The notes beneath the pieces were generated by a model. It ran no database searches. It saw nothing but the letters and a program-made list of their open reading frames with translations, and had not been told where the DNA came from. DNA of 64,000 nucleotides from Salinibacter sp. (GTDB taxonomy: Bacteria; Bacteroidota; Rhodothermia; Rhodothermales; Salinibacteraceae): assembly GCF_036626415.1 (NCBI RefSeq), contig NZ_JAZKRW010000002.1, positions 9,521-73,520 of the forward strand, read 5' to 3'. The translations under genes and the position numbers were made by a program. Shown here piece after piece: positions 1 to 64,000 of the stretch (position 1 is its first letter; every line of letters begins with the position of its first letter).

Positions 1-714
1 ATTGGCAATGTTGCTAGTGCCGGAGCTAAACGCCATCAGGACCCCGATGCTCACCAGGACGGCCGTGCCCACGACCTCGCGCCGGGACGTGTTGGGCCCG
101 AGCGCGGGACGGAGCGGCACCCCAGCGGGCTCGAGCGTCACCAGCCGCGTCTCGTCGGGGCGGAAGACCGGCCACACGTTCGCCTCAACCTGTTCAAACA
201 CCAGGAGCGGCCCGTCGCTCTGCTCAATGGCGACGAGCCGATCGAGCGACTCGTACCCGTAGCGCCCTACCATGACGGCCAGCCAAAAGCCGATGATCGG
301 GGACAGAATCCACCAGGCAAGAATCTCGCCGACGATGGCAAAGTTGAGCTCGCCGTGGGCCAGGCCGAGGCCGATGATGGCCCCCACCGCCGTCATGGAC
401 GTGGAGGCCGGGGCCCCTGAGAGATTGCCCACGAGCAGCGCCCCACCAATGAAGAACAGGACAACGATGCTCGCCTCCAACGTAAAGATGGACGGGTCGT
501 GGACCAGCTCTTGTCCCAGGGTGTCGACGACGCGCCGCCCAATGGTGTAGGCCCCACCGAAAAATGCCACCGCCATGAGGGCCCCCGCAGCGGTCTTCGA
601 CAGCACGTTCGCCCCCACGGCCGGCCCAAACGCCGGCCCGGTCGTCGCGCCGCCGATGTTGAACGCGACGAAACACGCGATGAGGACGCCACCGATGAGC
701 AGAGGGTCGGTCAC
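1..714 (-). CDS. PiT-family inorganic phosphate/anion permease, 3' end runs off the window
   Basis: Not in the ORF track. My translation from GTG at 714 gives VTDPLLIGGVLIACFVAFNIGGATTGPAFGPAVGANVLSK...PASTSMTAVGAIIGLG...LMAFSSGTSNIAN, open to base 1, with both PiT signature regions and many TM segments. Confidence 0.85.
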   Translation of the reverse strand, partial: MTDPLLIGGVLIACFVAFNIGGATTGPAFGPAVGANVLSKTAAGALMAVAFFGGAYTIGRRVVDTLGQELVHDPSIFTLEASIVVLFFIGGALLVGNLSGAPASTSMTAVGAIIGLGLAHGELNFAIVGEILAWWILSPIIGFWLAVMVGRYGYESLDRLVAIEQSDGPLLVFEQVEANVWPVFRPDETRLVTLEPAGVPLRPALGPNTSRREVVGTAVLVSIGVLMAFSSGTSNIAN

Positions 715-866
715 CGTCGGGGTGAAGGACGTGGGGTCCTAAAATCTCAGACTCGTGTTACAACGAGCCTGTTTGGGCGGAAGATCCTCATACAAGGAGG
801 CATCCACGTCATCAAAAGAACCGTTTCGGGGCCAGATCGCCCGGAGCTTCCAGTCCTGCGAGAAGT

Positions 867-2522
867 TTAGCCGCGCTCCTCCGCCGTGTGCTGCTTCGTC
901 GACGCGAAGCTGATGCGGGGCCAGTTTTCCATGGTGCGCTCCAGCCGAAAGTCACTGAGCGCCAGATACGCCAGGTCGCCATCGGCGTCGCGGAAGAGGC
1001 GGTCCATGTTTTCCGCCTCAAAGTCTTCCAGGTCCTCCGCCGGCCCGTCGATCCAGCGGCAACAGGCATATCGGACGCCCGTCAGGTGGGCCTCCACGTT
1101 GTACTCGTCCTCCAACCGATCCAGGGTCACGTCAAACTGAAGCTCGCCGACGGCCCCGAGGATGTAGTCGTTGCCGCGCTGCGGCCGAAATGCCTGAATG
1201 GCCCCTTCCTCACTCAGCTGCTGCAGGCCCTTCCCCAGGTGCTTCGACCGGAACGGGTCGTCGAGGCGCACCTTGCGGAAGTGCTCCGGCGCGAAGCTGG
1301 GCACGCCCGTGAAGTGCAGCGGCTCGTCCTGCGAGAAGCTGTCCCCAATCTTGACGCGCCCGTGGCTCATGATGCCAATGATGTCGCCCGGGTAGGCCGT
1401 GTCCACCCCCTCGCGGTCCTGCGCCATGAACGTGGTGGCGTTGTTCAGGCGCATCGTTTGCCCCGTGCGGTGGTGGATCACCTCCATGCCCTTCTCGAAG
1501 GTGCCAGAGCAGACGCGGACGAACGCCATGCGGTCATGGTGCTTCGGGTCCATGTTCGCCTGAATCTTGAAGGCGACGCCCGTAAACTCCTCTTCGTACG
1601 GCGAGACCTCGCGGGTCACCGTGGGCCGCGGCTGGGGCGGCGGGGCAACCTCAACGAACGTATCGAACATGTCCCCCACCCCGAAGTTGCTGAGGGCGCT
1701 GCCGAAGAAGACGGGCGTCTGCCGGCCGTCGAGGTAGGCCTCCAGGTCCAGCTCGTCGCCGGCCTCGCGGACGAGCTCCACGTCGAAGCGGAGGTCGTCG
1801 GCCTGATCGCCGAGGACGTCGTCGAGTTGCGGGTCACTGAGGTCATCGATGGGCAGACGTTCATGCTCCCCCTCCATGTCTGCGTGGGAGAAGAGGTGCA
1901 GTTCGTCGCGGTACAGGTTGTAGGTCCCACGGAAGCGATTGCCCATCCCGATGGGCCAGGACAGCGGCACGGTGTCTAGGTCGAGCGTCTCCTCGATGTC
2001 TTCCAGAATGTCGAGCGGCGGCAGCCCGTGCCGGTCCATCTTGTTCACGAACGTGATGATGGGGGTGTCCTGCATGCGGCACACCTCCATCAGCTTCTCC
2101 GTCTGCTGCTCCACGCCACTCGCGTTGTCGAGCACCATGATGACGCTGTCGACCGCCGTAAGGACGCGGTACGTGTCCTCCGAAAAGTCGCGGTGACCCG
2201 GGGTGTCGAGCAGGTTTAGCTCGTACCCTCGGTAGGGGAACTTCATCACCGACGACGTGACGCTGATGCCACGCTCCTTCTCCATCGTCATCCAGTCGCT
2301 CATGGCGAAGCGGTCGGCCTTCCGGGCCTTAATTTCGCCCGCCTCGTGGATGGCGCCCCCCTTCAGCAGAAGCTTTTCGGTGAGGGTCGTCTTGCCCGCG
2401 TCCGGGTGGCTGATGATGGCAAACGTGCGCCGCTTCTCGATTTCCTCCCTAAGGACCGGGTCCACGTCGTCCGTTGGAGGAGCAGCGGTCTCCTCCGGGG
2501 ATAGGGCATCGGTGGTGCTCAC
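867..2522 (-). CDS. prfC: Peptide chain release factor 3
   Basis: [51 protein letters not shown]. The start (GTG at 2522) is an estimate; the ORF track extends to 2657. Confidence 0.97.
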
Positions 2523-2675
2523 GACAAGAGAACGGTTGATTCGGTCGGTGACGATCAGGGAATACAGGCCTGGGAAGCCATCTTGTAGGGCTACGGAGTA
2601 GGGCCCAAACGGTTTTGGACGCGAGCGGCCCCGAGACCGTCTCCAAAAAGCATTCACCCACTCGTCGCACAGGCG

Positions 2676-3122
2676 TCAGTCAGATCCGTCCGGGCGAAGT
2701 CGAGCCACGGACAGGCCCCGGAGTCCAATTTCCCCTAGGCTCCGGTCCTCGTTCCGGAACGGCACCCAGAAGAGCCCGGCGGCGTCGCCCGTTTTCATCT
2801 CGCCCGGCCCCAGCCGCCCATCAACCGTGGCTGTGGTGTCCGCCGTAGGGGCCCGGAAAATGAGCGTAAAGCTGTATCGCACGGGGCTCTCATTCTCGTT
2901 GATGAGACGCAGCACGACCCCGTCGTGCTCAGTGTCGGCCTCGGGGTAGTAGATGTACGAGACTTGAAGGCCCTCCTGTTCGACGATGGGCGTCCAGGCA
3001 TCGTCGTGCCAGGCCCTGCTCGTATCCGAGGACGGCAGGGGGGCTTGTCCCAGACTCATGGAGGGCGAAAGCAGTCCCAAGACCAGAAGCCCAAAAAGGA
3101 AGCGACGATGAACGATGCACAT
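2676..3122 (-). CDS. Secreted hypothetical protein
   Basis: Signal-peptide-like N-terminus (RRFLFGLLVLGLLSPSMSLG) followed by a beta-rich soluble domain; host-like codon usage. Start at ATG 3122 or 3185. Confidence 0.7.
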   Translation of the reverse strand: MCIVHRRFLFGLLVLGLLSPSMSLGQAPLPSSDTSRAWHDDAWTPIVEQEGLQVSYIYYPEADTEHDGVVLRLINENESPVRYSFTLIFRAPTADTTATVDGRLGPGEMKTGDAAGLFWVPFRNEDRSLGEIGLRGLSVARLRPDGSD

Positions 3123-3185
3123 GTGCCCGTGGATGCAACGGGGACCCGACGACGGAGCCAGATTAGCCCGCCGCGGCTCCATCAT

Positions 3186-4460
3186 TTACACGAAGAGGAG
3201 CGCGATTCCGGACGCGCCGACGATCAGGAGCAGCCCCGGCACCACCGCCCGACGCAGCCCCGCCGTGCCGGTGAGCGCCACGATGCCCCCCTTGAGCACC
3301 GTGTTGGCGGCCGCCGCAATCACGATCGCCCGCGTGGCAGGGACCGCCCCCACGTCTCCACTCTCGTGGAGGCGCGCCATCGAGAGGGTGATGGCGTCCA
3401 CGTCCGCCAGTCCGGCAACGACGCTCGATAGGTACACCCCAGTGTCACCAAAATAGGTCTGAGCCCCGTTTGAGAGGACGAGGATAATGGCGTACAGCAC
3501 TCCAAACGTAATTGCTGGGACGAGGCGAAACGGATTCTCGACGGTCTGGGGCTCGTCCTGCTCCTCGGCCGGCTGCACACCATATAGATACCCGCAGTAG
3601 GCGAGGATCACAACGAACACCCCCACGATGGGCGCCCAGACGGTCAGGAGCAGGGACGGATTGATGACCGCCACCTCTACAATGACCCGCACAAACATGA
3701 TGGCCCAGGCCAGGAGCACGGCCAGGGCGAAGGGCCGGTCCAGCCCTTCCGAGTCCCGGCTCCGCTCCGCGACGCTCAGGGTGACGGCCGTGCTCGATGC
3801 GAGCCCCCCCAGGATGCCCGTCAGCCCCACCCCACGCCGCGGCCCCACGACCTTGATGAGCACGTACCCTAGGAAGCTGATCCCAGAAATCAGCACGACC
3901 ATGAGCCAGACGTTGTACGGGACCAGCACGTCAAACGGCGACGGGCCGTAGCCCTGGCGGGGCAGCAAGGGCAAGACGACCACCGTGATGACCGCAAACT
4001 TGAGCGTCGCGATGACATCTTCTTGGTCGAGCGTACGGGCCAGGGCGTGGGTCTGCACCTTCAACGACAGAAGCACGGCCGTCCCGACGCTCAACGCGGC
4101 CCCCAGCCGGAGGTATCCCCAAACACAGAGCCCGCCGGTGAAGAAGGCCACCAGCGCTGCCATCTCGGTCGTCAGACCAGTGTCTCGGGCTCGGGCCTGA
4201 AGATAGTGCCCAACCGCCAACAGCAGTCCGACGACAATAACGGTTACTGCAAACGGCACGGCACTCCCCAGCTCACTCGTCCCCAGCGCAGACGCAGCCC
4301 CCAGCAGGGCGATAATGGGAAAGGTCCGCGCCCCGGCGAGAAGCTCCCCCTTCGCATCGACCCGCTCGCGGTACGCGTGTTCGCGCTGGAGTCCCATGAA
4401 CAGCCCCAAGATGAGCGCGACCCCGAAGCGGTAGAAAAGGGTCAGGGTGTCGGGGGGCAT
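3186..4460 (-). CDS. MgtC/SapB family membrane protein with DUF4010 domain
   Basis: ALILGLFMGLQRE, AGARTFPIIALLG, TGLTTE, GGLASSTAVT, GLADVDAITLS. Confidence 0.9.
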   Translation of the reverse strand: MPPDTLTLFYRFGVALILGLFMGLQREHAYRERVDAKGELLAGARTFPIIALLGAASALGTSELGSAVPFAVTVIVVGLLLAVGHYLQARARDTGLTTEMAALVAFFTGGLCVWGYLRLGAALSVGTAVLLSLKVQTHALARTLDQEDVIATLKFAVITVVVLPLLPRQGYGPSPFDVLVPYNVWLMVVLISGISFLGYVLIKVVGPRRGVGLTGILGGLASSTAVTLSVAERSRDSEGLDRPFALAVLLAWAIMFVRVIVEVAVINPSLLLTVWAPIVGVFVVILAYCGYLYGVQPAEEQDEPQTVENPFRLVPAITFGVLYAIILVLSNGAQTYFGDTGVYLSSVVAGLADVDAITLSMARLHESGDVGAVPATRAIVIAAAANTVLKGGIVALTGTAGLRRAVVPGLLLIVGASGIALLFV

Positions 4461-4510
4461 GGTCCGCTTCGGAGTGTGAGGAAATGCCTACGAGGTCCCA
4501 CCCCGTGCCG

Positions 4511-5357
4511 TCAACGATTGGAGACCGGCACTGTAGCCACGCAACGGCCCTCCGTGGTTTCAGCGACCGGGGCAGGACGATCGATCCATCCTCGCCAAGC
4601 GTACACGAGATAGCCAACGTATTCGCGAACGGCAGCAGTAGACCCGGCGAGGGCACCCGCGTCTGGGAGCACGTCAAGCAGGGTTCGATTCCGATTGTCC
4701 ACCTGAAAATCCGTCGCTGCCGGCACCGCCTCGATCCCCTCACTCCGAAACACCGCCAAGGCGCGTCGCATGTGCAGGGCCGAGGTTACGAGGAGCACGC
4801 AATTGAGGCCGCGGCGGTCCATCAAGCGCGCCGTGCGAGTGGCATTCTGGTACGTATTGGCGCTCCGCGGTTCACGAAGGATCGAGTCTTGGGGCACCCC
4901 CCAGTCTCGAAGAAGCACTTCCATGGCGGACGCCTCCTGGACGCGCGGATTCTGCCAGGGCTGATCGCCTCCACTGGCAATGACGAGGGGCGCCTTGCCG
5001 GCCCGGTACAATCGGGCCGCGTGCCACACCCGGTCCGCCGCGTCGTTGAGGTCCGGATGGATGCGAGGCGGACGCGGAGAACTGATTCCCCCTCCCAGTA
5101 CCACGATGGCCTCCGCCGAAGAAAGGGAGTCGATGGGGGTCGGCGGGTGGCGCGCTTCCAGGCTGCCGCGAAGCCTGTCCGAGACGAGGGGCGTCGAGAA
5201 CCCCCACAGCACCACCGCGCCCCCGAGCACCAGCGACAGCCCGATTCGGCGCCACCCGAGGGCAACCAGTCCCCCCACGCCCACGAGCAATAGGCCGAGG
5301 GACAAGGGATGGACGAGGAGGCTCAGAAGCTTGCGGATGAAGAGCGACACGACGACG
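4511..5357 (-). CDS. YdcF/ElyC (DUF218) family protein
   Basis: AIVVLGGG, DRVWHAARLY, SGG, EPRSANTYQNA, LLVTSALHMRRA, EYVG. Start is uncertain (ORF track extends to 5419). Confidence 0.88.
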
Positions 5358-5532
5358 TGAGATCTACGGGAAAGCCATCCTCCAGAGGCCACGACAGAAA
5401 GGGCGGGGCATAGATCCACACGCCCGCCTGGTTCTCATGCCAACGGCCCCTCCTCCCTTCCCTCCCCGACGGAACCTGCCCTCAGGTACATACGCCAGGA
5501 CCAGTGTCACGTCGGCAGCGCCCGAGCCCGCA

Positions 5533-6780
5533 TCATCCGGAGGCCGTCCCCCCGAGGGTCCCCGACTTCGCCTGCTCAATGAACGTATTCAGGCATTCTT
5601 GTGATCGGGACTCCAGAAAGTGGCCATTGACGAGAACCGTCGGGGTGCTGTCGACCCCGATCTTTACGGCCCGTTTTCTCTGCCGGAGGACCTGATCACG
5701 GTATTCGTTCTGCTCGACACGCTTGTCCAACACGTCCGGGTTCAGGCCAATCTCGTCGGCGATGGCACGGAGGTCCTTCTTCGAAATGCCGTTCGGTCCC
5801 TGTCGGGCGTACTGCGCCTCCAGCATCTCAGAAAACTTGTCGGACTGCGCCGCCACGTACAGGGCTTGAATCTCCGGAAGGGACGACCGGCGGAGCGGGA
5901 ACGGCTTGTACACGAACCGCACCTCGTCGCGGTGGGCCTCCACCACTTGCTTCATGACTTGGTGGAAGTCCTTGCAGTGGGGGCAGTTCGGGTCAAAGTA
6001 CTCAACGACCGTCACGCCGGCCTCGGTGCTGCCTTCGGTGATGTCTTGGAAGTTCACCAGTGACGCCCCCTGGTTCTCTACCGGCGTCTTCGAGTCGTCC
6101 AGTTCACACTGGGCCGACGGCGCCGCACCGGACGAAGCAGAGGCCGAGCCGGACTGCTGTGCTCGGGCGCTCATGCCATCGACGTAGACAAGATCTGCCC
6201 CAATCAGGACGACCGCAACAGCGGTGAAATAAACAAAGAGCGCAATTTGCCGTTTTGCGAGAGGTGTCGACATGGAGCCGAGGGTGGATGTTGGTGAAAA
6301 GGAAAACACGGCAACCTGTCCTGCAAACAGGAATGTCGTAATGAGGGCCGCCCCCAAACACAGGAGGCACAGGGTCTCCAGCGGACCGACCTGAAGGTAC
6401 GTAAGATATCCCGAATACAGCAGTCCGCCCGTGAGCACCCCGGTTCGGACCCCGTGCATCCATGTGCGGAGACGAGGACCGCCCCACAATATGATCCCGG
6501 TAAGCCCGGCGACCCCTGCATAAAACCCGAGGCCCCAGGTCGTGTTTGCCACGCCCAGGAGCGCATTTTCAGCCCCGGCGGCGACCGCCACACAGTCGAA
6601 GACGGACGCGCCGGAGTCAAGCGCTTCGCCCCCAAGGCAGCCGCCCCCGAAGACCCGTCCCTGCTGGATGAGCAGATGCGCGACGTCGAGAATCCCCAGC
6701 ATCGAGAGCCCAAACAGAACAGACTCCAGGGGCGGATGGTATGCCCGCGCCCGCCCAATGAGGGTTTGCGCCAGGGACAT
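5533..6780 (-). CDS. Vitamin K epoxide reductase (VKOR) domain fused to a DsbA-like thioredoxin domain
   Basis: VKOR loop cysteines (CLGG...DCVAV) and TM CxxC (LCLLCL), then a TM linker, then EYFDPNCPHCKDF and the cis-Pro motif STPTVLVNG. Confidence 0.88.
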   Translation of the reverse strand: MSLAQTLIGRARAYHPPLESVLFGLSMLGILDVAHLLIQQGRVFGGGCLGGEALDSGASVFDCVAVAAGAENALLGVANTTWGLGFYAGVAGLTGIILWGGPRLRTWMHGVRTGVLTGGLLYSGYLTYLQVGPLETLCLLCLGAALITTFLFAGQVAVFSFSPTSTLGSMSTPLAKRQIALFVYFTAVAVVLIGADLVYVDGMSARAQQSGSASASSGAAPSAQCELDDSKTPVENQGASLVNFQDITEGSTEAGVTVVEYFDPNCPHCKDFHQVMKQVVEAHRDEVRFVYKPFPLRRSSLPEIQALYVAAQSDKFSEMLEAQYARQGPNGISKKDLRAIADEIGLNPDVLDKRVEQNEYRDQVLRQRKRAVKIGVDSTPTVLVNGHFLESRSQECLNTFIEQAKSGTLGGTASG

Positions 6781-6953
6781 GTCCACGTGCCGGTTTGGAT
6801 CGGGGAGTCGCGTCACAACCCCAAAACCCTGAGCCTTCTGCTGGTTCCTCCCATTGCCACACTCGACTGCGCGACCCGGGCTCGGGCGGACCCTCAAGAA
6901 TGGCGGATGCCATGGCCTCAAATCGCCTCCAATCGAATTTCAAACCAATCCAG

Positions 6954-6982
6954 TTGCAGGTCACGGTACTGGGCAATACCCT
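6954..6982 (+). promoter_or_regulatory. Putative sigma70-type promoter of the trp leader/operon
   Basis: TTGCAG (6954-6959), 17-nt spacer, TACCCT (6977-6982), just upstream of the leader ORF. Confidence 0.5.
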
Positions 6983-6991
6983 AATACTGGT

Positions 6992-7075
6992 ATGATTGAC
7001 AAAGACAGCGTCACGTCCATGCGTTGGTGGCTCTGGCGGCCCTTCTCTCGGGTCGAGAGCCCCTGGTACGCCTGA
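6992..7075 (+). CDS. trpL: Tryptophan operon leader peptide
   Basis: MIDKDSVTSMRWWLWRPFSRVESPWYA*. Trp codons at 7025, 7028, 7034 and 7064; alternative start ATG 7019; sits directly ahead of attenuator hairpins and trpE. Confidence 0.85.
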   Translation: MIDKDSVTSMRWWLWRPFSRVESPWYA

Positions 7076-7143
7076 CGCTGTGGCCTGCCTCTCGTTTTGA
7101 ATGGCTCTCGACCCGCTGCCGACTGGTAGCGGGTTTTTGTTTT
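7029..7143 (+). promoter_or_regulatory. Transcription attenuator (1:2, 2:3 antiterminator, 3:4 terminator)
   Basis: GGCTCT 7029-7034 pairs with AGAGCC 7056-7061. CGGGTCGAGAGCC 7049-7061 is the exact reverse complement of GGCTCTCGACCCG 7103-7115, which overlaps the terminator left arm. Confidence 0.88.
7111..7143 (+). terminator. Intrinsic terminator of the trp attenuator
   Basis: ACCCGCTGCC-GACT-GGTAGCGGGT stem (one G-U pair) followed by TTTTGTTTT. Confidence 0.9.
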
Positions 7144-7166
7144 GCCCCCTGTTCCACTTCTCATAC

Positions 7167-8675
7167 ATGACGTACGACGAGTTTCGGACGCACGTAAACA
7201 CGGCTCGGGCGGACGGCCTGTCTCGCCTCGTGGTGCCGGTGCACGCCCGGCGCAGCGCCGACCTCCTCACCCCAGTTTCGGCCTACCTCACCCTGCGAGA
7301 GAATTCCTCGTACAGCTTTCTCTTCGAAAGCGTAGAGGGCGGGGAAAAGCTGGCGCGCTACTCCTTTCTGGGACGCGATCCCTACCGCATCGTGACGGGC
7401 CGGGAGTTTGGCGCAACCGTCGAAGTGGACGAGCGCCGCACCCCCGCCCCCGAAGCCAACCTTCCAGCCCCTTCCGGCTCCATCTTTGAGGTGCTGGACG
7501 CCTACCTGGACCGGTACGAGGAGGTCGAACTGCCGGACCTTCCCCGGCTGCGTGGAGGCGCGGTGGGCTACCTCGGCTACGACGCCGTCCGCCTCGTCGA
7601 AGACCTGCCGGACGCCCCCCCAGACGATCTCTCCCTCCCCGACGCGGTGTGGTGCTTCTACGACACCGTCGCGGCGTTCGACCACGTTCGTCACCAGCTG
7701 GTGCTGATGGCAAACGTCTTCGTCGACGAGGACACGGACCTCCGGGCCGCATACGACCACGCCCAGTCCCGCCTTGGCACGCTGGAGTCGGACCTCAAGC
7801 AGTCCGCTGATCCGCCCACGTCTGTCGAGTGGACGCAAGCAGAGCTCACCTCCAACGTGGAGCGGCCGGCCTTTGAAGATGCCGTCCGTACCGCCAAGGA
7901 GTACATCCAGAAGGGCGACATCTTCCAGGTCGTGCTGTCGCAGCGCTTTGCGACGCCGTTCGACGGGGACCGCTTCAACCTGTACCGGGCCCTGCGGCAG
8001 GTCAACCCGTCGCCGTACCTCTTTTACCTCGACCTCGACGACCTGGCGCTCGTGGGCTCCTCGCCGGAGGTGCTGGTGCGGGCGGAGGCGGGCACGGCCG
8101 AGGTGCTCCCGATCGCGGGCACCCGACCGCGGGGGGACGACCCGGCCGAAGACGAAGCCCTCGCCGACGAGCTGCTGAGCGACGCCAAGGAGCGCGCCGA
8201 GCACTTGATGCTGGTCGACCTGGGCCGGAATGATCTCGGGCGTGTCTGCCAGTACGACACCGTGGAGGTGGACCGCTACGCCTACATCGAACGGTACTCG
8301 CACGTCATGCACATCGTCTCGTCGGTGACCGGCACGCTCGCGCCCGACCAGAGCTCGATGGACGCCCTCGCGGCCTGTTTCCCGGCCGGAACGGTGAGCG
8401 GTGCCCCCAAGGTACGAGCGATGGAAATCATCGACGAGCTGGAGCCGTCCCGGCGCGGGGTCTACGCCGGGGCCGTCGGCTACGTCGACTTCTCGGGCAC
8501 CCTCGACACCTGCATCGCCATCCGCACCATGGTCGTGACCGACGAAACGGCGTACGTACAGGCCGGGGCCGGCATCGTTGCGGACAGCGACCCGGCCCAC
8601 GAATACGACGAAACCCGAGACAAGGCCGCCGCGCTGCGGCAGGCCCTCCGCGTGGCCTCGAACGGCCTTCTGTAA
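7167..8675 (+). CDS. trpE: Anthranilate synthase component I
   Basis: DLLTPVS, FLFESVEGGEKLARYSFLG, GDIFQVVLSQRF, NPSPY, PIAGTRPRG, EHLMLVDLGRNDLG, GTVSGAPKVRAM. Confidence 0.96.
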   Translation: MTYDEFRTHVNTARADGLSRLVVPVHARRSADLLTPVSAYLTLRENSSYSFLFESVEGGEKLARYSFLGRDPYRIVTGREFGATVEVDERRTPAPEANLPAPSGSIFEVLDAYLDRYEEVELPDLPRLRGGAVGYLGYDAVRLVEDLPDAPPDDLSLPDAVWCFYDTVAAFDHVRHQLVLMANVFVDEDTDLRAAYDHAQSRLGTLESDLKQSADPPTSVEWTQAELTSNVERPAFEDAVRTAKEYIQKGDIFQVVLSQRFATPFDGDRFNLYRALRQVNPSPYLFYLDLDDLALVGSSPEVLVRAEAGTAEVLPIAGTRPRGDDPAEDEALADELLSDAKERAEHLMLVDLGRNDLGRVCQYDTVEVDRYAYIERYSHVMHIVSSVTGTLAPDQSSMDALAACFPAGTVSGAPKVRAMEIIDELEPSRRGVYAGAVGYVDFSGTLDTCIAIRTMVVTDETAYVQAGAGIVADSDPAHEYDETRDKAAALRQALRVASNGLL

Positions 8676-8795
8676 CCCCTTGTCCTCGCTCAGTTGCGAC
8701 TGAGGAGCACTCCGCTCCAGCGGTGCGTGCTCCAAACTTCCCCCCTGAATGCCGGTATCACTAACGCTTTTCTTTCTGAATTCCCCCTCCCGGCC

Positions 8796-9275
8796 ATGCC
8801 GAACCCCATCAAAGAGGCCCTGCTGAACCGCGGTTGGGCCGGCCAGACCCTCAGCCGGTCCGAGACGGTTGACCGAATCAACCCGCTGATCCACCAGCAC
8901 ATCGAGCTGAACCACCACTACGGCGCCGCCGTCCGGTACTGTGACGATGCGCGTGTCGTGGACGTGCTGGAGCGGCTCCAAAAGACCGCCCGGACCGACG
9001 TGGGCAAGCTCTCCGAGACCGTGTTGAGCTGCGGCGGCACACCGTACAACGGCACGGACCTGTCCCCCGAAGACTTTGCGCTCGAAGGGTCGCTCGGCGA
9101 CCTCTTTGGGGAGCTGCACGGCCTCGAAACCGCGTTCAACGACGCCCTCGCCGACGAGCTCGACCTCGAACATCAGATGCGCACCCGCGGCGTGCTCCAG
9201 GCGATCAAGAGCAACAGCGAAGACCGCCTCACCGCCCTCAAAGCCCTTCAGCGCCGCATTGGTGAGTCGGCATAG
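8796..9275 (+). CDS. Ferritin-like four-helix-bundle hypothetical protein
   Basis: 159 aa helical protein with the pattern HYGAAV...LERL...KLSETVLSCGGTP...LE...ALADEL. Fold assignment is by pattern recognition only. Confidence 0.65.
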   Translation: MPNPIKEALLNRGWAGQTLSRSETVDRINPLIHQHIELNHHYGAAVRYCDDARVVDVLERLQKTARTDVGKLSETVLSCGGTPYNGTDLSPEDFALEGSLGDLFGELHGLETAFNDALADELDLEHQMRTRGVLQAIKSNSEDRLTALKALQRRIGESA

Positions 9276-9320
9276 CGACGCTGAGCACGCTCCCCTCTCT
9301 CCTACCAATCCCTTGCCCTG

Positions 9321-10355
9321 ATGGACGCTACTGAATCCGCCCCGGCCCCGGACACCGATGCAACAACTGACCCGGTGGTGGTCTCTGGCATCCAACCGTC
9401 CGGACGCCTCCACCTTGGCAACTACTTTGGGGCCCTCCGCCAGCACATCACCCTGCACCGGCAGCACGACGCCTACTACTTCATCGTGAACTACCACGCG
9501 ATGACGACGGTGCAGGACGCAGAACAGCTCCGCGAACACACCTTCAACGTCGCCCTCGACTACCTCGCGCTCGGCTTCGACCCGGACGAGGCAGCCCTCT
9601 TCGTGCAGAGCGACGTGCCGGAGGTGACCGAGCTCATGTGGATCTTCTTCAACCTCCTCCCCACGAGCACGCTTGAGAAGGGGGTCTCGTACAAGGAGAA
9701 GGTCGACGCCGGCCTTACGCCAAACGCCGGGCTCTTCAACTACCCGGTGCTCCAGGCCGCCGACATCCTCGCGTACGGCGGGTCTCTGGTGCCCGTGGGG
9801 GCGGACCAGAAGCAGAACCTCGAGATTGCCCGCGACCTGGCGCGCCGCTTCAACCACCGCTTCTGTCCCGACGACGACCCGCTCCTTCCGGTCCCGGAGC
9901 CCCACATTCTCGACGACGTGGCCGTCATTCCCGGCACCGATGGGCGCAAGATGTCGAAAAGCTACGACAACACGATCGGCATCTTCGATGAGGGGGATAC
10001 GCTGGAGGGAAAGGTGATGAACATCGTCACCGACTCGACGCCCCTCGCGGAGCCGAAGGACCCCGAGTCGTGCAACGTCTTTGCCCTCATCACCCTGTTC
10101 GCCGATGAGGAGACGCAGCAGGAGATCGCGGACAAGTACCGGGCCGGCGGGTACGGCTACGGCCACGCCAAGCAGGAACTCCACGAATTGATCGAAGACC
10201 ACTTCGCCGACGCCCGTGCCCGACGCAAAGACCTCGAGCAGCGGCCCGATTACGTCCGCGACGTTCTGCGGGCGGGAGCAGACGCGGCCCGCGCCCAAGC
10301 CAAGCCGATTCTGGAGCAGGTGCGCGACCGGGTCGGACTGATCCGCACTCGCTGA
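9321..10355 (+). CDS. trpS: Tryptophanyl-tRNA synthetase
   Basis: SGIQPSGRLHLGNYFGA (HIGH motif), YPVLQAADIL, VPVGADQKQNLE, GRKMSKSY. Confidence 0.97.
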   Translation: MDATESAPAPDTDATTDPVVVSGIQPSGRLHLGNYFGALRQHITLHRQHDAYYFIVNYHAMTTVQDAEQLREHTFNVALDYLALGFDPDEAALFVQSDVPEVTELMWIFFNLLPTSTLEKGVSYKEKVDAGLTPNAGLFNYPVLQAADILAYGGSLVPVGADQKQNLEIARDLARRFNHRFCPDDDPLLPVPEPHILDDVAVIPGTDGRKMSKSYDNTIGIFDEGDTLEGKVMNIVTDSTPLAEPKDPESCNVFALITLFADEETQQEIADKYRAGGYGYGHAKQELHELIEDHFADARARRKDLEQRPDYVRDVLRAGADAARAQAKPILEQVRDRVGLIRTR

Positions 10356-10485
10356 CGGGGGCAACCACGGGGCCTCCCCGGCCAAGGTATGCCCGCCCTC
10401 GATTCGTTCTGCTCAGCAACCAGGCCCGACTGCTGGTCCCCACGCAAAGACTCGCTCAGTTTCTCGCTCCACGCTCTCCACACCG

Positions 10486-11088
10486 ATGATTCTGGTCATC
10501 GACAATTACGACTCGTTTACCTACAACCTCGTCCACCTCGTGGGGCGCCACACGGACGACCTGGAGGTCGTGCGCAACGACGACCTCACGGTCGCCGAAG
10601 TGGCGGACCTGACCCCGGACGGCATTCTCATCTCTCCCGGGCCGGGGCATCCGTCGGAGGCCGGCATCACGGAACCGGTCATTCGGGAGCTGGGCGCCAC
10701 AACCCCCATCCTGGGCGTCTGCCTCGGGCACCAGGCCATCGGGGAGGTCTTCGGCGGGACCATCACCCAGGCCGACGAGCTGATGCACGGCAAAACGAGC
10801 CCGGTCTACCACGAGGGCACCCCTCTCTTCGAGGGCCTCGACACGTCTTTCGAGGCGACCCGGTATCACTCCCTCGTTATCGACCCGGACACGTTCCCGC
10901 ACGACGACTTGGAGGTGACGGCCACGACAGAGGAGCAGGACACGATCATGGCCCTCCGCCACCGCACCCATCCGCTGTACGGAATCCAGTTTCACCCCGA
11001 GAGCGTGATGACGCGGGCCGGGCCCACTCTTATTGGCAACTGGCTTTCGATCGCGCTGGACGAGCAGCCCCGTGCCCAAACCCCGTAG
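10486..11088 (+). CDS. trpG: Anthranilate synthase component II / glutamine amidotransferase
   Basis: VIDNYDSFTYNL, ISPGPG, LGVCLGHQ, RYHSL, QFHPES. Confidence 0.95.
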   Translation: MILVIDNYDSFTYNLVHLVGRHTDDLEVVRNDDLTVAEVADLTPDGILISPGPGHPSEAGITEPVIRELGATTPILGVCLGHQAIGEVFGGTITQADELMHGKTSPVYHEGTPLFEGLDTSFEATRYHSLVIDPDTFPHDDLEVTATTEEQDTIMALRHRTHPLYGIQFHPESVMTRAGPTLIGNWLSIALDEQPRAQTP

Positions 11089-11115
11089 CCTTTCCCCCTT
11101 CCCCTCAACTACTTT

Positions 11116-12156
11116 TTGCCCGTGAACACCTACCTCGACACCATCGCCGATGGCGACCCCCTCTCCCGAGCGGACGCCGAAGAGGTCATGGCCTCGATGA
11201 TGAACGGCTCCGCCCGCGACGAGCACATCGCCGCGCTCTTGATGGGCCTGCGCACCCGCGGCGAGACGCTGGACGAGCTGGTCGGCTTCACGAAGACCAT
11301 GCGTGAGTTTGCCGTCTCGGTAGAGACCGACGACCCCCACGCCATCGACCTCTGTGGCACCGGGGGCGACGGCGCGAGCACGTTCAACATTTCCACCACG
11401 GCCTCCTTGATCGCGGCGGGCGCCGGCGCCACGGTGGCCAAGCACGGCAACCGCTCGGTCTCCTCCCAGTCCGGCTCCGCGGACGTGCTGGAGGCGCTTG
11501 GGGTACAGATCGACCTCGAGAAGGAGGGCGTGGAGCACTGCCTCCACGAGGCCGGCATTGCCTTCCTCTTCGCCCCCTTCTTTCATCCCGCCATGCGGCA
11601 CGTGATGCCGGTGCGCAAGGCGCTCGGCGTCCGCACCTTTTTCAACATCCTGGGTCCCCTCTGCAACCCGGCCGGCGTCACCCGCCAGATCGTGGGCGCC
11701 TTCGACACGAGCACCGCGCAGACGATGGTGCGCATCCTCGCCGAGCTGGACACCGACCACGTCATCACGCTGCACGCCGACGATGGGCTGGATGAGCTCA
11801 GCGTGTCCGCCGCCACGACGCTCTTCGAATACGACGCCACGGACCAAAATCCCGTCCCACGGAGTCACGAGGTGGGCCCGGAGGCCCACGGCATGGAGCG
11901 GTCTTCAATATCTGCCCTGGAAGGCGGAACCGCCCAGCAAAACGCCTCCATTCTCCACGACATCCTGTCCGGTGAGGATCAGGGGCCCCGGCGTGACGTT
12001 GCGGTCCTGAATGCCGCCTATGCGCTTTACGTGAGCGACCAGTACGCCGACCTCGACGCGTGCCTGGAGGCCGCCACGGAGAGCATCGACGCGGGCGCCG
12101 CCCTCGAAACCCTCAAGACCCTCGCAAGCGTGTCGAAAAAGGCCAAGTCGGAGTAA
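11116..12156 (+). CDS. trpD: Anthranilate phosphoribosyltransferase
   Basis: DLCGTGGDGASTFNIST, AKHGNRSVSSQSGSADVLEALG, RTFFNILGPLCNPA, DGLDELS. Confidence 0.97.
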   Translation: MPVNTYLDTIADGDPLSRADAEEVMASMMNGSARDEHIAALLMGLRTRGETLDELVGFTKTMREFAVSVETDDPHAIDLCGTGGDGASTFNISTTASLIAAGAGATVAKHGNRSVSSQSGSADVLEALGVQIDLEKEGVEHCLHEAGIAFLFAPFFHPAMRHVMPVRKALGVRTFFNILGPLCNPAGVTRQIVGAFDTSTAQTMVRILAELDTDHVITLHADDGLDELSVSAATTLFEYDATDQNPVPRSHEVGPEAHGMERSSISALEGGTAQQNASILHDILSGEDQGPRRDVAVLNAAYALYVSDQYADLDACLEAATESIDAGAALETLKTLASVSKKAKSE

Positions 12157-12216
12157 GGCACGGGATGGCCCGCGACGGCACCCCTCGGTCTCTCTCAGTA
12201 CCGACCCATTCTCACC

Positions 12217-13029
12217 GTGAGCATTCTTGACGACATCATCGACGACACCCGCGAGCTCGTCGAGCAGCGAAAAAAAGAGACGCCAGTTTCGGAGCTCAAG
12301 GGGCGTCCGTTCTACGACGAGCGGGAGCCCCTCTCGCTCGCGACGGCCCTGAAAGAGCGCGGCCTCTCGTTCATTGCGGAGGTCAAGAAGGCCTCCCCCT
12401 CCAAAGGCCTCATTCGGGACGCGTTCGACCCCGCCGCCATCGCCCAGCAGTACACCGAGCACGACGCGGCGGCGATCAGCGTACTGACCGAGCCCCTCCA
12501 CTTTCAGGGCGCCCTGGAGCACATGGCCTGGATCCGGGCTCACGTGCCCGAGACGCCGCTCCTGCGAAAGGACTTCATCATCGATCCCTACCAGCTCGTG
12601 GAGGCGCGAGCGGTGGGGGCCGATGCGGTCTTGCTCATCGCGACGGCCCTCGACGCGGGCCGCCTCTCCGACCTGCACGCCGCCGCCACCGAGCTGGGGC
12701 TCTCCTGCCTCGTGGAGGTGTACACGGAAGAGGACCTCAACAAGATCGACTGGGACCAGGTAACAGTCCTCGGTGTCAACAATCGAGACCTCCATACCTT
12801 CGAGGTCGACATCCAAAACTCGCTCCGCATCTTTGAGCAAGCGCCAAAGGGCGTGGGCCGCGTGGCCGAGAGTGGGCTAAGCGATCCCGAGACGCTTGTG
12901 CGCCTCCGACAGGCCGGCGTGAACGGTGTCCTCATCGGGGAGCACCTCATGCGCGCGGAGCATCCCGGCCAGGCCCTCTCCGAGCTCCGCGCCCAAGGCA
13001 AAAAAATCGCTGCCCGGCAGGCCGGCTGA
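12217..13029 (+). CDS. trpC: Indole-3-glycerol phosphate synthase
   Basis: IAEVKKASPSKG, ISVLTE, LLRKDFIIDPYQ, GVNNRDL, AESG. Confidence 0.97.
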   Translation: MSILDDIIDDTRELVEQRKKETPVSELKGRPFYDEREPLSLATALKERGLSFIAEVKKASPSKGLIRDAFDPAAIAQQYTEHDAAAISVLTEPLHFQGALEHMAWIRAHVPETPLLRKDFIIDPYQLVEARAVGADAVLLIATALDAGRLSDLHAAATELGLSCLVEVYTEEDLNKIDWDQVTVLGVNNRDLHTFEVDIQNSLRIFEQAPKGVGRVAESGLSDPETLVRLRQAGVNGVLIGEHLMRAEHPGQALSELRAQGKKIAARQAG

Positions 13030-13098
13030 GCCCGACGTGTTGGCCCAGCGACGATGACCGTTGTTCCCTCCGTATGTCCCACCATCCAGTACCGCCCC

Positions 13099-13764
13099 AT
13101 GGGAGTTGAGCTCAAAGTTTGCGGCATCACAGAACTTGAGGACGCACGCTATCTGGCCGGCGCCGGGGCCGACTACCTCGGCTTTATCCAGCATGAGGAG
13201 AGCCCGCGCTATGCCCCGCCCTCCCTCGCCAGCGACATTATCGAGTGGGTGCACGGCCCCGCCCCGGTCGGGGTCTTCGTGAACGACGACGCCCCCGCCA
13301 TCAACGAGGCCGTCGAGGCCGCCGGGTTTGAGTTCGCCCAGCTTCACGGCCAGGAGCCGGCGCACGTCGTGGAGCGCGTCGACTGTCCCGTCATCAAGGC
13401 GGTCCACGTGCGTCACGACGCGGCCCCCAACCAACTGCACACCCTCTTCGAGCGCTACGAAGACGAGGTTGAGTACTTTCTGCTGGACACCCACGACTCG
13501 AGCGTGTGGGGCGGCACCGGGGAGTCGTTTAACTGGCGCCTCGCCCGGGACCTGGCCCAGGAGTATCCGGTCTTCTTGGCCGGCGGCCTCGACGCCGACA
13601 ACGTGGCCCGGGCGCTCGAAACCATGCGCCCCTTCGCCATCGACCTCTCAAGCAGCCTGGAGTCCGCCCCCGGACAGAAGAGCTTCGAGAAAATCGATGC
13701 GTTCATGGACGCCTTCCAGGCCGCGGCGGCCGAGTTGGAAGAAACCGAAACGCATGACGCTTGA
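13099..13764 (+). CDS. trpF: Phosphoribosylanthranilate isomerase
   Basis: [52 protein letters not shown]. Confidence 0.95.
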
Positions 13765-13843
13765 CCCGGACCGCCGCGCCTGTCTCGCGTAAGAGAAGAC
13801 CCCGTTACCGATCGTCATTATTGCTCCGCACGGCCTGCCTCCT

Positions 13844-15064
13844 ATGCCCCGCTCCGCCACCGAGTCTCGTCCCGACACGCTTCCCGACGCCGACGGCCAC
13901 TTTGGGCCGTACGGCGGGGCCTACGTGCCCGAAATCCTTACCCCCGTGCTCGAAGAACTCAAGGCCGCCTACAAGACCTACAAGGACGATCCGGATTTTC
14001 AGGCCGACCTCCAGGCCCTTCTCAACGACTATGCCGGTCGCCCGACGCCCCTCACCTACTGCGACCGTCTGACCGACCAGGTCGGCGGGGCCCGCATCTA
14101 TGCAAAGCGGGAGGACCTCTGCCACACTGGGGCCCACAAGATTAACAACACGCTCGGCCAGATCTTGCTGGCGACCCGCATGGGCAAGGAGCGCATCATT
14201 GCCGAGACCGGGGCCGGGCAGCACGGCGTGGCCACCGCTACGGTCTGTGCCAAGTTTGGGGTCGACTGCGTGATCTACATGGGCGCGGAGGACATGAAGC
14301 GCCAGCGCCTGAATGTGGAGCGGATGGAGCTGCTGGGCGCGGAGGTCCGGGCCGCCACCTCGGGCAGCCAAACCTTGAAGGAGGCCACCAACGAAGCGAT
14401 TCGGGACTGGGTCTCCAACCCGGACGACACGTTTTACATCATCGGCTCCGTGGTCGGCCCGCACCCGTATCCCATGATGGTGCGCAACTTTCACCGGGTA
14501 ATCGGAACCGAAACGCGCCACCAACTCCGCGAAGAGACCGGCCGGGAGACGCCGGACGCCATCGCCGCCTGCGTGGGAGGTGGCTCCAACGCGATCGGCA
14601 TCTTCCACCCGTTCCTCGACGACCCCGAGGTGCAACTACACGGGACGGAAGCGGCGGGCGGCGGCCTCAACGGCGACCATGCCGCCACCCTTGCCGAGGG
14701 CTCCCCGGGCGTCCTGCACGGAGCGATGAGCTACCTTCTGCAGGACGACGCCGGCCAGGTGAGCCTCGCCCACTCACTCTCCGCCGGCCTCGACTATCCC
14801 GGGGTGGGGCCTGAGCACGCCCACCTGCGCGACGAAGGGCGCGTCTCGTACCACCCGGTGACCGACACAGAAGCGCTGAACGGCGTCGAGTTGTTGTCTC
14901 AGACGGAGGGCATCATTCCCGCCCTCGAGACGGCCCACGCCGTGGCCCTCCTGCCCGAGCTGGCGCGGACTCTCGCCGAAGAACGAGGCAAGGACGCCGT
15001 GCTCGTCTTCAATTGCTCCGGCCGCGGCGACAAAGACATGGAAACCATTGCCGCACACCGGTAA
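13844..15064 (+). CDS. trpB: Tryptophan synthase beta chain
   Basis: [23 protein letters not shown] (PLP lysine), [31 protein letters not shown]. Confidence 0.98.
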
Positions 15065-15110
15065 ACACACGGCCCGACGCGTTTCTCTTTTTTCCTTTCT
15101 CGACCCGACA

Positions 15111-15950
15111 ATGTCCCGACTCGACCAGACGTTTGGGCCCCTGCGCGACCGCGACGAGAAGGCCTTGGGGCTCTTCCTCACGGACGGATTCCCGGCCCCG
15201 GACGCGACCGTCCCTCTTCTCCGCGCGATCGATCGTGGAGGCGCCGACTTCATTGAGCTGGGCATGCCCTTCAGCGACCCATTGGCCGAAGGACGCCCAA
15301 TCCAGCGGGCCAGCGCCCAGGCCCTCTCCCACGACGTCACGCTCGCCGATACCTTCCGGACCGCCGAGGCGTTTCGGACAGAGAGCGAAACGCCCCTGCT
15401 CCTGATGGGGTACGTAAATCCGGTGCTCAAATATGGGGTCCAGGCGTTCTGCCAGAACGCCGCAGCGGCCGGGGTGGACGGCCTCATCCTTCCGGACCTC
15501 CCCCCTGAAGAGAGTGACGCCCTCTGTGATGCGGCCGCCGCCCACGACCTGGACCTCGTGTTCCTGGTCGCCCCCAATACCTCCGACGAGCGCATGCGCA
15601 CCGTCGACGAGCGGGCCACCGGGTTCGTCTATGCCGTAAGCGTGACTGGGCTCACGGGCAGCGACCTTGCCGACGCGCCCACCGTGGACGACTACCTCGA
15701 GCATACCCGCGAGCTCGTGGACCAGAATCCCCTGCTTGTCGGCTTTGGGATCAAGTCACACGACGACGCAATGCGCCTCAGCCGGCACACGGATGGCTTT
15801 ATCGTCGGTTCAGCCCTCATCAACCGCGTGTCGGCCCTCTGGGACGCCCCCGAGCGGCCGATGCCGGAGCGTCTGGACGCAGTCGAGTCGTTCGCTCGTC
15901 ACCTCAAGTCTGGCACTCCGGCCCCTGCACTCGATCTCGATCCGGCGTAA
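15111..15950 (+). CDS. trpA: Tryptophan synthase alpha chain
   Basis: [52 protein letters not shown]. Confidence 0.97.
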
Positions 15951-16095
15951 TTTTGGACGTGGGGACACGTGCCTTCTTTGAAGGCGTGAACGAACAAAAC
16001 GCCGGCATCGGAGCCCTGTGGGGGCCGGAGCAATTCGTTCACCCAGACGTGTGAGGTGACGACTTCTCTGCTTCAGGTCTCAACCTCCCCGTCCC

Positions 16096-17244
16096 ATGTG
16101 TCGCTCTGTCGCCGTTCCATCCTGGCTTTGGGTGGGGATGCTGCTCGTAGGTCTGCCGCTCCTCGCCGGGTGTGAGGGCGACTATCGGCCGCGCGCCGTG
16201 GGGCCCGAGGGCGAGATTACAGTCGTCATGGACAGCTCGTACTGGACGAGCGCTCCGGGCGAGGCGCTGCGGGCCAACGTGGCGCCCTGGGTCGAGACCC
16301 TTCCGGTCTCGGAACGCTCCTTTCAACTGCGCCACCTGGAGCTGACCGACGAGCGCACCTACGAACGCATCCAGGACCTGAAGAACGTCATTATCGCGGC
16401 CCCCCTCAGTGACTCGACGAACGAGACGTCGTTTCTGCGACGGCGCCTCTCGGGCGAGGCTGAGCAGGCGATCTTGAAGGGACAGACCGCCGTGGTGCCC
16501 AAGCCGAACCTCTGGCGCCGCAGTCAGCGCATCTATTATATCGCGGCCTCCAATCCGGAGGCCCTGGCCGAAACCTTTCAGGCTCGAGGCACAGAGATCC
16601 AGGACACGTTTACGGAGGCGACACTCCAGCGCATGAATCAGAACATGTACGAGGATGCGCGCCGCTCGGCCCTCGAGGACACCCTCCTGCAGCGCCACGA
16701 CTTTGCCGTCAACGTGCAATCGGATTTTCAGATTGCCGTCGACACGACCACCGGATCAGAGGGGTTCGTATGGCTCCGGCGCCTCCTGGCTCAGACACGA
16801 CGCGAATTCCTTGTCTACTACGCTGAGGACGTCAGTCCCGATCAGATTACGCCCGAGTGGATTTATAACACCCGCGACTCGCTCACACGCCGCCACCTCC
16901 GGGGCAACGTGCAGGGGTTCGCGAAGATTGATTACCGCCGTCCCTTGAAAACCGAACAGCGCTCCTTCCTAGACCGGTACGCCTACGACTCGCGCGGCCT
17001 GTGGTACATGGTCGCACCGCTCGACGGGAACAACGATCTACAAGCCATCGGAGGCGGGGGCCCCTTCGTGAATTACACGTTTTACGATCAGGCCACGGAT
17101 CGGGTGTACATGCTGGACGGATCGATCTTCGCCCCCGACAACGATAAGCTCGACCTCCTCCGACAGATGGAGGTCATGGCGCGCACCTTCCGTACCGCGG
17201 AGGACGAACGCTCTCCGGACGTTTCTTCGACGGCCGACAGGTAA
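16096..17244 (+). CDS. DUF4837-like lipoprotein
   Basis: Lipobox LLAGC, then G..GEITVVMD, RGLW, GGPF and APDNDK..LLRQME, typical of this Bacteroidota/Rhodothermaeota family. Confidence 0.75.
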   Translation: MCRSVAVPSWLWVGMLLVGLPLLAGCEGDYRPRAVGPEGEITVVMDSSYWTSAPGEALRANVAPWVETLPVSERSFQLRHLELTDERTYERIQDLKNVIIAAPLSDSTNETSFLRRRLSGEAEQAILKGQTAVVPKPNLWRRSQRIYYIAASNPEALAETFQARGTEIQDTFTEATLQRMNQNMYEDARRSALEDTLLQRHDFAVNVQSDFQIAVDTTTGSEGFVWLRRLLAQTRREFLVYYAEDVSPDQITPEWIYNTRDSLTRRHLRGNVQGFAKIDYRRPLKTEQRSFLDRYAYDSRGLWYMVAPLDGNNDLQAIGGGGPFVNYTFYDQATDRVYMLDGSIFAPDNDKLDLLRQMEVMARTFRTAEDERSPDVSSTADR

Positions 17245-17246
17245 TA

Positions 17247-17660
17247 ATGCCTTCTGTCTTCCTCCGATCGATCCCCCCCCCTCTCCGCTCCGGCGTCCTC
17301 GGGGCCCTCTTGGCCGTCGGCCTGCTGATGGGATGCTCGGGGTTCTCTCCCAACGACGAAAGGCTCCCGGACAGCACGTTTGCGCGCGTGCTAACGGAGC
17401 TTCACATGGCCTCCTCCCGGCAATCGAGGGACATGTCGACGCCCCTGGGACTCCGAGATTCGATTTTTGCACGGTATAATGTGGATCCGCCTGAGTTCGA
17501 AACCACCCTGCGGCACTACACCCGTCATCCGGCTCAGTTCGAGGCGGTGTACACGACCGTGATCGATACACTCCAGGCCCTCCGACGCCCGACCCGAAGC
17601 CGCGCTGACACTCAAAGTGCTCCCGATTCCCTTCAGGATCGTGTTCGGGACGCCCCGTAG
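17247..17660 (+). CDS. DUF4296-like lipoprotein
   Basis: Lipobox LLMGC; FARVLTELHMA, IFARYNVDPPEFETTLRHY, FEAVYTTVID. Confidence 0.7.
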   Translation: MPSVFLRSIPPPLRSGVLGALLAVGLLMGCSGFSPNDERLPDSTFARVLTELHMASSRQSRDMSTPLGLRDSIFARYNVDPPEFETTLRHYTRHPAQFEAVYTTVIDTLQALRRPTRSRADTQSAPDSLQDRVRDAP

Positions 17661-17676
17661 CCAACTCGGCTGTGCC

Positions 17677-19626
17677 TCATAGCCAATCCTCAGCTTTCTC
17701 TGTGAGGCGAACCGATCCCTCCAGGGGATTCCGGACGGCCAGATAGTCCTCGTCGACAAGCCACTCCACGAGCTCTTCGATCCGTCGGGGAGGCGCCGGC
17801 AAATCGTCAACCCATTCTTCCCGCGGGACCGACGCTGCCACCTGTTCTAAAATGCGACGGAGAACTGGTTCGTCGTCGGGGGTAATGGCCGGTGGTTGAT
17901 GCCGCCCGAGACAGACGTCGCACGCCCCGCACTCCTCGCTGGTCTCTTCGCCGAAGTAGGTGAGCAGGGTCCAGCGCCGACACGCGACCGAGCGGGCGTA
18001 GCGAATCATGTGCTGAAGCCGCGTTTCGGCCCGCTGGCGCGCGTTCTGCACGGCCTGATCGTCCACGGGTAGCTTCGACGCGCGCGGAAACGAGAGCTCG
18101 ACCTGAAGGGCCACCCCCGGGGGCTTCCAGCGGAGCAGTCCCTGCCCTTCCAAGTAGCCCAGCCCGCGCCGGAGGCGATCCCGCGACACCTCTGTCCGGC
18201 GCGCAGTGGCGCGAAGATCGAGCGGCCACCATTCCCGAAAGGCGTCTGCATGAACGGTCCGCAACAGGGCCCGCACGAAGGCTGCCAGGGCCCGGTTGTC
18301 CACCGTGTCGGCGTAGTCTCGCAGCTCGCGGACCGTCGTCGAGAACTGCAACAGCCCGAAGTGTCGGCGTCGGGGCAAGAGGGTCCACGCCCCCTGCCGA
18401 TCGATCAAATCGACGGCCGTGCGGACCTTCGTCCGTGAAAAGCCGGTCGTTTTCAACACAGCATCGAGCCGAACGGCTAGCGGCCCTTCCGGCTCGCTTC
18501 CCACCGGGACCTGGCCCACACTACAGACCGCGTCGTACACCGCCCGGACCTCTCGGGCGGTGGGATGGGAGGCCTCAATGAGTGCGGCCTGCGTGTCCGC
18601 GTCGGTGGGCTGGTACAAGAGCACTGCATGGGCCTGCGCCCCGTCGCGCCCGGCCCGCCCCGCCTCTTGGTAGTAGCTTTCCAAAGATGAGGGCGGCGCC
18701 ATGTGCACCACGAAGCGCACGTCTGGCTTGTCGATGCCCATGCCGAAGGCGTTGGTCGCCACCATGACCCGCACGTCGTCGTTGACCCAGGCCTGCTGAC
18801 GACGTTCGCGCTCCTCCGAATCCAGCCCGCCGTGATACCCGGCCCCGGCCACTCCGTGGGCGTCGAGCCGCTTTCGCCACCGGGTGACGTCCCGGCGCGT
18901 GGGGACGTATACGATGCCCGTACCGGGCACCGCGTCGACCACTGCACGGAGCCGATCCCACTTCTTGTCGGTGCGGAATACGGACCACGTGATGTTGGGA
19001 CGGTCGAACCCGCGAACCACCTCGACGGCGTCCGACAGGTCGAGCAGGTCGCGGATGTCCTGGCGCACCGCCGGGGTGGCCGTGGCGGTGAGGGCCACGG
19101 TCGGGGGCGTCCCCAGGTGCTCCCGAGCGGCGGGGATCTCGAGATAATCGGGGCGAAAGTGGTGGCCCCACTCACTCACACAATGCGCCTCGTCGACCGC
19201 CACGAGCGACACGTCGAGCCGCTCCGCCCGCGCCTGAAAGACCTCTGTAGAAAAGCGCTCCGGGGCCATGTAAAGGAGGTCGTACTGCCCAAACTCCGCG
19301 TTCGTCCACCGCTGTTCGACCTCATGGCCGGGCAAGGTGCTGTTGATGAATGTGGCAGCCACGCCCTGCGCCTGCAGCCCCTCCACCTGATCCTGCATGA
19401 GCGCGATCAGCGGCGAGACGACGAGCACGAACCCGTCGGCCAGAACAGCGGGAAGCTGGTAGCACAGGGACTTTCCGCCGCCCGTCGGCATGACACCCAG
19501 CACGTCTCGGCCCTCGAGCAAGGGGGCCAACACCGCCTGCTGCCCCGGCCGAAACGTCTCGTGGCCCCATCGGCGCTGCATCGCCCGGCGGGCCTCCTCA
19601 ACCGAATACGACGTCAGATCGGCCAT
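17677..19626 (-). CDS. recQ: RecQ-family ATP-dependent DNA helicase
   Basis: FRPGQ, MPTGGGKSLCYQ, VDEAHCVSEWGHHFRPDY, ALTATAT, ATNAFGMGIDK, QEAGRAGRDG, Zn-binding CRR...CGACDVC; no obvious HRDC domain. Confidence 0.93.
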   Translation of the reverse strand: MADLTSYSVEEARRAMQRRWGHETFRPGQQAVLAPLLEGRDVLGVMPTGGGKSLCYQLPAVLADGFVLVVSPLIALMQDQVEGLQAQGVAATFINSTLPGHEVEQRWTNAEFGQYDLLYMAPERFSTEVFQARAERLDVSLVAVDEAHCVSEWGHHFRPDYLEIPAAREHLGTPPTVALTATATPAVRQDIRDLLDLSDAVEVVRGFDRPNITWSVFRTDKKWDRLRAVVDAVPGTGIVYVPTRRDVTRWRKRLDAHGVAGAGYHGGLDSEERERRQQAWVNDDVRVMVATNAFGMGIDKPDVRFVVHMAPPSSLESYYQEAGRAGRDGAQAHAVLLYQPTDADTQAALIEASHPTAREVRAVYDAVCSVGQVPVGSEPEGPLAVRLDAVLKTTGFSRTKVRTAVDLIDRQGAWTLLPRRRHFGLLQFSTTVRELRDYADTVDNRALAAFVRALLRTVHADAFREWWPLDLRATARRTEVSRDRLRRGLGYLEGQGLLRWKPPGVALQVELSFPRASKLPVDDQAVQNARQRAETRLQHMIRYARSVACRRWTLLTYFGEETSEECGACDVCLGRHQPPAITPDDEPVLRRILEQVAASVPREEWVDDLPAPPRRIEELVEWLVDEDYLAVRNPLEGSVRLTEKAEDWL

Positions 19627-19746
19627 GTGCGAAGTGCGATGTCAGTGGGGATTCCATTTTCCGCGGTCAGATGTTATGTTTGGCCGGATCGTACGTTCGT
19701 TCTCCCACGATGCCTTTCATCCGCCCATTAGCAGGTCCTTTGCCTC

Positions 19747-20790
19747 ATGACCGCCCCGCCGGTGTCCGTGATTATCGTCACGTGGAACGGAAGAGAGCTC
19801 GTGCAAGCGTGTCTCCCCTCCGTCGTGGCCACCGACTACCCCAACTTCGAAATTATCCTCGCCGACAACGCCTCCACAGACGGCACGGCGGCCTGGGTCG
19901 CCCGCGAATACCCGGAGGTGAAAATCGTCCGCCACCCCGAGAACTGGCGGTTCTGCCGGGGCAACAACGCCGCCCTGCCCCACGCCTCCGGCCGGTTCGT
20001 GGTGCTGCTGAACAATGACGTAGAGGTGCCGCCGGGGTGGCTGCACCCCCTCGTAAACGCAGCCGCGGAGCAGCCCGATGTCGCCGCCGTGCAGCCCAAA
20101 ATGCTTCAGTACGACGACCGGGACCGGTTCGAGTACGCCGGGGCCGCCGGCGGCTTTCTCGACCGCGCGGGCTACCCGTTCACCCGGGGCCGGCTGTTCG
20201 ACACCATGGAGCGCGATCGGGGGCAGTACGACGATCCGCGCGACATCTTTTGGGCCACCGGCGCGGCCCTTCTGCTTCGGCGCTCGGCGCTGGACGAGGT
20301 CGGCCCCCTCGACGAACGGTTCGAGATGCACATGGAGGAGATTGACCTCTGCTGGCGGCTCTGGCGGCACGGCTACCGGGTCCGCGTGGCCCCCGAGAGT
20401 ACGGTGTACCACATTGGCGGCGCATCGCTTCCGCAGTCCTCCCCCCAAAAGACCTATTACAACTACCGGAACAGCCTGCTCATGCTCTACAAGAACCTGC
20501 CCCCAGCGGCGTGGCGCAGGACGCTGCCGCTCCGGCTGGCCTGCGACATGGCGGCCCTGGGACGCGTGCTTGTGCGGGGACGGGGACAGGAAGCCACGGC
20601 CATTCTCCGGGCCTACCGGGATGCATTTCGTATGCGTCGGCACTACCACGACACCCGTCCTCCCTCTCTCGACTCGACGGTGCTGCCCTTCTACCGGGGC
20701 CTCGTGCCTGCCGACTATTTTCTTCGGGGCCGGCGCGTCTTCGCAGACCTTCCAGAGTCACGCTTCCTTCTCCCGAACGGCCGCGCCTGA
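19747..20790 (+). CDS. Glycosyltransferase family 2
   Basis: VSVIIVTWNG, DNASTDGT, LLNND, MEEIDLCWR, VYHIGGAS. Confidence 0.93.
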   Translation: MTAPPVSVIIVTWNGRELVQACLPSVVATDYPNFEIILADNASTDGTAAWVAREYPEVKIVRHPENWRFCRGNNAALPHASGRFVVLLNNDVEVPPGWLHPLVNAAAEQPDVAAVQPKMLQYDDRDRFEYAGAAGGFLDRAGYPFTRGRLFDTMERDRGQYDDPRDIFWATGAALLLRRSALDEVGPLDERFEMHMEEIDLCWRLWRHGYRVRVAPESTVYHIGGASLPQSSPQKTYYNYRNSLLMLYKNLPPAAWRRTLPLRLACDMAALGRVLVRGRGQEATAILRAYRDAFRMRRHYHDTRPPSLDSTVLPFYRGLVPADYFLRGRRVFADLPESRFLLPNGRA

Positions 20791-21696
20791 GCGGTTCGGC
20801 TCGGCGTCGGGCGGCGCATTGCGACGCCAGACGACGCCCGCCACCGCGACCAGGACCACCACCATTCCCACGATGGAAGCCGGCGGCGGGACCTCGCCAA
20901 ACAGTCCGTACGCCAGGAGCGACGCCCCCACCGGCTCCAGGAGCGCCAGCATGCCCACGAGGGCGGCCGGCACGTGCTGGAGGGCATAGTTGAATGATCC
21001 GTGTCCCAGCACCTGCGGCCCAAGGGCAAGCCCGGCACAGAGCCCATAGAAGCGCCAGGAGTAGCCCAACAGAGCCACGTCTCGGAGAGCAGCGGCCGCC
21101 AGGGCCGTCAGCGCCGCCACCGTGTAAAGGGGCGTCACGTACGCCAGCCAAGAGACCTTCTGCCGCACGACCCGTCCAATCAGCAGATACACGCTCACCA
21201 GGACCGCTCCGCTCAGCGCCAGTGCGTTGCCCAGCAGTGCCCCCTGGCCCAGAACGACCGTCCCCGCGTCGGCCCAGCCGATCAGTCCGGCCCCTCCCAC
21301 CGCCGCCCCGATGGCGAGCACCGTTCCTCGCCGCAACCGCTCCCCCAAAAACATGTAGCCGAGGGCGGCCAGGATAATGGGGCTCGTTGTCACCAGCACC
21401 GATGCGCTGGCCACCGTCGTGTGGTACAACGACTCAATCCACGCGATGAAGTGGAGGCCCAAGAACACACCCGCCGCCCCAATCAGTAGAACGTCCCGGC
21501 TCGAAAACCGGCGCATTTCCGCCCGGCTCCGGAACGCCGCCGCCGGCAGCAGCACCGCCGCCGCGGTGACGGTCCGCCACACCGCAATCGCCAAGCCCGG
21601 CGCGTCTCCGGCCCAGCGCACCAGGATGGGCGCGAACGCGAAGCTGAGGACGCCGAGGCTCAGAACAACATAGATGCGACGGGGCCAGTCGGACAT
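20758..21696 (-). CDS. DMT/EamA family transporter
   Basis: About 10 TM segments in two EamA repeats; GLHFIAWIESL, TTVASAS, GPQVLGHGSFN, LEPVGA. Confidence 0.9.
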   Translation of the reverse strand: MSDWPRRIYVVLSLGVLSFAFAPILVRWAGDAPGLAIAVWRTVTAAAVLLPAAAFRSRAEMRRFSSRDVLLIGAAGVFLGLHFIAWIESLYHTTVASASVLVTTSPIILAALGYMFLGERLRRGTVLAIGAAVGGAGLIGWADAGTVVLGQGALLGNALALSGAVLVSVYLLIGRVVRQKVSWLAYVTPLYTVAALTALAAAALRDVALLGYSWRFYGLCAGLALGPQVLGHGSFNYALQHVPAALVGMLALLEPVGASLLAYGLFGEVPPPASIVGMVVVLVAVAGVVWRRNAPPDAEPNRSGAAVREKEA

Positions 21697-21720
21697 GATG
21701 GGAACGCAGAGGCGTCGGGG

Positions 21721-22146
21721 CTACCGGATCCGATCCACCGACTCCACAAGCTCGATGTCGTTTTCGATCCCTCGTCGCGCCAGCCGAAACAGGACGTACG
21801 CGACGATCGGAAGCAGCAGCACAACCGTCCGCCCCCACAGAATCCCCGTCGGGGCGGTGAAGGTGAGCGTGCCGGTCGTGTACAGCCCGCCATACAGGAC
21901 CCCTGCGAGCACGATGGTGAGCAGTTGAAGGCCGTAGACGACCGTCCGCTGCGTCTTTCGCCGCTCGTAAAGAAACACAGCGCCGAGGGCCGTCCCGGCA
22001 CTGACCATGAGCAGCCCGACGACCGACGGCACGAACCAGGCGTACTGCTGTGCGGCGGGGTCGCTCCAGGGGACCTCAAACAGGCCCATGGCCCCGAGGG
22101 CGAGGGCGCCAAGGACCAGGTATACGGTTTGAATGCGTTGAATCAT
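21721..22146 (-). CDS. DUF4293 family membrane protein
   Basis: Hallmark N-terminus MIQRIQTVYL and C-terminus LARRGIENDIELVESVDRIR. Confidence 0.85.
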   Translation of the reverse strand: MIQRIQTVYLVLGALALGAMGLFEVPWSDPAAQQYAWFVPSVVGLLMVSAGTALGAVFLYERRKTQRTVVYGLQLLTIVLAGVLYGGLYTTGTLTFTAPTGILWGRTVVLLLPIVAYVLFRLARRGIENDIELVESVDRIR

Positions 22147-22166
22147 AAAGGGGGTCAAGCAATCGG

Positions 22167-23189
22167 CTACGCGTCCACTTCGCTCGCCACTCGGGTCGAG
22201 ACAGCGTCGGCAAACTCGGAGGTCGAGGCATCTCCGCCCACGTCCGGTGTCAGCACGTCGCCGTCCCGGTACAGGGAAAAGACAGCCCGCTCGATCGCTG
22301 CGGCCGCCGTCTCCTCCTCAATGTGGCGGAGCATCATCGCGGCCGTCCGGATCATCGCCGTGGGGTTTGCCACGTTCTGGCCCGCAATGTCGGGCGCGCT
22401 TCCGTGCACCGCCTCGAAGACCGCCAGGTCGTCTCCGATGTTGGCCCCGGGCGTCACACCGAGCCCCCCTACCAGCCCGGCCGTCAGGTCACTCAGAATG
22501 TCCCCGAAGAGATTCGTCGATACGATGCAGTCGTACTCTTGGGGGTTCGTTACGAGTTGCATGCAGAGGTTGTCGATGATGCGGTCATCGAACGCAATCT
22601 GCGGGTACTCTGCCGCCAGGTCGCGGCCGATGTCGAGGAAGAGCCCCGACGTTTTCTTGAGAATGTTGGCTTTGTGAGCGAGCGTGACGTGGTCGCGGCC
22701 GTGGGCCTGGGCGTACTCGAAGCAAAATCGGATAATCCGCTCGGCGCCCCGCTTGGTGACGCGGGCAATCGAGTCCGCGATCTCGAGTCGCTCGTCGAAG
22801 TACTCGATGCCGGAATACAGGCCCTCCGTGTTTTCGCGGAAGATGATCAGATCCACGTCGTCGAAGGGCGTGTCCAGCCCCGCCAGACTCCTGGCGGGCC
22901 GGACGTTCGAGTACAGATCGAGGCGCTGGCGAAGCTGGACGTTGACGCTCGTAAACCCCTGCCCGACCGGCGTGGTCACGGGTCCCTTGAGGGCCGTGCC
23001 GCGCTCCTGGATGGAATCAATAATGTCGGGGGGCAGGGCCGGGCGCCCTCGTTCCACCGCCGTTGCGCCGATGACGCGGTGGCGATCCCAGTCAACATCT
23101 ACGCCGGCCGCCTCGATGACCTGGACGGTGGCCTCGGTGACCTCCGGGCCAATGCCGTCGCCGGGGAGCAGAGTCAATTGATGAGCCAT
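22167..23189 (-). CDS. Isocitrate/isopropylmalate dehydrogenase family protein (NAD-dependent IDH-like)
   Basis: LLPGDGIGPEV, LKGPVTTP, SVNVQLRQ, RENTEG, HKANILK, NLFGDILSD, FEAVHGSAPDIAG. Confidence 0.92.
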   Translation of the reverse strand: MAHQLTLLPGDGIGPEVTEATVQVIEAAGVDVDWDRHRVIGATAVERGRPALPPDIIDSIQERGTALKGPVTTPVGQGFTSVNVQLRQRLDLYSNVRPARSLAGLDTPFDDVDLIIFRENTEGLYSGIEYFDERLEIADSIARVTKRGAERIIRFCFEYAQAHGRDHVTLAHKANILKKTSGLFLDIGRDLAAEYPQIAFDDRIIDNLCMQLVTNPQEYDCIVSTNLFGDILSDLTAGLVGGLGVTPGANIGDDLAVFEAVHGSAPDIAGQNVANPTAMIRTAAMMLRHIEEETAAAAIERAVFSLYRDGDVLTPDVGGDASTSEFADAVSTRVASEVDA

Positions 23190-23290
23190 AGATGGAGGTG
23201 TTGTTGGGAATCAGTACGGAAAGCGCAGAACGAATTCGAGGGGGCTCGTCTCGGCAACGCCAAGGAAGGCCGAAACAGAACGGGCCAAAC

Positions 23291-23322
23291 AAAAAAGCCC
23301 TGCCGGAAAGCAGAGCCTTTTT
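23291..23322 (-). terminator. Intrinsic terminator after the exbBD operon
   Basis: Minus strand reads AAAAAGGCTCTGC-TTTCCG-GCAGGGCTTTTTT, about 20 nt after the exbD stop. Confidence 0.75.
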
Positions 23323-23341
23323 GGGTCAGGAGCGTGAATCT

Positions 23342-23803
23342 TTAGGAGGGGGGTGGGCCCTCGCGGTTCGACGAATAGTTGATGCGAAGGGCGTTGGCCT
23401 CTCGGAGTTCCTGTTGCACCTCGTTGACGATCCCCATTTCGGATTCCTGGTCCACCTTCAGAGACACAATCAGCTTGGGCTGCTCCTGCAGTTTTCGGTA
23501 CATGATCTGCCGAATGGTGCGGCGGTTCTCAATCAAGGCATCGTCAATCTGTATGGCGGTCTCCCCCTTGTTCTCTCCCCGCTTGAGCGGGCCGATGTGA
23601 AGCTTCGAGATGAGCCGCTTCTGATCAATCTTCGTCAACGCCTCCGCCTGCGGAAGCTGGGTGCGGACCTTGATGTCCGTCTCTCGCAGCACCGTCGCCA
23701 CCATGAAGAAGATGAGCAGCATGAAGACAATGTCCGGAAGCGAGGCCGTCGTAAACTCCGGCTCCGTGCTCGAGCTTCCCCGTTGAAACTTCTGCGACGC
23801 CAT
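23342..23803 (-). CDS. exbD: ExbD/TolR biopolymer transport protein
   Basis: ASLPDIVFMLLIFFMV; LKVDQESEMGIV..VQQELR. Confidence 0.92.
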   Translation of the reverse strand: MASQKFQRGSSSTEPEFTTASLPDIVFMLLIFFMVATVLRETDIKVRTQLPQAEALTKIDQKRLISKLHIGPLKRGENKGETAIQIDDALIENRRTIRQIMYRKLQEQPKLIVSLKVDQESEMGIVNEVQQELREANALRINYSSNREGPPPS

Positions 23804-23867
23804 GAGAAGAAATTGTCAGTGATGAAAAGCATGTGGGCGTGAGCTCTCCGTGCAGGAGGCACTCCCC

Positions 23868-24476
23868 CTACTCGCCAGTGTCGGGCTCAGCAATCGAGAT
23901 TTGAGCGCCGAAGGTGTCTCGAATCTGGTTGTCCTCGTCCGGGCCGAGCTGGTTGTAGTATTCTCGATAGCTGGAGTAGGTCTGGTCAAGCCCCGCCGAC
24001 CCGCCGTCTGGACCCGGGAGCTGGTTGGTTCGGGCAATTTGGTCCCAGATCTCGCGGTACGCCATCCACACCTCGTCCAGGACCTCAATGTAGGTGTTGT
24101 AGGGCGTCTGCGCGCCGGTCTTGATAGAGATCACCGCGTCGTCCGGGCTCGCGGACAGGCTCGGGTCTTGTCCGAAGTTCAGCACGTGGCTTTTCACGCG
24201 GTCGCGAATTTCGGCCACCCGAGCCTCTTCCTCGTCAATCAGAACGTCCCCACTGGCGTTCACCAGCACGTTCATGAGGTTTCGCTCCTTTACCGGCGGG
24301 GGCGTTTGCTCCGGCTTCAGCTTGGGCGGCAGGGTCATGCCGATCCCGGTGTCGACGTTGATTGTCGTGGTCACCAGGAAGAAAATAAGCAGCAGGAAGG
24401 CAATGTCCGCCATTCCCGCGGTCGGGATGGTCCCTTCATCTCGGTCACTGCGCCGCTTCTCCAGCAGTCCAGGCAT
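23868..24476 (-). CDS. exbD: ExbD/TolR biopolymer transport protein
   Basis: TAGMADIAFLLLIFFLVTT; ISIKT...YNTYIEVLDE; ISIAEP. Confidence 0.92.
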   Translation of the reverse strand: MPGLLEKRRSDRDEGTIPTAGMADIAFLLLIFFLVTTTINVDTGIGMTLPPKLKPEQTPPPVKERNLMNVLVNASGDVLIDEEEARVAEIRDRVKSHVLNFGQDPSLSASPDDAVISIKTGAQTPYNTYIEVLDEVWMAYREIWDQIARTNQLPGPDGGSAGLDQTYSSYREYYNQLGPDEDNQIRDTFGAQISIAEPDTGE

Positions 24477-24529
24477 AGTTTGGGATCGCTACCAGTAGAC
24501 AATTTAGTGCGTCGTCGGGAGGGGGCGGG

Positions 24530-24811
24530 CTACATCATGAAGAGCTTGCGCAAGCCTGTTAAGAGGAGTGCGAGGGCGGCCAGGCCAAACATGACGACGA
24601 GGGTATATATGCCGGCCTGGACCCACGTTTCCATGGTGGAGCCGAGGACGGCCATCAAGACGCCGGGAATGGCGATGATGGCGATGCTGAGGGGCTGCAC
24701 CTTGCCGTACACGAGACTGCGAAGGCCGAAGATGCCCATTCCCAAGAGGCTGAGCCCGGCAAGGGCAATGGCAGCCCAGATGGCGATGGGAAGAATGGCG
24801 TTCTGACTCAT
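24530..24811 (-). CDS. Small 3-TM membrane protein between exbB and exbD
   Basis: 93 aa hydrophobic protein; its position matches the small ORF seen in Bacteroidota-type exbB-orf-exbD-exbD operons. Confidence 0.75.
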   Translation of the reverse strand: MSQNAILPIAIWAAIALAGLSLLGMGIFGLRSLVYGKVQPLSIAIIAIPGVLMAVLGSTMETWVQAGIYTLVVMFGLAALALLLTGLRKLFMM

Positions 24812-24910
24812 AAGAGGGAGGTCAGTCTATCGTTGGAAAAAGAGAGAAGAGATCCACGAGAGCAGAGCCCTGCGCCCTCCAGGTCAGTGGCGCGCAGAGA
24901 CCCCTCCTTC

Positions 24911-25657
24911 CTACTCTTCTCGTTCGCCAACACTCTCCGGAATCGACTTCTCGGCCGTGGCGGACTCGCCCCGTTCCAGCGCCACGAGCGCATCTACCAA
25001 CTCGATGGACGCATCCTCCATCTCGGCCACCAGACGGTCGATTTTCGACACGGCGTAATTGTAGAAAAACTGGAGAATGACCGCGACGATCAGTCCGAAG
25101 GCGGTCGTCAGGAGGGCAATCTTAATGCCTCCGGCCACGAGCCGCGGCGAAATGTCGCCGGCCTGCTCGATTGAGTCGAAGGCTTCAATCATGCCAATGA
25201 CGGTTCCGAGAAAGCCGAGCATGGGGGCGACGCTAATGAAGAGCGAGAGCCAGACAAGCCCGCGCTCGAGAAAGCTCATTTCGATGGACCCGTAGGAGAC
25301 AACCGCTTCCTCCACGGCGTCGATGCCTTCATCGGCCCGCAGCAGCCCAGCCTGAAACACAGACGCAACGGGGCCTCGCGTGCTGGCACATTCCTCCTCG
25401 GCCGCCGGAATGCCGCCCTCGTCGAGGGCCTCTTTCACGCGCTGCAGAAATGCCTGCGTGTTGATGTCCGCGCGGTTCAGTGAGATGATGCGCTCAAACG
25501 AGATCGCGAGCCCGATAATAAGGCAAATAAGAACGGGCCACATCCACTCTCCTCCCTCATTGAAGCGCTCCACGAGGGCATTGATGGCCCCACCTCCGCC
25601 GGACTGTTGAGGCAGCAGAAGCAGGAGGTGAACCGACAGCTTATCCAGAATGACCAT
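24911..25657 (-). CDS. exbB: MotA/TolQ/ExbB proton channel protein
   Basis: GGEWMWPVL, APMLGFLGTVIGMI, GGIKIALLTTAFGLIVA. Confidence 0.93.
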   Translation of the reverse strand: MVILDKLSVHLLLLLPQQSGGGGAINALVERFNEGGEWMWPVLICLIIGLAISFERIISLNRADINTQAFLQRVKEALDEGGIPAAEEECASTRGPVASVFQAGLLRADEGIDAVEEAVVSYGSIEMSFLERGLVWLSLFISVAPMLGFLGTVIGMIEAFDSIEQAGDISPRLVAGGIKIALLTTAFGLIVAVILQFFYNYAVSKIDRLVAEMEDASIELVDALVALERGESATAEKSIPESVGEREE

Positions 25658-25880
25658 AAGTGGCTAGTGCTCAGTCGAGTCTATTGGAGGGTGAAAATTC
25701 GAGGGGGTGAGTCCGGAACGGGAGAGCGCACCCGGCCTTGTGCACCAGCCGGGACACAGCTCCGTAATGCTGCACATTGCATTTTGGAGACGCATCTGGA
25801 AGGCCGACACCATCAGGTTCGCGTGAACACAGGTCACGGCACGGCAACACGGAGTTGTGATTTTGGCTTCACACGTACCT

Positions 25881-25909
25881 AGTATACAGAGCCGGGTAGA
25901 GGGTGTCAA
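25881..25909 (-). promoter_or_regulatory. Near-consensus sigma70 promoter of the exbB operon
   Basis: Minus strand TTGACA (25909-25904), 17 nt, TATACT (25886-25881). Confidence 0.8.
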
Positions 25910-25973
25910 AGAACGGAATCGACGAATCCGGGCGGCCCGGGGGTTTTCGTTTTCGCTTTTCGTGAACGAACGG

Positions 25974-26123
25974 GGAAGACCGAGGCTGTGAAGGCAATGC
26001 CCTGTTGACGGATGCACCCTGCCGGAGCTCCGTGCTAGCCCTGAAATGAGCCAACTGCTCAGGGTTCCCTCCCGCCCAGCTCCGCATGCATCGGTGGCTT
26101 CTCGGGGATCCTACGGTCCTTCC
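25974..26123. ncRNA. Candidate rod-shaped structured RNA, family and strand unassigned
   Basis: Nested complementary segments: 25974-25985 with 26110-26123; 26011-26029 with 26078-26092; 26039-26051 with 26057-26064. Fully intergenic. Confidence 0.45.
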
Positions 26124-26279
26124 TGAGCATGAACCCCCGCATGAACCTGTCGGGCCGAGCGCTTCGTCCCCGGCAAAATTCCCCTGGGCCTTCATTGGAA
26201 TCAACACCGCGGGCCGGTATGTTGCGAAAGCGTCTTTGCGCGTCATCCGTGCTTCTCGTTTTCTCCCGCCTCCCCACTT

Positions 26280-27956
26280 ATGAGCAACGACGAGGTTGCC
26301 CAGCTTTTGCAAGAAACGGCCGACCTGATTGACCTCACGGATGGAAATCCACACCGTGCCCGCGCCTTCTCCCGGGCCGCGCGCTCGCTTCAGGACCTCG
26401 AGGAGCCCGTCGCCGATCGTCTCCGTCAAAATACGCTCGTCGACGTCTCGGGAATTGGGGAGGGCATGGCGGATCATATCGGCGACATTGTTCACGGCGG
26501 CTCCTTCGCACTCCGAGACGAATTGCAAAGTGCCGTCCCGCCCGGCCTCATGGATATCCTGCAGGTCAACGGGCTTGGCACGAAACGGACCCGTCGCCTC
26601 TGGGTGGAGCTCGACGTTACCTCCCTCGATGAACTGGAGCGGGCCGCGAACGAGGACCGAATCATGAGCCTCGACGGCTTCGGCGCCAAGACGCAACAGA
26701 ACATCCTAGAAAATGTGCGCCAGCTGCGGCGGTACGAAGCGAAGTGGCGCCTGGCCGACGCCTGGACGGCGGCCCATTCGTTCCTCCAAGCCCTCCGGGC
26801 TTTGGACGCCGTAGAGCGGGCCGTGCCCACGGGGCCCCTGCGGCGCCGCATCGAAACGGTAGAGCAGGCCGACGTCCTCGTGTCCACCGCGGCTCCTGAA
26901 CCGGTCCTGGACTGGCTCGACACGCGCCTCGACGACCCTGCACAGGAGGACGCGGTGGCCACGGGCCGCCTCGACGAGGGACTGCCGGTCGCAGTGCATT
27001 TCACATCGCCAGCCCGGTTTGGGACGGCCTGGTGGCGCACCACCGGGACCCCCGACCACTGTGCCGCGCTGACCAAACACGCCTCTTCGCCCGCCGACCA
27101 CGCCGACGAGGCTGCCGTCTATCAGGCCGCCGGGCTCTCATCCGTGCCGCCGGCCCTTCGCGAGGGCCAGGGGGAAGTGCAGGCGGCGGCCGACGGCGCG
27201 CTGCCAGAGCTCCTCACGACAGAGGACCTCGACGGCTGCCTCCACAACCATTCCACGTACAGCGACGGCTCGCACACGCTCCGCGAGATGGCCGTGGCAG
27301 CCGGAGACCGCGGCTACTCGTACTTCGGCATCTGCGACCACAGCCAGTCGCTCCGCATCGCCGATGGCCTGTCGCCCGAAGAAGTGCGCGCCCAGCGCGA
27401 AGAGGTGGACCGCCTGAACGAGGAGCTTGCCGGCCACGAGACGCCGGTTCGCATCTTCCACGGAATTGAGAGCGACATTCTCCGAGACGGGTCGCTCGAC
27501 TACGAGAAAGACCTCCTCGATGCCTTCGACTTCGTGGTGGGAAGCATCCACACCGGCTTCAGCATGACGGAGGACGAAGCGACCGAACGCCTTGTCCGCG
27601 CCGTTAAGACCCCGCCCACCCGCATTCTCGGCCACCCCACCGGCCGTCTCCTGCTTCGCCGAGAGGGGTATCCCATCGACCACGAGCGCGTGATTGAGGC
27701 CTGCGCCGAGCACAACGTGGCCCTGGAGCTGAACGCCAACCCGTATCGTCTCGACCTCGACTGGCGTTGGGTGCGCCGCGCCACCGACGCAGGCGTTCTC
27801 CTCTCCATCAACCCGGACGCCCACGCAGTCTCGGAGCTCGACTATGTGAAATGGGGCGTAGCGGTGGGGCGAAAAGGCTGGCTAACCCCGGACCAGTGTC
27901 TGAATGCAAAGTCGCTGTCGGCCTTCGTCCGATGGCTCGATGATGGCACCTCGTAG
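26280..27956 (+). CDS. polX: DNA polymerase X family protein with C-terminal PHP domain (non-canonical)
   Basis: N-terminal and HhH domains (GNPHRARAF, GIGEG, GLGTKR, GFGAKT); PHP metal ligands LHNHSTYSDG, CDHS, GIE, HPTGR, NPDAH. Confidence 0.93.
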   Translation: MSNDEVAQLLQETADLIDLTDGNPHRARAFSRAARSLQDLEEPVADRLRQNTLVDVSGIGEGMADHIGDIVHGGSFALRDELQSAVPPGLMDILQVNGLGTKRTRRLWVELDVTSLDELERAANEDRIMSLDGFGAKTQQNILENVRQLRRYEAKWRLADAWTAAHSFLQALRALDAVERAVPTGPLRRRIETVEQADVLVSTAAPEPVLDWLDTRLDDPAQEDAVATGRLDEGLPVAVHFTSPARFGTAWWRTTGTPDHCAALTKHASSPADHADEAAVYQAAGLSSVPPALREGQGEVQAAADGALPELLTTEDLDGCLHNHSTYSDGSHTLREMAVAAGDRGYSYFGICDHSQSLRIADGLSPEEVRAQREEVDRLNEELAGHETPVRIFHGIESDILRDGSLDYEKDLLDAFDFVVGSIHTGFSMTEDEATERLVRAVKTPPTRILGHPTGRLLLRREGYPIDHERVIEACAEHNVALELNANPYRLDLDWRWVRRATDAGVLLSINPDAHAVSELDYVKWGVAVGRKGWLTPDQCLNAKSLSAFVRWLDDGTS

Positions 27957-27976
27957 GGCCTGTTGCTCACTCCCAA

Positions 27977-29959
27977 TTGCTCGCTTCTAAGCCCGTGTCC
28001 CGACGCCTTTACGTGGGGCTGGCGTGTGCCCTCCTCGGTGCCGGCGCAGCGCTCCTGTGGTGGACGCTCCGTGGGCCCACGACCTCCCCGCCTCCCCACG
28101 ACTCCATCAACGGCCTCCAGGACACCGCGACGGTGGGCTGGACAAATCGTCACACCGCAACGATCGAGGCCGACGGCGCGAGCGATGCCCTGACGGCGCT
28201 GGGCTACCTGCACGGCATGACCCGCGCCTGGACCCTCACGGTGTGGCGTCACACCGCCCTGGGCACCCTCTCCGCCACGTTCGGCGACGCCCTCATCCCC
28301 ATCGACCGCCACGCGCGTCGACTGGGCTTTGCGCATCACGCCCGGCGGGCCTATCGCCGCCTCGCGCCTGCGACGCAAGAGCGCCTCGACGCGTATGCGC
28401 GCGGCCTGAGCGCGGCCCTCCAGTCCGACCGCGTACGTCAGCGGGAGCCGTTCCTGTATTTTGAACTTACGCCGGACCGCTGGGCCCCATGGCACGCGCT
28501 GGCCATCGAGCGACTGGTGGCGTGGACGGGCACCCGCCCCGTTGCGCAGGCGGCCGCCGCCCCCGCCCTATCCCCCTTTCGCACCGCCGATCGGCACCTC
28601 CGGCGCTGGCTCCACCTGCATGGTCGGTCGCGTAGCGTGGCCTGGGCCGCCCACTCCCCGAACGATACCACCCAGACGGCCCTCTTCGCCCGGCACGTGC
28701 TGGGGACCACGGCCGATCCCGTGATCCAAGAGGTCGTCCTCCGCCGGCCCGACACGCCCCCTGCGACCGTGGCCTCCATTCCAGGCACCCCCCTCTTTCC
28801 CACCGGCCGCGCCGGGGCGCACCGATGGACCTACCTGCTCCACAGCACGGCCCGGCTCGACACCGTGCACGTCGACTCGGCGCAGGCCCGGGTGCGCCAC
28901 GAACGCATCGCTCCCGCCCAGGGCGATGAGCAACTGGTCGAAATTCAACAGTACGGCCCGAGGGCCCGCATAGGCACGATCGGTGCCGACTCGGTCTGGG
29001 CACTGGAGTGGCCCGGCCTCCGTCCCCAGACCGATCTTCCACGGTGGCTCGCCACCGCCGGCTTGGGCGCACGCCAAGGCCCCGCCCCCCCCGATTTCCA
29101 TTTGACTGAGGGCAATGGGCTGAGGATAGACTCGGCGAGCGTCTGGTCGGTCCAGGGCCAGCCGCCCATCGTGCAACGCGGTCCCGCATCAATTCTCGTC
29201 GGCCGGTCCGACTGGGCCTTCCACCAGGCCGACGCGCTCCAGGCCCACGTACGATCTCTTCCGTTCACCCCGGGACAGTGGAGCGCAAGCGACTCCAGCA
29301 CCTGGGCGGCCGCCCTGCTCCCAGCCCTCGTGCCCGACCTAGCCCCCCTCGACGGGGCGGACTCCACAGCCGTCGACGCGCGGTCGTACCTGCGCAACTG
29401 GGACGCCGTCTACGACCCGGCCAGCATCGGGGCAGTGGTGTTTGAAGAATGGATGCGGGCCCACCAGCGAGAGACCGGACGCCTCCCATCTCCCACCGAT
29501 TCCACGTTTTTCTCGGCCCCGCGCCGGCGCCGGACGTTTCGGCGGGCCGTCGACTCGCTTGCTCGTCGCTTCGGCCCCGACGTTCGTCGATGGCGGTGGG
29601 AACGCGCGGCACCAGACCGCCGCTACTTTCCTGTATGGGCAGCCGACAGCCTGGTCGCACAGGACCTGTCCGGGATGAGCACCACTCAGTTTGCGCCGCT
29701 CGACCGCCCCGGGCGAGGGCACGCCTCCAGCCTCTCGGGCGGTCCCAGTCGGGTGGCCCCGCCGCCCCTCGGACCGGCCCCTACGCACTGGGACGGATGG
29801 ATGCGAGGCGCCACGGGCGACCTGACAGTGCGCCGCCTGCGCTTCACCCCCTCGGTCTTTTTCGCCCGATCTCTGCTCTCCCGCGAACCGCCGGCCCCTG
29901 TGTCCGTCCCCGACGCCTCCGTCGAGCAAACGACCACGCTCATGCCCGCAGAAGATTGA
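27977..29959 (+). CDS. Penicillin acylase (Ntn-hydrolase S45)-like protein, divergent
   Basis: N-terminal TM; TATIEA...ALGYLHG, DRHARRLGF, LDAYARG, LRNWD. The usual GSNNW motif appears as RSVAW. Confidence 0.7.
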   Translation: MLASKPVSRRLYVGLACALLGAGAALLWWTLRGPTTSPPPHDSINGLQDTATVGWTNRHTATIEADGASDALTALGYLHGMTRAWTLTVWRHTALGTLSATFGDALIPIDRHARRLGFAHHARRAYRRLAPATQERLDAYARGLSAALQSDRVRQREPFLYFELTPDRWAPWHALAIERLVAWTGTRPVAQAAAAPALSPFRTADRHLRRWLHLHGRSRSVAWAAHSPNDTTQTALFARHVLGTTADPVIQEVVLRRPDTPPATVASIPGTPLFPTGRAGAHRWTYLLHSTARLDTVHVDSAQARVRHERIAPAQGDEQLVEIQQYGPRARIGTIGADSVWALEWPGLRPQTDLPRWLATAGLGARQGPAPPDFHLTEGNGLRIDSASVWSVQGQPPIVQRGPASILVGRSDWAFHQADALQAHVRSLPFTPGQWSASDSSTWAAALLPALVPDLAPLDGADSTAVDARSYLRNWDAVYDPASIGAVVFEEWMRAHQRETGRLPSPTDSTFFSAPRRRRTFRRAVDSLARRFGPDVRRWRWERAAPDRRYFPVWAADSLVAQDLSGMSTTQFAPLDRPGRGHASSLSGGPSRVAPPPLGPAPTHWDGWMRGATGDLTVRRLRFTPSVFFARSLLSREPPAPVSVPDASVEQTTTLMPAED

Positions 29960-30013
29960 CCCAAGACGTGAGGCGTGATGGCCGAGGCAATGCCTCCGGG
30001 CCCCGCCTACGCT

Positions 30014-32005
30014 TCACGCCTCCTGCACCTGCCGTCGGATCTCTTCGGGCACGCTTGGGTCGCGCAGGGTCGTGGTGTCGCCAAGGTCCTGACCGTTAGA
30101 AATGCTTTCCAAGAGGCGCCGCATGATCTTGCCGGAGCGCGTCTTCGGCAGGTCGCCGACGAAGATGACGTTTGCCGGGCGGGCAAAGGGGCCGATCTCC
30201 TTCTCCACGGCGGCGATGATGTCTTGCCGGAGCTCGTCGGACGCCTCTGCGCCATCGCGGGGCGTGATGTACACATCGGGCACATGCCCCTTCCGGTCGT
30301 CCTGCCGGGCCGCCACCGCCGCCTCGGCCACCTCGGACACCTGGGCCACAGCCGATTCGAGCTCCATGGTCCCGAGGCGGTGCCCGGCCACATTCATCAC
30401 GTCGTCGAGCCGCCCCAGGACGCGGAAGTAGCCGTCTTGGGCGTGCACAGCCCCGTCGCCGGCCTCGTACACCCAGTCGCGCCAGTCGTCGGAGTCGACG
30501 TCCGAGAAGCGCCGCCAGTACTCGTTGATGAAGCGTTGGTCGTCGCCGTATACGGTCTGCAGCATGCCGGGCCAGGGGCGTTCGATCACCAGGTTGCCCG
30601 CCCGCCCGCTGGCGGCCTCCACCGGCGTGCCGTTGTTGTCGTAGATCGCCGGCTGGATGCCCGGGCACGCGTGTCCCGCCGAGCCGGGCTTCATGTCTTG
30701 CAGCGCCGGCAGATTGGTGATAAGGTGCCCCCCCGTCTCCGTCTGCCACCACGTGTCGACGATGACGGCGTCCTCGTTTCCGATGTGCGTATAGTACCAA
30801 AGCCACGCCTCCGGCTGGATGGGCTCCCCGACCGTCGTCATGTGGCGGAAGTCGAAATCGTAGGCTGCCGGGTGCTCTTTTCCCCACTTCATGTACATGC
30901 GGACCGCCGTAGGGGAGGTGTGGAAGATGTCCACGTCGTGTCGCTCAGCAATCTCCCAGGTGATCCCCTTGTGCGGGTGGTCTGGGGCCCCCTCGCGCAT
31001 AACACTCGTCGTCCCCAGGGCGAGCGGCCCGTAGACGATATAGGAATGGCCCGTGATCCACCCAATATCGGCGGCGCACCAGTAGGTGTCTTCCGGCTTG
31101 ATGTCGAGCACGTACTTCGATGTCCCCGCCACGTAACTGAGATATCCGCCGGTCCGGTGCTGCGCCCCCTTCGGCTTGCCGGTGGTGCCGGACGTGTACA
31201 TCAGGAAGAGAATGTCCTCCGCGTCGCGCGACACCGGCTCGACCCGCGCCCGCTCGTTGTTGGCGAGGAGTTCGGACACGAGAATATCACGTCCCTCCTC
31301 CAGGTCGGCATCGGGATGAAGAGTTCCCTCGTGACGCTCCCACACCAGCACCGTGTCGATGTCGGTGTCCGCCTCCTCCACGGCGGTATCGGCCTTCTCC
31401 TTGTGGTGCAGAAACTCGCCCCGCCGGTAGTAGCCGTCGATGGTGACGATGACGTCCGAGTCGGCGTCGGTCGCTCGCTGGGCGAGGGCACTGGCCGAGA
31501 AGCCCCCAAAGACGACCGAGTGGGGCGCGCCGATCCGCGCACAGGCCAGCATGGTGATGGGCAGCGCGGGCACCATGGGCAGGTGGAGCGTCACCACGTC
31601 GTCCGCCTCCACGCCGACGTCACGGAGCGAGGCCGCCATCTTGTTGACCTCTCGGTAGAGGTCCCGGTAGGTGATCGTGCGCCGGGTGCCGCCTTCACCC
31701 TCCCAGATGAAAGCCGCCTGATTGGGCCGGTCGTCGAGGTGACGGTCCACGCAGTTGTAGCAGGCGTTGAGCTCTCCCCCTGCAAACCACTCGAAGAAGG
31801 GCGGGTCCGACCCGTCGAAGACCTGGTCCCAGCGGGTGTCCCAGTCCAACAGATCGGCGTACTCTTCGAACCCCTCCGGAAAGTTGTCGAACCGGTCATA
31901 CACCGCCGGGTCCGAGACGTTGGCCTGTCCCACGAACGCCGGTGGGGGCCGCAGGTAGTCCTGGTCAGAAAGACGGGCTTCAAGGCGGGCATCTGCGTCG
32001 GCCAT
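30014..32005 (-). CDS. acs: Acetate--CoA ligase (AMP-forming)
   Basis: LNACYNCVDRH, YTSGTTGKPKG, ADIGWITGHSYIVYGPL, DTWWQTETG, LPKTRSGKIMRR. Confidence 0.96.
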   Translation of the reverse strand: MADADARLEARLSDQDYLRPPPAFVGQANVSDPAVYDRFDNFPEGFEEYADLLDWDTRWDQVFDGSDPPFFEWFAGGELNACYNCVDRHLDDRPNQAAFIWEGEGGTRRTITYRDLYREVNKMAASLRDVGVEADDVVTLHLPMVPALPITMLACARIGAPHSVVFGGFSASALAQRATDADSDVIVTIDGYYRRGEFLHHKEKADTAVEEADTDIDTVLVWERHEGTLHPDADLEEGRDILVSELLANNERARVEPVSRDAEDILFLMYTSGTTGKPKGAQHRTGGYLSYVAGTSKYVLDIKPEDTYWCAADIGWITGHSYIVYGPLALGTTSVMREGAPDHPHKGITWEIAERHDVDIFHTSPTAVRMYMKWGKEHPAAYDFDFRHMTTVGEPIQPEAWLWYYTHIGNEDAVIVDTWWQTETGGHLITNLPALQDMKPGSAGHACPGIQPAIYDNNGTPVEAASGRAGNLVIERPWPGMLQTVYGDDQRFINEYWRRFSDVDSDDWRDWVYEAGDGAVHAQDGYFRVLGRLDDVMNVAGHRLGTMELESAVAQVSEVAEAAVAARQDDRKGHVPDVYITPRDGAEASDELRQDIIAAVEKEIGPFARPANVIFVGDLPKTRSGKIMRRLLESISNGQDLGDTTTLRDPSVPEEIRRQVQEA

Positions 32006-32132
32006 GACGTGCAATCGGTTCGTCTGCGGGGAGGAACGGGGTGAATCAGCGGGCTTGGAAGGGCTTCTATCTTGTGCCCTGGTTCCGTAAGGTTGGGCTT
32101 GGGGGCTACGTTAGGAACTTGGGGGGGCAATT

Positions 32133-33980
32133 TCAACTCGGCGTCGGAACGCCGGGCCCCACCGTCAGCTCTGCGGTGCACCACCCGCGAACCGCATTGC
32201 AGCAGTACAGGGCGTCTGCCTCTTTGACATCCTCGAGGTCCAGCAGTCGCTCAGTGGCCTCCGGGTGGGTCTCCAGTACGTGATCCCGATATACACCCGG
32301 CAGCAGTCCCGCCTCCACCGGCGGGGTGAGCAGCGCATCGCCCCGCCGGACGAACACGTTGGTATACGTGCCCTCTGTTACCGCGCCATCCTGATTTAGC
32401 AAAATCGCCTCGTCGAAGCCGCCGTCTCGAGCCGCCGACAGGGCGCGTTCGTACGTGCCACGCCGGGTGGTTTTGTGGTAGAAGAACGGGTCGGCGGCAT
32501 CGACCTGCTCGTCGGCGACGGTCACCCGCCAGGGCTCATCGATCGATCCCTGCAGCGGCGTGGTTTCCACGTCAACCCCTCCCCAGCGGTCCAACGTGGC
32601 TCGGACTTTCAAAGCGTCCTCTTCTCCCGCCTGGGCCACAGCCCGATCCACTCGTCGCCGAAACCGTGCCTCATTGAACGGGAACGCAAAGTAGTCCGCC
32701 GACCGGGCGAGACGGGCCACGTGCCGGTCGAGAAGCAGGATCTGCCGACCGTCGGACCGCATCGTTTCGATGAGCTTCACGTCTTCGTCGGGAGGCGCAG
32801 TGGAATCCGACGGTGCCGTTCGAGCCTGCGTCAGGAAGTTGCCCTTGAGCGCACACTCCGCGTACTCGGCCGCCGGGTCGGAGTCCCACACGATGCCGCT
32901 GCCAATGCCCATAGTGCCCTTCGCCCCGTCCAGGACGGCGGTGCGAATGGCCACATTGAACACCGCCGTGTCGTCCGGCCCGGCCATCCCGATGGCACCG
33001 CAGTAGACGCCCCGCGGGGCAGCCTCCAGCTCGCGGATGATCCGCATGGCGCGGCGCTTGGGGGCTCCGGTGATGGAGCCACACGGAAAGAGTGCGCGGA
33101 GCACCGCGGCCAGCCCCGCGTCTTCTCGAAGGCGCCCTTCGACGGTCGAGGTCATCTGCGTGACGCTCTGGTACGGCTCCGTCTCGTAGAGCGACGGCAC
33201 CGTCACCGAGCCGGGACGACAACAAACCGACAGGTCATTGCGCAGAAGGTCGACAATCATGAGGTTTTCCGCCCGGTTCTTCGGATCCGCGGCAAGTTCG
33301 TCTCGCAGGGCCCGGTCTTCGGCCCGCGTTCGGCCGCGGCGGATGGTCCCCTTCATGGGCCGGGTCACCAACCGGTCGCCGTCGCGCCGAAAAAACAGCT
33401 CGGGCGACAGAGACAGAATCTGTCGGTCGCCACAGTGCAGGTAGGCAGCATACGGGACGCGCTGGCGGGCCCGGAGACGACGATACAGGCCTCGTGGGTC
33501 GCCCGCCACGCGGAAGCGAAGCGGAGCCGTGTAGTTGATTTGATAGACGTTGCCCCGACCGATGTGACGGCGGACGGCCCGCACGTCATCGATGTAGTCC
33601 GACTCCGAAACCCCCAGCCGAACGTCCTCGACGGCCGGATGTGCGTCGAGGGTGTTCAGCCCGGCCGCCACGTCCGCCGGCGCAAGGCGGTGGGGCGCTT
33701 CGTAAACCCCAAACCAGGCGAGCGGGTGGTCGGCCCGCTCCGAACTGTCGAGGTCCACGAAGGGGTACCCAGCCTCGTACGAAAGATGCCCCGCAACGTA
33801 GTGGCCACGGGTCGTTTCTGCCTGGAGCGTCTCGATCAGTGTTTGCACGTCCGCCGCGGTCGACGCGGTGTGTACGCGCTTCGGCGCCGTGAAGGCCCAG
33901 CTCCATCGGTTTTCGGCATCGGGCCGTGCCGAGTCGAGCAGAATGGTCCCGGGGCGGGTCAGAATCTTCGGGTCAAGCAC
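32133..33980 (-). CDS. pabB: Aminodeoxychorismate synthase component I fused to ADC lyase (PabB-PabC)
   Basis: YQINYT, SLSPELFF, PMKGT, KNRAENLMIVDLLRNDL, FPCGSITGAPK; then a class-IV aminotransferase-like domain: LIETM, HVARL, YHKTT, EGTYTNVF, GLLPGVYR. Start is estimated. Confidence 0.92.
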   Translation of the reverse strand: MLDPKILTRPGTILLDSARPDAENRWSWAFTAPKRVHTASTAADVQTLIETLQAETTRGHYVAGHLSYEAGYPFVDLDSSERADHPLAWFGVYEAPHRLAPADVAAGLNTLDAHPAVEDVRLGVSESDYIDDVRAVRRHIGRGNVYQINYTAPLRFRVAGDPRGLYRRLRARQRVPYAAYLHCGDRQILSLSPELFFRRDGDRLVTRPMKGTIRRGRTRAEDRALRDELAADPKNRAENLMIVDLLRNDLSVCCRPGSVTVPSLYETEPYQSVTQMTSTVEGRLREDAGLAAVLRALFPCGSITGAPKRRAMRIIRELEAAPRGVYCGAIGMAGPDDTAVFNVAIRTAVLDGAKGTMGIGSGIVWDSDPAAEYAECALKGNFLTQARTAPSDSTAPPDEDVKLIETMRSDGRQILLLDRHVARLARSADYFAFPFNEARFRRRVDRAVAQAGEEDALKVRATLDRWGGVDVETTPLQGSIDEPWRVTVADEQVDAADPFFYHKTTRRGTYERALSAARDGGFDEAILLNQDGAVTEGTYTNVFVRRGDALLTPPVEAGLLPGVYRDHVLETHPEATERLLDLEDVKEADALYCCNAVRGWCTAELTVGPGVPTPS

Positions 33981-34282
33981 GGCAGCAAGACGCGAGAGTC
34001 TGGAGTACAGCGGAGTATCTTCTGTACCGTATATTTCTCTATTGGTTGGCGGTCCACCACCCATGTTCCTGCAATTTCCCCTCGTCTAGGATGTCGGTGG
34101 CATCTACGGGATCGACCTGGTGTCGCCCCCAACCGGTCGGCGGGCTCACCTCCGAGGGCGGGATTGCTCTCTAGACAACGGTTGGGCTCCCCCCGAGCGA
34201 CCGACGGCAGGCCCCCAAACGACGGGGGCCGTCGCAACCCTTGCTATGGCACTTTTTTTTGCAATAACAGAGCCAACCCACT

Positions 34283-34309
34283 AAAAAAGCCCCGACTGGT
34301 GGTGCCTCC
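34283..34309 (-). terminator. Possible weak intrinsic terminator after the MDR gene
   Basis: Minus strand GGAGGCACC-ACCAGTC-GGGGCTTTTTT; the stem is imperfect. Confidence 0.35.
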
Positions 34310-34329
34310 GAACCTGCTGGCCTGCTGGG

Positions 34330-35352
34330 TTAGATCGAAATCACGACCTTCCCGAAGTGGGCCTGATCGGCCTGGTACTGGTATGCCGCTTGGGCCTCCT
34401 CCAGTGCGAAGGTACGATCGACGACCGGCCTGATGTCGTTGGCCTCGATCGCCGCGTTCATGGCCGCAAAGGAGTCGCGCGGGTGGTCGATTGATCCGAC
34501 GTAAATGCCGTGCAGATGCCCCCGCCGTTGCATGAGCATCTGCGGGTTCGGGTTCTGGTCCGCGTCGGTGAGCACCCCGATCAGTCCGATCTTGCCCTCC
34601 GGCGCCACGGCCTGGAAGGACCGGCCCAAGGTGCCTGTGCCCCCCACCTCAACCACGCAGTCCACCCCTCGACCGTCGGTCCGGTCCAGAATCGGCTCGT
34701 GCCAGTCGGGCGTGCGCTCGTAGTTGATTGTTTCGTCGGCCCCGAGGGCGCGGGCCCGCTCCCGCTTCTCGTCACTGGACGAGGTAATGAGCGTGCGGGC
34801 CCCGGCGGCTGTCGCAAATTGCAGCGCAAAGATTGAGACGCCCCCGGTCCCCAACATCAAGACCGTTTGACCGGGGAGCACGGGGCGGCCCGCCCCGAAG
34901 AGGGTATGCCAGGCCGTCTGGGCGGCGCAGGGAAGCGTCGCGGCCTCTTCCATCGAGAGGGTGTCTGGGACATGAAGGAGCCCACTCTCGTGGAAGACCT
35001 GATACTCCGCCAGCGTGCCGTCGAGGGGTGCGCCGAGGGGCTGCCGGGCAGCGGACGGCGGACCGTCCGGCGGCACCTGTGAAAAGGTATTCACCACACG
35101 GTCCCCCTTCTCAAATCCCGTCACGCCCTCCCCCACCGCCTCCACGTGCCCGGCGCCGTCCGAGAGCGGAATGAAGGGGGCATCTTGTTGGGACGGGTAC
35201 GTGCCCCATGCAATCGACAGGTCGCGGTAGTTGATAGACGCGGCCCGCATCCGTACGCGCACTTGCCCTGGGCCGGGATCCGGGCGGGGACGCTCGGTGT
35301 GCCGCAGGGCCTCGAAGGTGTTGCCACTGGGATCGAACTCGATGGCATTCAT
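34330..35352 (-). CDS. NAD(P)-dependent medium-chain dehydrogenase/reductase (quinone oxidoreductase-like)
   Basis: AASINYRD, PLSDGAG, AATLPCAAQTAW, LGTGGVS, GVDCVVEVGG, HFGKVVI. Confidence 0.92.
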   Translation of the reverse strand: MNAIEFDPSGNTFEALRHTERPRPDPGPGQVRVRMRAASINYRDLSIAWGTYPSQQDAPFIPLSDGAGHVEAVGEGVTGFEKGDRVVNTFSQVPPDGPPSAARQPLGAPLDGTLAEYQVFHESGLLHVPDTLSMEEAATLPCAAQTAWHTLFGAGRPVLPGQTVLMLGTGGVSIFALQFATAAGARTLITSSSDEKRERARALGADETINYERTPDWHEPILDRTDGRGVDCVVEVGGTGTLGRSFQAVAPEGKIGLIGVLTDADQNPNPQMLMQRRGHLHGIYVGSIDHPRDSFAAMNAAIEANDIRPVVDRTFALEEAQAAYQYQADQAHFGKVVISI

Positions 35353-35875
35353 GGCAGGGGGAGTATTTGTTGAGGAAGCAGTGTTCACCGGGAGACGGCG
35401 GACCTCGTAACCTGAAAGCGTGCCGGAGGTCCAGGCTGGACGGAGGGGCTGTTTCCAAAAACGCGTTGCGCTGCCTGTGGGCAGCGTGCGTGCCCGTTTC
35501 GGATCGACAGAAACGACCAGCATCGTCGCTCCAGACGTGCACCGCTCCAGACCTGATCTGGAGCCCTTCCAGCCGACAATTTCACCCTCCTGATTCGGGC
35601 ATGGGCTCCGAATCGTGTTTAGTGGTGCGACAACGGTGCGCGTGCTGGGCAATGAAGTGCATTTACGGGGGCCTCGTATGCTTGCCCTATTGCACGAGCC
35701 AATTCTAGATGTCGTGTGCATTGAGCGCAATGCCTAGAATGATCGTTTCAGATTGACTGCATCTTTGCCTGTGCGGAAACCCTGCGAAATTGACGGCCGG
35801 TTCTGGAACGACCATTTCAAATTAATGTATGGGGGTTCGGTTCATCGTTCTTGTGCACTCATCCATGATTCCCCC

Positions 35876-37027
35876 GTGGCATCTCCACTTTTCGACGAGC
35901 TCGATCTTGGTCCCCACACGCTCCCGCACCGCGCGGCAATGGCGCCGCTCACCCGCAACCGGGCCGCGGAGGGGAACGTGCCCACCGAACTGAACGCCGC
36001 GTACTACCGTCAGCGTGCCAGCGCCGCCCTCATCGTGAGCGAGGCGACCCAGGTGGCCCCCAAGGGACAGGGCTATCCCCGGACCCCCGGGATCCACTCG
36101 GACGAACAGGTCGAGGGCTGGAAGAAAGTCACGGATGCGGTCCACGAGGCCGGCGGGCGCATCTTCCTGCAACTCTGGCACGTGGGGCGCATCTCGCACC
36201 CCCTGTACCACGATGGGGAAACGCCCGTCGCTCCATCCCCGATCGCGCCGGACGGACAGGTTTTGACGCCGGACCTGGAGATGGTCCCCTTCGAGACGCC
36301 ACGCGCCCTCGGCACAGAGGAGGTGCCGGAGGTGGTGGAGCAGTATCGCACCGGGGCAAAGAACGCTCGGCGGGCCGGGTTCGACGGGGTGGAGATCCAC
36401 GCGGCCAATGGCTACCTCATCGACCAGTTTCTGCGGTCCCGCACCAACGAGCGCACGGATCGCTACGGCGGCTCGCTCAACAACCGGCTGCGCTTCTTGC
36501 GAGAGGTGATGGCCGCAGTCACCGACGAATGGGAGTCCGGGCGGGTCGGCGTTCGCCTCTCGCCGCTGAGCCCATTCAACGACATGGAGGATGCTACGCC
36601 GGCGGAGACCTTTCGCGCGGCTGCGTCAACCGCCGACGATTTTGAGCTTTCGTACGTCCACCTCGTGGAGCCGGCGGAGCCAAAGCCGCCCGTGGCCGGG
36701 GACGGCGAGACGGCCGCGGTCTTCTCCGGCATCCGGGAAGCGTTCGACGGCGCGCTGGTCGCCAATGGAAACTACGACACGGAGACGGCCACCGACGCCA
36801 TTGAGCGGGGATACGCCCAGCTGGTTGCCTTCGGACGTGCCTTCCTGGCCAACCCCGACCTGCCCCGCCGACTCAAGGAAGGGCTGCCGATCAACGTGCC
36901 GGACGAGGACACCTTCTACAACGGCGACGAGCACGGCTACACGGACTACCCGACGTGGGAGGAGCTGCAAAATGGCACGGCCTTCGACACGCTCGACTCC
37001 CTCGCCGAACTCGAAGCCCGCGGATAG
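35876..37027 (+). CDS. Alkene reductase (old yellow enzyme, NemA-like)
   Basis: MAPLTRNRA, YYRQRASA, QLWHVGR, GFDGVEIHAANGYLIDQFL, NERTDRYGGS, VAFGRAFLANPDL. GTG start inferred. Confidence 0.94.
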   Translation: MASPLFDELDLGPHTLPHRAAMAPLTRNRAAEGNVPTELNAAYYRQRASAALIVSEATQVAPKGQGYPRTPGIHSDEQVEGWKKVTDAVHEAGGRIFLQLWHVGRISHPLYHDGETPVAPSPIAPDGQVLTPDLEMVPFETPRALGTEEVPEVVEQYRTGAKNARRAGFDGVEIHAANGYLIDQFLRSRTNERTDRYGGSLNNRLRFLREVMAAVTDEWESGRVGVRLSPLSPFNDMEDATPAETFRAAASTADDFELSYVHLVEPAEPKPPVAGDGETAAVFSGIREAFDGALVANGNYDTETATDAIERGYAQLVAFGRAFLANPDLPRRLKEGLPINVPDEDTFYNGDEHGYTDYPTWEELQNGTAFDTLDSLAELEARG

Positions 37028-37063
37028 CGTCTTCCCTGCCCACACCCCCGACCCGGTTCTGCA

Positions 37064-37834
37064 ATGCCCACATCCCTAGCCGACTCCGACACGCCCACCG
37101 TCCGCCTCCGCCGCAGAGACGAGCGCGGCTACGAGAATATGGGCTGGACCGACAACTGGATGACCTTCTCGTTTGCGGACTACCACGACCCGGACTGGAT
37201 GCACTTCGGGCCGCTCCGCGTGATGGTGGAGAACCACATCCAGCCCCATGAGGGGTTCTCCGCACACCCGCACCGCGACGCGGAAATCGTCACGTACGTT
37301 GCCTCGGGCACGCTCACCCACGGGGACAACCAGGGGCACGAGGCCGGCATCTCGGCCGGAGAGATGCAGCTCATCAGCGCGGGGAGCGAGGGAATGGTGC
37401 ACTCCGAGGAGAACCACCACGACGTGGTGGAGCACAACTACCAGATGTGGCTCATCCCCGACCGGGCCGGGACCGACTTTGCCTACCACGAGCGCGGGTT
37501 CTCGCCCGAGGCGCGAGAGGGACAGTTTCGGTGCTACGTGGCCCCCTACACCGCCGAGGAGGCCGGCCCCGACGGCCCGATGCCCGTGGACACCGACGCC
37601 TACATCTACGCCGGGCTGTTCGGCGCGGGCGATCGGACGGAGCACGCGCTGGCCGACGGGCGGGGGGCGTGGATCCAGGTCGTCAAGGGCGAGGTGGACG
37701 TGGCGGGCGTCACTCTACAGAGCGGCGACGGCGCCGGCATCACCGACACCGGGACGTTAACCTTTGACTTCAGCGCGGAAACCGAAGCGCTCCTCTTCGA
37801 TCTGGGCATGGACGTGCCCCTCCTCTGGACGTAA
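37064..37834 (+). CDS. Pirin family protein (YhhW-like)
   Basis: FSFADYHDP, FGPLRV, HPHRDAEIVTY, SAG..MVHSE, QMWLIP. Confidence 0.93.
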   Translation: MPTSLADSDTPTVRLRRRDERGYENMGWTDNWMTFSFADYHDPDWMHFGPLRVMVENHIQPHEGFSAHPHRDAEIVTYVASGTLTHGDNQGHEAGISAGEMQLISAGSEGMVHSEENHHDVVEHNYQMWLIPDRAGTDFAYHERGFSPEAREGQFRCYVAPYTAEEAGPDGPMPVDTDAYIYAGLFGAGDRTEHALADGRGAWIQVVKGEVDVAGVTLQSGDGAGITDTGTLTFDFSAETEALLFDLGMDVPLLWT

Positions 37835-37993
37835 GCTAGGGGCCCTGAGCCCGCCTTTCGCCCAGAAAGTGCCCCGCGACCGCAGGGCGCTCACCGAACG
37901 CAAACGCCCGTCCCGGACTCCAGCGGACCCCAGAGGGGCCCTACACCACGTGCCTTCGGGCCCTGCTCGTCACGGGAGTGCGGGAGACGCGCA

Positions 37994-38203
37994 TCAGAGC
38001 CAGTGGAAGGACCCAAGCCAGACGCAGGCGCCCGCGAACAGCAACATGGCCCCCGACACCAGGTCCGGCACGTGGGTCATCCAGACCCCTTCCTCGTTCG
38101 TGTGTGACCGTCCCGCGATCCCACGCCGGAAGTAGTCGCCCCCGAAGTACAGGAGCACGCAGCCGAGGACGTTCATGCACGCGAAGACGACGGGATCGTC
38201 CAT
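37994..38203 (-). CDS. Small 2-TM hypothetical protein
   Basis: 69 aa with two hydrophobic segments, host-like codon usage, lying in an otherwise empty gap. Confidence 0.55.
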   Translation of the reverse strand: MDDPVVFACMNVLGCVLLYFGGDYFRRGIAGRSHTNEEGVWMTHVPDLVSGAMLLFAGACVWLGSFHWL

Positions 38204-38303
38204 CTCGATGGGCCGCGTCTGAATGGCTCGAGCAGCGGGTGCGCCTCTCGCCAGGCCGTGGAGTGCCTCTCAGGGGGCCGGGAAGCAAAACAGCAACGGA
38301 GCC

Positions 38304-41300
38304 CTACATATTCCGTCGGTACTCGCCGCCGACCTCGAAGAGCGCCTCGGTGATCTGGCCGAGGGAGCAGTACTTGACCGCCTCCATGAGCACCCCGAAC
38401 GTGTTTTCGTCCTCGCGGGCCGCCTCCTTGAGCTCCACGAGGGCAGCCTCGTTCTTGCCAGCGTAGCGCTCCTGAAACGCCTTCATGTTGTGGAGCTGGT
38501 GCTGCTTCTCGTCGTTGGACGAGCGCATGAGGTCCACCTCCTCCGTGCCCGAGCCGTCGTCCTCCTCGTCGCGCAGGAAGGTGTTGACGCCCACGACCGG
38601 GCGGTCGCCGGAGTGCTTCGACTCCTCCAGCTTCATCGACTCCTGCTGAATCTTGCCCCGCTGGTACATCGACTCCATCGCCCCGAGCACGCCGCCGCGG
38701 TTGTTGAGGCGCTCAAACTCGTGCAGCACGGCCTCCTCCACCAGGTCCGTCAGCTCCTCGATGATGTACGAGCCCTGGAGCGGGTTTTCGTTCTTCGTCA
38801 TGCCCAGCTCCTTGTTGATGATGAGCTGGATGGCGATGGCCCGCCGCACGCTCTCCTCCGTCGGCGTGGTGATGGCCTCGTCGTAGGCGTTGGTGTGGAG
38901 GGAGTTGCAGTTGTCGTAGACGGCCATAAGCGCCTGCAGCGTGGTGCGGATGTCGTTGAACTGAATCTCCTCCGCGTGCAGGCTGCGGCCGGAGGTCTGG
39001 ATGTGGTACTTGAGCTTCTGGCTCCGCTCGTTGGCGCCGTAGAGCTCTTTCATCGCCACCGCCCAGATGCGCCGCGCCACCCGCCCGATGACGCTGTACT
39101 CCGGGTCCATCCCGTTCGAGAAGAAGAACGAGAGGTTTTGGGCGAAGTCGTCGATGTCCATGCCCCGGCTCAGGTAGTACTCCACGTACGTGAAGCCGTT
39201 GGCCAGGGTAAAGGCCAGCTGCGTGATCGGGTTGGCGCCGGCCTCGGCGATGTGGTAGCCGCTGATCGAGACCGAGTAGTAGTTGCGGACGTCGTGGTCG
39301 ATGAAGTACTGCTGGATGTCGCCCATCAGCCGCAGGGCGAAGTCCGTGGAGAAGATGCAGGTGTTTTGGGCCTGGTCCTCCTTCAGGATGTCGGCCTGCA
39401 CCGTGCCCCGGACCGTGTGGAGCGTCTCGGCCTTGATCTCCTCGTACGTCTCGCGGTCGAGCACGCCCCACTCCACGAGCTCTTCGCCGCTCGTCCCAAG
39501 CAGGCCGAGGCCGCTGCCATCGTGGGTCTCCGGCAGCTCCTCCTCCTGACCGTCCGGCCCGTACGGCACATACTCAGGGCGATCGTCGCCCAGCTTCTCG
39601 TCGATCACCGCCTCCGCCTCGTCCCAGCGGCCCTCCTCGCGCAGGTGCTTCTCGACCTGCTGGTCGATGGCCGCGTTGAAGAACATGGCCATCAGCATCG
39701 GCGCCGGCCCGTTGATCGTCATCGACACGCTCGTCTTCCGGGCGCAGAGGTCGAAGCCCGAGAAGAGCTTCTTCATGTCGTCGAGCGTGCAGATGGAGAC
39801 GCCCGCGTTACCGACCTTGCCGTAAATGTCGGGTCGCTCGGCGGGGTCGCGGCCGTAGAGCGTGACGCTGTCGAAGGCCGTGGAGAGGCGGTTCGCCTCG
39901 TCCCCCTGCGAGACGAGGTGGAAGCGCCGGTTGGTGCGCTCGGGGGAGCCCTCCCCCGCAAACTGCCGCGTCGGCATCTCCCCCTCCCGCTTAAACGGAA
40001 AGACGCCCGCCGTGTAGGGGAAGTAGCCCGGCAGGTTCTCGGTGAGGGCAAACGCCAGGCGCTCGCCCGGGTCCTCGGTCGTGGGCAGGGCCACCCGTGG
40101 AATCTCCGTGCCGCTGAGGCTCTCGCGGTAGAGGGGGACCGTAAAGTCGCGCCCGCGGACCGTGTAGGTGAACTCCTCCTGCCGGTACTCGTCGGCCAGG
40201 TCGTCCCAGTTGTCGAGGATGTCCTTGCAGCGCTTGTCGAGCTTGTCCCACCAGTGCGCCTCCATCTCGTCGAGCCGCCCGGCGATCTGGTCCTGGTCCT
40301 CCGGCGCCCAGTCCTCCACCTGCTGGCGCGCGCCCCTCGCCTCGCCCCACTTCCGGGCGACCTCCACCTGTTGCTCGACCCAGTCGTGGTACTCGTCGCA
40401 GGTCTCCACAATTTCACCAAGGTAGCGCTGCCGGTCCGGCGGGATGATGGCGACCTCCGAGGGATCGGGCTCCGGGATCTCGTCGTCGTAGGTCTGCGTC
40501 TCGCGGTCGAACGCAAAGTCCTCGTTCAGGCGACCGAGCACGGCCTTGTAGAGGCGTGTCACACCCGGGTCGCCGAAGTGGGAGGCCATCGTCGGGTAGA
40601 CCGGCATGTCCTCGGGGGCCTCGTCGAACCGCAGGCGGTTGCGCTGCACCTGCTTGCGCACATCGCGGAGGGCGTCCTTCGAGCCCCGCTTTTCGTACTT
40701 GTTGATGGCCACGAAGTCAGCGAGGTCCAGCATTCCAATCTTCTCCAGCTGCGTTGGCGCGCCGAAGTCGTGGGTCATCACGTAGAGCGTCAGGTCCGTG
40801 AGGTCCACGATCTCCGTGTCGCTCTGCCCGATGCCCGCCGTCTCCACGAGAATCAGGTCGTAGTCCGCGGCCTGGCACACCCCGATCGCCTCCTTCAAGG
40901 CCTCCGTGGTGGTGCGGTTCGCCGCCCGCGTAGCGAAGGAGCGCATGTAGACCCGATCGGCGTGGGCCCCGTAGATCGCGTTCATCCGGATGCGGTCGCC
41001 CAGCAGCGCGCCCCCGGTGCGTCGCCGCGTGGGGTCGACCGACAGCACCGCCAGCTCCAGGTCGTCGTGGTCGTTCAGGAAGCGCCGCACGAGTTCGTCC
41101 GTCAGCGTCGACTTTCCAGCCCCCCCAGTCCCAGTAATCCCAAGTATCGGTCCCTGAGAACCTTCCCCCTTCAACCTTTCAACATTTAACTCCTCTGGAC
41201 TCCCATCTCCCCTCGGCTCCCCATCGGTCGGTGAGGGCTCGGCCTCATCCACCTCACCAGCCGCCCCCACGACCACCGCCGCGGGCTCCGGCTCCGGCGC

Positions 41301-41819
41301 CTCCACGCGGGTCAGGTTGCGGGCCACGACTCGAGGGTCCTGCCGGGGAACGTCGTCCGGCACGTGGAAGTCGGCGTCCACGACCGGGAAGTCACACTCT
41401 TCCACCATGTCGTTGATCATGCCCTGGAGCCCCAGGTCCATCCCCTCGTCCGGCGAGTAGATGTGCGCGATGCCGTAGGCCTCCAGTTCCGCCTTCTCCT
41501 CCGCCACAATGACGCCCCCGCCCCCGCCGTAGACGCGAATGTGCCCCGCCCCTCGTTCCTCCAGCAGGTCGTGCATGTACTTGAAGTATTCCATGTGGCC
41601 GCCCTGATAGCTCGACACGGCGATGCCCTGGGCGTCTTCCTCGATGGCCGTGTCCACGATCTCCTGGACCGAGCGGTTATGGCCAAGGTGAATCACCTCC
41701 GCCCCCGTCTGCTGCAGGATGCGACGCATGATGTTGATCGCCGCGTCGTGCCCGTCGAACAGGCTCGTGGCGGTCACAAACCGGACCGGGTGGGCGGGCT
41801 GATAGCGGTCGACGTCCAT
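38304..41819 (-). CDS. icmF: Fused isobutyryl-CoA mutase / GTPase chaperone
   Basis: B12-binding domain [16 protein letters not shown]; G-domain [23 protein letters not shown]; mutase domain [46 protein letters not shown]. Confidence 0.93.
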
Positions 41820-42089
41820 GGGAGCAAAAGAGTTATGAGAAAGGTGCGTGGACGGAGAACAGAAAGCGCTTCCGTAAAGATTTACGGGCACTGTGCAGAC
41901 ACGTTGCATAAAATGCCCGCCGGACTCTTATCCGCAGCCCCCATTCCGGGACACGGAGGCCAATCGTGCGGGGGCCCGTCCCTTCGTCTTCGGGAACCCC
42001 TTCGCCTCCTGTACCGTCCGTGCAACGAGTCGCCGGAGGCAGGGCCGGCCTCGTACACCCGCTCTTTCGACCAGCCGTATCTCCGTCCC

Positions 42090-42875
42090 ATGGCCAAACT
42101 CGTCGTTCTCGGTGGCAATGGGTTCATCGGCACCGAGATTTGCCGCGTCGCCGTCCAGAACGGGCACGAGGTGGCCGCCTTCGGGCGCACCGGCCGCCCC
42201 GCCCTCACGCCCGCCCGGCATCCCTGGACTCAGGACGTGGAGTGGCGCGCGGCCGACGTGTTCGCCCCCGACACCTGGCGCGACCTGCTCGACGGCGCCG
42301 ACGCGGTGGTGCATACCATCGCTACCCTCCGCGAGCGCCCCAGAGACGATGTCACGTTCGATCGCGTGAATGCGGAGTCGGCGCTTCTCGCGGCTGAGGC
42401 GGCAGTCGCGGCCGATGTTGACGCCTTCGTGTTTCTCTCGGTGCGCGACAAGCCCCCCCTCGTCCCCTACGCCTTCCTGTCGGCCAAGCGCCGGGCCGAA
42501 CGTGGCCTTCGGGAGGACTACCCATCTCTTCGAACCGTGACGCTCCGTCCCAATCTCGTCTACGGAGACCGCAAGACGGGGACCCCAACGCTCGCCGCCG
42601 TCTTCAACCAGGGTCAAGAGCTCCGTCTCCACCCGTACGCGTCGACCGAGGGGCGTCCGCTGCCCGTCGAGTTTGTCGCGGCCGCCGCCGTGCAGGCCGC
42701 CGTCACCTCCACGATGGACGGCATTCTCACCGTGCCTCAGATCGAGGACATGGGGCGCACAAGTGGACTCGTCGACCCGGACGCCGTCTCCACGCCCACC
42801 CTCACGCCCCTGCTGGTGGGACTGGGCGGCACGGCCCTAGGGGCTTGGCTCCTCCGCCGATGGTGGACCTCGTAG
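42090..42875 (+). CDS. NAD-dependent epimerase/dehydratase (atypical SDR)
   Basis: LVVLGGNGFIGTEIC, DAVVHTI, YLSAK-like motif (FLSAKR), LRPNLVYG. Confidence 0.85.
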   Translation: MAKLVVLGGNGFIGTEICRVAVQNGHEVAAFGRTGRPALTPARHPWTQDVEWRAADVFAPDTWRDLLDGADAVVHTIATLRERPRDDVTFDRVNAESALLAAEAAVAADVDAFVFLSVRDKPPLVPYAFLSAKRRAERGLREDYPSLRTVTLRPNLVYGDRKTGTPTLAAVFNQGQELRLHPYASTEGRPLPVEFVAAAAVQAAVTSTMDGILTVPQIEDMGRTSGLVDPDAVSTPTLTPLLVGLGGTALGAWLLRRWWTS

Positions 42876-42919
42876 CCTCTTCAGGCGCTCCCCCTGCGGG
42901 CGCCCGGATCGCTCCAGGA

Positions 42920-43444
42920 CTACGAGGCAGGCGCCGCGTCAGAGACGGGCGGCGTCTCGGTCGATTCCGCCCCCAGTGCGAGGATGATGCGCCGCTCCAG
43001 CGTGCGTTTCAGGTGCAGGATGTCCTCCTCCTCCCCCTGATCGATGTACATCGCGTGGATGTAGAGGTACTCGCGGTCCTCCGACACGTCAAGGCTCAGC
43101 GTGCCCGGCGTCAGCGAGATGAGGTTTGCAAAGAGCGTGATGCCCAGGTCCGACCGCACGGAGAGCGGGACGGCAAGGATGCCCGCCCGCATGCGATAGC
43201 CCGGCGTGATGACCTCTATGGCCACCCGGACGCTCGAACTGATGAGCTCCTTCAGAAAGAAGCCCACCAGGGACACCTTGTACCAAATGCGCCGGTCGTA
43301 GCTGGCCTCGCCCAGCAGGGGCCGAAGCAGGCGCAGCACCAGGTATCCCAGCACAAAGCCGACGGCAAAGTTAGCGAGCGTGAACGCGCCCTGCACGGCC
43401 GTCCACACCAGGGCGAGGACCAGCGTCAGCAGCAGATTTTTCAT
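42920..43444 (-). CDS. mrpE: Mrp Na+/H+ antiporter subunit E
   Basis: LFANLISLTPGTLSLDV, LYIHAM. Confidence 0.93.
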   Translation of the reverse strand: MKNLLLTLVLALVWTAVQGAFTLANFAVGFVLGYLVLRLLRPLLGEASYDRRIWYKVSLVGFFLKELISSSVRVAIEVITPGYRMRAGILAVPLSVRSDLGITLFANLISLTPGTLSLDVSEDREYLYIHAMYIDQGEEEDILHLKRTLERRIILALGAESTETPPVSDAAPAS

Positions 43445-44939
43445 GGTTGAGCACCGCTTCGACGTATTGAGAGGAATTGTAGAGCTCATCCGCCGACCGC
43501 TCGGCGAGGTCGTATACCGGCCCGGCAAAGACACTAATCAGGATGGTGAGGGCCGCCAGCCCGGCGATCGGCACGTACATGACGCGCGTGCCCAGGCCCA
43601 TCGACGACACCGCGTCCGGCAGGTCGCCCCCGCCCCCTGGGAGAAAGGCCTTCACCCAAATCTTCGTCATCGAGAACATGGTGAAGAGCCCCACGGCCAC
43701 GGCCACGGCCACAATCCAGTACGCGCCCGCCTCGATGCCGGCAATCGTCAAAATGAGCTTCGCCCAGAAGCCAGAGAGCGGCGGAAAGCCGGCCAGCGAG
43801 AACGCCGGAATGATGAAGAGCGCCGCGAGCCAGGGGTGATACGCGTAAAGCCCGTCGAGCGACTTCAGGCTAAAGGAGCCCCGCAGCCGCTTCGCCACCC
43901 CGCTCACGAGAAACAGGTTCGCCTTCACGATGATGTGGTGGACGATGTAGAACACACCTCCCAAAATGGCCAGCGGCGTATACAGCGCGAGCCCCATGAT
44001 CATGTAGCCGATCTGGCTGATGATGTGGAAGGACAGCACGCGCCGAAAGTCGTTTTGGACGGCGGCGCCGAGGACGCCCGTCACCATGGTGAGCCCGGCG
44101 CCCCACAGCAGAAGCGTGTGGGTGTAGCCCACGTCCTGGGTAAACAGCAGCGTGAAGACGCGAAAGAGGGCGTAGACCCCCACCTTGGTCAGCAGGCCCG
44201 CAAAGAAGGCAGAGACGGAGGCCGGCGGGGTGTGGTAGGACGCCGGCAGCCAGAAAAAGAGCGGAAACAGGGCCGCCTTGATGCCGAAGGAAATGAGAAA
44301 CAGCATCGCCACCACCGTCACCAGGCCCGGCTGGCCGACCTCGGAGAGGGCCAGCGAGAGCTCGGCCATGTTGAGCGTGCCCGTCATCCCGTACACCAGC
44401 CCGACGCCCGCCAGGAAGAGCAGCGACGACACCAGGTTGATGACGACATACTTGACCGCCCCGGCAAGCTGCTCGTCCGTGTTGCCCAGCACGATCAGCA
44501 CGAACGAGGAGATCAGCATCACCTCAAACCACACGTAGAGGTTGAAGAGGTCCCCCGTCAAAAACGCCCCGTTGATGCCGATCATGAGCAGGTTGAAGAA
44601 CGGGTAGAACCCGAACCGCACCCGCGCGTCGTCCACGTCCGGCACGGCGTATACGGCCACGGCCACCCCGATGATGGCGGACACAATGAGCATGAGGACA
44701 CTCAGGTAATCCACCACGAACACGATCCCGAACGGAACGGGCCAGTCCCCGATCGTGGTCACCTGGATGCCCTGCTCCGTGATGCGGGCCAAGAGCCCCA
44801 GCGACGCCGCCAGGATGCCCCCCATGCTGACGATGTTGATGCCCTTCTGCACCGTGGGCCATCGGGCAAACAAGAGCGCCGCCACCGCCGCCACGAACGG
44901 GATGAGGAGCGGCAGGATGATCAGGAGATGGGCGGACAT
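43371..44939 (-). CDS. mrpD: Mrp Na+/H+ antiporter subunit D
   Basis: GDLFNLYVWFEVML, KAALFPLFFWLP, LLTKVGVY, HHIIVKANLF, GFPPLSGFWAK. Confidence 0.95.
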   Translation of the reverse strand: MSAHLLIILPLLIPFVAAVAALLFARWPTVQKGINIVSMGGILAASLGLLARITEQGIQVTTIGDWPVPFGIVFVVDYLSVLMLIVSAIIGVAVAVYAVPDVDDARVRFGFYPFFNLLMIGINGAFLTGDLFNLYVWFEVMLISSFVLIVLGNTDEQLAGAVKYVVINLVSSLLFLAGVGLVYGMTGTLNMAELSLALSEVGQPGLVTVVAMLFLISFGIKAALFPLFFWLPASYHTPPASVSAFFAGLLTKVGVYALFRVFTLLFTQDVGYTHTLLLWGAGLTMVTGVLGAAVQNDFRRVLSFHIISQIGYMIMGLALYTPLAILGGVFYIVHHIIVKANLFLVSGVAKRLRGSFSLKSLDGLYAYHPWLAALFIIPAFSLAGFPPLSGFWAKLILTIAGIEAGAYWIVAVAVAVGLFTMFSMTKIWVKAFLPGGGGDLPDAVSSMGLGTRVMYVPIAGLAALTILISVFAGPVYDLAERSADELYNSSQYVEAVLNHEKSAADAGPRPGVDGRAGRVHAR

Positions 44940-44981
44940 GAACCAGGGCGGTCAGTTCAACAGGCCGGGATGGTCGGGGGG

Positions 44982-45338
44982 CTACTCGTCGCCGAGCGTC
45001 GCCTCAATGAGCGCGTCGGCATCGGCCGACTGGTAGGACTCGTGCAGCCGATAGACCAGCACCAGCGAGAACGCCAGCAGCCCAAACCCAATCACGATGG
45101 CCGTCAGGATGAGGGCCTGGGAGAGCGGATTTGCAATGACCTCGGGCGGATACTTCTCCCCCGAGGGAATGAGGGGCGATGCGCCCCGCGTCATCCGGCC
45201 CATCGCAAAGATCAGGAGGTGAATCCCGTTCGACAAGATGACCACGCCAATGATCTTTCGCACCAGGTCGCGCTGCAGCAGCAGATAGACGCTGATGGCG
45301 ACCATCGCGCCGGTGACAAGGGCAAGGAGGGTTTCCAT
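44982..45338 (-). CDS. mrpC: Mrp Na+/H+ antiporter subunit C
   Basis: NPLSQALILTAIVIGFG. Confidence 0.95.
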   Translation of the reverse strand: METLLALVTGAMVAISVYLLLQRDLVRKIIGVVILSNGIHLLIFAMGRMTRGASPLIPSGEKYPPEVIANPLSQALILTAIVIGFGLLAFSLVLVYRLHESYQSADADALIEATLGDE

Positions 45339-45381
45339 TACACCGTGTACGATTCGTGAGACGACCAGTCGAACGGAGCGC

Positions 45382-45819
45382 CTACTCAGAGGCAGCCGAC
45401 TGTGGAAACAGGCCCGGGTTGTGCTCCTCCAGTTCGTAGACGATCACGAGGGCCAGGCCAATGACCAGGAGGTACACCCCCACGTCGAACAAGACCGGGG
45501 TCCCCACCTTCAGCGCGCCCCACTTGACCCAAAGCCCTTCGAGCAGGGTCCCGCCCCCGAACAGAGGGAGCACTCCGCTCAGCACCGCGATGCCCAGCCC
45601 CACGGCCATCAGCTGCTGGGGCGTGGCCCGCAGCGCCTCCCGGGAGGATGCCGTTCCGTACGCGATCGCATAGAGGGCAAACGAAATGCCGGCCACGAGC
45701 CCCCCAATGAAGCCGCCCCCGGTCTCGTTGTGCCCGCGAAGGAGCAGGAACACCGAAAACAACAATGTTAGCGGCACGAGGAGGCGCGCCGCGGTACGCA
45801 GAATAACAGAAAACCTCAC
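45382..45819 (-). CDS. mrpB: Mrp Na+/H+ antiporter subunit B
   Basis: [25 protein letters not shown]. Confidence 0.93.
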
Positions 45820-48200
45820 GATAGCTGTTGGGTCTGTTCGGCCTGTTCAACGGGCGCGGATGCGTCTTCGGGCGGGGGGTCATTTTCGGCATTGGGATTG
45901 GGGGCGGTGCCCGTGCGCAGCAGCGCGTAGATGCCGAAGCCTGCGACCAACAACACGGTGATCTCTCCGAGGGTGTCAAGCGCCCGGAAATCGACCAGGA
46001 TGGTATTGACAATGTTGTGCCCCTCCCCCTCCACGTACGTATTCTGCGCGTAGTAGTCGCCCATCGGATTCTCGAAAGGCAGCTTGAGCACGGCCAGGAT
46101 CAGCCCCGACACCACAGCCCCCATCCCAACCGCCACGGCCCCGTTCGTCACCTTTTGCCCTGCCGTGAGCGTCCCCTGGACGTCCGAAACCGCGGTCAGG
46201 ATGAGCACGACGAGGATGACCGTCAGCGTCTCGATGAGGAACTGCGTCTTGGCGAGGTCCGGCGCGCCGAAGGCGAGAAAGAGCAGCGCAATGCTGAAGC
46301 CGGAAACCCCGAGCGAGGTGATGAGGGCGATGCGGGACCGGAAGAACAGCGTTCCGAACGCCCCGACCACTGACAAGGCCGCCAGCACCCACTCGTGGGA
46401 CCTCACATCGGCCACCGAAATGGCCCCCCCAAAGAACCCGTAGTGGTAGAAGGCAGCCCCCACGAGGCCGATGGTCGTCACCAGAACGGTCGAGAGGTAG
46501 CGACGCAGCACCCCGCTCTGAAGCACATTTGTCTGCCACCGTCCCATTCCCAAGAGCCCATCGACGACGTGGTCGTATCCGTGGTCGAGCCCCGTGCCGA
46601 GCCAGCGTTCGAGCTGTTGGAAGCCCGCGTTGGTGCGGAGGACGGTCCAGGCGAGGTAGGTCCCCACGCCCGCCGCCACGGTCACGGCACTGAGCCCCAG
46701 CTCCAACGTGAACCCGTGCCAGAGGGCCAGGTGCGGCTCGATCGACGCGCCCAAGACCGCCCCGGCCGACGGGCCGAGGAACGCGGCATCGAGCAGCCAC
46801 GGCGCGAGGCCAAGCCCCACGCTAAAGACGCTCAAGACGACCGGGCCAAACCAGAGGCCGGCCTCGGGACGATGGGCGTGTTCCGTCACGTCGTTCAGCT
46901 CCCCAAAGAAGGGCCGGATCACCAACAGGCCGGCGGACGCGACCAGCGCCACATTCGCCAGCACCGAAACGGTGGTGACCGCCACCGTGGCCGGGTCGAA
47001 GTGGGTGGCGGCCTCATAGATCAGCTCCTTTCCCACAAATCCGAAGAACGGCGGGATGCCCGCCATCGAGAGGGCCGCCAGGCCCGCCGCCACGCCCGTT
47101 ACGGGCATCCGATGCCGCAGGCCGCCCAGCTTCGTAATGTCGCGGACGTGTACCTCGTGGTCGATCGCCCCCGCCACCATGAAGAGGGCCGCCTTGTAGA
47201 AGGCGTGCACCAGGATGAACACCATACAGGCCTCCACGGCGACCTCGGTCCCCAGCCCCAGCAGCATCGTCAGGAGCCCGAGGGCCATGATCGTGGTGTA
47301 GGCCAGGATCGCCTTCATGTCGGTGTACTGCAGGGCGAGCCAGGCGCTCAGCACCATCGTGAGCGCCCCGACGCCCCCCACGATCCACATCCAGAGGTCC
47401 GTCCCCGACAGCACGGGGTGAAAGCGGGCCATCACGTAGATGCCGGCCTTCACCATGGTGGCGGAGTGGAGGTAGGCGCTCACCGGCGTGGGCGCCTCCA
47501 TCGCGTTGGGGAGCCAGAAGTAGAAGGGAAACTGGGCCGACTTCGTGAACGCCCCGGCGAGCACCAGCAGGACGATGGGCAGGTAGAAGCTGTGCTGCCG
47601 GATCACGTCGCCGGACTCCAGAATGGCGGAGATCTGAAAGGTCCCCGTCGCCTGCTGCATCAGGATGAACCCGACGAGCAGCGCCAGGCCGCCCGCCTTG
47701 GTCACCAGCAGCGCCTGCCAGGCCGCCCGCCGCGAGGGCGCCTCGTCGTGGTTGAACCCGATCAGGACGAACGAGGCAAAGCTCGTCAGCTCGAAGAAGA
47801 TGTAAAACGTGATCAGGTTGTCCGCCAGAACGAGACCCACCATGGCGGCCATGAACATCGACAGGTAGCTGAAGAAACGCCCCAGATGGTGGTGTCCCTT
47901 CAGGTAGCCCCCGGCGTAGACGTAGATCAGCGTGCCGATGCCGGTGATCAGGAGGGCAAAAAAGAGGCTGAGTCCGTCAACATAGAACGATAGGTTGACG
48001 TTCAGGCCCGGCACCCAGGCGTAGGACACCCGAAGCGTCTCTCCCGCCGCCACCCGCCCTACGAGGGTCGCCAGCGTTCCCGTGATGGCGGCCGGCAGTA
48101 GCCCGTAGAGCCATCCCGTCGCCCGTCCGGTGTACTGCGTCAGCCAGGGGGCGACGAGGGCAAGCAGAAAGCCCGAAAAGACGGCAAACAGGATCGCCAT
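45816..48200 (-). CDS. mrpA: Mrp Na+/H+ antiporter subunit A
   Basis: [56 protein letters not shown]. Confidence 0.96.
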
Positions 48201-48266
48201 GAGCAGCGTCGGTCAACCCAGAAAAACGAGACAATCGGAGGTCTTTCCCAGTTGCAGGTCGCCGGT

Positions 48267-48671
48267 TCAGGACACTGCCCCCGAAGAGTCGGACGTTTCC
48301 TCCACGGCCTCGGTGGAGAACAGCGCCTTTCCTCGGTGGTCGAGCATGCGATCGACGACCGTGCCGCCCCAGACGGTAACCCCCAGTTCCTCTCGGGCAA
48401 AGTAGGAGGCCCGCCCGATCATGTGGGCGGCCACGGGGGCCGTGAGGAGCAGGAAGAGCACGAGGGCAGAGGCACGTGTGAAGATGCCGAGGTCCGGATA
48501 AAAGACCACGAGGCCGGCTGCGTTCAACGCCACCCCGAGGGTACCGGCCTTGGTGGAGGCATGCAGTCGCATGTACACGTCCGGCAGCCGCAGGACCCCG
48601 AGCCCGGCGACAAACACGAACAGCGTGCCCGTGCTCATCAAAAAAATGCCAACAACCTGCTGGGCAAGCAT
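48267..48671 (-). CDS. mrpG: Mrp Na+/H+ antiporter subunit G
   Basis: GVLRLPDVYMRLHASTKAGTLG, TAPVAAH. Confidence 0.93.
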   Translation of the reverse strand: MLAQQVVGIFLMSTGTLFVFVAGLGVLRLPDVYMRLHASTKAGTLGVALNAAGLVVFYPDLGIFTRASALVLFLLLTAPVAAHMIGRASYFAREELGVTVWGGTVVDRMLDHRGKALFSTEAVEETSDSSGAVS

Positions 48672-48714
48672 CACAGAGCGTGGATCTTTGGGAGTGCAGA
48701 GCGGACCCGCAGCG

Positions 48715-49026
48715 CTAGTCCGACATCGGGGCTGCCTCTTCCTCCGCCACCGAGAGGTGCTCAATGTACCGGGCGAACGCGACCGTCCCGAGAAAGGCCA
48801 CGAGGGCCAACACCAGCGACACGTCCAAAAAGGCAGGCTGCCCCGTGAGCACGGCGTAGACGAGCATGAAGGCGACGGCCTGGTAGGCCACAAGGTCCAA
48901 TGAGACCACCCGGTCCGGCAGGGTGGGCCCACGCAGCAGCCGAATCACCGTCATCACGAGCGAGAGGACGATCGCGATCAGGCACGCAGACGCGAACCAG
49001 GCTGGAGCGCCGCTAAGCTCTGCCAT
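48715..49026 (-). CDS. mrpF: Mrp Na+/H+ antiporter subunit F
   Basis: RLLRGPTLPDRVVSLD, LVAFLGTVAFARY. Confidence 0.93.
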   Translation of the reverse strand: MAELSGAPAWFASACLIAIVLSLVMTVIRLLRGPTLPDRVVSLDLVAYQAVAFMLVYAVLTGQPAFLDVSLVLALVAFLGTVAFARYIEHLSVAEEEAAPMSD

Positions 49027-49449
49027 AACTGGAGCCAACGTTTACAAACGACGAACGGACGATGGGTCTCCCTCAATCTCTTCGTTCACACGGCGACCGC
49101 AAGAGCCCACGGCAGACCACTCCGAGCGACAGCGAAAGGCTCCTTGGACGAAGACTGTCTCTTCAGCGAGGTCGTGGGCGAGCCCGTGGACGTATAAGAT
49201 TAGATGTCACATGCCCCCGTGTAGGCGAGCTGCCAGCGGCCCACGAGGACACCTCGCAATTTCGTGATTCTCAGGGTAAGTGCTGGCACGGGAAGTCTCA
49301 TCTCATTCACCGAGACCTCAAGGTTGCGGGGACCTGGCGGGTCGTTAACCCTCCAATTTTTCATCCACGACGAATGAACGGCTGCCCCAAACTCGTGTAT
49401 GTTGGCGTGTCATCTGTTTCACAGTCTTTGCCGAACGCCTCGCCCAGTA

Positions 49450-49737
49450 ATGCCCGACGATACGCTTTACAAATTTGAACGAGACATGTCGCGTGCGGAT
49501 GTTGCCACGTACCTTCGCACCGTGGCGGACGAGTTGGAAGGCTCCGGAGAGCTCGACTTCTCATCCAAGGAGCAATCCATGACGATTCGAGTCCCAGACC
49601 ACGTGGAATTCGAGGTGGAGCTCGACCGTGAATCGAACGACCGGGGCTCCTCCGAGATCAGTCTCGAACTTGAGATTGAGTGGTACGAGACCCGCGACGG
49701 AAGCATTGCGGGCCCCGGTTCGCTAGACACAGAATAA
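49450..49737 (+). CDS. Amphi-Trp domain protein
   Basis: MSRADVATYLRTVADEL..., V.FEVE..., LELEIEW: the amphipathic helix plus C-terminal Trp pattern. Confidence 0.8.
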   Translation: MPDDTLYKFERDMSRADVATYLRTVADELEGSGELDFSSKEQSMTIRVPDHVEFEVELDRESNDRGSSEISLELEIEWYETRDGSIAGPGSLDTE

Positions 49738-49828
49738 TCCGTTGGCCCCGACTGGTTCCGCGAATTGCCGGTCCGATCCGTCCGGTTCCCTCTGTAGATC
49801 GGGTTCTCTTTCCTCATCCTCCCCTACC

Positions 49829-50389
49829 GTGACCACAACATTCTCTCGTCTCTTCGTCGCTCTCTTCTCCCTCGGTCTTCTTGCCTTCGTAGCGGCGGTC
49901 CCCGCCGCCGCCCAGGACCGCGGCACCGAGGAGGCTCGCGCCAGCCCCAACGCGGCGCTCTCCCAGACCATCGGGACCACCCAGGTTCGCCTGACCTACG
50001 GGCGGCCGCAAGTGAACGGCCGCACCATCTTTGGCGACCTGGTGCCCTACAACGAGGTCTGGCGCACCGGGGCGAACGAGGCCACCACCTTCTCCGTCTC
50101 GTCGGACGTGACCATCGAAGGCGAGTCGCTGCCCGCCGGGACCTACTCGCTCTACACAATTCCGGGGCCGGACGCCTGGACGATCATTTTTAACAACGTG
50201 GCCAACCAGTGGGGCACGCAGTACGACCAGAGCGAGGATGCCGTGCGGGTAGAAGTCGAGCCGGAATCCGCTCCCCAGCACGAGATGATGACGTTCGTGT
50301 TCGAGCAGGTCACCGACACCTCCGGGACGTGTGTTCTCTACTGGGCCGATGTGCGCGTGCCCTTTGAGGTCCAAGTCGCAGGAAACTAG
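49829..50389 (+). CDS. DUF2911 domain secreted protein
   Basis: Signal peptide, then RASP, YGRP, FGDLVPY.EVWRTGANEAT, AGTYSLYTIP, WTIIFN, WG..Y. Confidence 0.88.
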   Translation: MTTTFSRLFVALFSLGLLAFVAAVPAAAQDRGTEEARASPNAALSQTIGTTQVRLTYGRPQVNGRTIFGDLVPYNEVWRTGANEATTFSVSSDVTIEGESLPAGTYSLYTIPGPDAWTIIFNNVANQWGTQYDQSEDAVRVEVEPESAPQHEMMTFVFEQVTDTSGTCVLYWADVRVPFEVQVAGN

Positions 50390-50450
50390 CGCGCAAACCC
50401 GTTCTGCGCTGCTTTTGCACCGTCTTGCTCCACACGACCGGTCCGCCCTT

Positions 50451-50798
50451 ATGCCCGACGACTCTCAAGACGAAGTCACCTTTGTCTACGAAGACGCCGA
50501 CACGGTCCACACCATCACCGCAACCGGGGCACACGGCGGGCCGTCGCCGGACGGGGCGTCGGTCGTGGCCAACCTGTACGTGGAACGCAGCAGCATTCCC
50601 CACCACGTGAGCCATCAGATCGACGAGAACGGTCAGGTTGACCTCAGTGAGCGCAGCGAACAGGTTGTGCGGGGGGAGCTGACCCGTGAGGTGCAGGCGT
50701 CTCTGGTCATGACACCCGAGCACGCCATGCAGCTGGGCCGATGGCTCCAGAAAAATGCCCGCCAGGCCATGCAGCAGCGAGAACAGACCTTCAACTGA
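50451..50798 (+). CDS. Hypothetical protein
   Basis: 115 aa acidic protein (GAHGGPSPDG..VANLYVER; LVMTPEHA..LGRWL) with host-like codon usage. Confidence 0.7.
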   Translation: MPDDSQDEVTFVYEDADTVHTITATGAHGGPSPDGASVVANLYVERSSIPHHVSHQIDENGQVDLSERSEQVVRGELTREVQASLVMTPEHAMQLGRWLQKNARQAMQQREQTFN

Positions 50799-50869
50799 GT
50801 GTGCGTTGCTACGGGCCGGGACGCCAGCCTTCCGGCCGGTCCAATGTAACGGGTTTACCCTGAGTCCCT

Positions 50870-51139
50870 ATGGAGCGCTGCCCCTCCTGCGGTGCCCACC
50901 GCGAGCCATCGGACGACTTCTGCCCGGTTTGTGGAGAGACCCTGACGCAGGTTCACCTCTCGGAGGCCACGGGCCCCCCGTGGCATGAGCGCACCGGATG
51001 GCTCGGGCTTCTCGTGCTCGTGTGCTGGCCCGCGGCCTTGTACGGGGTTTACAAGCGCGGAGCGTGGACGCGCCCCGCAGACCTGCTTCTTCTCGGCGGG
51101 TGCCTCGGAATGGCCGTCGTGTGGGGGCTGCTCCTCTGA
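50870..51139 (+). CDS. Zinc-ribbon membrane protein
   Basis: CPSCG...CPVCG followed by two TM segments. Confidence 0.7.
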   Translation: MERCPSCGAHREPSDDFCPVCGETLTQVHLSEATGPPWHERTGWLGLLVLVCWPAALYGVYKRGAWTRPADLLLLGGCLGMAVVWGLLL

Positions 51140-51161
51140 CACCGACGGGCCGTCGTCCCCC

Positions 51162-53468
51162 TTACTTCGTGCCCGGGCCCTGCTCCGTCACAATCGGGGC
51201 GTCAAGCAACGCGTCCGGAATGCCAAACGCGTTGACCAAGGCCTCCGCCTGCGGACGCACCTCGTCGCACAGGTCATTTACGGCTCCCCGAATGGCCTTG
51301 GCTTTCGACGCACTGACGTATCCGGCCTCCAAGAACCAGTCCAGGTCGGCCTCTATGCGGGACAGTGCAAACAGACGGCGGAGGGCCGTGAGCGTATCTC
51401 GAAGGTCCGCGTCGTCCACCTTCTCGACCGCATCCGCGAAGCGTTCCAGCACCACCCGCTCCGCCTCCGCCCGGGCGCACTGCACGAGGTGATCCTGCAC
51501 GTCCACGAACGCGTCGAACGGCTCCGTGCCGTCGTCAATGCGGCGCTGGAGGCGCCGCCCCACGTTCTGAAGCTGTTTCTCGGCGCGATACGTGAGGGCG
51601 CTCTGTTGGAACGTGAGTGCCCGGAGGTGCTCTGGGTCGGTCTTGCGCGTGACGACCGGATTGCGCTCCTGCACCTGGGTCGCCATTTCGTCGGCCACGA
51701 AGCGCGCCATGCTCAACAGGTTCATGTCCCGAAACTCCCGCTGGAAGTCCGAAAGCAGCCCTTTGGCCACCTGCAGCATGAGCACGGTATTGTCCCCTTC
51801 GAACGTCGTGAAGATGTCCGTGTCGGCCCGGAGGCGCCCGATGCGGGTATCGGCGCGGTAGCCCTGACCGCCACACGCCTCGCGCGCCTCCTGCAAGGTG
51901 GAGCTGGTGTGCCACGTGGCGTATGCCTTTAGGGCGTTGGCCTCCGCCTCGATGGCCTCCAGCGACTCGCCGCGCCCCTTCCGCGCAAACCGCGCCGTGA
52001 GGTCGTCGAGCGCAAAGTGGAGGGCGTAGGTCGTCGCCAGGCGCGGGAGGAGCCGCCGCTTGTGGGTGCGGTAGTCGAGGAGAGGCACCTCCGGCTCGTC
52101 TTTCGGGCCAAATTGCCGGCGGCGATTGCCGTAGCGCACGGCGATCGTGAGGCCCGACTTCGCCGCACTCAGTCCCGCCCGTGCCACGCTGATGCGCCCG
52201 CCGATCAGGGTGCTCAGCATGGTGAAGAAGCGCTTGCCGGAACTCGGAATCGGGCTGTCATAGGTGCCATCCGGGGCGACCTGGGCGTAGCGGTCGAGCA
52301 GGTTCTCCCGCGGGATGCGCACCTGGTCGAACCAGAGGCGCCCGTTGTCCACGCCGTTGAGGCCGACCTTTTCGCCACAGTCTTCGATGCGGATGCGCGG
52401 CTGCGGGGTGCCGTCGTCCGACCGGAGGGGCACGAGGAAGGCGTGAACCCCGTGCTCTTCCCCGTTGGTCTGGAGCTGGGCAAAGACGGTCGCCACCTGC
52501 CCGTGGGCCGCGGCGTTGCCAATCCATTCCTTTCGGGCGCCGTCGTGGGGCGTGTTGATCACAAACTCTTCGGCCGCGGGGTCGTAGCGGGCCGTCGTCT
52601 CCAGTTCCCGCACGTTCGAGCCGTGCCCCCACTCCGTCATGGCGAAGCAGCCGGGCAGGTCGAGGGTGCCCACCTGTTCCAGGTAGGCCTCGTGGTGGCG
52701 CTCCGTCCCGAGGTGATGGATGCTGCCCCCAAACAGGCCAAACTGCACGCCAAACTTGATGACCAGGCTCAGGTCGTGGTAGGCGAGCGTCTCAAAAGCG
52801 ACAATAAACTTCTCCATGTCGCCGCCCCCGCCATAGTCTTCGGGGAAGGCCAACGCCCCGAGCCCCTGGTCGGCCAGGTGCTCGCACCAGTCGAGGACCT
52901 GCTCGCGATAGGCGTCTGTGCCCAACTCGTCCCGGTACGCGAACGCAGGATCCTGGAGCAGTGTGCGGATGTGCTCGCGCAGATCCGCGTGGGGGCCGTC
53001 GAGCAGGCGCTGCATCCCGTCTGGATCAAACGGCGCCTCCGGCTCCACGGGCGGCGGCTCGGGGCGTTCGCCCAGCAGGTCGCACACCACCGCTTCTCCG
53101 TTGATGTCCAACGCCGCCTCAATGTCTTCTAGGGCCCGACGGGAAGCGTCCGGCAGGGCCGCCCCGTCGCCCCCGACCGTTGCAAGGGCCACGCCCAGTT
53201 CTGCGAGCGAGCACCGCGTTGTGACGGCGGCGTCCTTCGCCCCGTCCCGCAACGCTCGAACCCACCGGAAGTACTGTGTGGCCGTGGGGGGCGACTGGGG
53301 GTCGAGATGACTGCAGATCTCTTCGCGGGCAGCGGCGTCGAGCCAGTCCTGGGCGCGGAGGTGACTGCGAATCGTCTCGGCCTCGGATGGCGTGAGCACA
53401 CCGTCGGCCCAGGCGACATACAGCAACGGAAGGACGGCGCGCACGCTTGGGGAGGCTGTGTCGAGCAT
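51162..53468 (-). CDS. Acyl-CoA oxidase/dehydrogenase family protein with an extra N-terminal helical (TerB-like) domain
   Basis: GCFAMTEWGHGSNV, GLNGVDNG, REACGGQG, TFEGDNTVL; N-terminal LYVAWADGVLTPSE. Confidence 0.88.
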   Translation of the reverse strand: MLDTASPSVRAVLPLLYVAWADGVLTPSEAETIRSHLRAQDWLDAAAREEICSHLDPQSPPTATQYFRWVRALRDGAKDAAVTTRCSLAELGVALATVGGDGAALPDASRRALEDIEAALDINGEAVVCDLLGERPEPPPVEPEAPFDPDGMQRLLDGPHADLREHIRTLLQDPAFAYRDELGTDAYREQVLDWCEHLADQGLGALAFPEDYGGGGDMEKFIVAFETLAYHDLSLVIKFGVQFGLFGGSIHHLGTERHHEAYLEQVGTLDLPGCFAMTEWGHGSNVRELETTARYDPAAEEFVINTPHDGARKEWIGNAAAHGQVATVFAQLQTNGEEHGVHAFLVPLRSDDGTPQPRIRIEDCGEKVGLNGVDNGRLWFDQVRIPRENLLDRYAQVAPDGTYDSPIPSSGKRFFTMLSTLIGGRISVARAGLSAAKSGLTIAVRYGNRRRQFGPKDEPEVPLLDYRTHKRRLLPRLATTYALHFALDDLTARFARKGRGESLEAIEAEANALKAYATWHTSSTLQEAREACGGQGYRADTRIGRLRADTDIFTTFEGDNTVLMLQVAKGLLSDFQREFRDMNLLSMARFVADEMATQVQERNPVVTRKTDPEHLRALTFQQSALTYRAEKQLQNVGRRLQRRIDDGTEPFDAFVDVQDHLVQCARAEAERVVLERFADAVEKVDDADLRDTLTALRRLFALSRIEADLDWFLEAGYVSASKAKAIRGAVNDLCDEVRPQAEALVNAFGIPDALLDAPIVTEQGPGTK

Positions 53469-53524
53469 GACGGCAAAAAGGAATCTAAAAAAGACACCGA
53501 AGACGACGCCCCAGCTTCCCTCCG

Positions 53525-54589
53525 TCAGGCCGTCCGCATGTGCTGGGAGTGCTCGTGGACGGCGTCGACGAAGACGCGGGCCTGCTCGGGGTCGTGGTCC
53601 GGCAGCATGCCGTGGCCCAGGTTGCCGATGTGATGGTGCGGGCCGAACCCCGCCAACATATGTTGCACCTCACGCCGCAGGACGTCGGGCGGAGCGTACA
53701 ACCCACAGGGGTCGAGGTTGCCCTGCAGGACGGCCCGATCGCCGACCGTGTCGCGAGCGGCGGCCGGATCCATCGTAGAGTCCAGGCTAATGACATCGTA
53801 GTCCGTGTCCGCCAGCGCGTCGAGGGCGTAGTGCGCTCCCTTGGCGAAGACGACGAGCGGCACGTCGGGATGTGCCGCCTTCACTCGCGACGCGATCTCA
53901 GCGAGGTACGGCAGGCAGAACGTCCGGAAGTTCTCGGGGGTGTGGAGGCCCGCCCACGAGTCAAAGACCTGCAGCATCTGGGCTCCGGCCTCCACCTGCC
54001 GGATTAGATAGTCGACAATCACGTCCGTCGTGCGCTGAAGCAGGGCCTTGCTGGCGTCGGGGTGGCGGTAGAGCCAGCGCCGGGCGGCCCGATACGACTT
54101 GCTGCCCCCCCCTTCCACCATGTATGCCATGAGCGTCCACGGCGCCCCGGAGAAGCCAATGAGCGGCACGCGCCCGGCCAATTTGTGCCGCGTCGCCGTG
54201 AGCGCCGCAAACACATGCTCCAGGGCCGTCTCGACCTCCGGCTCCACGAGACGCTCCATTTCGTCGGGCGTCGTGAGGGGCGCCGGAAACGTCGGCCCCT
54301 GCCCCGACACCATCTTGACCGTGAGGCCCATGGCCTCGGGCACGACCATGATGTCACAGAAGAGGATCGCCGCGTCGATGGCAAAGCGTTCCACGGGCTG
54401 GATGGTCACTTCCGCCGCGAGGTCGGGCGTCTCCACAACCTCGAAAAACCCATGCTCTTCCCGAATCGCCCGATACTCGGGGAGGTACCGGCCGGCCTGT
54501 CGCATCATCCAGACGGGCGTGCAGTCGGTGCTCTCCCCGCGGGCAGCGCGAAGCAGGCGGTCGTTGTCGAGGGGCGGAAAGGAGGCCAT
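53525..54589 (-). CDS. hemE: Uroporphyrinogen decarboxylase
   Basis: PVWMMRQAGRYLPEY, DAAILFCDI, LIGFSGAPWTL, QVFDSWAG, QGNLDP, NLGHG. Confidence 0.97.
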   Translation of the reverse strand: MASFPPLDNDRLLRAARGESTDCTPVWMMRQAGRYLPEYRAIREEHGFFEVVETPDLAAEVTIQPVERFAIDAAILFCDIMVVPEAMGLTVKMVSGQGPTFPAPLTTPDEMERLVEPEVETALEHVFAALTATRHKLAGRVPLIGFSGAPWTLMAYMVEGGGSKSYRAARRWLYRHPDASKALLQRTTDVIVDYLIRQVEAGAQMLQVFDSWAGLHTPENFRTFCLPYLAEIASRVKAAHPDVPLVVFAKGAHYALDALADTDYDVISLDSTMDPAAARDTVGDRAVLQGNLDPCGLYAPPDVLRREVQHMLAGFGPHHHIGNLGHGMLPDHDPEQARVFVDAVHEHSQHMRTA

Positions 54590-54679
54590 GTACGAGGGGG
54601 CGGGTCCGAAAGGATGAAGGGGTGCTGAGGTGACCGGCGCGAGGCGACTCTCGATGATCGCGTTGCCCCGCGAGAGGGC

Positions 54680-55549
54680 CTATTCGTACAAGTGCGTGCG
54701 CAGGAAGTCGGTCGTGCGGGCCCAGGCCTGTTCGGCGGCCGCCGGGTCGTAGCGCTCCCCCGACGGGTTCGCGAACGCGTGGCCGGCCTCGTACTCGTGG
54801 TACGACAACGGCTTCTCGGCGTCCTTCATTCGGTCTCGGAAGCTCCGGGCCGCATCGATCGAGACGGCCCGGTCCTGCGTGCCGAAGTGGGCAAGGATCG
54901 GGGCCTCCAGCGCCTGCAGGGCGTCGCCGGTAAGGGGGTCCGGCGTGCCGTAGTAGGCCACGGCCGCGTCGAAGGCGGACGGCTCCGCCGCGAGCGTCCG
55001 GTACGTCATTCCCCCGCCAAAGCACCACCCCAGCAGGGCGGTGCGGGGCGCGTCGGCCTTGGAGGCCAAGTGGGCACGCCCTGCCTGCACATTCTCGACA
55101 AGCCGCGACGGCTCCTCCATCGCCTGCCCCATGAGTGCCTGGGCCGAGTCCGGCGTTTCAGCCACGGCGTCGCCGTACAGGTCCACGGCCAAGGCGCGGT
55201 AGCCCTGCCCCGCGAGTCGGCGCGTGGCGGCCCGGACGTTGTCGTTGAGGCCCCACCACTCGTGGATCACCACGATGCCGGGGAGCGCGTCGCCCCCTTG
55301 GGCGGACCGCACCGAGTCCACGTTGGCGGGCGCGGCAAGGTAGCCGGTGTGGGCCGTTCCGTCCTCCTGTCCATAGTCCACGGTGCGTCCCTCAACCGGA
55401 ATTTCGGGGGCCTGGGCGGCATCGGTGGCCGTGGGCGTATCGCCCTCGTGCTCTTCCGCCATGCGTTCGGCCTCGGAGCCCCCATCGGAGCCACAGCCGG
55501 CGAGCAGGGGGAGTGCACAAAGGATCAGCAGCGCAGTGAAACGGGGCAT
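54680..55549 (-). CDS. Dienelactone hydrolase family lipoprotein
   Basis: Lipobox LLAGC; IHEWWGLN, GWCFGG (Cys nucleophile), YEAGHAF. Confidence 0.9.
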   Translation of the reverse strand: MPRFTALLILCALPLLAGCGSDGGSEAERMAEEHEGDTPTATDAAQAPEIPVEGRTVDYGQEDGTAHTGYLAAPANVDSVRSAQGGDALPGIVVIHEWWGLNDNVRAATRRLAGQGYRALAVDLYGDAVAETPDSAQALMGQAMEEPSRLVENVQAGRAHLASKADAPRTALLGWCFGGGMTYRTLAAEPSAFDAAVAYYGTPDPLTGDALQALEAPILAHFGTQDRAVSIDAARSFRDRMKDAEKPLSYHEYEAGHAFANPSGERYDPAAAEQAWARTTDFLRTHLYE

Positions 55550-55757
55550 GGGAACAGTGGCGTTTGGGAAATCCTGGCGAGCATCGACGGCCGGGGCGCC
55601 GTCCATCTCAAGAGGGAGCCAAGTGCTAGCCCAATACGGCCCAGTTTCTACTGGTTCCATCCAAGAGTTGGGCCAAGTGCAGGCGCCTTGCCGAACCATC
55701 GCCGGGGCGGAAGGTTCGGAAGACGAACGAAATGCCGCGGTCTGGTTTTGTGTGTTT

Positions 55758-56411
55758 GTGACTGCCCCCGCCCTCTCATACACCGGCGAACTGGGCCGAA
55801 AAGCCCTCCACCTGCTTGCCCTGGTCATTCCGTTCAGCGCGTGGGCGGTCGGGATGCCGGGAGCACTGTACATCCTCGTCCCCGCAGCCCTCGTGGCCGT
55901 TGCCGCCGACGTGATCCGGGCCTATTCGGAATCGTTCGACAGGGGAATCCGATGGATCTTCGGGGCCCTGATGCGAACGGACGAACTGCCGGCGACCAGA
56001 ACGACGGTTCGGCTCAATGGGGCCACGTGCGTTTTGGTGGGGGCGGCCCTCATGGTGTTTCTGTTCCCCCTCCGGATTGCAGTGCCCGTCCTCGTGATGG
56101 CCATGCTGGCGGACGCGGCCGCGGCCCTCGTGGGCCGCCGGTGGGGCCGTCACACGTGGGGCGGGCGCACGGCGACCGTGGAGGGCACCGCTGCGTTCGC
56201 CGCAACGGGCCTGACCGTTATGGCCTCTTTTTCGTCCATCGCCTTCGGCCCGGCGGCCGCCGGCGTTCTGGTGGGCGCGGGGGTCGAAGCCCTCTCCCTG
56301 CCCGTCAACGACAACATCCGCGTGCCCGTGGCAGCCGCGGTGGCAGTCGTCGGCTGCGAGGCCCTCATCATGGGACGTCCCGTGACGCTGGCCCCTGTCC
56401 TTTCCCCGTAA
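55758..56411 (+). CDS. Diacylglycerol/polyprenol (phytol/dolichol) kinase family membrane protein
   Basis: ELGRKALH, ADAAAALVGRRWG, TVEGTAAF, DNIRVP. GTG start inferred. Confidence 0.8.
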   Translation: MTAPALSYTGELGRKALHLLALVIPFSAWAVGMPGALYILVPAALVAVAADVIRAYSESFDRGIRWIFGALMRTDELPATRTTVRLNGATCVLVGAALMVFLFPLRIAVPVLVMAMLADAAAALVGRRWGRHTWGGRTATVEGTAAFAATGLTVMASFSSIAFGPAAAGVLVGAGVEALSLPVNDNIRVPVAAAVAVVGCEALIMGRPVTLAPVLSP

Positions 56412-56491
56412 TGAGAGCGCGTCCACGAACCCACCAGGTTAGGGTGGGTATCACGCACAGCGACTTTTTCCCAGTCGGTCCGTCTCTTTCC

Positions 56492-57364
56492 ATGCCCGAC
56501 GAACCGGACACGACGATCCCGGCCTCCGCCCTGCGGCGCATTACCGGCCTGGAGCCGTTTCCTCAGCCCGAAATGATCCCTCTGCGCACGCCGGTCGTGC
56601 TCATGCACGGCTTCGGGGTCGGGGCCTCGTTCCGGCGGGGCGGGCACCTGCACAAAGAGGCCCTCCACCTTCGGTCGCAGGGCGTGCGGGCCGTGGCGCC
56701 CAACGTGTCCCCCTACAACACCGTCCGGGCCCGGGCGGCCACCTGGAACGACCGCCTACAGCGCGTGCTCGACGAGACGCAGGCCGATCGGCTGCTGCTC
56801 ATCGCCCACTCGATGGGCGGCCTCGACGCCCGCTACCTGATCTCGACCATGGGCTGGCACGAGGTCATCGACGCCCTCGTGACCGTCGCCACTCCCCACC
56901 GCGGCTCCTCGGTGGCCTCCCTCGTGCTCGACCAGCCCGAGCTCGTGCGCGACTGGCTCACGGACATGGCTGACTGGGTGGGGACCCACATCCTGGAGGA
57001 CGGCTCGGCGAACATCCGGCAGGCCCTCACGGAGCTCACCCCCGAACACATGGAAAATACGTTCAACCCCGAGGTGCCCAACCACCCGGACGTCGAATAT
57101 TGGTCCTACGGCTGCCGGGCCGGCAAGGGAACCGCCATCCCCATCGCCCCCATTTTTCGCTACCTGAACCGCTATCTCTACAAGGAGGAAGGAGAGAACG
57201 ACGGCATCGTGAGCGTCGACAGCGCGCGCTGGGGCGACTACCAGGGCACCGTCGACGCCGATCACGCCCGGCAGGTGGGCCTCTCGTCGGGCCTCGCCGC
57301 GGACTTTGACTCGAATGCCTTCTACACCACCATCGCACAGAACCTGGCCGACCACGGGTGGTAG
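56492..57364 (+). CDS. Triacylglycerol lipase / alpha-beta hydrolase
   Basis: PVVLMHG, IAHSMGGLDAR, TPHRGS, NDGIV, ADH..QV. Confidence 0.9.
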   Translation: MPDEPDTTIPASALRRITGLEPFPQPEMIPLRTPVVLMHGFGVGASFRRGGHLHKEALHLRSQGVRAVAPNVSPYNTVRARAATWNDRLQRVLDETQADRLLLIAHSMGGLDARYLISTMGWHEVIDALVTVATPHRGSSVASLVLDQPELVRDWLTDMADWVGTHILEDGSANIRQALTELTPEHMENTFNPEVPNHPDVEYWSYGCRAGKGTAIPIAPIFRYLNRYLYKEEGENDGIVSVDSARWGDYQGTVDADHARQVGLSSGLAADFDSNAFYTTIAQNLADHGW

Positions 57365-57436
57365 CCCGCGGCCGGCTGAGCCCGCGACCCCTCGCTTGTC
57401 CGGCGACGCGTCGCCCCAACCGCCCGTCCACACCTC

Positions 57437-58750
57437 GTGTCTTCCAACCAGCGCTTTAAGCTTTTCTCGGACCCGGTGCATGGGTTTATCTCCGTGCCGA
57501 AGACTGTGCTCATGGGCCTCGTCCAGACGCCCGAGGTCCAGCGCCTGCGCCGGATTCGCCAGCTTGGGGTGGGGCACCTCGTCTTCCCGGGGGCCGAGCA
57601 CACGCGCTTCAACCATGCGCTGGGGGCAATGGCGCTGATGCAGGACGCCCTCACCAACCTCAACGAGAAGGGCACGCCCGTGAGCCCCGAGGAGCGAACC
57701 GCCGCCCTGGCCGTGGCGCTCCTGCACGACGTGGGGCACGGGGCGTTCTCGCACACCCTCGAACACGAACTCATCGAAGACTTCTCGCACGAGGACATGA
57801 GCCGGGTCCTCTTAACGGACCTGAACGAGCGCATGGACGGCGCGCTCGACCTGGCCCTCGCCATGTTCGACGACACCTACGGCCGTCCCTTCTTCCACCA
57901 GCTGGTGTCGAGCCAGCTTGACATGGATCGGCTCGACTACCTCCGGCGCGACTCCTTCTACACCGGCGTGGCCGAGGGCGAGGTTGGAGTGCAGCGCCTG
58001 CTCAAGACCATGCGCGTGCACCCCCTTGCGGGCGATTCCGACGCGGAGGTCATGATCGAAGCCAAAGGCATCTACGCCGTCGAAAACTTCCTCATCTCGC
58101 GTCGGCTCATGTACTGGCAGGTCTACCTCCACAAGACCGTGCTGGCCGGCGACGAGCTGCTGCGGGGCATCCTGCACCGCGCACGGACCCACCTCGGCGC
58201 CGGGACCACCCCCGACTGGCTTCAACGTGGCTCCCGCGCCCTGCTCTTTTTTCTCGACCACGACGTCCACGTCGACGCGATCGACACCCCTGAGGTCCGC
58301 GACCACTATCTGCAGCTCGACGACACCGACGTCCTCTTCAGCCTCAAGCAGTGGATCCAAGGCCCGGACCCGGTGCTGGCCGACTTGTGTCGTCGCTTCA
58401 TCAACCGTGTCTTCCTGCGCGTCCGCTTCCTGCCTCAGCGCCCCAGCGAGGCGCGGATGGCCGACTGGCGCACGAAGGTAGCGGACTGGCTCGTGGACGA
58501 AGAGCTCGTGGCCCGATCGGAGGCCGAGGCCGCCGCCCGGCACTACCTCACCCTCAACGTGTCGCGCCACACCGCCTACGACAGTGACGAGGAACTGATC
58601 GGCATCTTGGGGCGAGACGGCACCGCCCGCGAGCTCTCTGAGATGGCCGACACCACCACCATCTCGGACCTTACCGGGTTCGTGGAGAAGCCCTACGTGT
58701 GCTTCCCAAAGCCGGTCGACCTCGACCTTAGCGCTGTCTCCGGCCGCTGA
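57437..58750 (+). CDS. HD-domain phosphohydrolase (dNTP triphosphohydrolase-like)
   Basis: DPVHG, QRLRRIRQLG, HTRFNHALG, LLHDVGHG, DMDRLDYL.RDS, MYWQVYLHK. Confidence 0.92.
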   Translation: MSSNQRFKLFSDPVHGFISVPKTVLMGLVQTPEVQRLRRIRQLGVGHLVFPGAEHTRFNHALGAMALMQDALTNLNEKGTPVSPEERTAALAVALLHDVGHGAFSHTLEHELIEDFSHEDMSRVLLTDLNERMDGALDLALAMFDDTYGRPFFHQLVSSQLDMDRLDYLRRDSFYTGVAEGEVGVQRLLKTMRVHPLAGDSDAEVMIEAKGIYAVENFLISRRLMYWQVYLHKTVLAGDELLRGILHRARTHLGAGTTPDWLQRGSRALLFFLDHDVHVDAIDTPEVRDHYLQLDDTDVLFSLKQWIQGPDPVLADLCRRFINRVFLRVRFLPQRPSEARMADWRTKVADWLVDEELVARSEAEAAARHYLTLNVSRHTAYDSDEELIGILGRDGTARELSEMADTTTISDLTGFVEKPYVCFPKPVDLDLSAVSGR

Positions 58751-59055
58751 TCGAAGACCGTCTTCTCCTGTCGGGGAACCACACCTGTACGTGACGCGAG
58801 TCCTTTAACATTCAGGGGTGCTGGCTTCCGTCCCGGATCCCTCGGGGGCACCTGGCCGATCTCCGCGGTTAAAGATGGGTTTTCGTTGCCCGATCCGCCC
58901 CCGCACCTGATCGGCGGCCAGTCTCCAGCCAAGCCCTTTCCATGTTGGGTCCAAAGAACAGGAGCGGGCGATTGATCGCACGAGCCGTCCCACTCATCGC
59001 GCACCGGGCATCTCGGCCCCGAACTGGGCCGTAGGAGCCTCTGCAATCGAGGATG

Positions 59056-59085
59056 GACGGAACTGTCCACGACGGAACTGTCCAC
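59056..59085 (+). repeat. Perfect 15-bp tandem duplication
   Basis: GACGGAACTGTCCAC at 59056-59070 and again at 59071-59085. Confidence 0.95.
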
Positions 59086-59148
59086 CGCGGTTGCGCGACG
59101 GCCGATCGTCGTGCTCGCTTGGTTTGTTCCACTCATGGTTCCCCCGCG

Positions 59149-59673
59149 ATGAATACGTTTTCCGCCTTCGAACGTCAGGTCTCCGCGCACGAAGATCAGG
59201 TATACCGGTTCGCCCGCTCGATGCTGAACGACGACGCCACGGCGCAGGACGTCACCCAGGAGGTGCTGGTGACACTCTGGGAGCACCAGGACGAGCTCGA
59301 CGAAGACGGGGTCATCGCCTGGCTGATGCGCGTGACCCGGAACGCCTGCATCGATCGCCTCCGGGCCCGACAGCGGCGGCGCAAGACCGTCCAGCACGAC
59401 CCCGATGGCGTAGACCGCGCCCCAAGTCCGGACCGGACGCCCGACCGGCACGCCGAGGCGGCCGACCTTCACGACCACGTGCTGGATGCGCTCGACCGCG
59501 TCGACCAGCCGTACCGCCGCGTGGTCGCCCTCCGCGAACTGCAGGGCCTGAAGTACAAAGAAATTGCGGAGACGCTGGACATGCCGCTCAATACGGTCAA
59601 GGTCTACCTCCACCGGGGACGCAAAAAGCTGCGCGCCCAGATCGACCGCGCCCTTGACCCGATTCCTGCGTAG
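59149..59673 (+). CDS. ECF-type RNA polymerase sigma-70 factor
   Basis: AQDVTQEVLV.LW, AWLMRVTRNACIDRLR, L.Y.EIAETL.MPLNTVKVYLHRGRKKLR. Confidence 0.93.
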   Translation: MNTFSAFERQVSAHEDQVYRFARSMLNDDATAQDVTQEVLVTLWEHQDELDEDGVIAWLMRVTRNACIDRLRARQRRRKTVQHDPDGVDRAPSPDRTPDRHAEAADLHDHVLDALDRVDQPYRRVVALRELQGLKYKEIAETLDMPLNTVKVYLHRGRKKLRAQIDRALDPIPA

Positions 59674-59770
59674 CTTTTTTCCGCCTTCCTCCCCTGGCCC
59701 TTCGTTGTCCTTGGGTGACTGAGTTGATAGGTTGTCAACACATTTCACCCCCAGAGCTTCTCAGTTCGCC

Positions 59771-61189
59771 ATGGAGAGGGACACCATCATCGAGCCGTTC
59801 CGGATTAAGTCGGTCGAGCCCATTCAACTCACGTCTCGGGCCGAGCGCGAGCGGATGATTCAGGAGGCCCACTACAACCTGTTCAACCTGCACGCCGATG
59901 ACGTCATCATCGACCTGCTTACGGACTCAGGCACCTCCGCGATGAGCGCGGCACAGTGGGCCGGCCTCATGCAGGGGGACGAGAGCTACGCGGGCTCTCC
60001 TTCCTACTTTCGGTTCGAAGAGGCGGTCAAGGATTTGATGCCGTTCGAGCACGTCATTCCCACCCATCAGGGCCGGGCCGCCGAGCGCATTCTGATGGGC
60101 CTCGTGGCGGGCCCCGACACCAAAATTCCAAGCAACACGCACTTCGACACCACGCGCGCCAACATTGAGGCCACGGGCGCCGAGGCGGTGGACCTCGTCA
60201 TCGAAGAGGGCCTCGACCCCGATCTCCCCCATCCGTTCAAGGGAAACATCGACCTGGACCGGCTCGACGCCCTCCTGACGGAGAAGGGCGACCGCGTGCC
60301 GATCGTCATGCTGACCGTTACCAACAACTCGGGCGGCGGGCAGCCCGTCTCCCTCGCCAACCTGCAGGGGGCGAAGGCCCTGTGCGAGGAGCACGACGTC
60401 CCGCTCATCCTCGACGCCTGTCGCTTCGCCGAGAATGCCTACTTCATCAAGCAGCGCGAAGACGGGTACGGCGACCGCTCCGTCAAGGCGATTGTCCGGG
60501 AGATGTTTTCGCACGCGGACGGCATGACCATGAGCGCCAAGAAGGATGCCCTGGTCAACATCGGCGGATGGCTGGCCCTCGACGACGACACGTGGGCCCG
60601 CGAGGCCCGCAATCAACTCATCCTCACGGAGGGCTTTCCCACCTATGGGGGGCTCGCCGGGCGCGACCTGGAGGCCATTGCCCGAGGGCTCCAGGAGATC
60701 GTCGATGAGGACTACTTGGAGTACCGCATGGCCTCCACGCGCTACCTGGGCGAGGCCCTCACGGACCTGGGGGTGCCCATCGTGAAGCCGGTGGGCGGGC
60801 ACGCGGTGTATATCGACGCCAAGTCGCTCCTCCCCCACATCCCCCCGCTAGAGTACCCGGCCCAGTCGCTGGCCGTGGCCCTGTACTTGACGGGCGGCAT
60901 CCGTGGGGTCGAGATCGGATCGGTCATGTTTGGCCGGCAGCCCGACGGCAGCGAGGCGCCGGCCGACCAGGAACTCCTGCGCCTCGCCATCCCCCGCCGC
61001 GTCTACACCCAAAGCCACGTCGACTACGTGATCGAGTGCTTTGAGGAACTGGTGGGCCGCAAGGACGCCCTCTGCGGGTATGCGATTACCGAAGAGCCGC
61101 CCCAACTCCGCCATTTCACGGCCCACTTCCGGCCCAAAGACCCCGAGGCCGTCCACCACGAGACCGAGAGACCCGCCCACGCGTCGTGA
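59771..61189 (+). CDS. tnaA: Tryptophanase (beta-eliminating lyase)
   Basis: EPFRIKSVE, DLLTDSGT, THQGR, MSAKKD (PLP lysine), YGGLAGRD. The C-terminal LRHF has His where tyrosine phenol-lyases have LRFF. Confidence 0.85.
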   Translation: MERDTIIEPFRIKSVEPIQLTSRAERERMIQEAHYNLFNLHADDVIIDLLTDSGTSAMSAAQWAGLMQGDESYAGSPSYFRFEEAVKDLMPFEHVIPTHQGRAAERILMGLVAGPDTKIPSNTHFDTTRANIEATGAEAVDLVIEEGLDPDLPHPFKGNIDLDRLDALLTEKGDRVPIVMLTVTNNSGGGQPVSLANLQGAKALCEEHDVPLILDACRFAENAYFIKQREDGYGDRSVKAIVREMFSHADGMTMSAKKDALVNIGGWLALDDDTWAREARNQLILTEGFPTYGGLAGRDLEAIARGLQEIVDEDYLEYRMASTRYLGEALTDLGVPIVKPVGGHAVYIDAKSLLPHIPPLEYPAQSLAVALYLTGGIRGVEIGSVMFGRQPDGSEAPADQELLRLAIPRRVYTQSHVDYVIECFEELVGRKDALCGYAITEEPPQLRHFTAHFRPKDPEAVHHETERPAHAS

Positions 61190-61196
61190 CCCGCTG

Positions 61197-62285
61197 TTAT
61201 CGGTAGCCCGCCACGCGGCGCCGGGCCCGGCCCAGGGCCGGCGGCACCTCCTCCGGCGGCGTCAGCTCGCCCCGGAGGTTGTTCTGGACGAGACGACGCA
61301 CCTCGCCGGGGGCGTGGTTCTGCTCGAACAGATAGTAGAGCTTCGCCAGCGCCGCCTCCGTCGTCATGTCATACCCGCTCACCGCCCCCGCGTCCGCCAG
61401 GGCCTGGCCGGTGGCGTACAGGTCGAGGTCCGCCGTGCCCCGCAGCGGCTGCGTCACCGCCACGATGACGACCCCTCGGTCGGTCGCCTCACGGAGGACC
61501 TCCAGAAACGCCTCGTTCTTGGCCGGCGCATTGCCCGCCCCGAAGCACTCCAGCACCACCCCCTGCACCGGCGGGGCCAAGACGTTCTCCAGCGAAGCGG
61601 CGTCCAGGCCCGGAAAGAGACGAAACGCCGAGACCGTCGCCTCCCCCATCTCCGTCACGGCGGGCGGCCGGGGGGGACGGTGGGGCGCCGGCACCCGATT
61701 CCATTCCACGTCCAGGTCAATCCCTGCCGTTCCCACGGCCGGGAAGTTAGGGGAGTCGAACGCCGCAAACGCGTCGGCGTTTACCTTTGTCACGCGGGTG
61801 CCCCGGTACAGGCGGTCGTGAAAGAACAGATGCACCCCAGCCAGCCGATCGGCGTGGGCTCCGAGCAGCAGAAGGGAGGTCAGCAGGTTCCCCTGGGCGT
61901 CGGTCCGCGTCTCCGCGAGCGGAAGCTGGGCCCCCGTCAGGAGCACCGGCTTGTCGAGTGGGTGCAGCATGAAGGCGAGCGCCGAGGCCGTAAACGCCAT
62001 CGTGTCCGTCCCGTGCACAACCAGGAAGCCATCGTACGCCTCGAAGCGGGCCCGAATCGCCTCCGCGATCTGCAGCCAGTCGTCCGGCGTCATGTTCGCG
62101 CTGTCGAGCAGCGGATCGAACGCATGCACGTCGTAGTCGGGCACGTCCTCCGACTGAAACGACGCCCGCTGGTCCATGAGGGCCTCCAGGGTGCCGGGCC
62201 CGGGCACGTAGCCCTCCTCGCTTTCCACCATGCCGACGGTGCCCCCCGTATAGACCACGAGAATGCGGGGCGCGGACGTCGCCAT
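61197..62285 (-). CDS. ansA: Type I L-asparaginase
   Basis: YTGGTVGM, DSANM, HGTDTMA, LTGAQ, FDSPN, FGAGNAP, DMTTEAALAKL. Confidence 0.92.
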   Translation of the reverse strand: MATSAPRILVVYTGGTVGMVESEEGYVPGPGTLEALMDQRASFQSEDVPDYDVHAFDPLLDSANMTPDDWLQIAEAIRARFEAYDGFLVVHGTDTMAFTASALAFMLHPLDKPVLLTGAQLPLAETRTDAQGNLLTSLLLLGAHADRLAGVHLFFHDRLYRGTRVTKVNADAFAAFDSPNFPAVGTAGIDLDVEWNRVPAPHRPPRPPAVTEMGEATVSAFRLFPGLDAASLENVLAPPVQGVVLECFGAGNAPAKNEAFLEVLREATDRGVVIVAVTQPLRGTADLDLYATGQALADAGAVSGYDMTTEAALAKLYYLFEQNHAPGEVRRLVQNNLRGELTPPEEVPPALGRARRRVAGYR

Positions 62286-62429
62286 CAGTGCGAGGTGGAT
62301 GTTCGAAAGGAAACCCAGTGCAGGCGCCTAGTGTCGTGTTGGACAGTGGGGTATGAGATTCGGTCTCGACAATCGCCTGAACCCAAAAAGCCCTTCCCGT
62401 AGATGCCCACTCCCTGTTCGCCTCTGCCG

Positions 62430-63017
62430 TTACTCCTCGTCGAGAATGTAAATGTCGGGGAGGTTGCGGGCGACTTGGCCGTAGTCGAGCCCATACCCAA
62501 TCACGAAGAGGTCCGGGATGCGGAAGCCGACGTAGTCGAGCGTGAGGTCCGGCTCCGTCGCCGTGGGCTTGTGGAGCAGCGTCGACACGCGAAGAGACGC
62601 GGGGTTATACTCCGCGAGACGGCGCTTGATGAACTCCATCGACAGCCCCGTGTCCACAATGTCCTCGACCACGATCACGTCGCGCCCCTCTAGGTCGGCG
62701 TCGATGCTTTTGAGCTCTCGCACCTCTCCGCTCGACACCTTCTCGTCCCCGTACGAGGAGAGCTTGATGAAGTCGATTTCGCAGTCTGTATCGATGGCCC
62801 GCATCAGGTCGGCGGTATACATAAAGGCGCCGTTCAGAACGCTCACGAGGATGGGCGTCGTGGTGGCGTAGTCGCGGGTGATGGTCTGGCCAATCTCGGC
62901 GACCCGCTCCTGAATGCGATTGGCCGACAGGTAGCGTCGAAAGCGGTCGCCCTGTACAGTGACAACGGCGTCGGCGGGCTGTACGGGCGTGTTCAAGAGG
63001 TCGCGCGTAGCGGGCAT
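62430..63017 (-). CDS. hpt: Hypoxanthine phosphoribosyltransferase
   Basis: VLNGAFMY..DL, SSYG, VIVVEDIVDTG, FVIGYGLDY. Confidence 0.96.
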   Translation of the reverse strand: MPATRDLLNTPVQPADAVVTVQGDRFRRYLSANRIQERVAEIGQTITRDYATTTPILVSVLNGAFMYTADLMRAIDTDCEIDFIKLSSYGDEKVSSGEVRELKSIDADLEGRDVIVVEDIVDTGLSMEFIKRRLAEYNPASLRVSTLLHKPTATEPDLTLDYVGFRIPDLFVIGYGLDYGQVARNLPDIYILDEE

Positions 63018-63090
63018 ATCGGGGACCGGCAATCCAAAAGAGTGAGGCGCAGAAGCGACGATCTAAGCTAGGCCGTGGCTCCGAAGAGTG

Positions 63091-64000
63091 TCAATTGTCC
63101 GAGGGTTTTTCACGTGGACGTAGGACGAGACGGGCCACCCGGTCGGTGTCGGGACGCACACGGACCCGATGATCGAGTCGGTACCCCACCACCCAGGCAA
63201 TCCGGGCGTCCGAGCACAGCACAGACACCCGGCTCCGTTTGTGCGGCGGGACCCGGTTGTCGGTGAGAAGGTCGCTCACGGGTTTCGTGCCGTCTAGTCC
63301 GAGGGGCTGGATCCGGTCGCCCGAAGCCCAGGGGCGCACGGTCAGGGCCGTCCCCAACCGACCCGCGTCGGCGTACACCACCCGCGGGGTGCCGGCGTCT
63401 AGCGACGCAGGCCGCTCTCCGCAGTGCTCCACCCAGAGCTCTCCCTGAGGAATCGACACTGGGGTCTCCCACTCGACGGGCGTCGGGGACTGCGGGGCGG
63501 GCCCCGCGGCGTGGGGCACGAAGCGCACCCGACCGCGCTCTCGCCAGATGGTGCCGCTCCCCAGTTCCACGCGCGCACCCACCTGGGCGTGGACGAGGGC
63601 CTCCAACTCCTCCCCCACCGCGCGGGAGTAGGGCGCCGCGGGCAGCGTGCGCCGCAGGGCTTCCAGGAGAAGACGGCGGCGCCAGACGGGAGGGGCCTCC
63701 TGCAGCGCCTCTACGGACAGGGCCCCACCCGGGTCACAGTCCGTGTACGCCCGATTCATCCGCTGCTGTAGGGCCGGGCGGAGGGCCTGATCCACGTATT
63801 CCTGCATGAGCCCGGCCGAGCGGGCCAGGATCTCGGTCGCACCCTCGAAGTGGGATTCCAGCCGCGGGAGAATCTCGGTTCGAAGGACGCCCCGGTCGTA
63901 GTCGAGACTGCGGTTCGTCGGGTCGGTCCGCCACGGCAGATCGGTCGCCTCGGCGTAGGCTTCGATGTCGTCCCGGCTGACCTTCAAGAGCGGTCGCACC
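63091..64000 (-). CDS. tilS: tRNA(Ile)-lysidine synthetase, 5' end outside the window
   Basis: RPLL...IEAYA, WRTDPTN...Y.RGVLR..ILP; C-terminal GDRIQPLG..K.VSDLL, WVVGYR; adjacent to hpt. Confidence 0.93.
   Translation of the reverse strand, partial: VRPLLKVSRDDIEAYAEATDLPWRTDPTNRSLDYDRGVLRTEILPRLESHFEGATEILARSAGLMQEYVDQALRPALQQRMNRAYTDCDPGGALSVEALQEAPPVWRRRLLLEALRRTLPAAPYSRAVGEELEALVHAQVGARVELGSGTIWRERGRVRFVPHAAGPAPQSPTPVEWETPVSIPQGELWVEHCGERPASLDAGTPRVVYADAGRLGTALTVRPWASGDRIQPLGLDGTKPVSDLLTDNRVPPHKRSRVSVLCSDARIAWVVGYRLDHRVRVRPDTDRVARLVLRPREKPSDN

Follow-up and report, generated by a model that had tools for sequence, protein, structure and literature searches.

The DNA directly upstream of trpE in this Salinibacter sp. 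most probably acts as a ribosome-mediated (leader-peptide) transcription attenuator of the trp operon; we put the probability of this at about 85%. Support for this reading comes from the anatomy of the leader, from constrained folding and from its conservation in the genus, the order and the class, all of which agree with the classical 1:2 / 2:3 / 3:4 trp attenuator that the original prediction had proposed for this place. The leader possesses the sequence elements and the mutually exclusive pairings of such a switch, with the energies and the conservation given below, and we infer its transcription start, the translation of its ORF and its dependence on Trp. All positions refer to the window, i. 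e. the whole stretch of 64,000 nucleotides that was analyzed, and the features of the leader are:

6926 to 6946, plus strand: A/T-rich box, conserved, CCTCCAATCGAATTTCAAACC, located 8-28 nt 5' of the -35 hexamer
6954 to 6982, plus strand: promoter-like element, TTGCAG (6954-6959), 17-nt spacer, TACCCT (6977-6982)
6992 to 7075, plus strand: leader ORF (trpL-like), 27 codons, MIDKDSVTSMRWWLWRPFSRVESPWYA and stop, ATG and frame conserved in the genus
7005 to 7081, plus strand: terminator-permissive rod, consisting of P0 (7005-7019 with 7064-7081) around the 1:2 hairpin (7026-7042 with 7050-7063)
7049 to 7115, plus strand: antiterminator 2:3, 7049-7061 with 7103-7115, 13 perfect pairs
7064 to 7066, plus strand: fourth Trp codon, outside the sensor, Trp in 1 of 21 genus members, where a stall is predicted to give the terminator
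7110 to 7143, plus strand: intrinsic terminator 3:4, stem 7110-7120 with 7125-7135, loop GACT, T tract 7134-7143
7167 to 15950, plus strand: putative operon under the attenuator, trpE to trpA, identified by NCBIfam and Pfam matches

Reading of the sequence between 6700 and 7400 places the leader ORF between a start ATG at 6992 and a TGA stop codon at 7073-7075. The codons TGG TGG CTC TGG (7025-7036) encode W12, W13 and W15, with the regulatory Trp codons at 7025-7030 and 7034-7036. A short ORF containing RWWLW had been predicted to end 91 nt before trpE; this is exactly the gap between the end of the leader ORF and the trpE ATG at 7167, and every coordinate claimed for the ORF checks out. For comparison, the trpE upstream regions of 24 species of the same genus and of other Rhodothermales families were used, with 21 genus members being usable. 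The ATG and the reading frame are kept in all 21, and each of them has two to four Trp codons at codons 12-16, usually as the cluster W-W-R-W-W. The ORF comprises 21-28 codons in these species (27 or 28 in 19 of them, 26 in L020 and 21 in L022). All indels through the end of the Trp codons are multiples of three, and the sole single-base indel in the genus alignment lies 3' of the Trp codons, where it merely shortens the peptide. In-frame indels up to the Trp codons are what is predicted for a translated sensor. Conservation of the internal ATG at 7019 was not found in the genus alignment, hence 6992 is taken as the start. The frame-preserving indels indirectly suggest that the leader ORF is translated.

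The ATG abuts the promoter-like element. The pattern TTGnnn-17/18-TAnnnT was found at the equivalent place in all 28 Rhodothermales leaders, with the ATG 6-10 nt past the -10 hexamer; a generic, stricter sigma-70 scan of the window did not call the trp promoter. With this geometry a transcription start 6-9 nt past the -10 hexamer would leave a 5' UTR of 0-3 nt, which is too short for a Shine-Dalgarno sequence. This suggests that the leader transcript is leaderless and starts at or a few bases before the ATG at 6992.

The RNA from 6985 to 7150 has a minimum free energy of -71.1 kcal/mol (z = -3.9), and none of 200 shuffled sequences was equally stable. In the minimum free energy fold the rod of P0 and 1:2 is seen, with a joint energy of -40.0 kcal/mol. 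For the 1:2 helix, the original prediction had named only segment 1 at 7029-7034 and its pairing with 7056-7061. The two hexamers, GGCTCT and AGAGCC, are indeed complementary, but the extent was underestimated, as the helix has 14 pairs (-21.2 kcal/mol) and not six. P0, the outer helix, joins the 5' half of the leader ORF to the region of the stop codon, with the stop codon itself included in the pairing. Segment 2, CGGGTCGAGAGCC at 7049-7061, is the exact reverse complement of 7103-7115, and the predicted perfect 13-bp antiterminator is thereby confirmed. The antiterminator duplex has an energy of -27.6 kcal/mol, the terminator -20.2 kcal/mol. When compared with shuffled sequences, the 2:3 duplex reached -34.8 versus -15.6 in the shuffles (p = 0.003). 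The antiterminator shares 7110-7115 with the 5' arm of the terminator. For the latter, a 10-bp stem with a U tract had been predicted at 7111-7143; the terminator scan called it at 7110-7135, with 11 pairs, the loop GACT and the tail TTTGTTTTG. It runs into the T tract and lies 23 nt ahead of trpE. Because the upstream VKOR/DsbA gene is divergent, this terminator is not the end of another gene.

How these elements would work together can be outlined as follows. Transcription would start at or a few bases before the ATG at 6992, and translation of the leader ORF would begin without any preceding 5' leader. With ample charged tRNA-Trp, the ribosome would pass the Trp codons at 7025-7036, cross segment 2 and reach the stop codon at 7073. 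Segment 2 (7049-7063) would then be covered or re-paired with segment 1. With segment 2 occupied, segment 3 would pair with segment 4 and RNA polymerase would terminate within the T tract, around 7136-7143. Under a shortage of charged tRNA-Trp, the ribosome would stall on the Trp codons, most effectively on the last one, thereby holding segment 1 and freeing segment 2. The free segment 2 could form the 13-bp antiterminator with segment 3, by which the base of the terminator would be lost, and transcription would proceed into trpE-orf-trpS-trpGDCFBA.

The predicted switching was studied by constrained folding of the full leader, in which all RNA up to the leading edge of the ribosome was masked. 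The free RNA, as well as the RNA with a ribosome at the stop codon, folded into P0, 1:2 and the full 11-bp terminator. With W15 in the A site, a 12-bp antiterminator formed and the terminator was cut down to a 6-bp remnant of its upper stem, detached from the T tract. Folding with the Trp-codon region blocked (W15 stall) or free thus switches the leader between antiterminator and terminator, in line with the proposed attenuation. With a tight-footprint stall at W12 or W13, the terminator was still kept in the full-length equilibrium fold. In these stalls GGCCC (7038-7042) is exposed and can retain part of segment 2, so that stalling would be most effective at the last Trp codon. In agreement with this, most relatives have extra Trp codons (15 and 16).

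Transcripts without segment 4 were folded as well. With a stalled ribosome, all 11 nt of the terminator 5' arm were paired with leader positions 44-63, i. e. with the stretch directly after the Trp codons, whereas none of the 11 was paired with the ribosome at the stop codon. This pattern was seen across the 27 scorable leaders. In the ribosome-free transcript of the window, the equilibrium already prefers 2:3 (9 of 11 nt); default termination would therefore have to depend on 1:2/P0 being kinetically trapped or on occupancy by the ribosome. Equilibrium folding is blind to the persistence of a 1:2/P0 rod that was made before segment 4 emerges. As a control, E. coli trpL was subjected to the same tests. 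On the truncated transcript it showed its textbook behavior, namely 1:2 when free, 2:3 when stalled and neither at the stop codon. On the full-length transcript the terminator was kept in every state. Since the proven E. coli switch fails the full-length test, passing it is a strong but not a required result for the Salinibacter leader. Full-length equilibrium folding with ribosome masks is a generally unfair test, and the truncated-transcript version was used for comparison.

A fourth Trp codon had been noted just past segment 2, with the suggestion that it might add a second sensing point. The TGG is present at 7064-7066 as claimed, but this role does not hold up. The codon is Trp in this genome only, with R, M, L, F and others in the remaining genus members. 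A ribosome positioned with 7064 in the A site lies over segment 2. The fold predicted for this state is the full terminator, just as at the stop codon, which is the opposite of what sensing demands. A stall at this codon is therefore incapable of adding read-through, and in these models the codon appears to be neutral at most.

The Trp codons and the helices are kept in all 21 genus species and the design, with different sequences, recurs in other Rhodothermales, in Balneolales-like relatives and in much of the phylum, which is the conservation that the original prediction had demanded of relatives. Across the genus, 85% of the cells are paired in 1:2, 90.5% in 2:3 and 99% in 3:4. As these helices are nearly invariant in sequence, covariation within the genus is thin: there are two clean compensatory changes in 2:3 (G-C to A-U in L013, C-G to U-A in L006), one terminator pair alternates between G.U, G-C and A-U, and for 2:3 the shuffle control was not significant on most measures. 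The P0 region is variable; 11 of its 15 pairs change on both sides within the genus, and in 16 of the 21 species the P0 duplex is stronger than in shuffled sequences (p <= 0.05).

Comparison beyond the genus is more telling. The same design was found at 7 of 7 loci from other Rhodothermales families, e. g. MRNAVLHTAHFFGFWWWSSPGAVRR and MRHVAYHSAHYFGWWWFSTAAVGRARA; the helix sequences of these seven leaders are unrelated while their layout and overall length (146-164 nt, counted from the ATG through the T tract) are the same. We consider this recurrence across families to be a stronger argument than the covariation within the genus. By heuristic detection of an ORF plus a terminator, a Trp-run ORF with a terminator was found ahead of trpE in 7-9 of 12 further Rhodothermales loci, in 11 of 13 genomes that belong to other orders of this class (WWWP leaders) and, for the remainder of the phylum, in 13 of 25 genomes. 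The complementarity required for 2:3, between the stretch just past the Trp codons and the 5' arm of the terminator, exceeded that of shuffles (p <= 0.05) in 20 of 21 leaders from the genus, 8 of 13 from the order and 7 of 11 from the class. Among the leaders from the rest of the phylum it did so in 0 of 10, where the fixed search window may be misplaced. A scan of genome contigs with a 17-base pattern, which is too short for this purpose, returned only chance matches in unrelated high-GC genomes.

These data also bear on the possibility that the terminator and the short transcript are real and yet do not sense Trp. The region would then be a constitutive leaky terminator or a small-RNA gene, with the ORF as a side-effect and the Trp codons as a by-product of a G-rich helix (TGG within GGUGGC... 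stems). Indeed, segment 1 contains the Trp codons and requires its G-rich sequence for pairing with segment 2, and with helices that are almost invariant in the genus, a constraint on codons is inseparable there from a constraint on structure. However, Trp runs (WWW, WWxWW) upstream of trpE are found again in other families and orders and in much of the phylum, although the helix sequences there are unrelated. Moreover, the ATG and the frame are conserved, and up to the Trp codons all indels are in frame, and a position directly before trpE and the sole trpS fits Trp sensing. A leader of this kind that does not sense Trp is hence very unlikely.

The genes downstream of the attenuator are all on the plus strand with short gaps, and no terminator-like sites were found on this strand between them:

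7167-8675, plus strand: trpE (TIGR00564, 578.8 bits)
8796-9275, plus strand: conserved hypothetical gene, 159 aa, weak DUF2383 match
9321-10355, plus strand: trpS
10486-11088, plus strand: trpG
11116-12156, plus strand: trpD
12217-13029, plus strand: trpC
13054-13764, plus strand: trpF
13844-15064, plus strand: trpB
15048-15950, plus strand: trpA

This arrangement suggests co-transcription of trpE-orf-trpS-trpGDCFBA. The gene order trpE-orf-trpS is conserved in the genus and in other Rhodothermales families. The 159-aa protein encoded between trpE and trpS is kept throughout the order; 181 homologues were found, each about 160 aa long, and no source gives the protein a name other than "hypothetical".

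The start codon of trpE (ATG 7167, MTYDEF...) aligns from residue 1 with TrpE of all relatives and has no obvious Shine-Dalgarno sequence. The latter would suit a leader in which ribosome stalling does sense Trp while the output is not intrinsic termination but, for example, Rho-dependent termination or a translational effect on trpE. Yet a canonical G+C-rich hairpin with a T tract, conserved to 99%, lies 23 nt before trpE, the antiterminator overlaps this terminator exactly, and the hairpin is clear of the trpE start codon. An output other than intrinsic termination is thus even less probable than a leader that does not sense Trp.

Upstream of the promoter lies the A/T-rich box. The core, GAATTTCAAA, is identical in 19 of the 21 genus members and has variable flanks, and the box stays beside the trp promoter even where the upstream gene differs. 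In the whole genome this 10-mer occurs at only two other places, none of them at other promoters. Possibly, the box is UP-element-like or the site of a regulator. That it is the operator of a regulon was rejected, as both other copies of the core belong to an unrelated 45-nt repeat in a tRNA-gene neighbourhood. Likewise, the CCTCC within the box does not serve as the Shine-Dalgarno sequence of the divergent VKOR/DsbA gene, whose homology starts about 47 codons further in; besides, the box outlasts the change of this neighbor.

Two side observations concern these elements. The repeat of about 45 nt (…GAAAAGTTGCCCGGG.GGGG.CGAATTTCAAATGAAGAGAT…CAAGCGTT) occurs in two copies outside the window, on contigs C13 (about 9530-9600) and C103 (about 10560-10650) of genome G000. 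The copy on C13 adjoins an apparent tRNA gene and is possibly an integration-site repeat. The VKOR-DsbA fusion ORF (5533-6921, minus strand) shows homology with its relatives from near codon 48 (MSLAQ…, about 6780) and is probably annotated too long if the TTG at 6921 is taken as its start.

The box, strongly conserved beside the promoter, is what could speak for a protein or tRNA effector (TRAP-like, TrpR-like at the upstream box, or T-box-like) as the main regulator with the leader ORF being secondary, but this is the least probable of the alternatives, since the genome (94.6% complete) contains no homologue of TrpR (PF01371; positive controls in model genomes) or TRAP (PF02081; B.subtilis control positive), no T-box or other Rfam family matches the leader, and a box at this place, 5' of the -35 hexamer, could contribute to control of the promoter but is no substitute for the switch in the leader. 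In the cmscan search of 6500-7500 against 4227 families (E <= 10), only chance terminator-like matches were obtained. The Trp_leader family RF00513 was among those without a match at this threshold, and Bacteroid-trp (RF01692, gathering threshold 49 bits) did not match this region either. The RF01692 model also gave no match in 41 Rhodothermales genomes at E <= 1, while the Bacteroides thetaiotaomicron control was positive.

Starting from the attenuator, a further-reaching interpretation can be considered for the Rhodothermales trp leader as a whole. According to this, the leader would be a mini-gene without a 5' leader, onto whose 5' end the first ribosome loads directly behind RNA polymerase, the switch would serve as a homeostat of tRNA charging, and the box and P0 would tune it. 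We regard this as tentative and would not expect it to hold in full. It derives from the position of trpS: by tblastn of the whole genome no second trpS was found, and the sole copy lies inside the operon, downstream of the attenuator. Expression of this essential gene would consequently depend on read-through or on an unseen internal promoter. With the sole trpS behind the same terminator, the switch would be a closed-loop homeostat of tRNA-Trp charging, if this interpretation were true. One switch would then set the Trp supply as well as the charging enzyme, with an essential gene living on basal read-through, and the level of the latter would be tuned by the upstream box and the extra P0 helix.

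By analogy, the leader would work functionally like E. coli trpL (RF00513) while standing outside the curated sequence families. In both, the short ORF has a cluster of Trp codons overlapping segment 1, the pairings 1:2, 2:3 and 3:4 are mutually exclusive and an intrinsic terminator lies just before trpE, and they behave alike in the truncated-transcript folding test. There are also clear differences. The E. coli ORF has 14 codons as opposed to 27 here, with three Trp codons in the Salinibacter leader and up to four in its relatives. The stop codon follows segment 2 in Salinibacter, whereas it precedes segment 2 in E. coli, and P0 is an extra outer helix. The Salinibacter antiterminator is more stable than its terminator, whereas the E. 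coli switch fails the equilibrium test. Finally, unlike in E. coli, the ATG directly adjoins the promoter, which leaves no space for a Shine-Dalgarno sequence, and the genome has no TrpR. Some of these traits, namely the probable leaderless translation, P0 and the dominance of the antiterminator, are specific to the lineage, as is the sole trpS in the operon.

Bacteroid-trp is regarded as a Trp-codon leader with a terminator. It was described as a cis-regulatory RNA motif (RF01692) that precedes trp genes in the phylum to which Salinibacter also belongs (Weinberg et al. 2010, PMC2864571). WWW-type leaders with a terminator are common across the phylum and in this respect the two are alike. However, sequence and helices of Bacteroid-trp are not alignable with the Salinibacter leader, for which the RF01692 model is silent. 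In a comparative study of 2004, Vitreschak and colleagues reportedly found candidate attenuators in "Bacteroidetes/Chlorobi", so that this kind of attenuator would already be known in the wider group. A full-text search, with most subscription journals outside its scope, found no paper on a trp leader peptide or attenuator in Salinibacter or Rhodothermus.

Leaderless attenuators have precedents in other bacteria. In Sinorhizobium meliloti the attenuator transcript trpL/rnTrpL begins at the trpL ATG, i. e. its leader ORF is leaderless (PMC7298713). In contrast to the Salinibacter leader, that of S. meliloti encodes a 14-aa peptide and controls trpE(G) only, and a trans-acting role of the small RNA as well as a role of the peptide were demonstrated there. 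For Deinococcus deserti, 14 leader peptides on 5'-AUG transcripts were predicted to act in attenuation; transcription of the trpEGD leader starts 1 nt before the start codon, and some of the leaderless leader peptides control aminoacyl-tRNA synthetase genes (PMC4007540). D. deserti belongs to a different phylum, its leaders are unrelated in sequence, and their starts were mapped by dRNA-seq, whereas here the start is deduced from promoter geometry. An attenuator before a cognate tRNA synthetase is also familiar from the E. coli pheST leader (pheM), where the enzyme level follows tRNA charging. The difference is that in Salinibacter trpS is embedded in the biosynthetic operon, so that Trp synthesis and the sole gene for TrpRS would be under the control of a single switch.

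For Salinibacter and the Rhodothermales, the leader adds an uncatalogued and well-supported trp attenuator whose ORF is missed by gene callers and whose RNA goes undetected by either of the Rfam trp-leader models (RF00513, RF01692). It also suggests that lineages which are sparing in the use of Shine-Dalgarno sequences can operate the classical switch with a mini-gene that is apparently leaderless. Conceptually little is gained, as the mechanism is textbook knowledge and similar leaders are common across bacteria. In practical terms, the leader could improve annotation, seed a new RNA-family model and, for genetic work in Salinibacter or Rhodothermus, serve as a natural control element that responds to Trp.

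The genome was also scanned for the signature of such a promoter-abutting mini-gene, i. e. TTGnnn-17/18-TAnnnT, an ATG 5-10 nt later, an ORF of 8-45 codons and a strong terminator. In the 3.24 Mb of this genome (65.8% G+C) two places only were found, the trp leader and an Arg-rich leader before argG. The latter, MINALLSIAPTSRGRARRVRRPHIASTARTRAPGVR, lies outside the window on contig C14 of the same genome (L282:2655-2859, minus strand). A clear switch was not seen for it in equilibrium folding. Its Arg codons are mainly CGA or CGT, and it has a strong terminator about 20 nt ahead of argG. Arg-rich leaders with a nearly identical terminator are found ahead of argG across the genus and in other Rhodothermales families.
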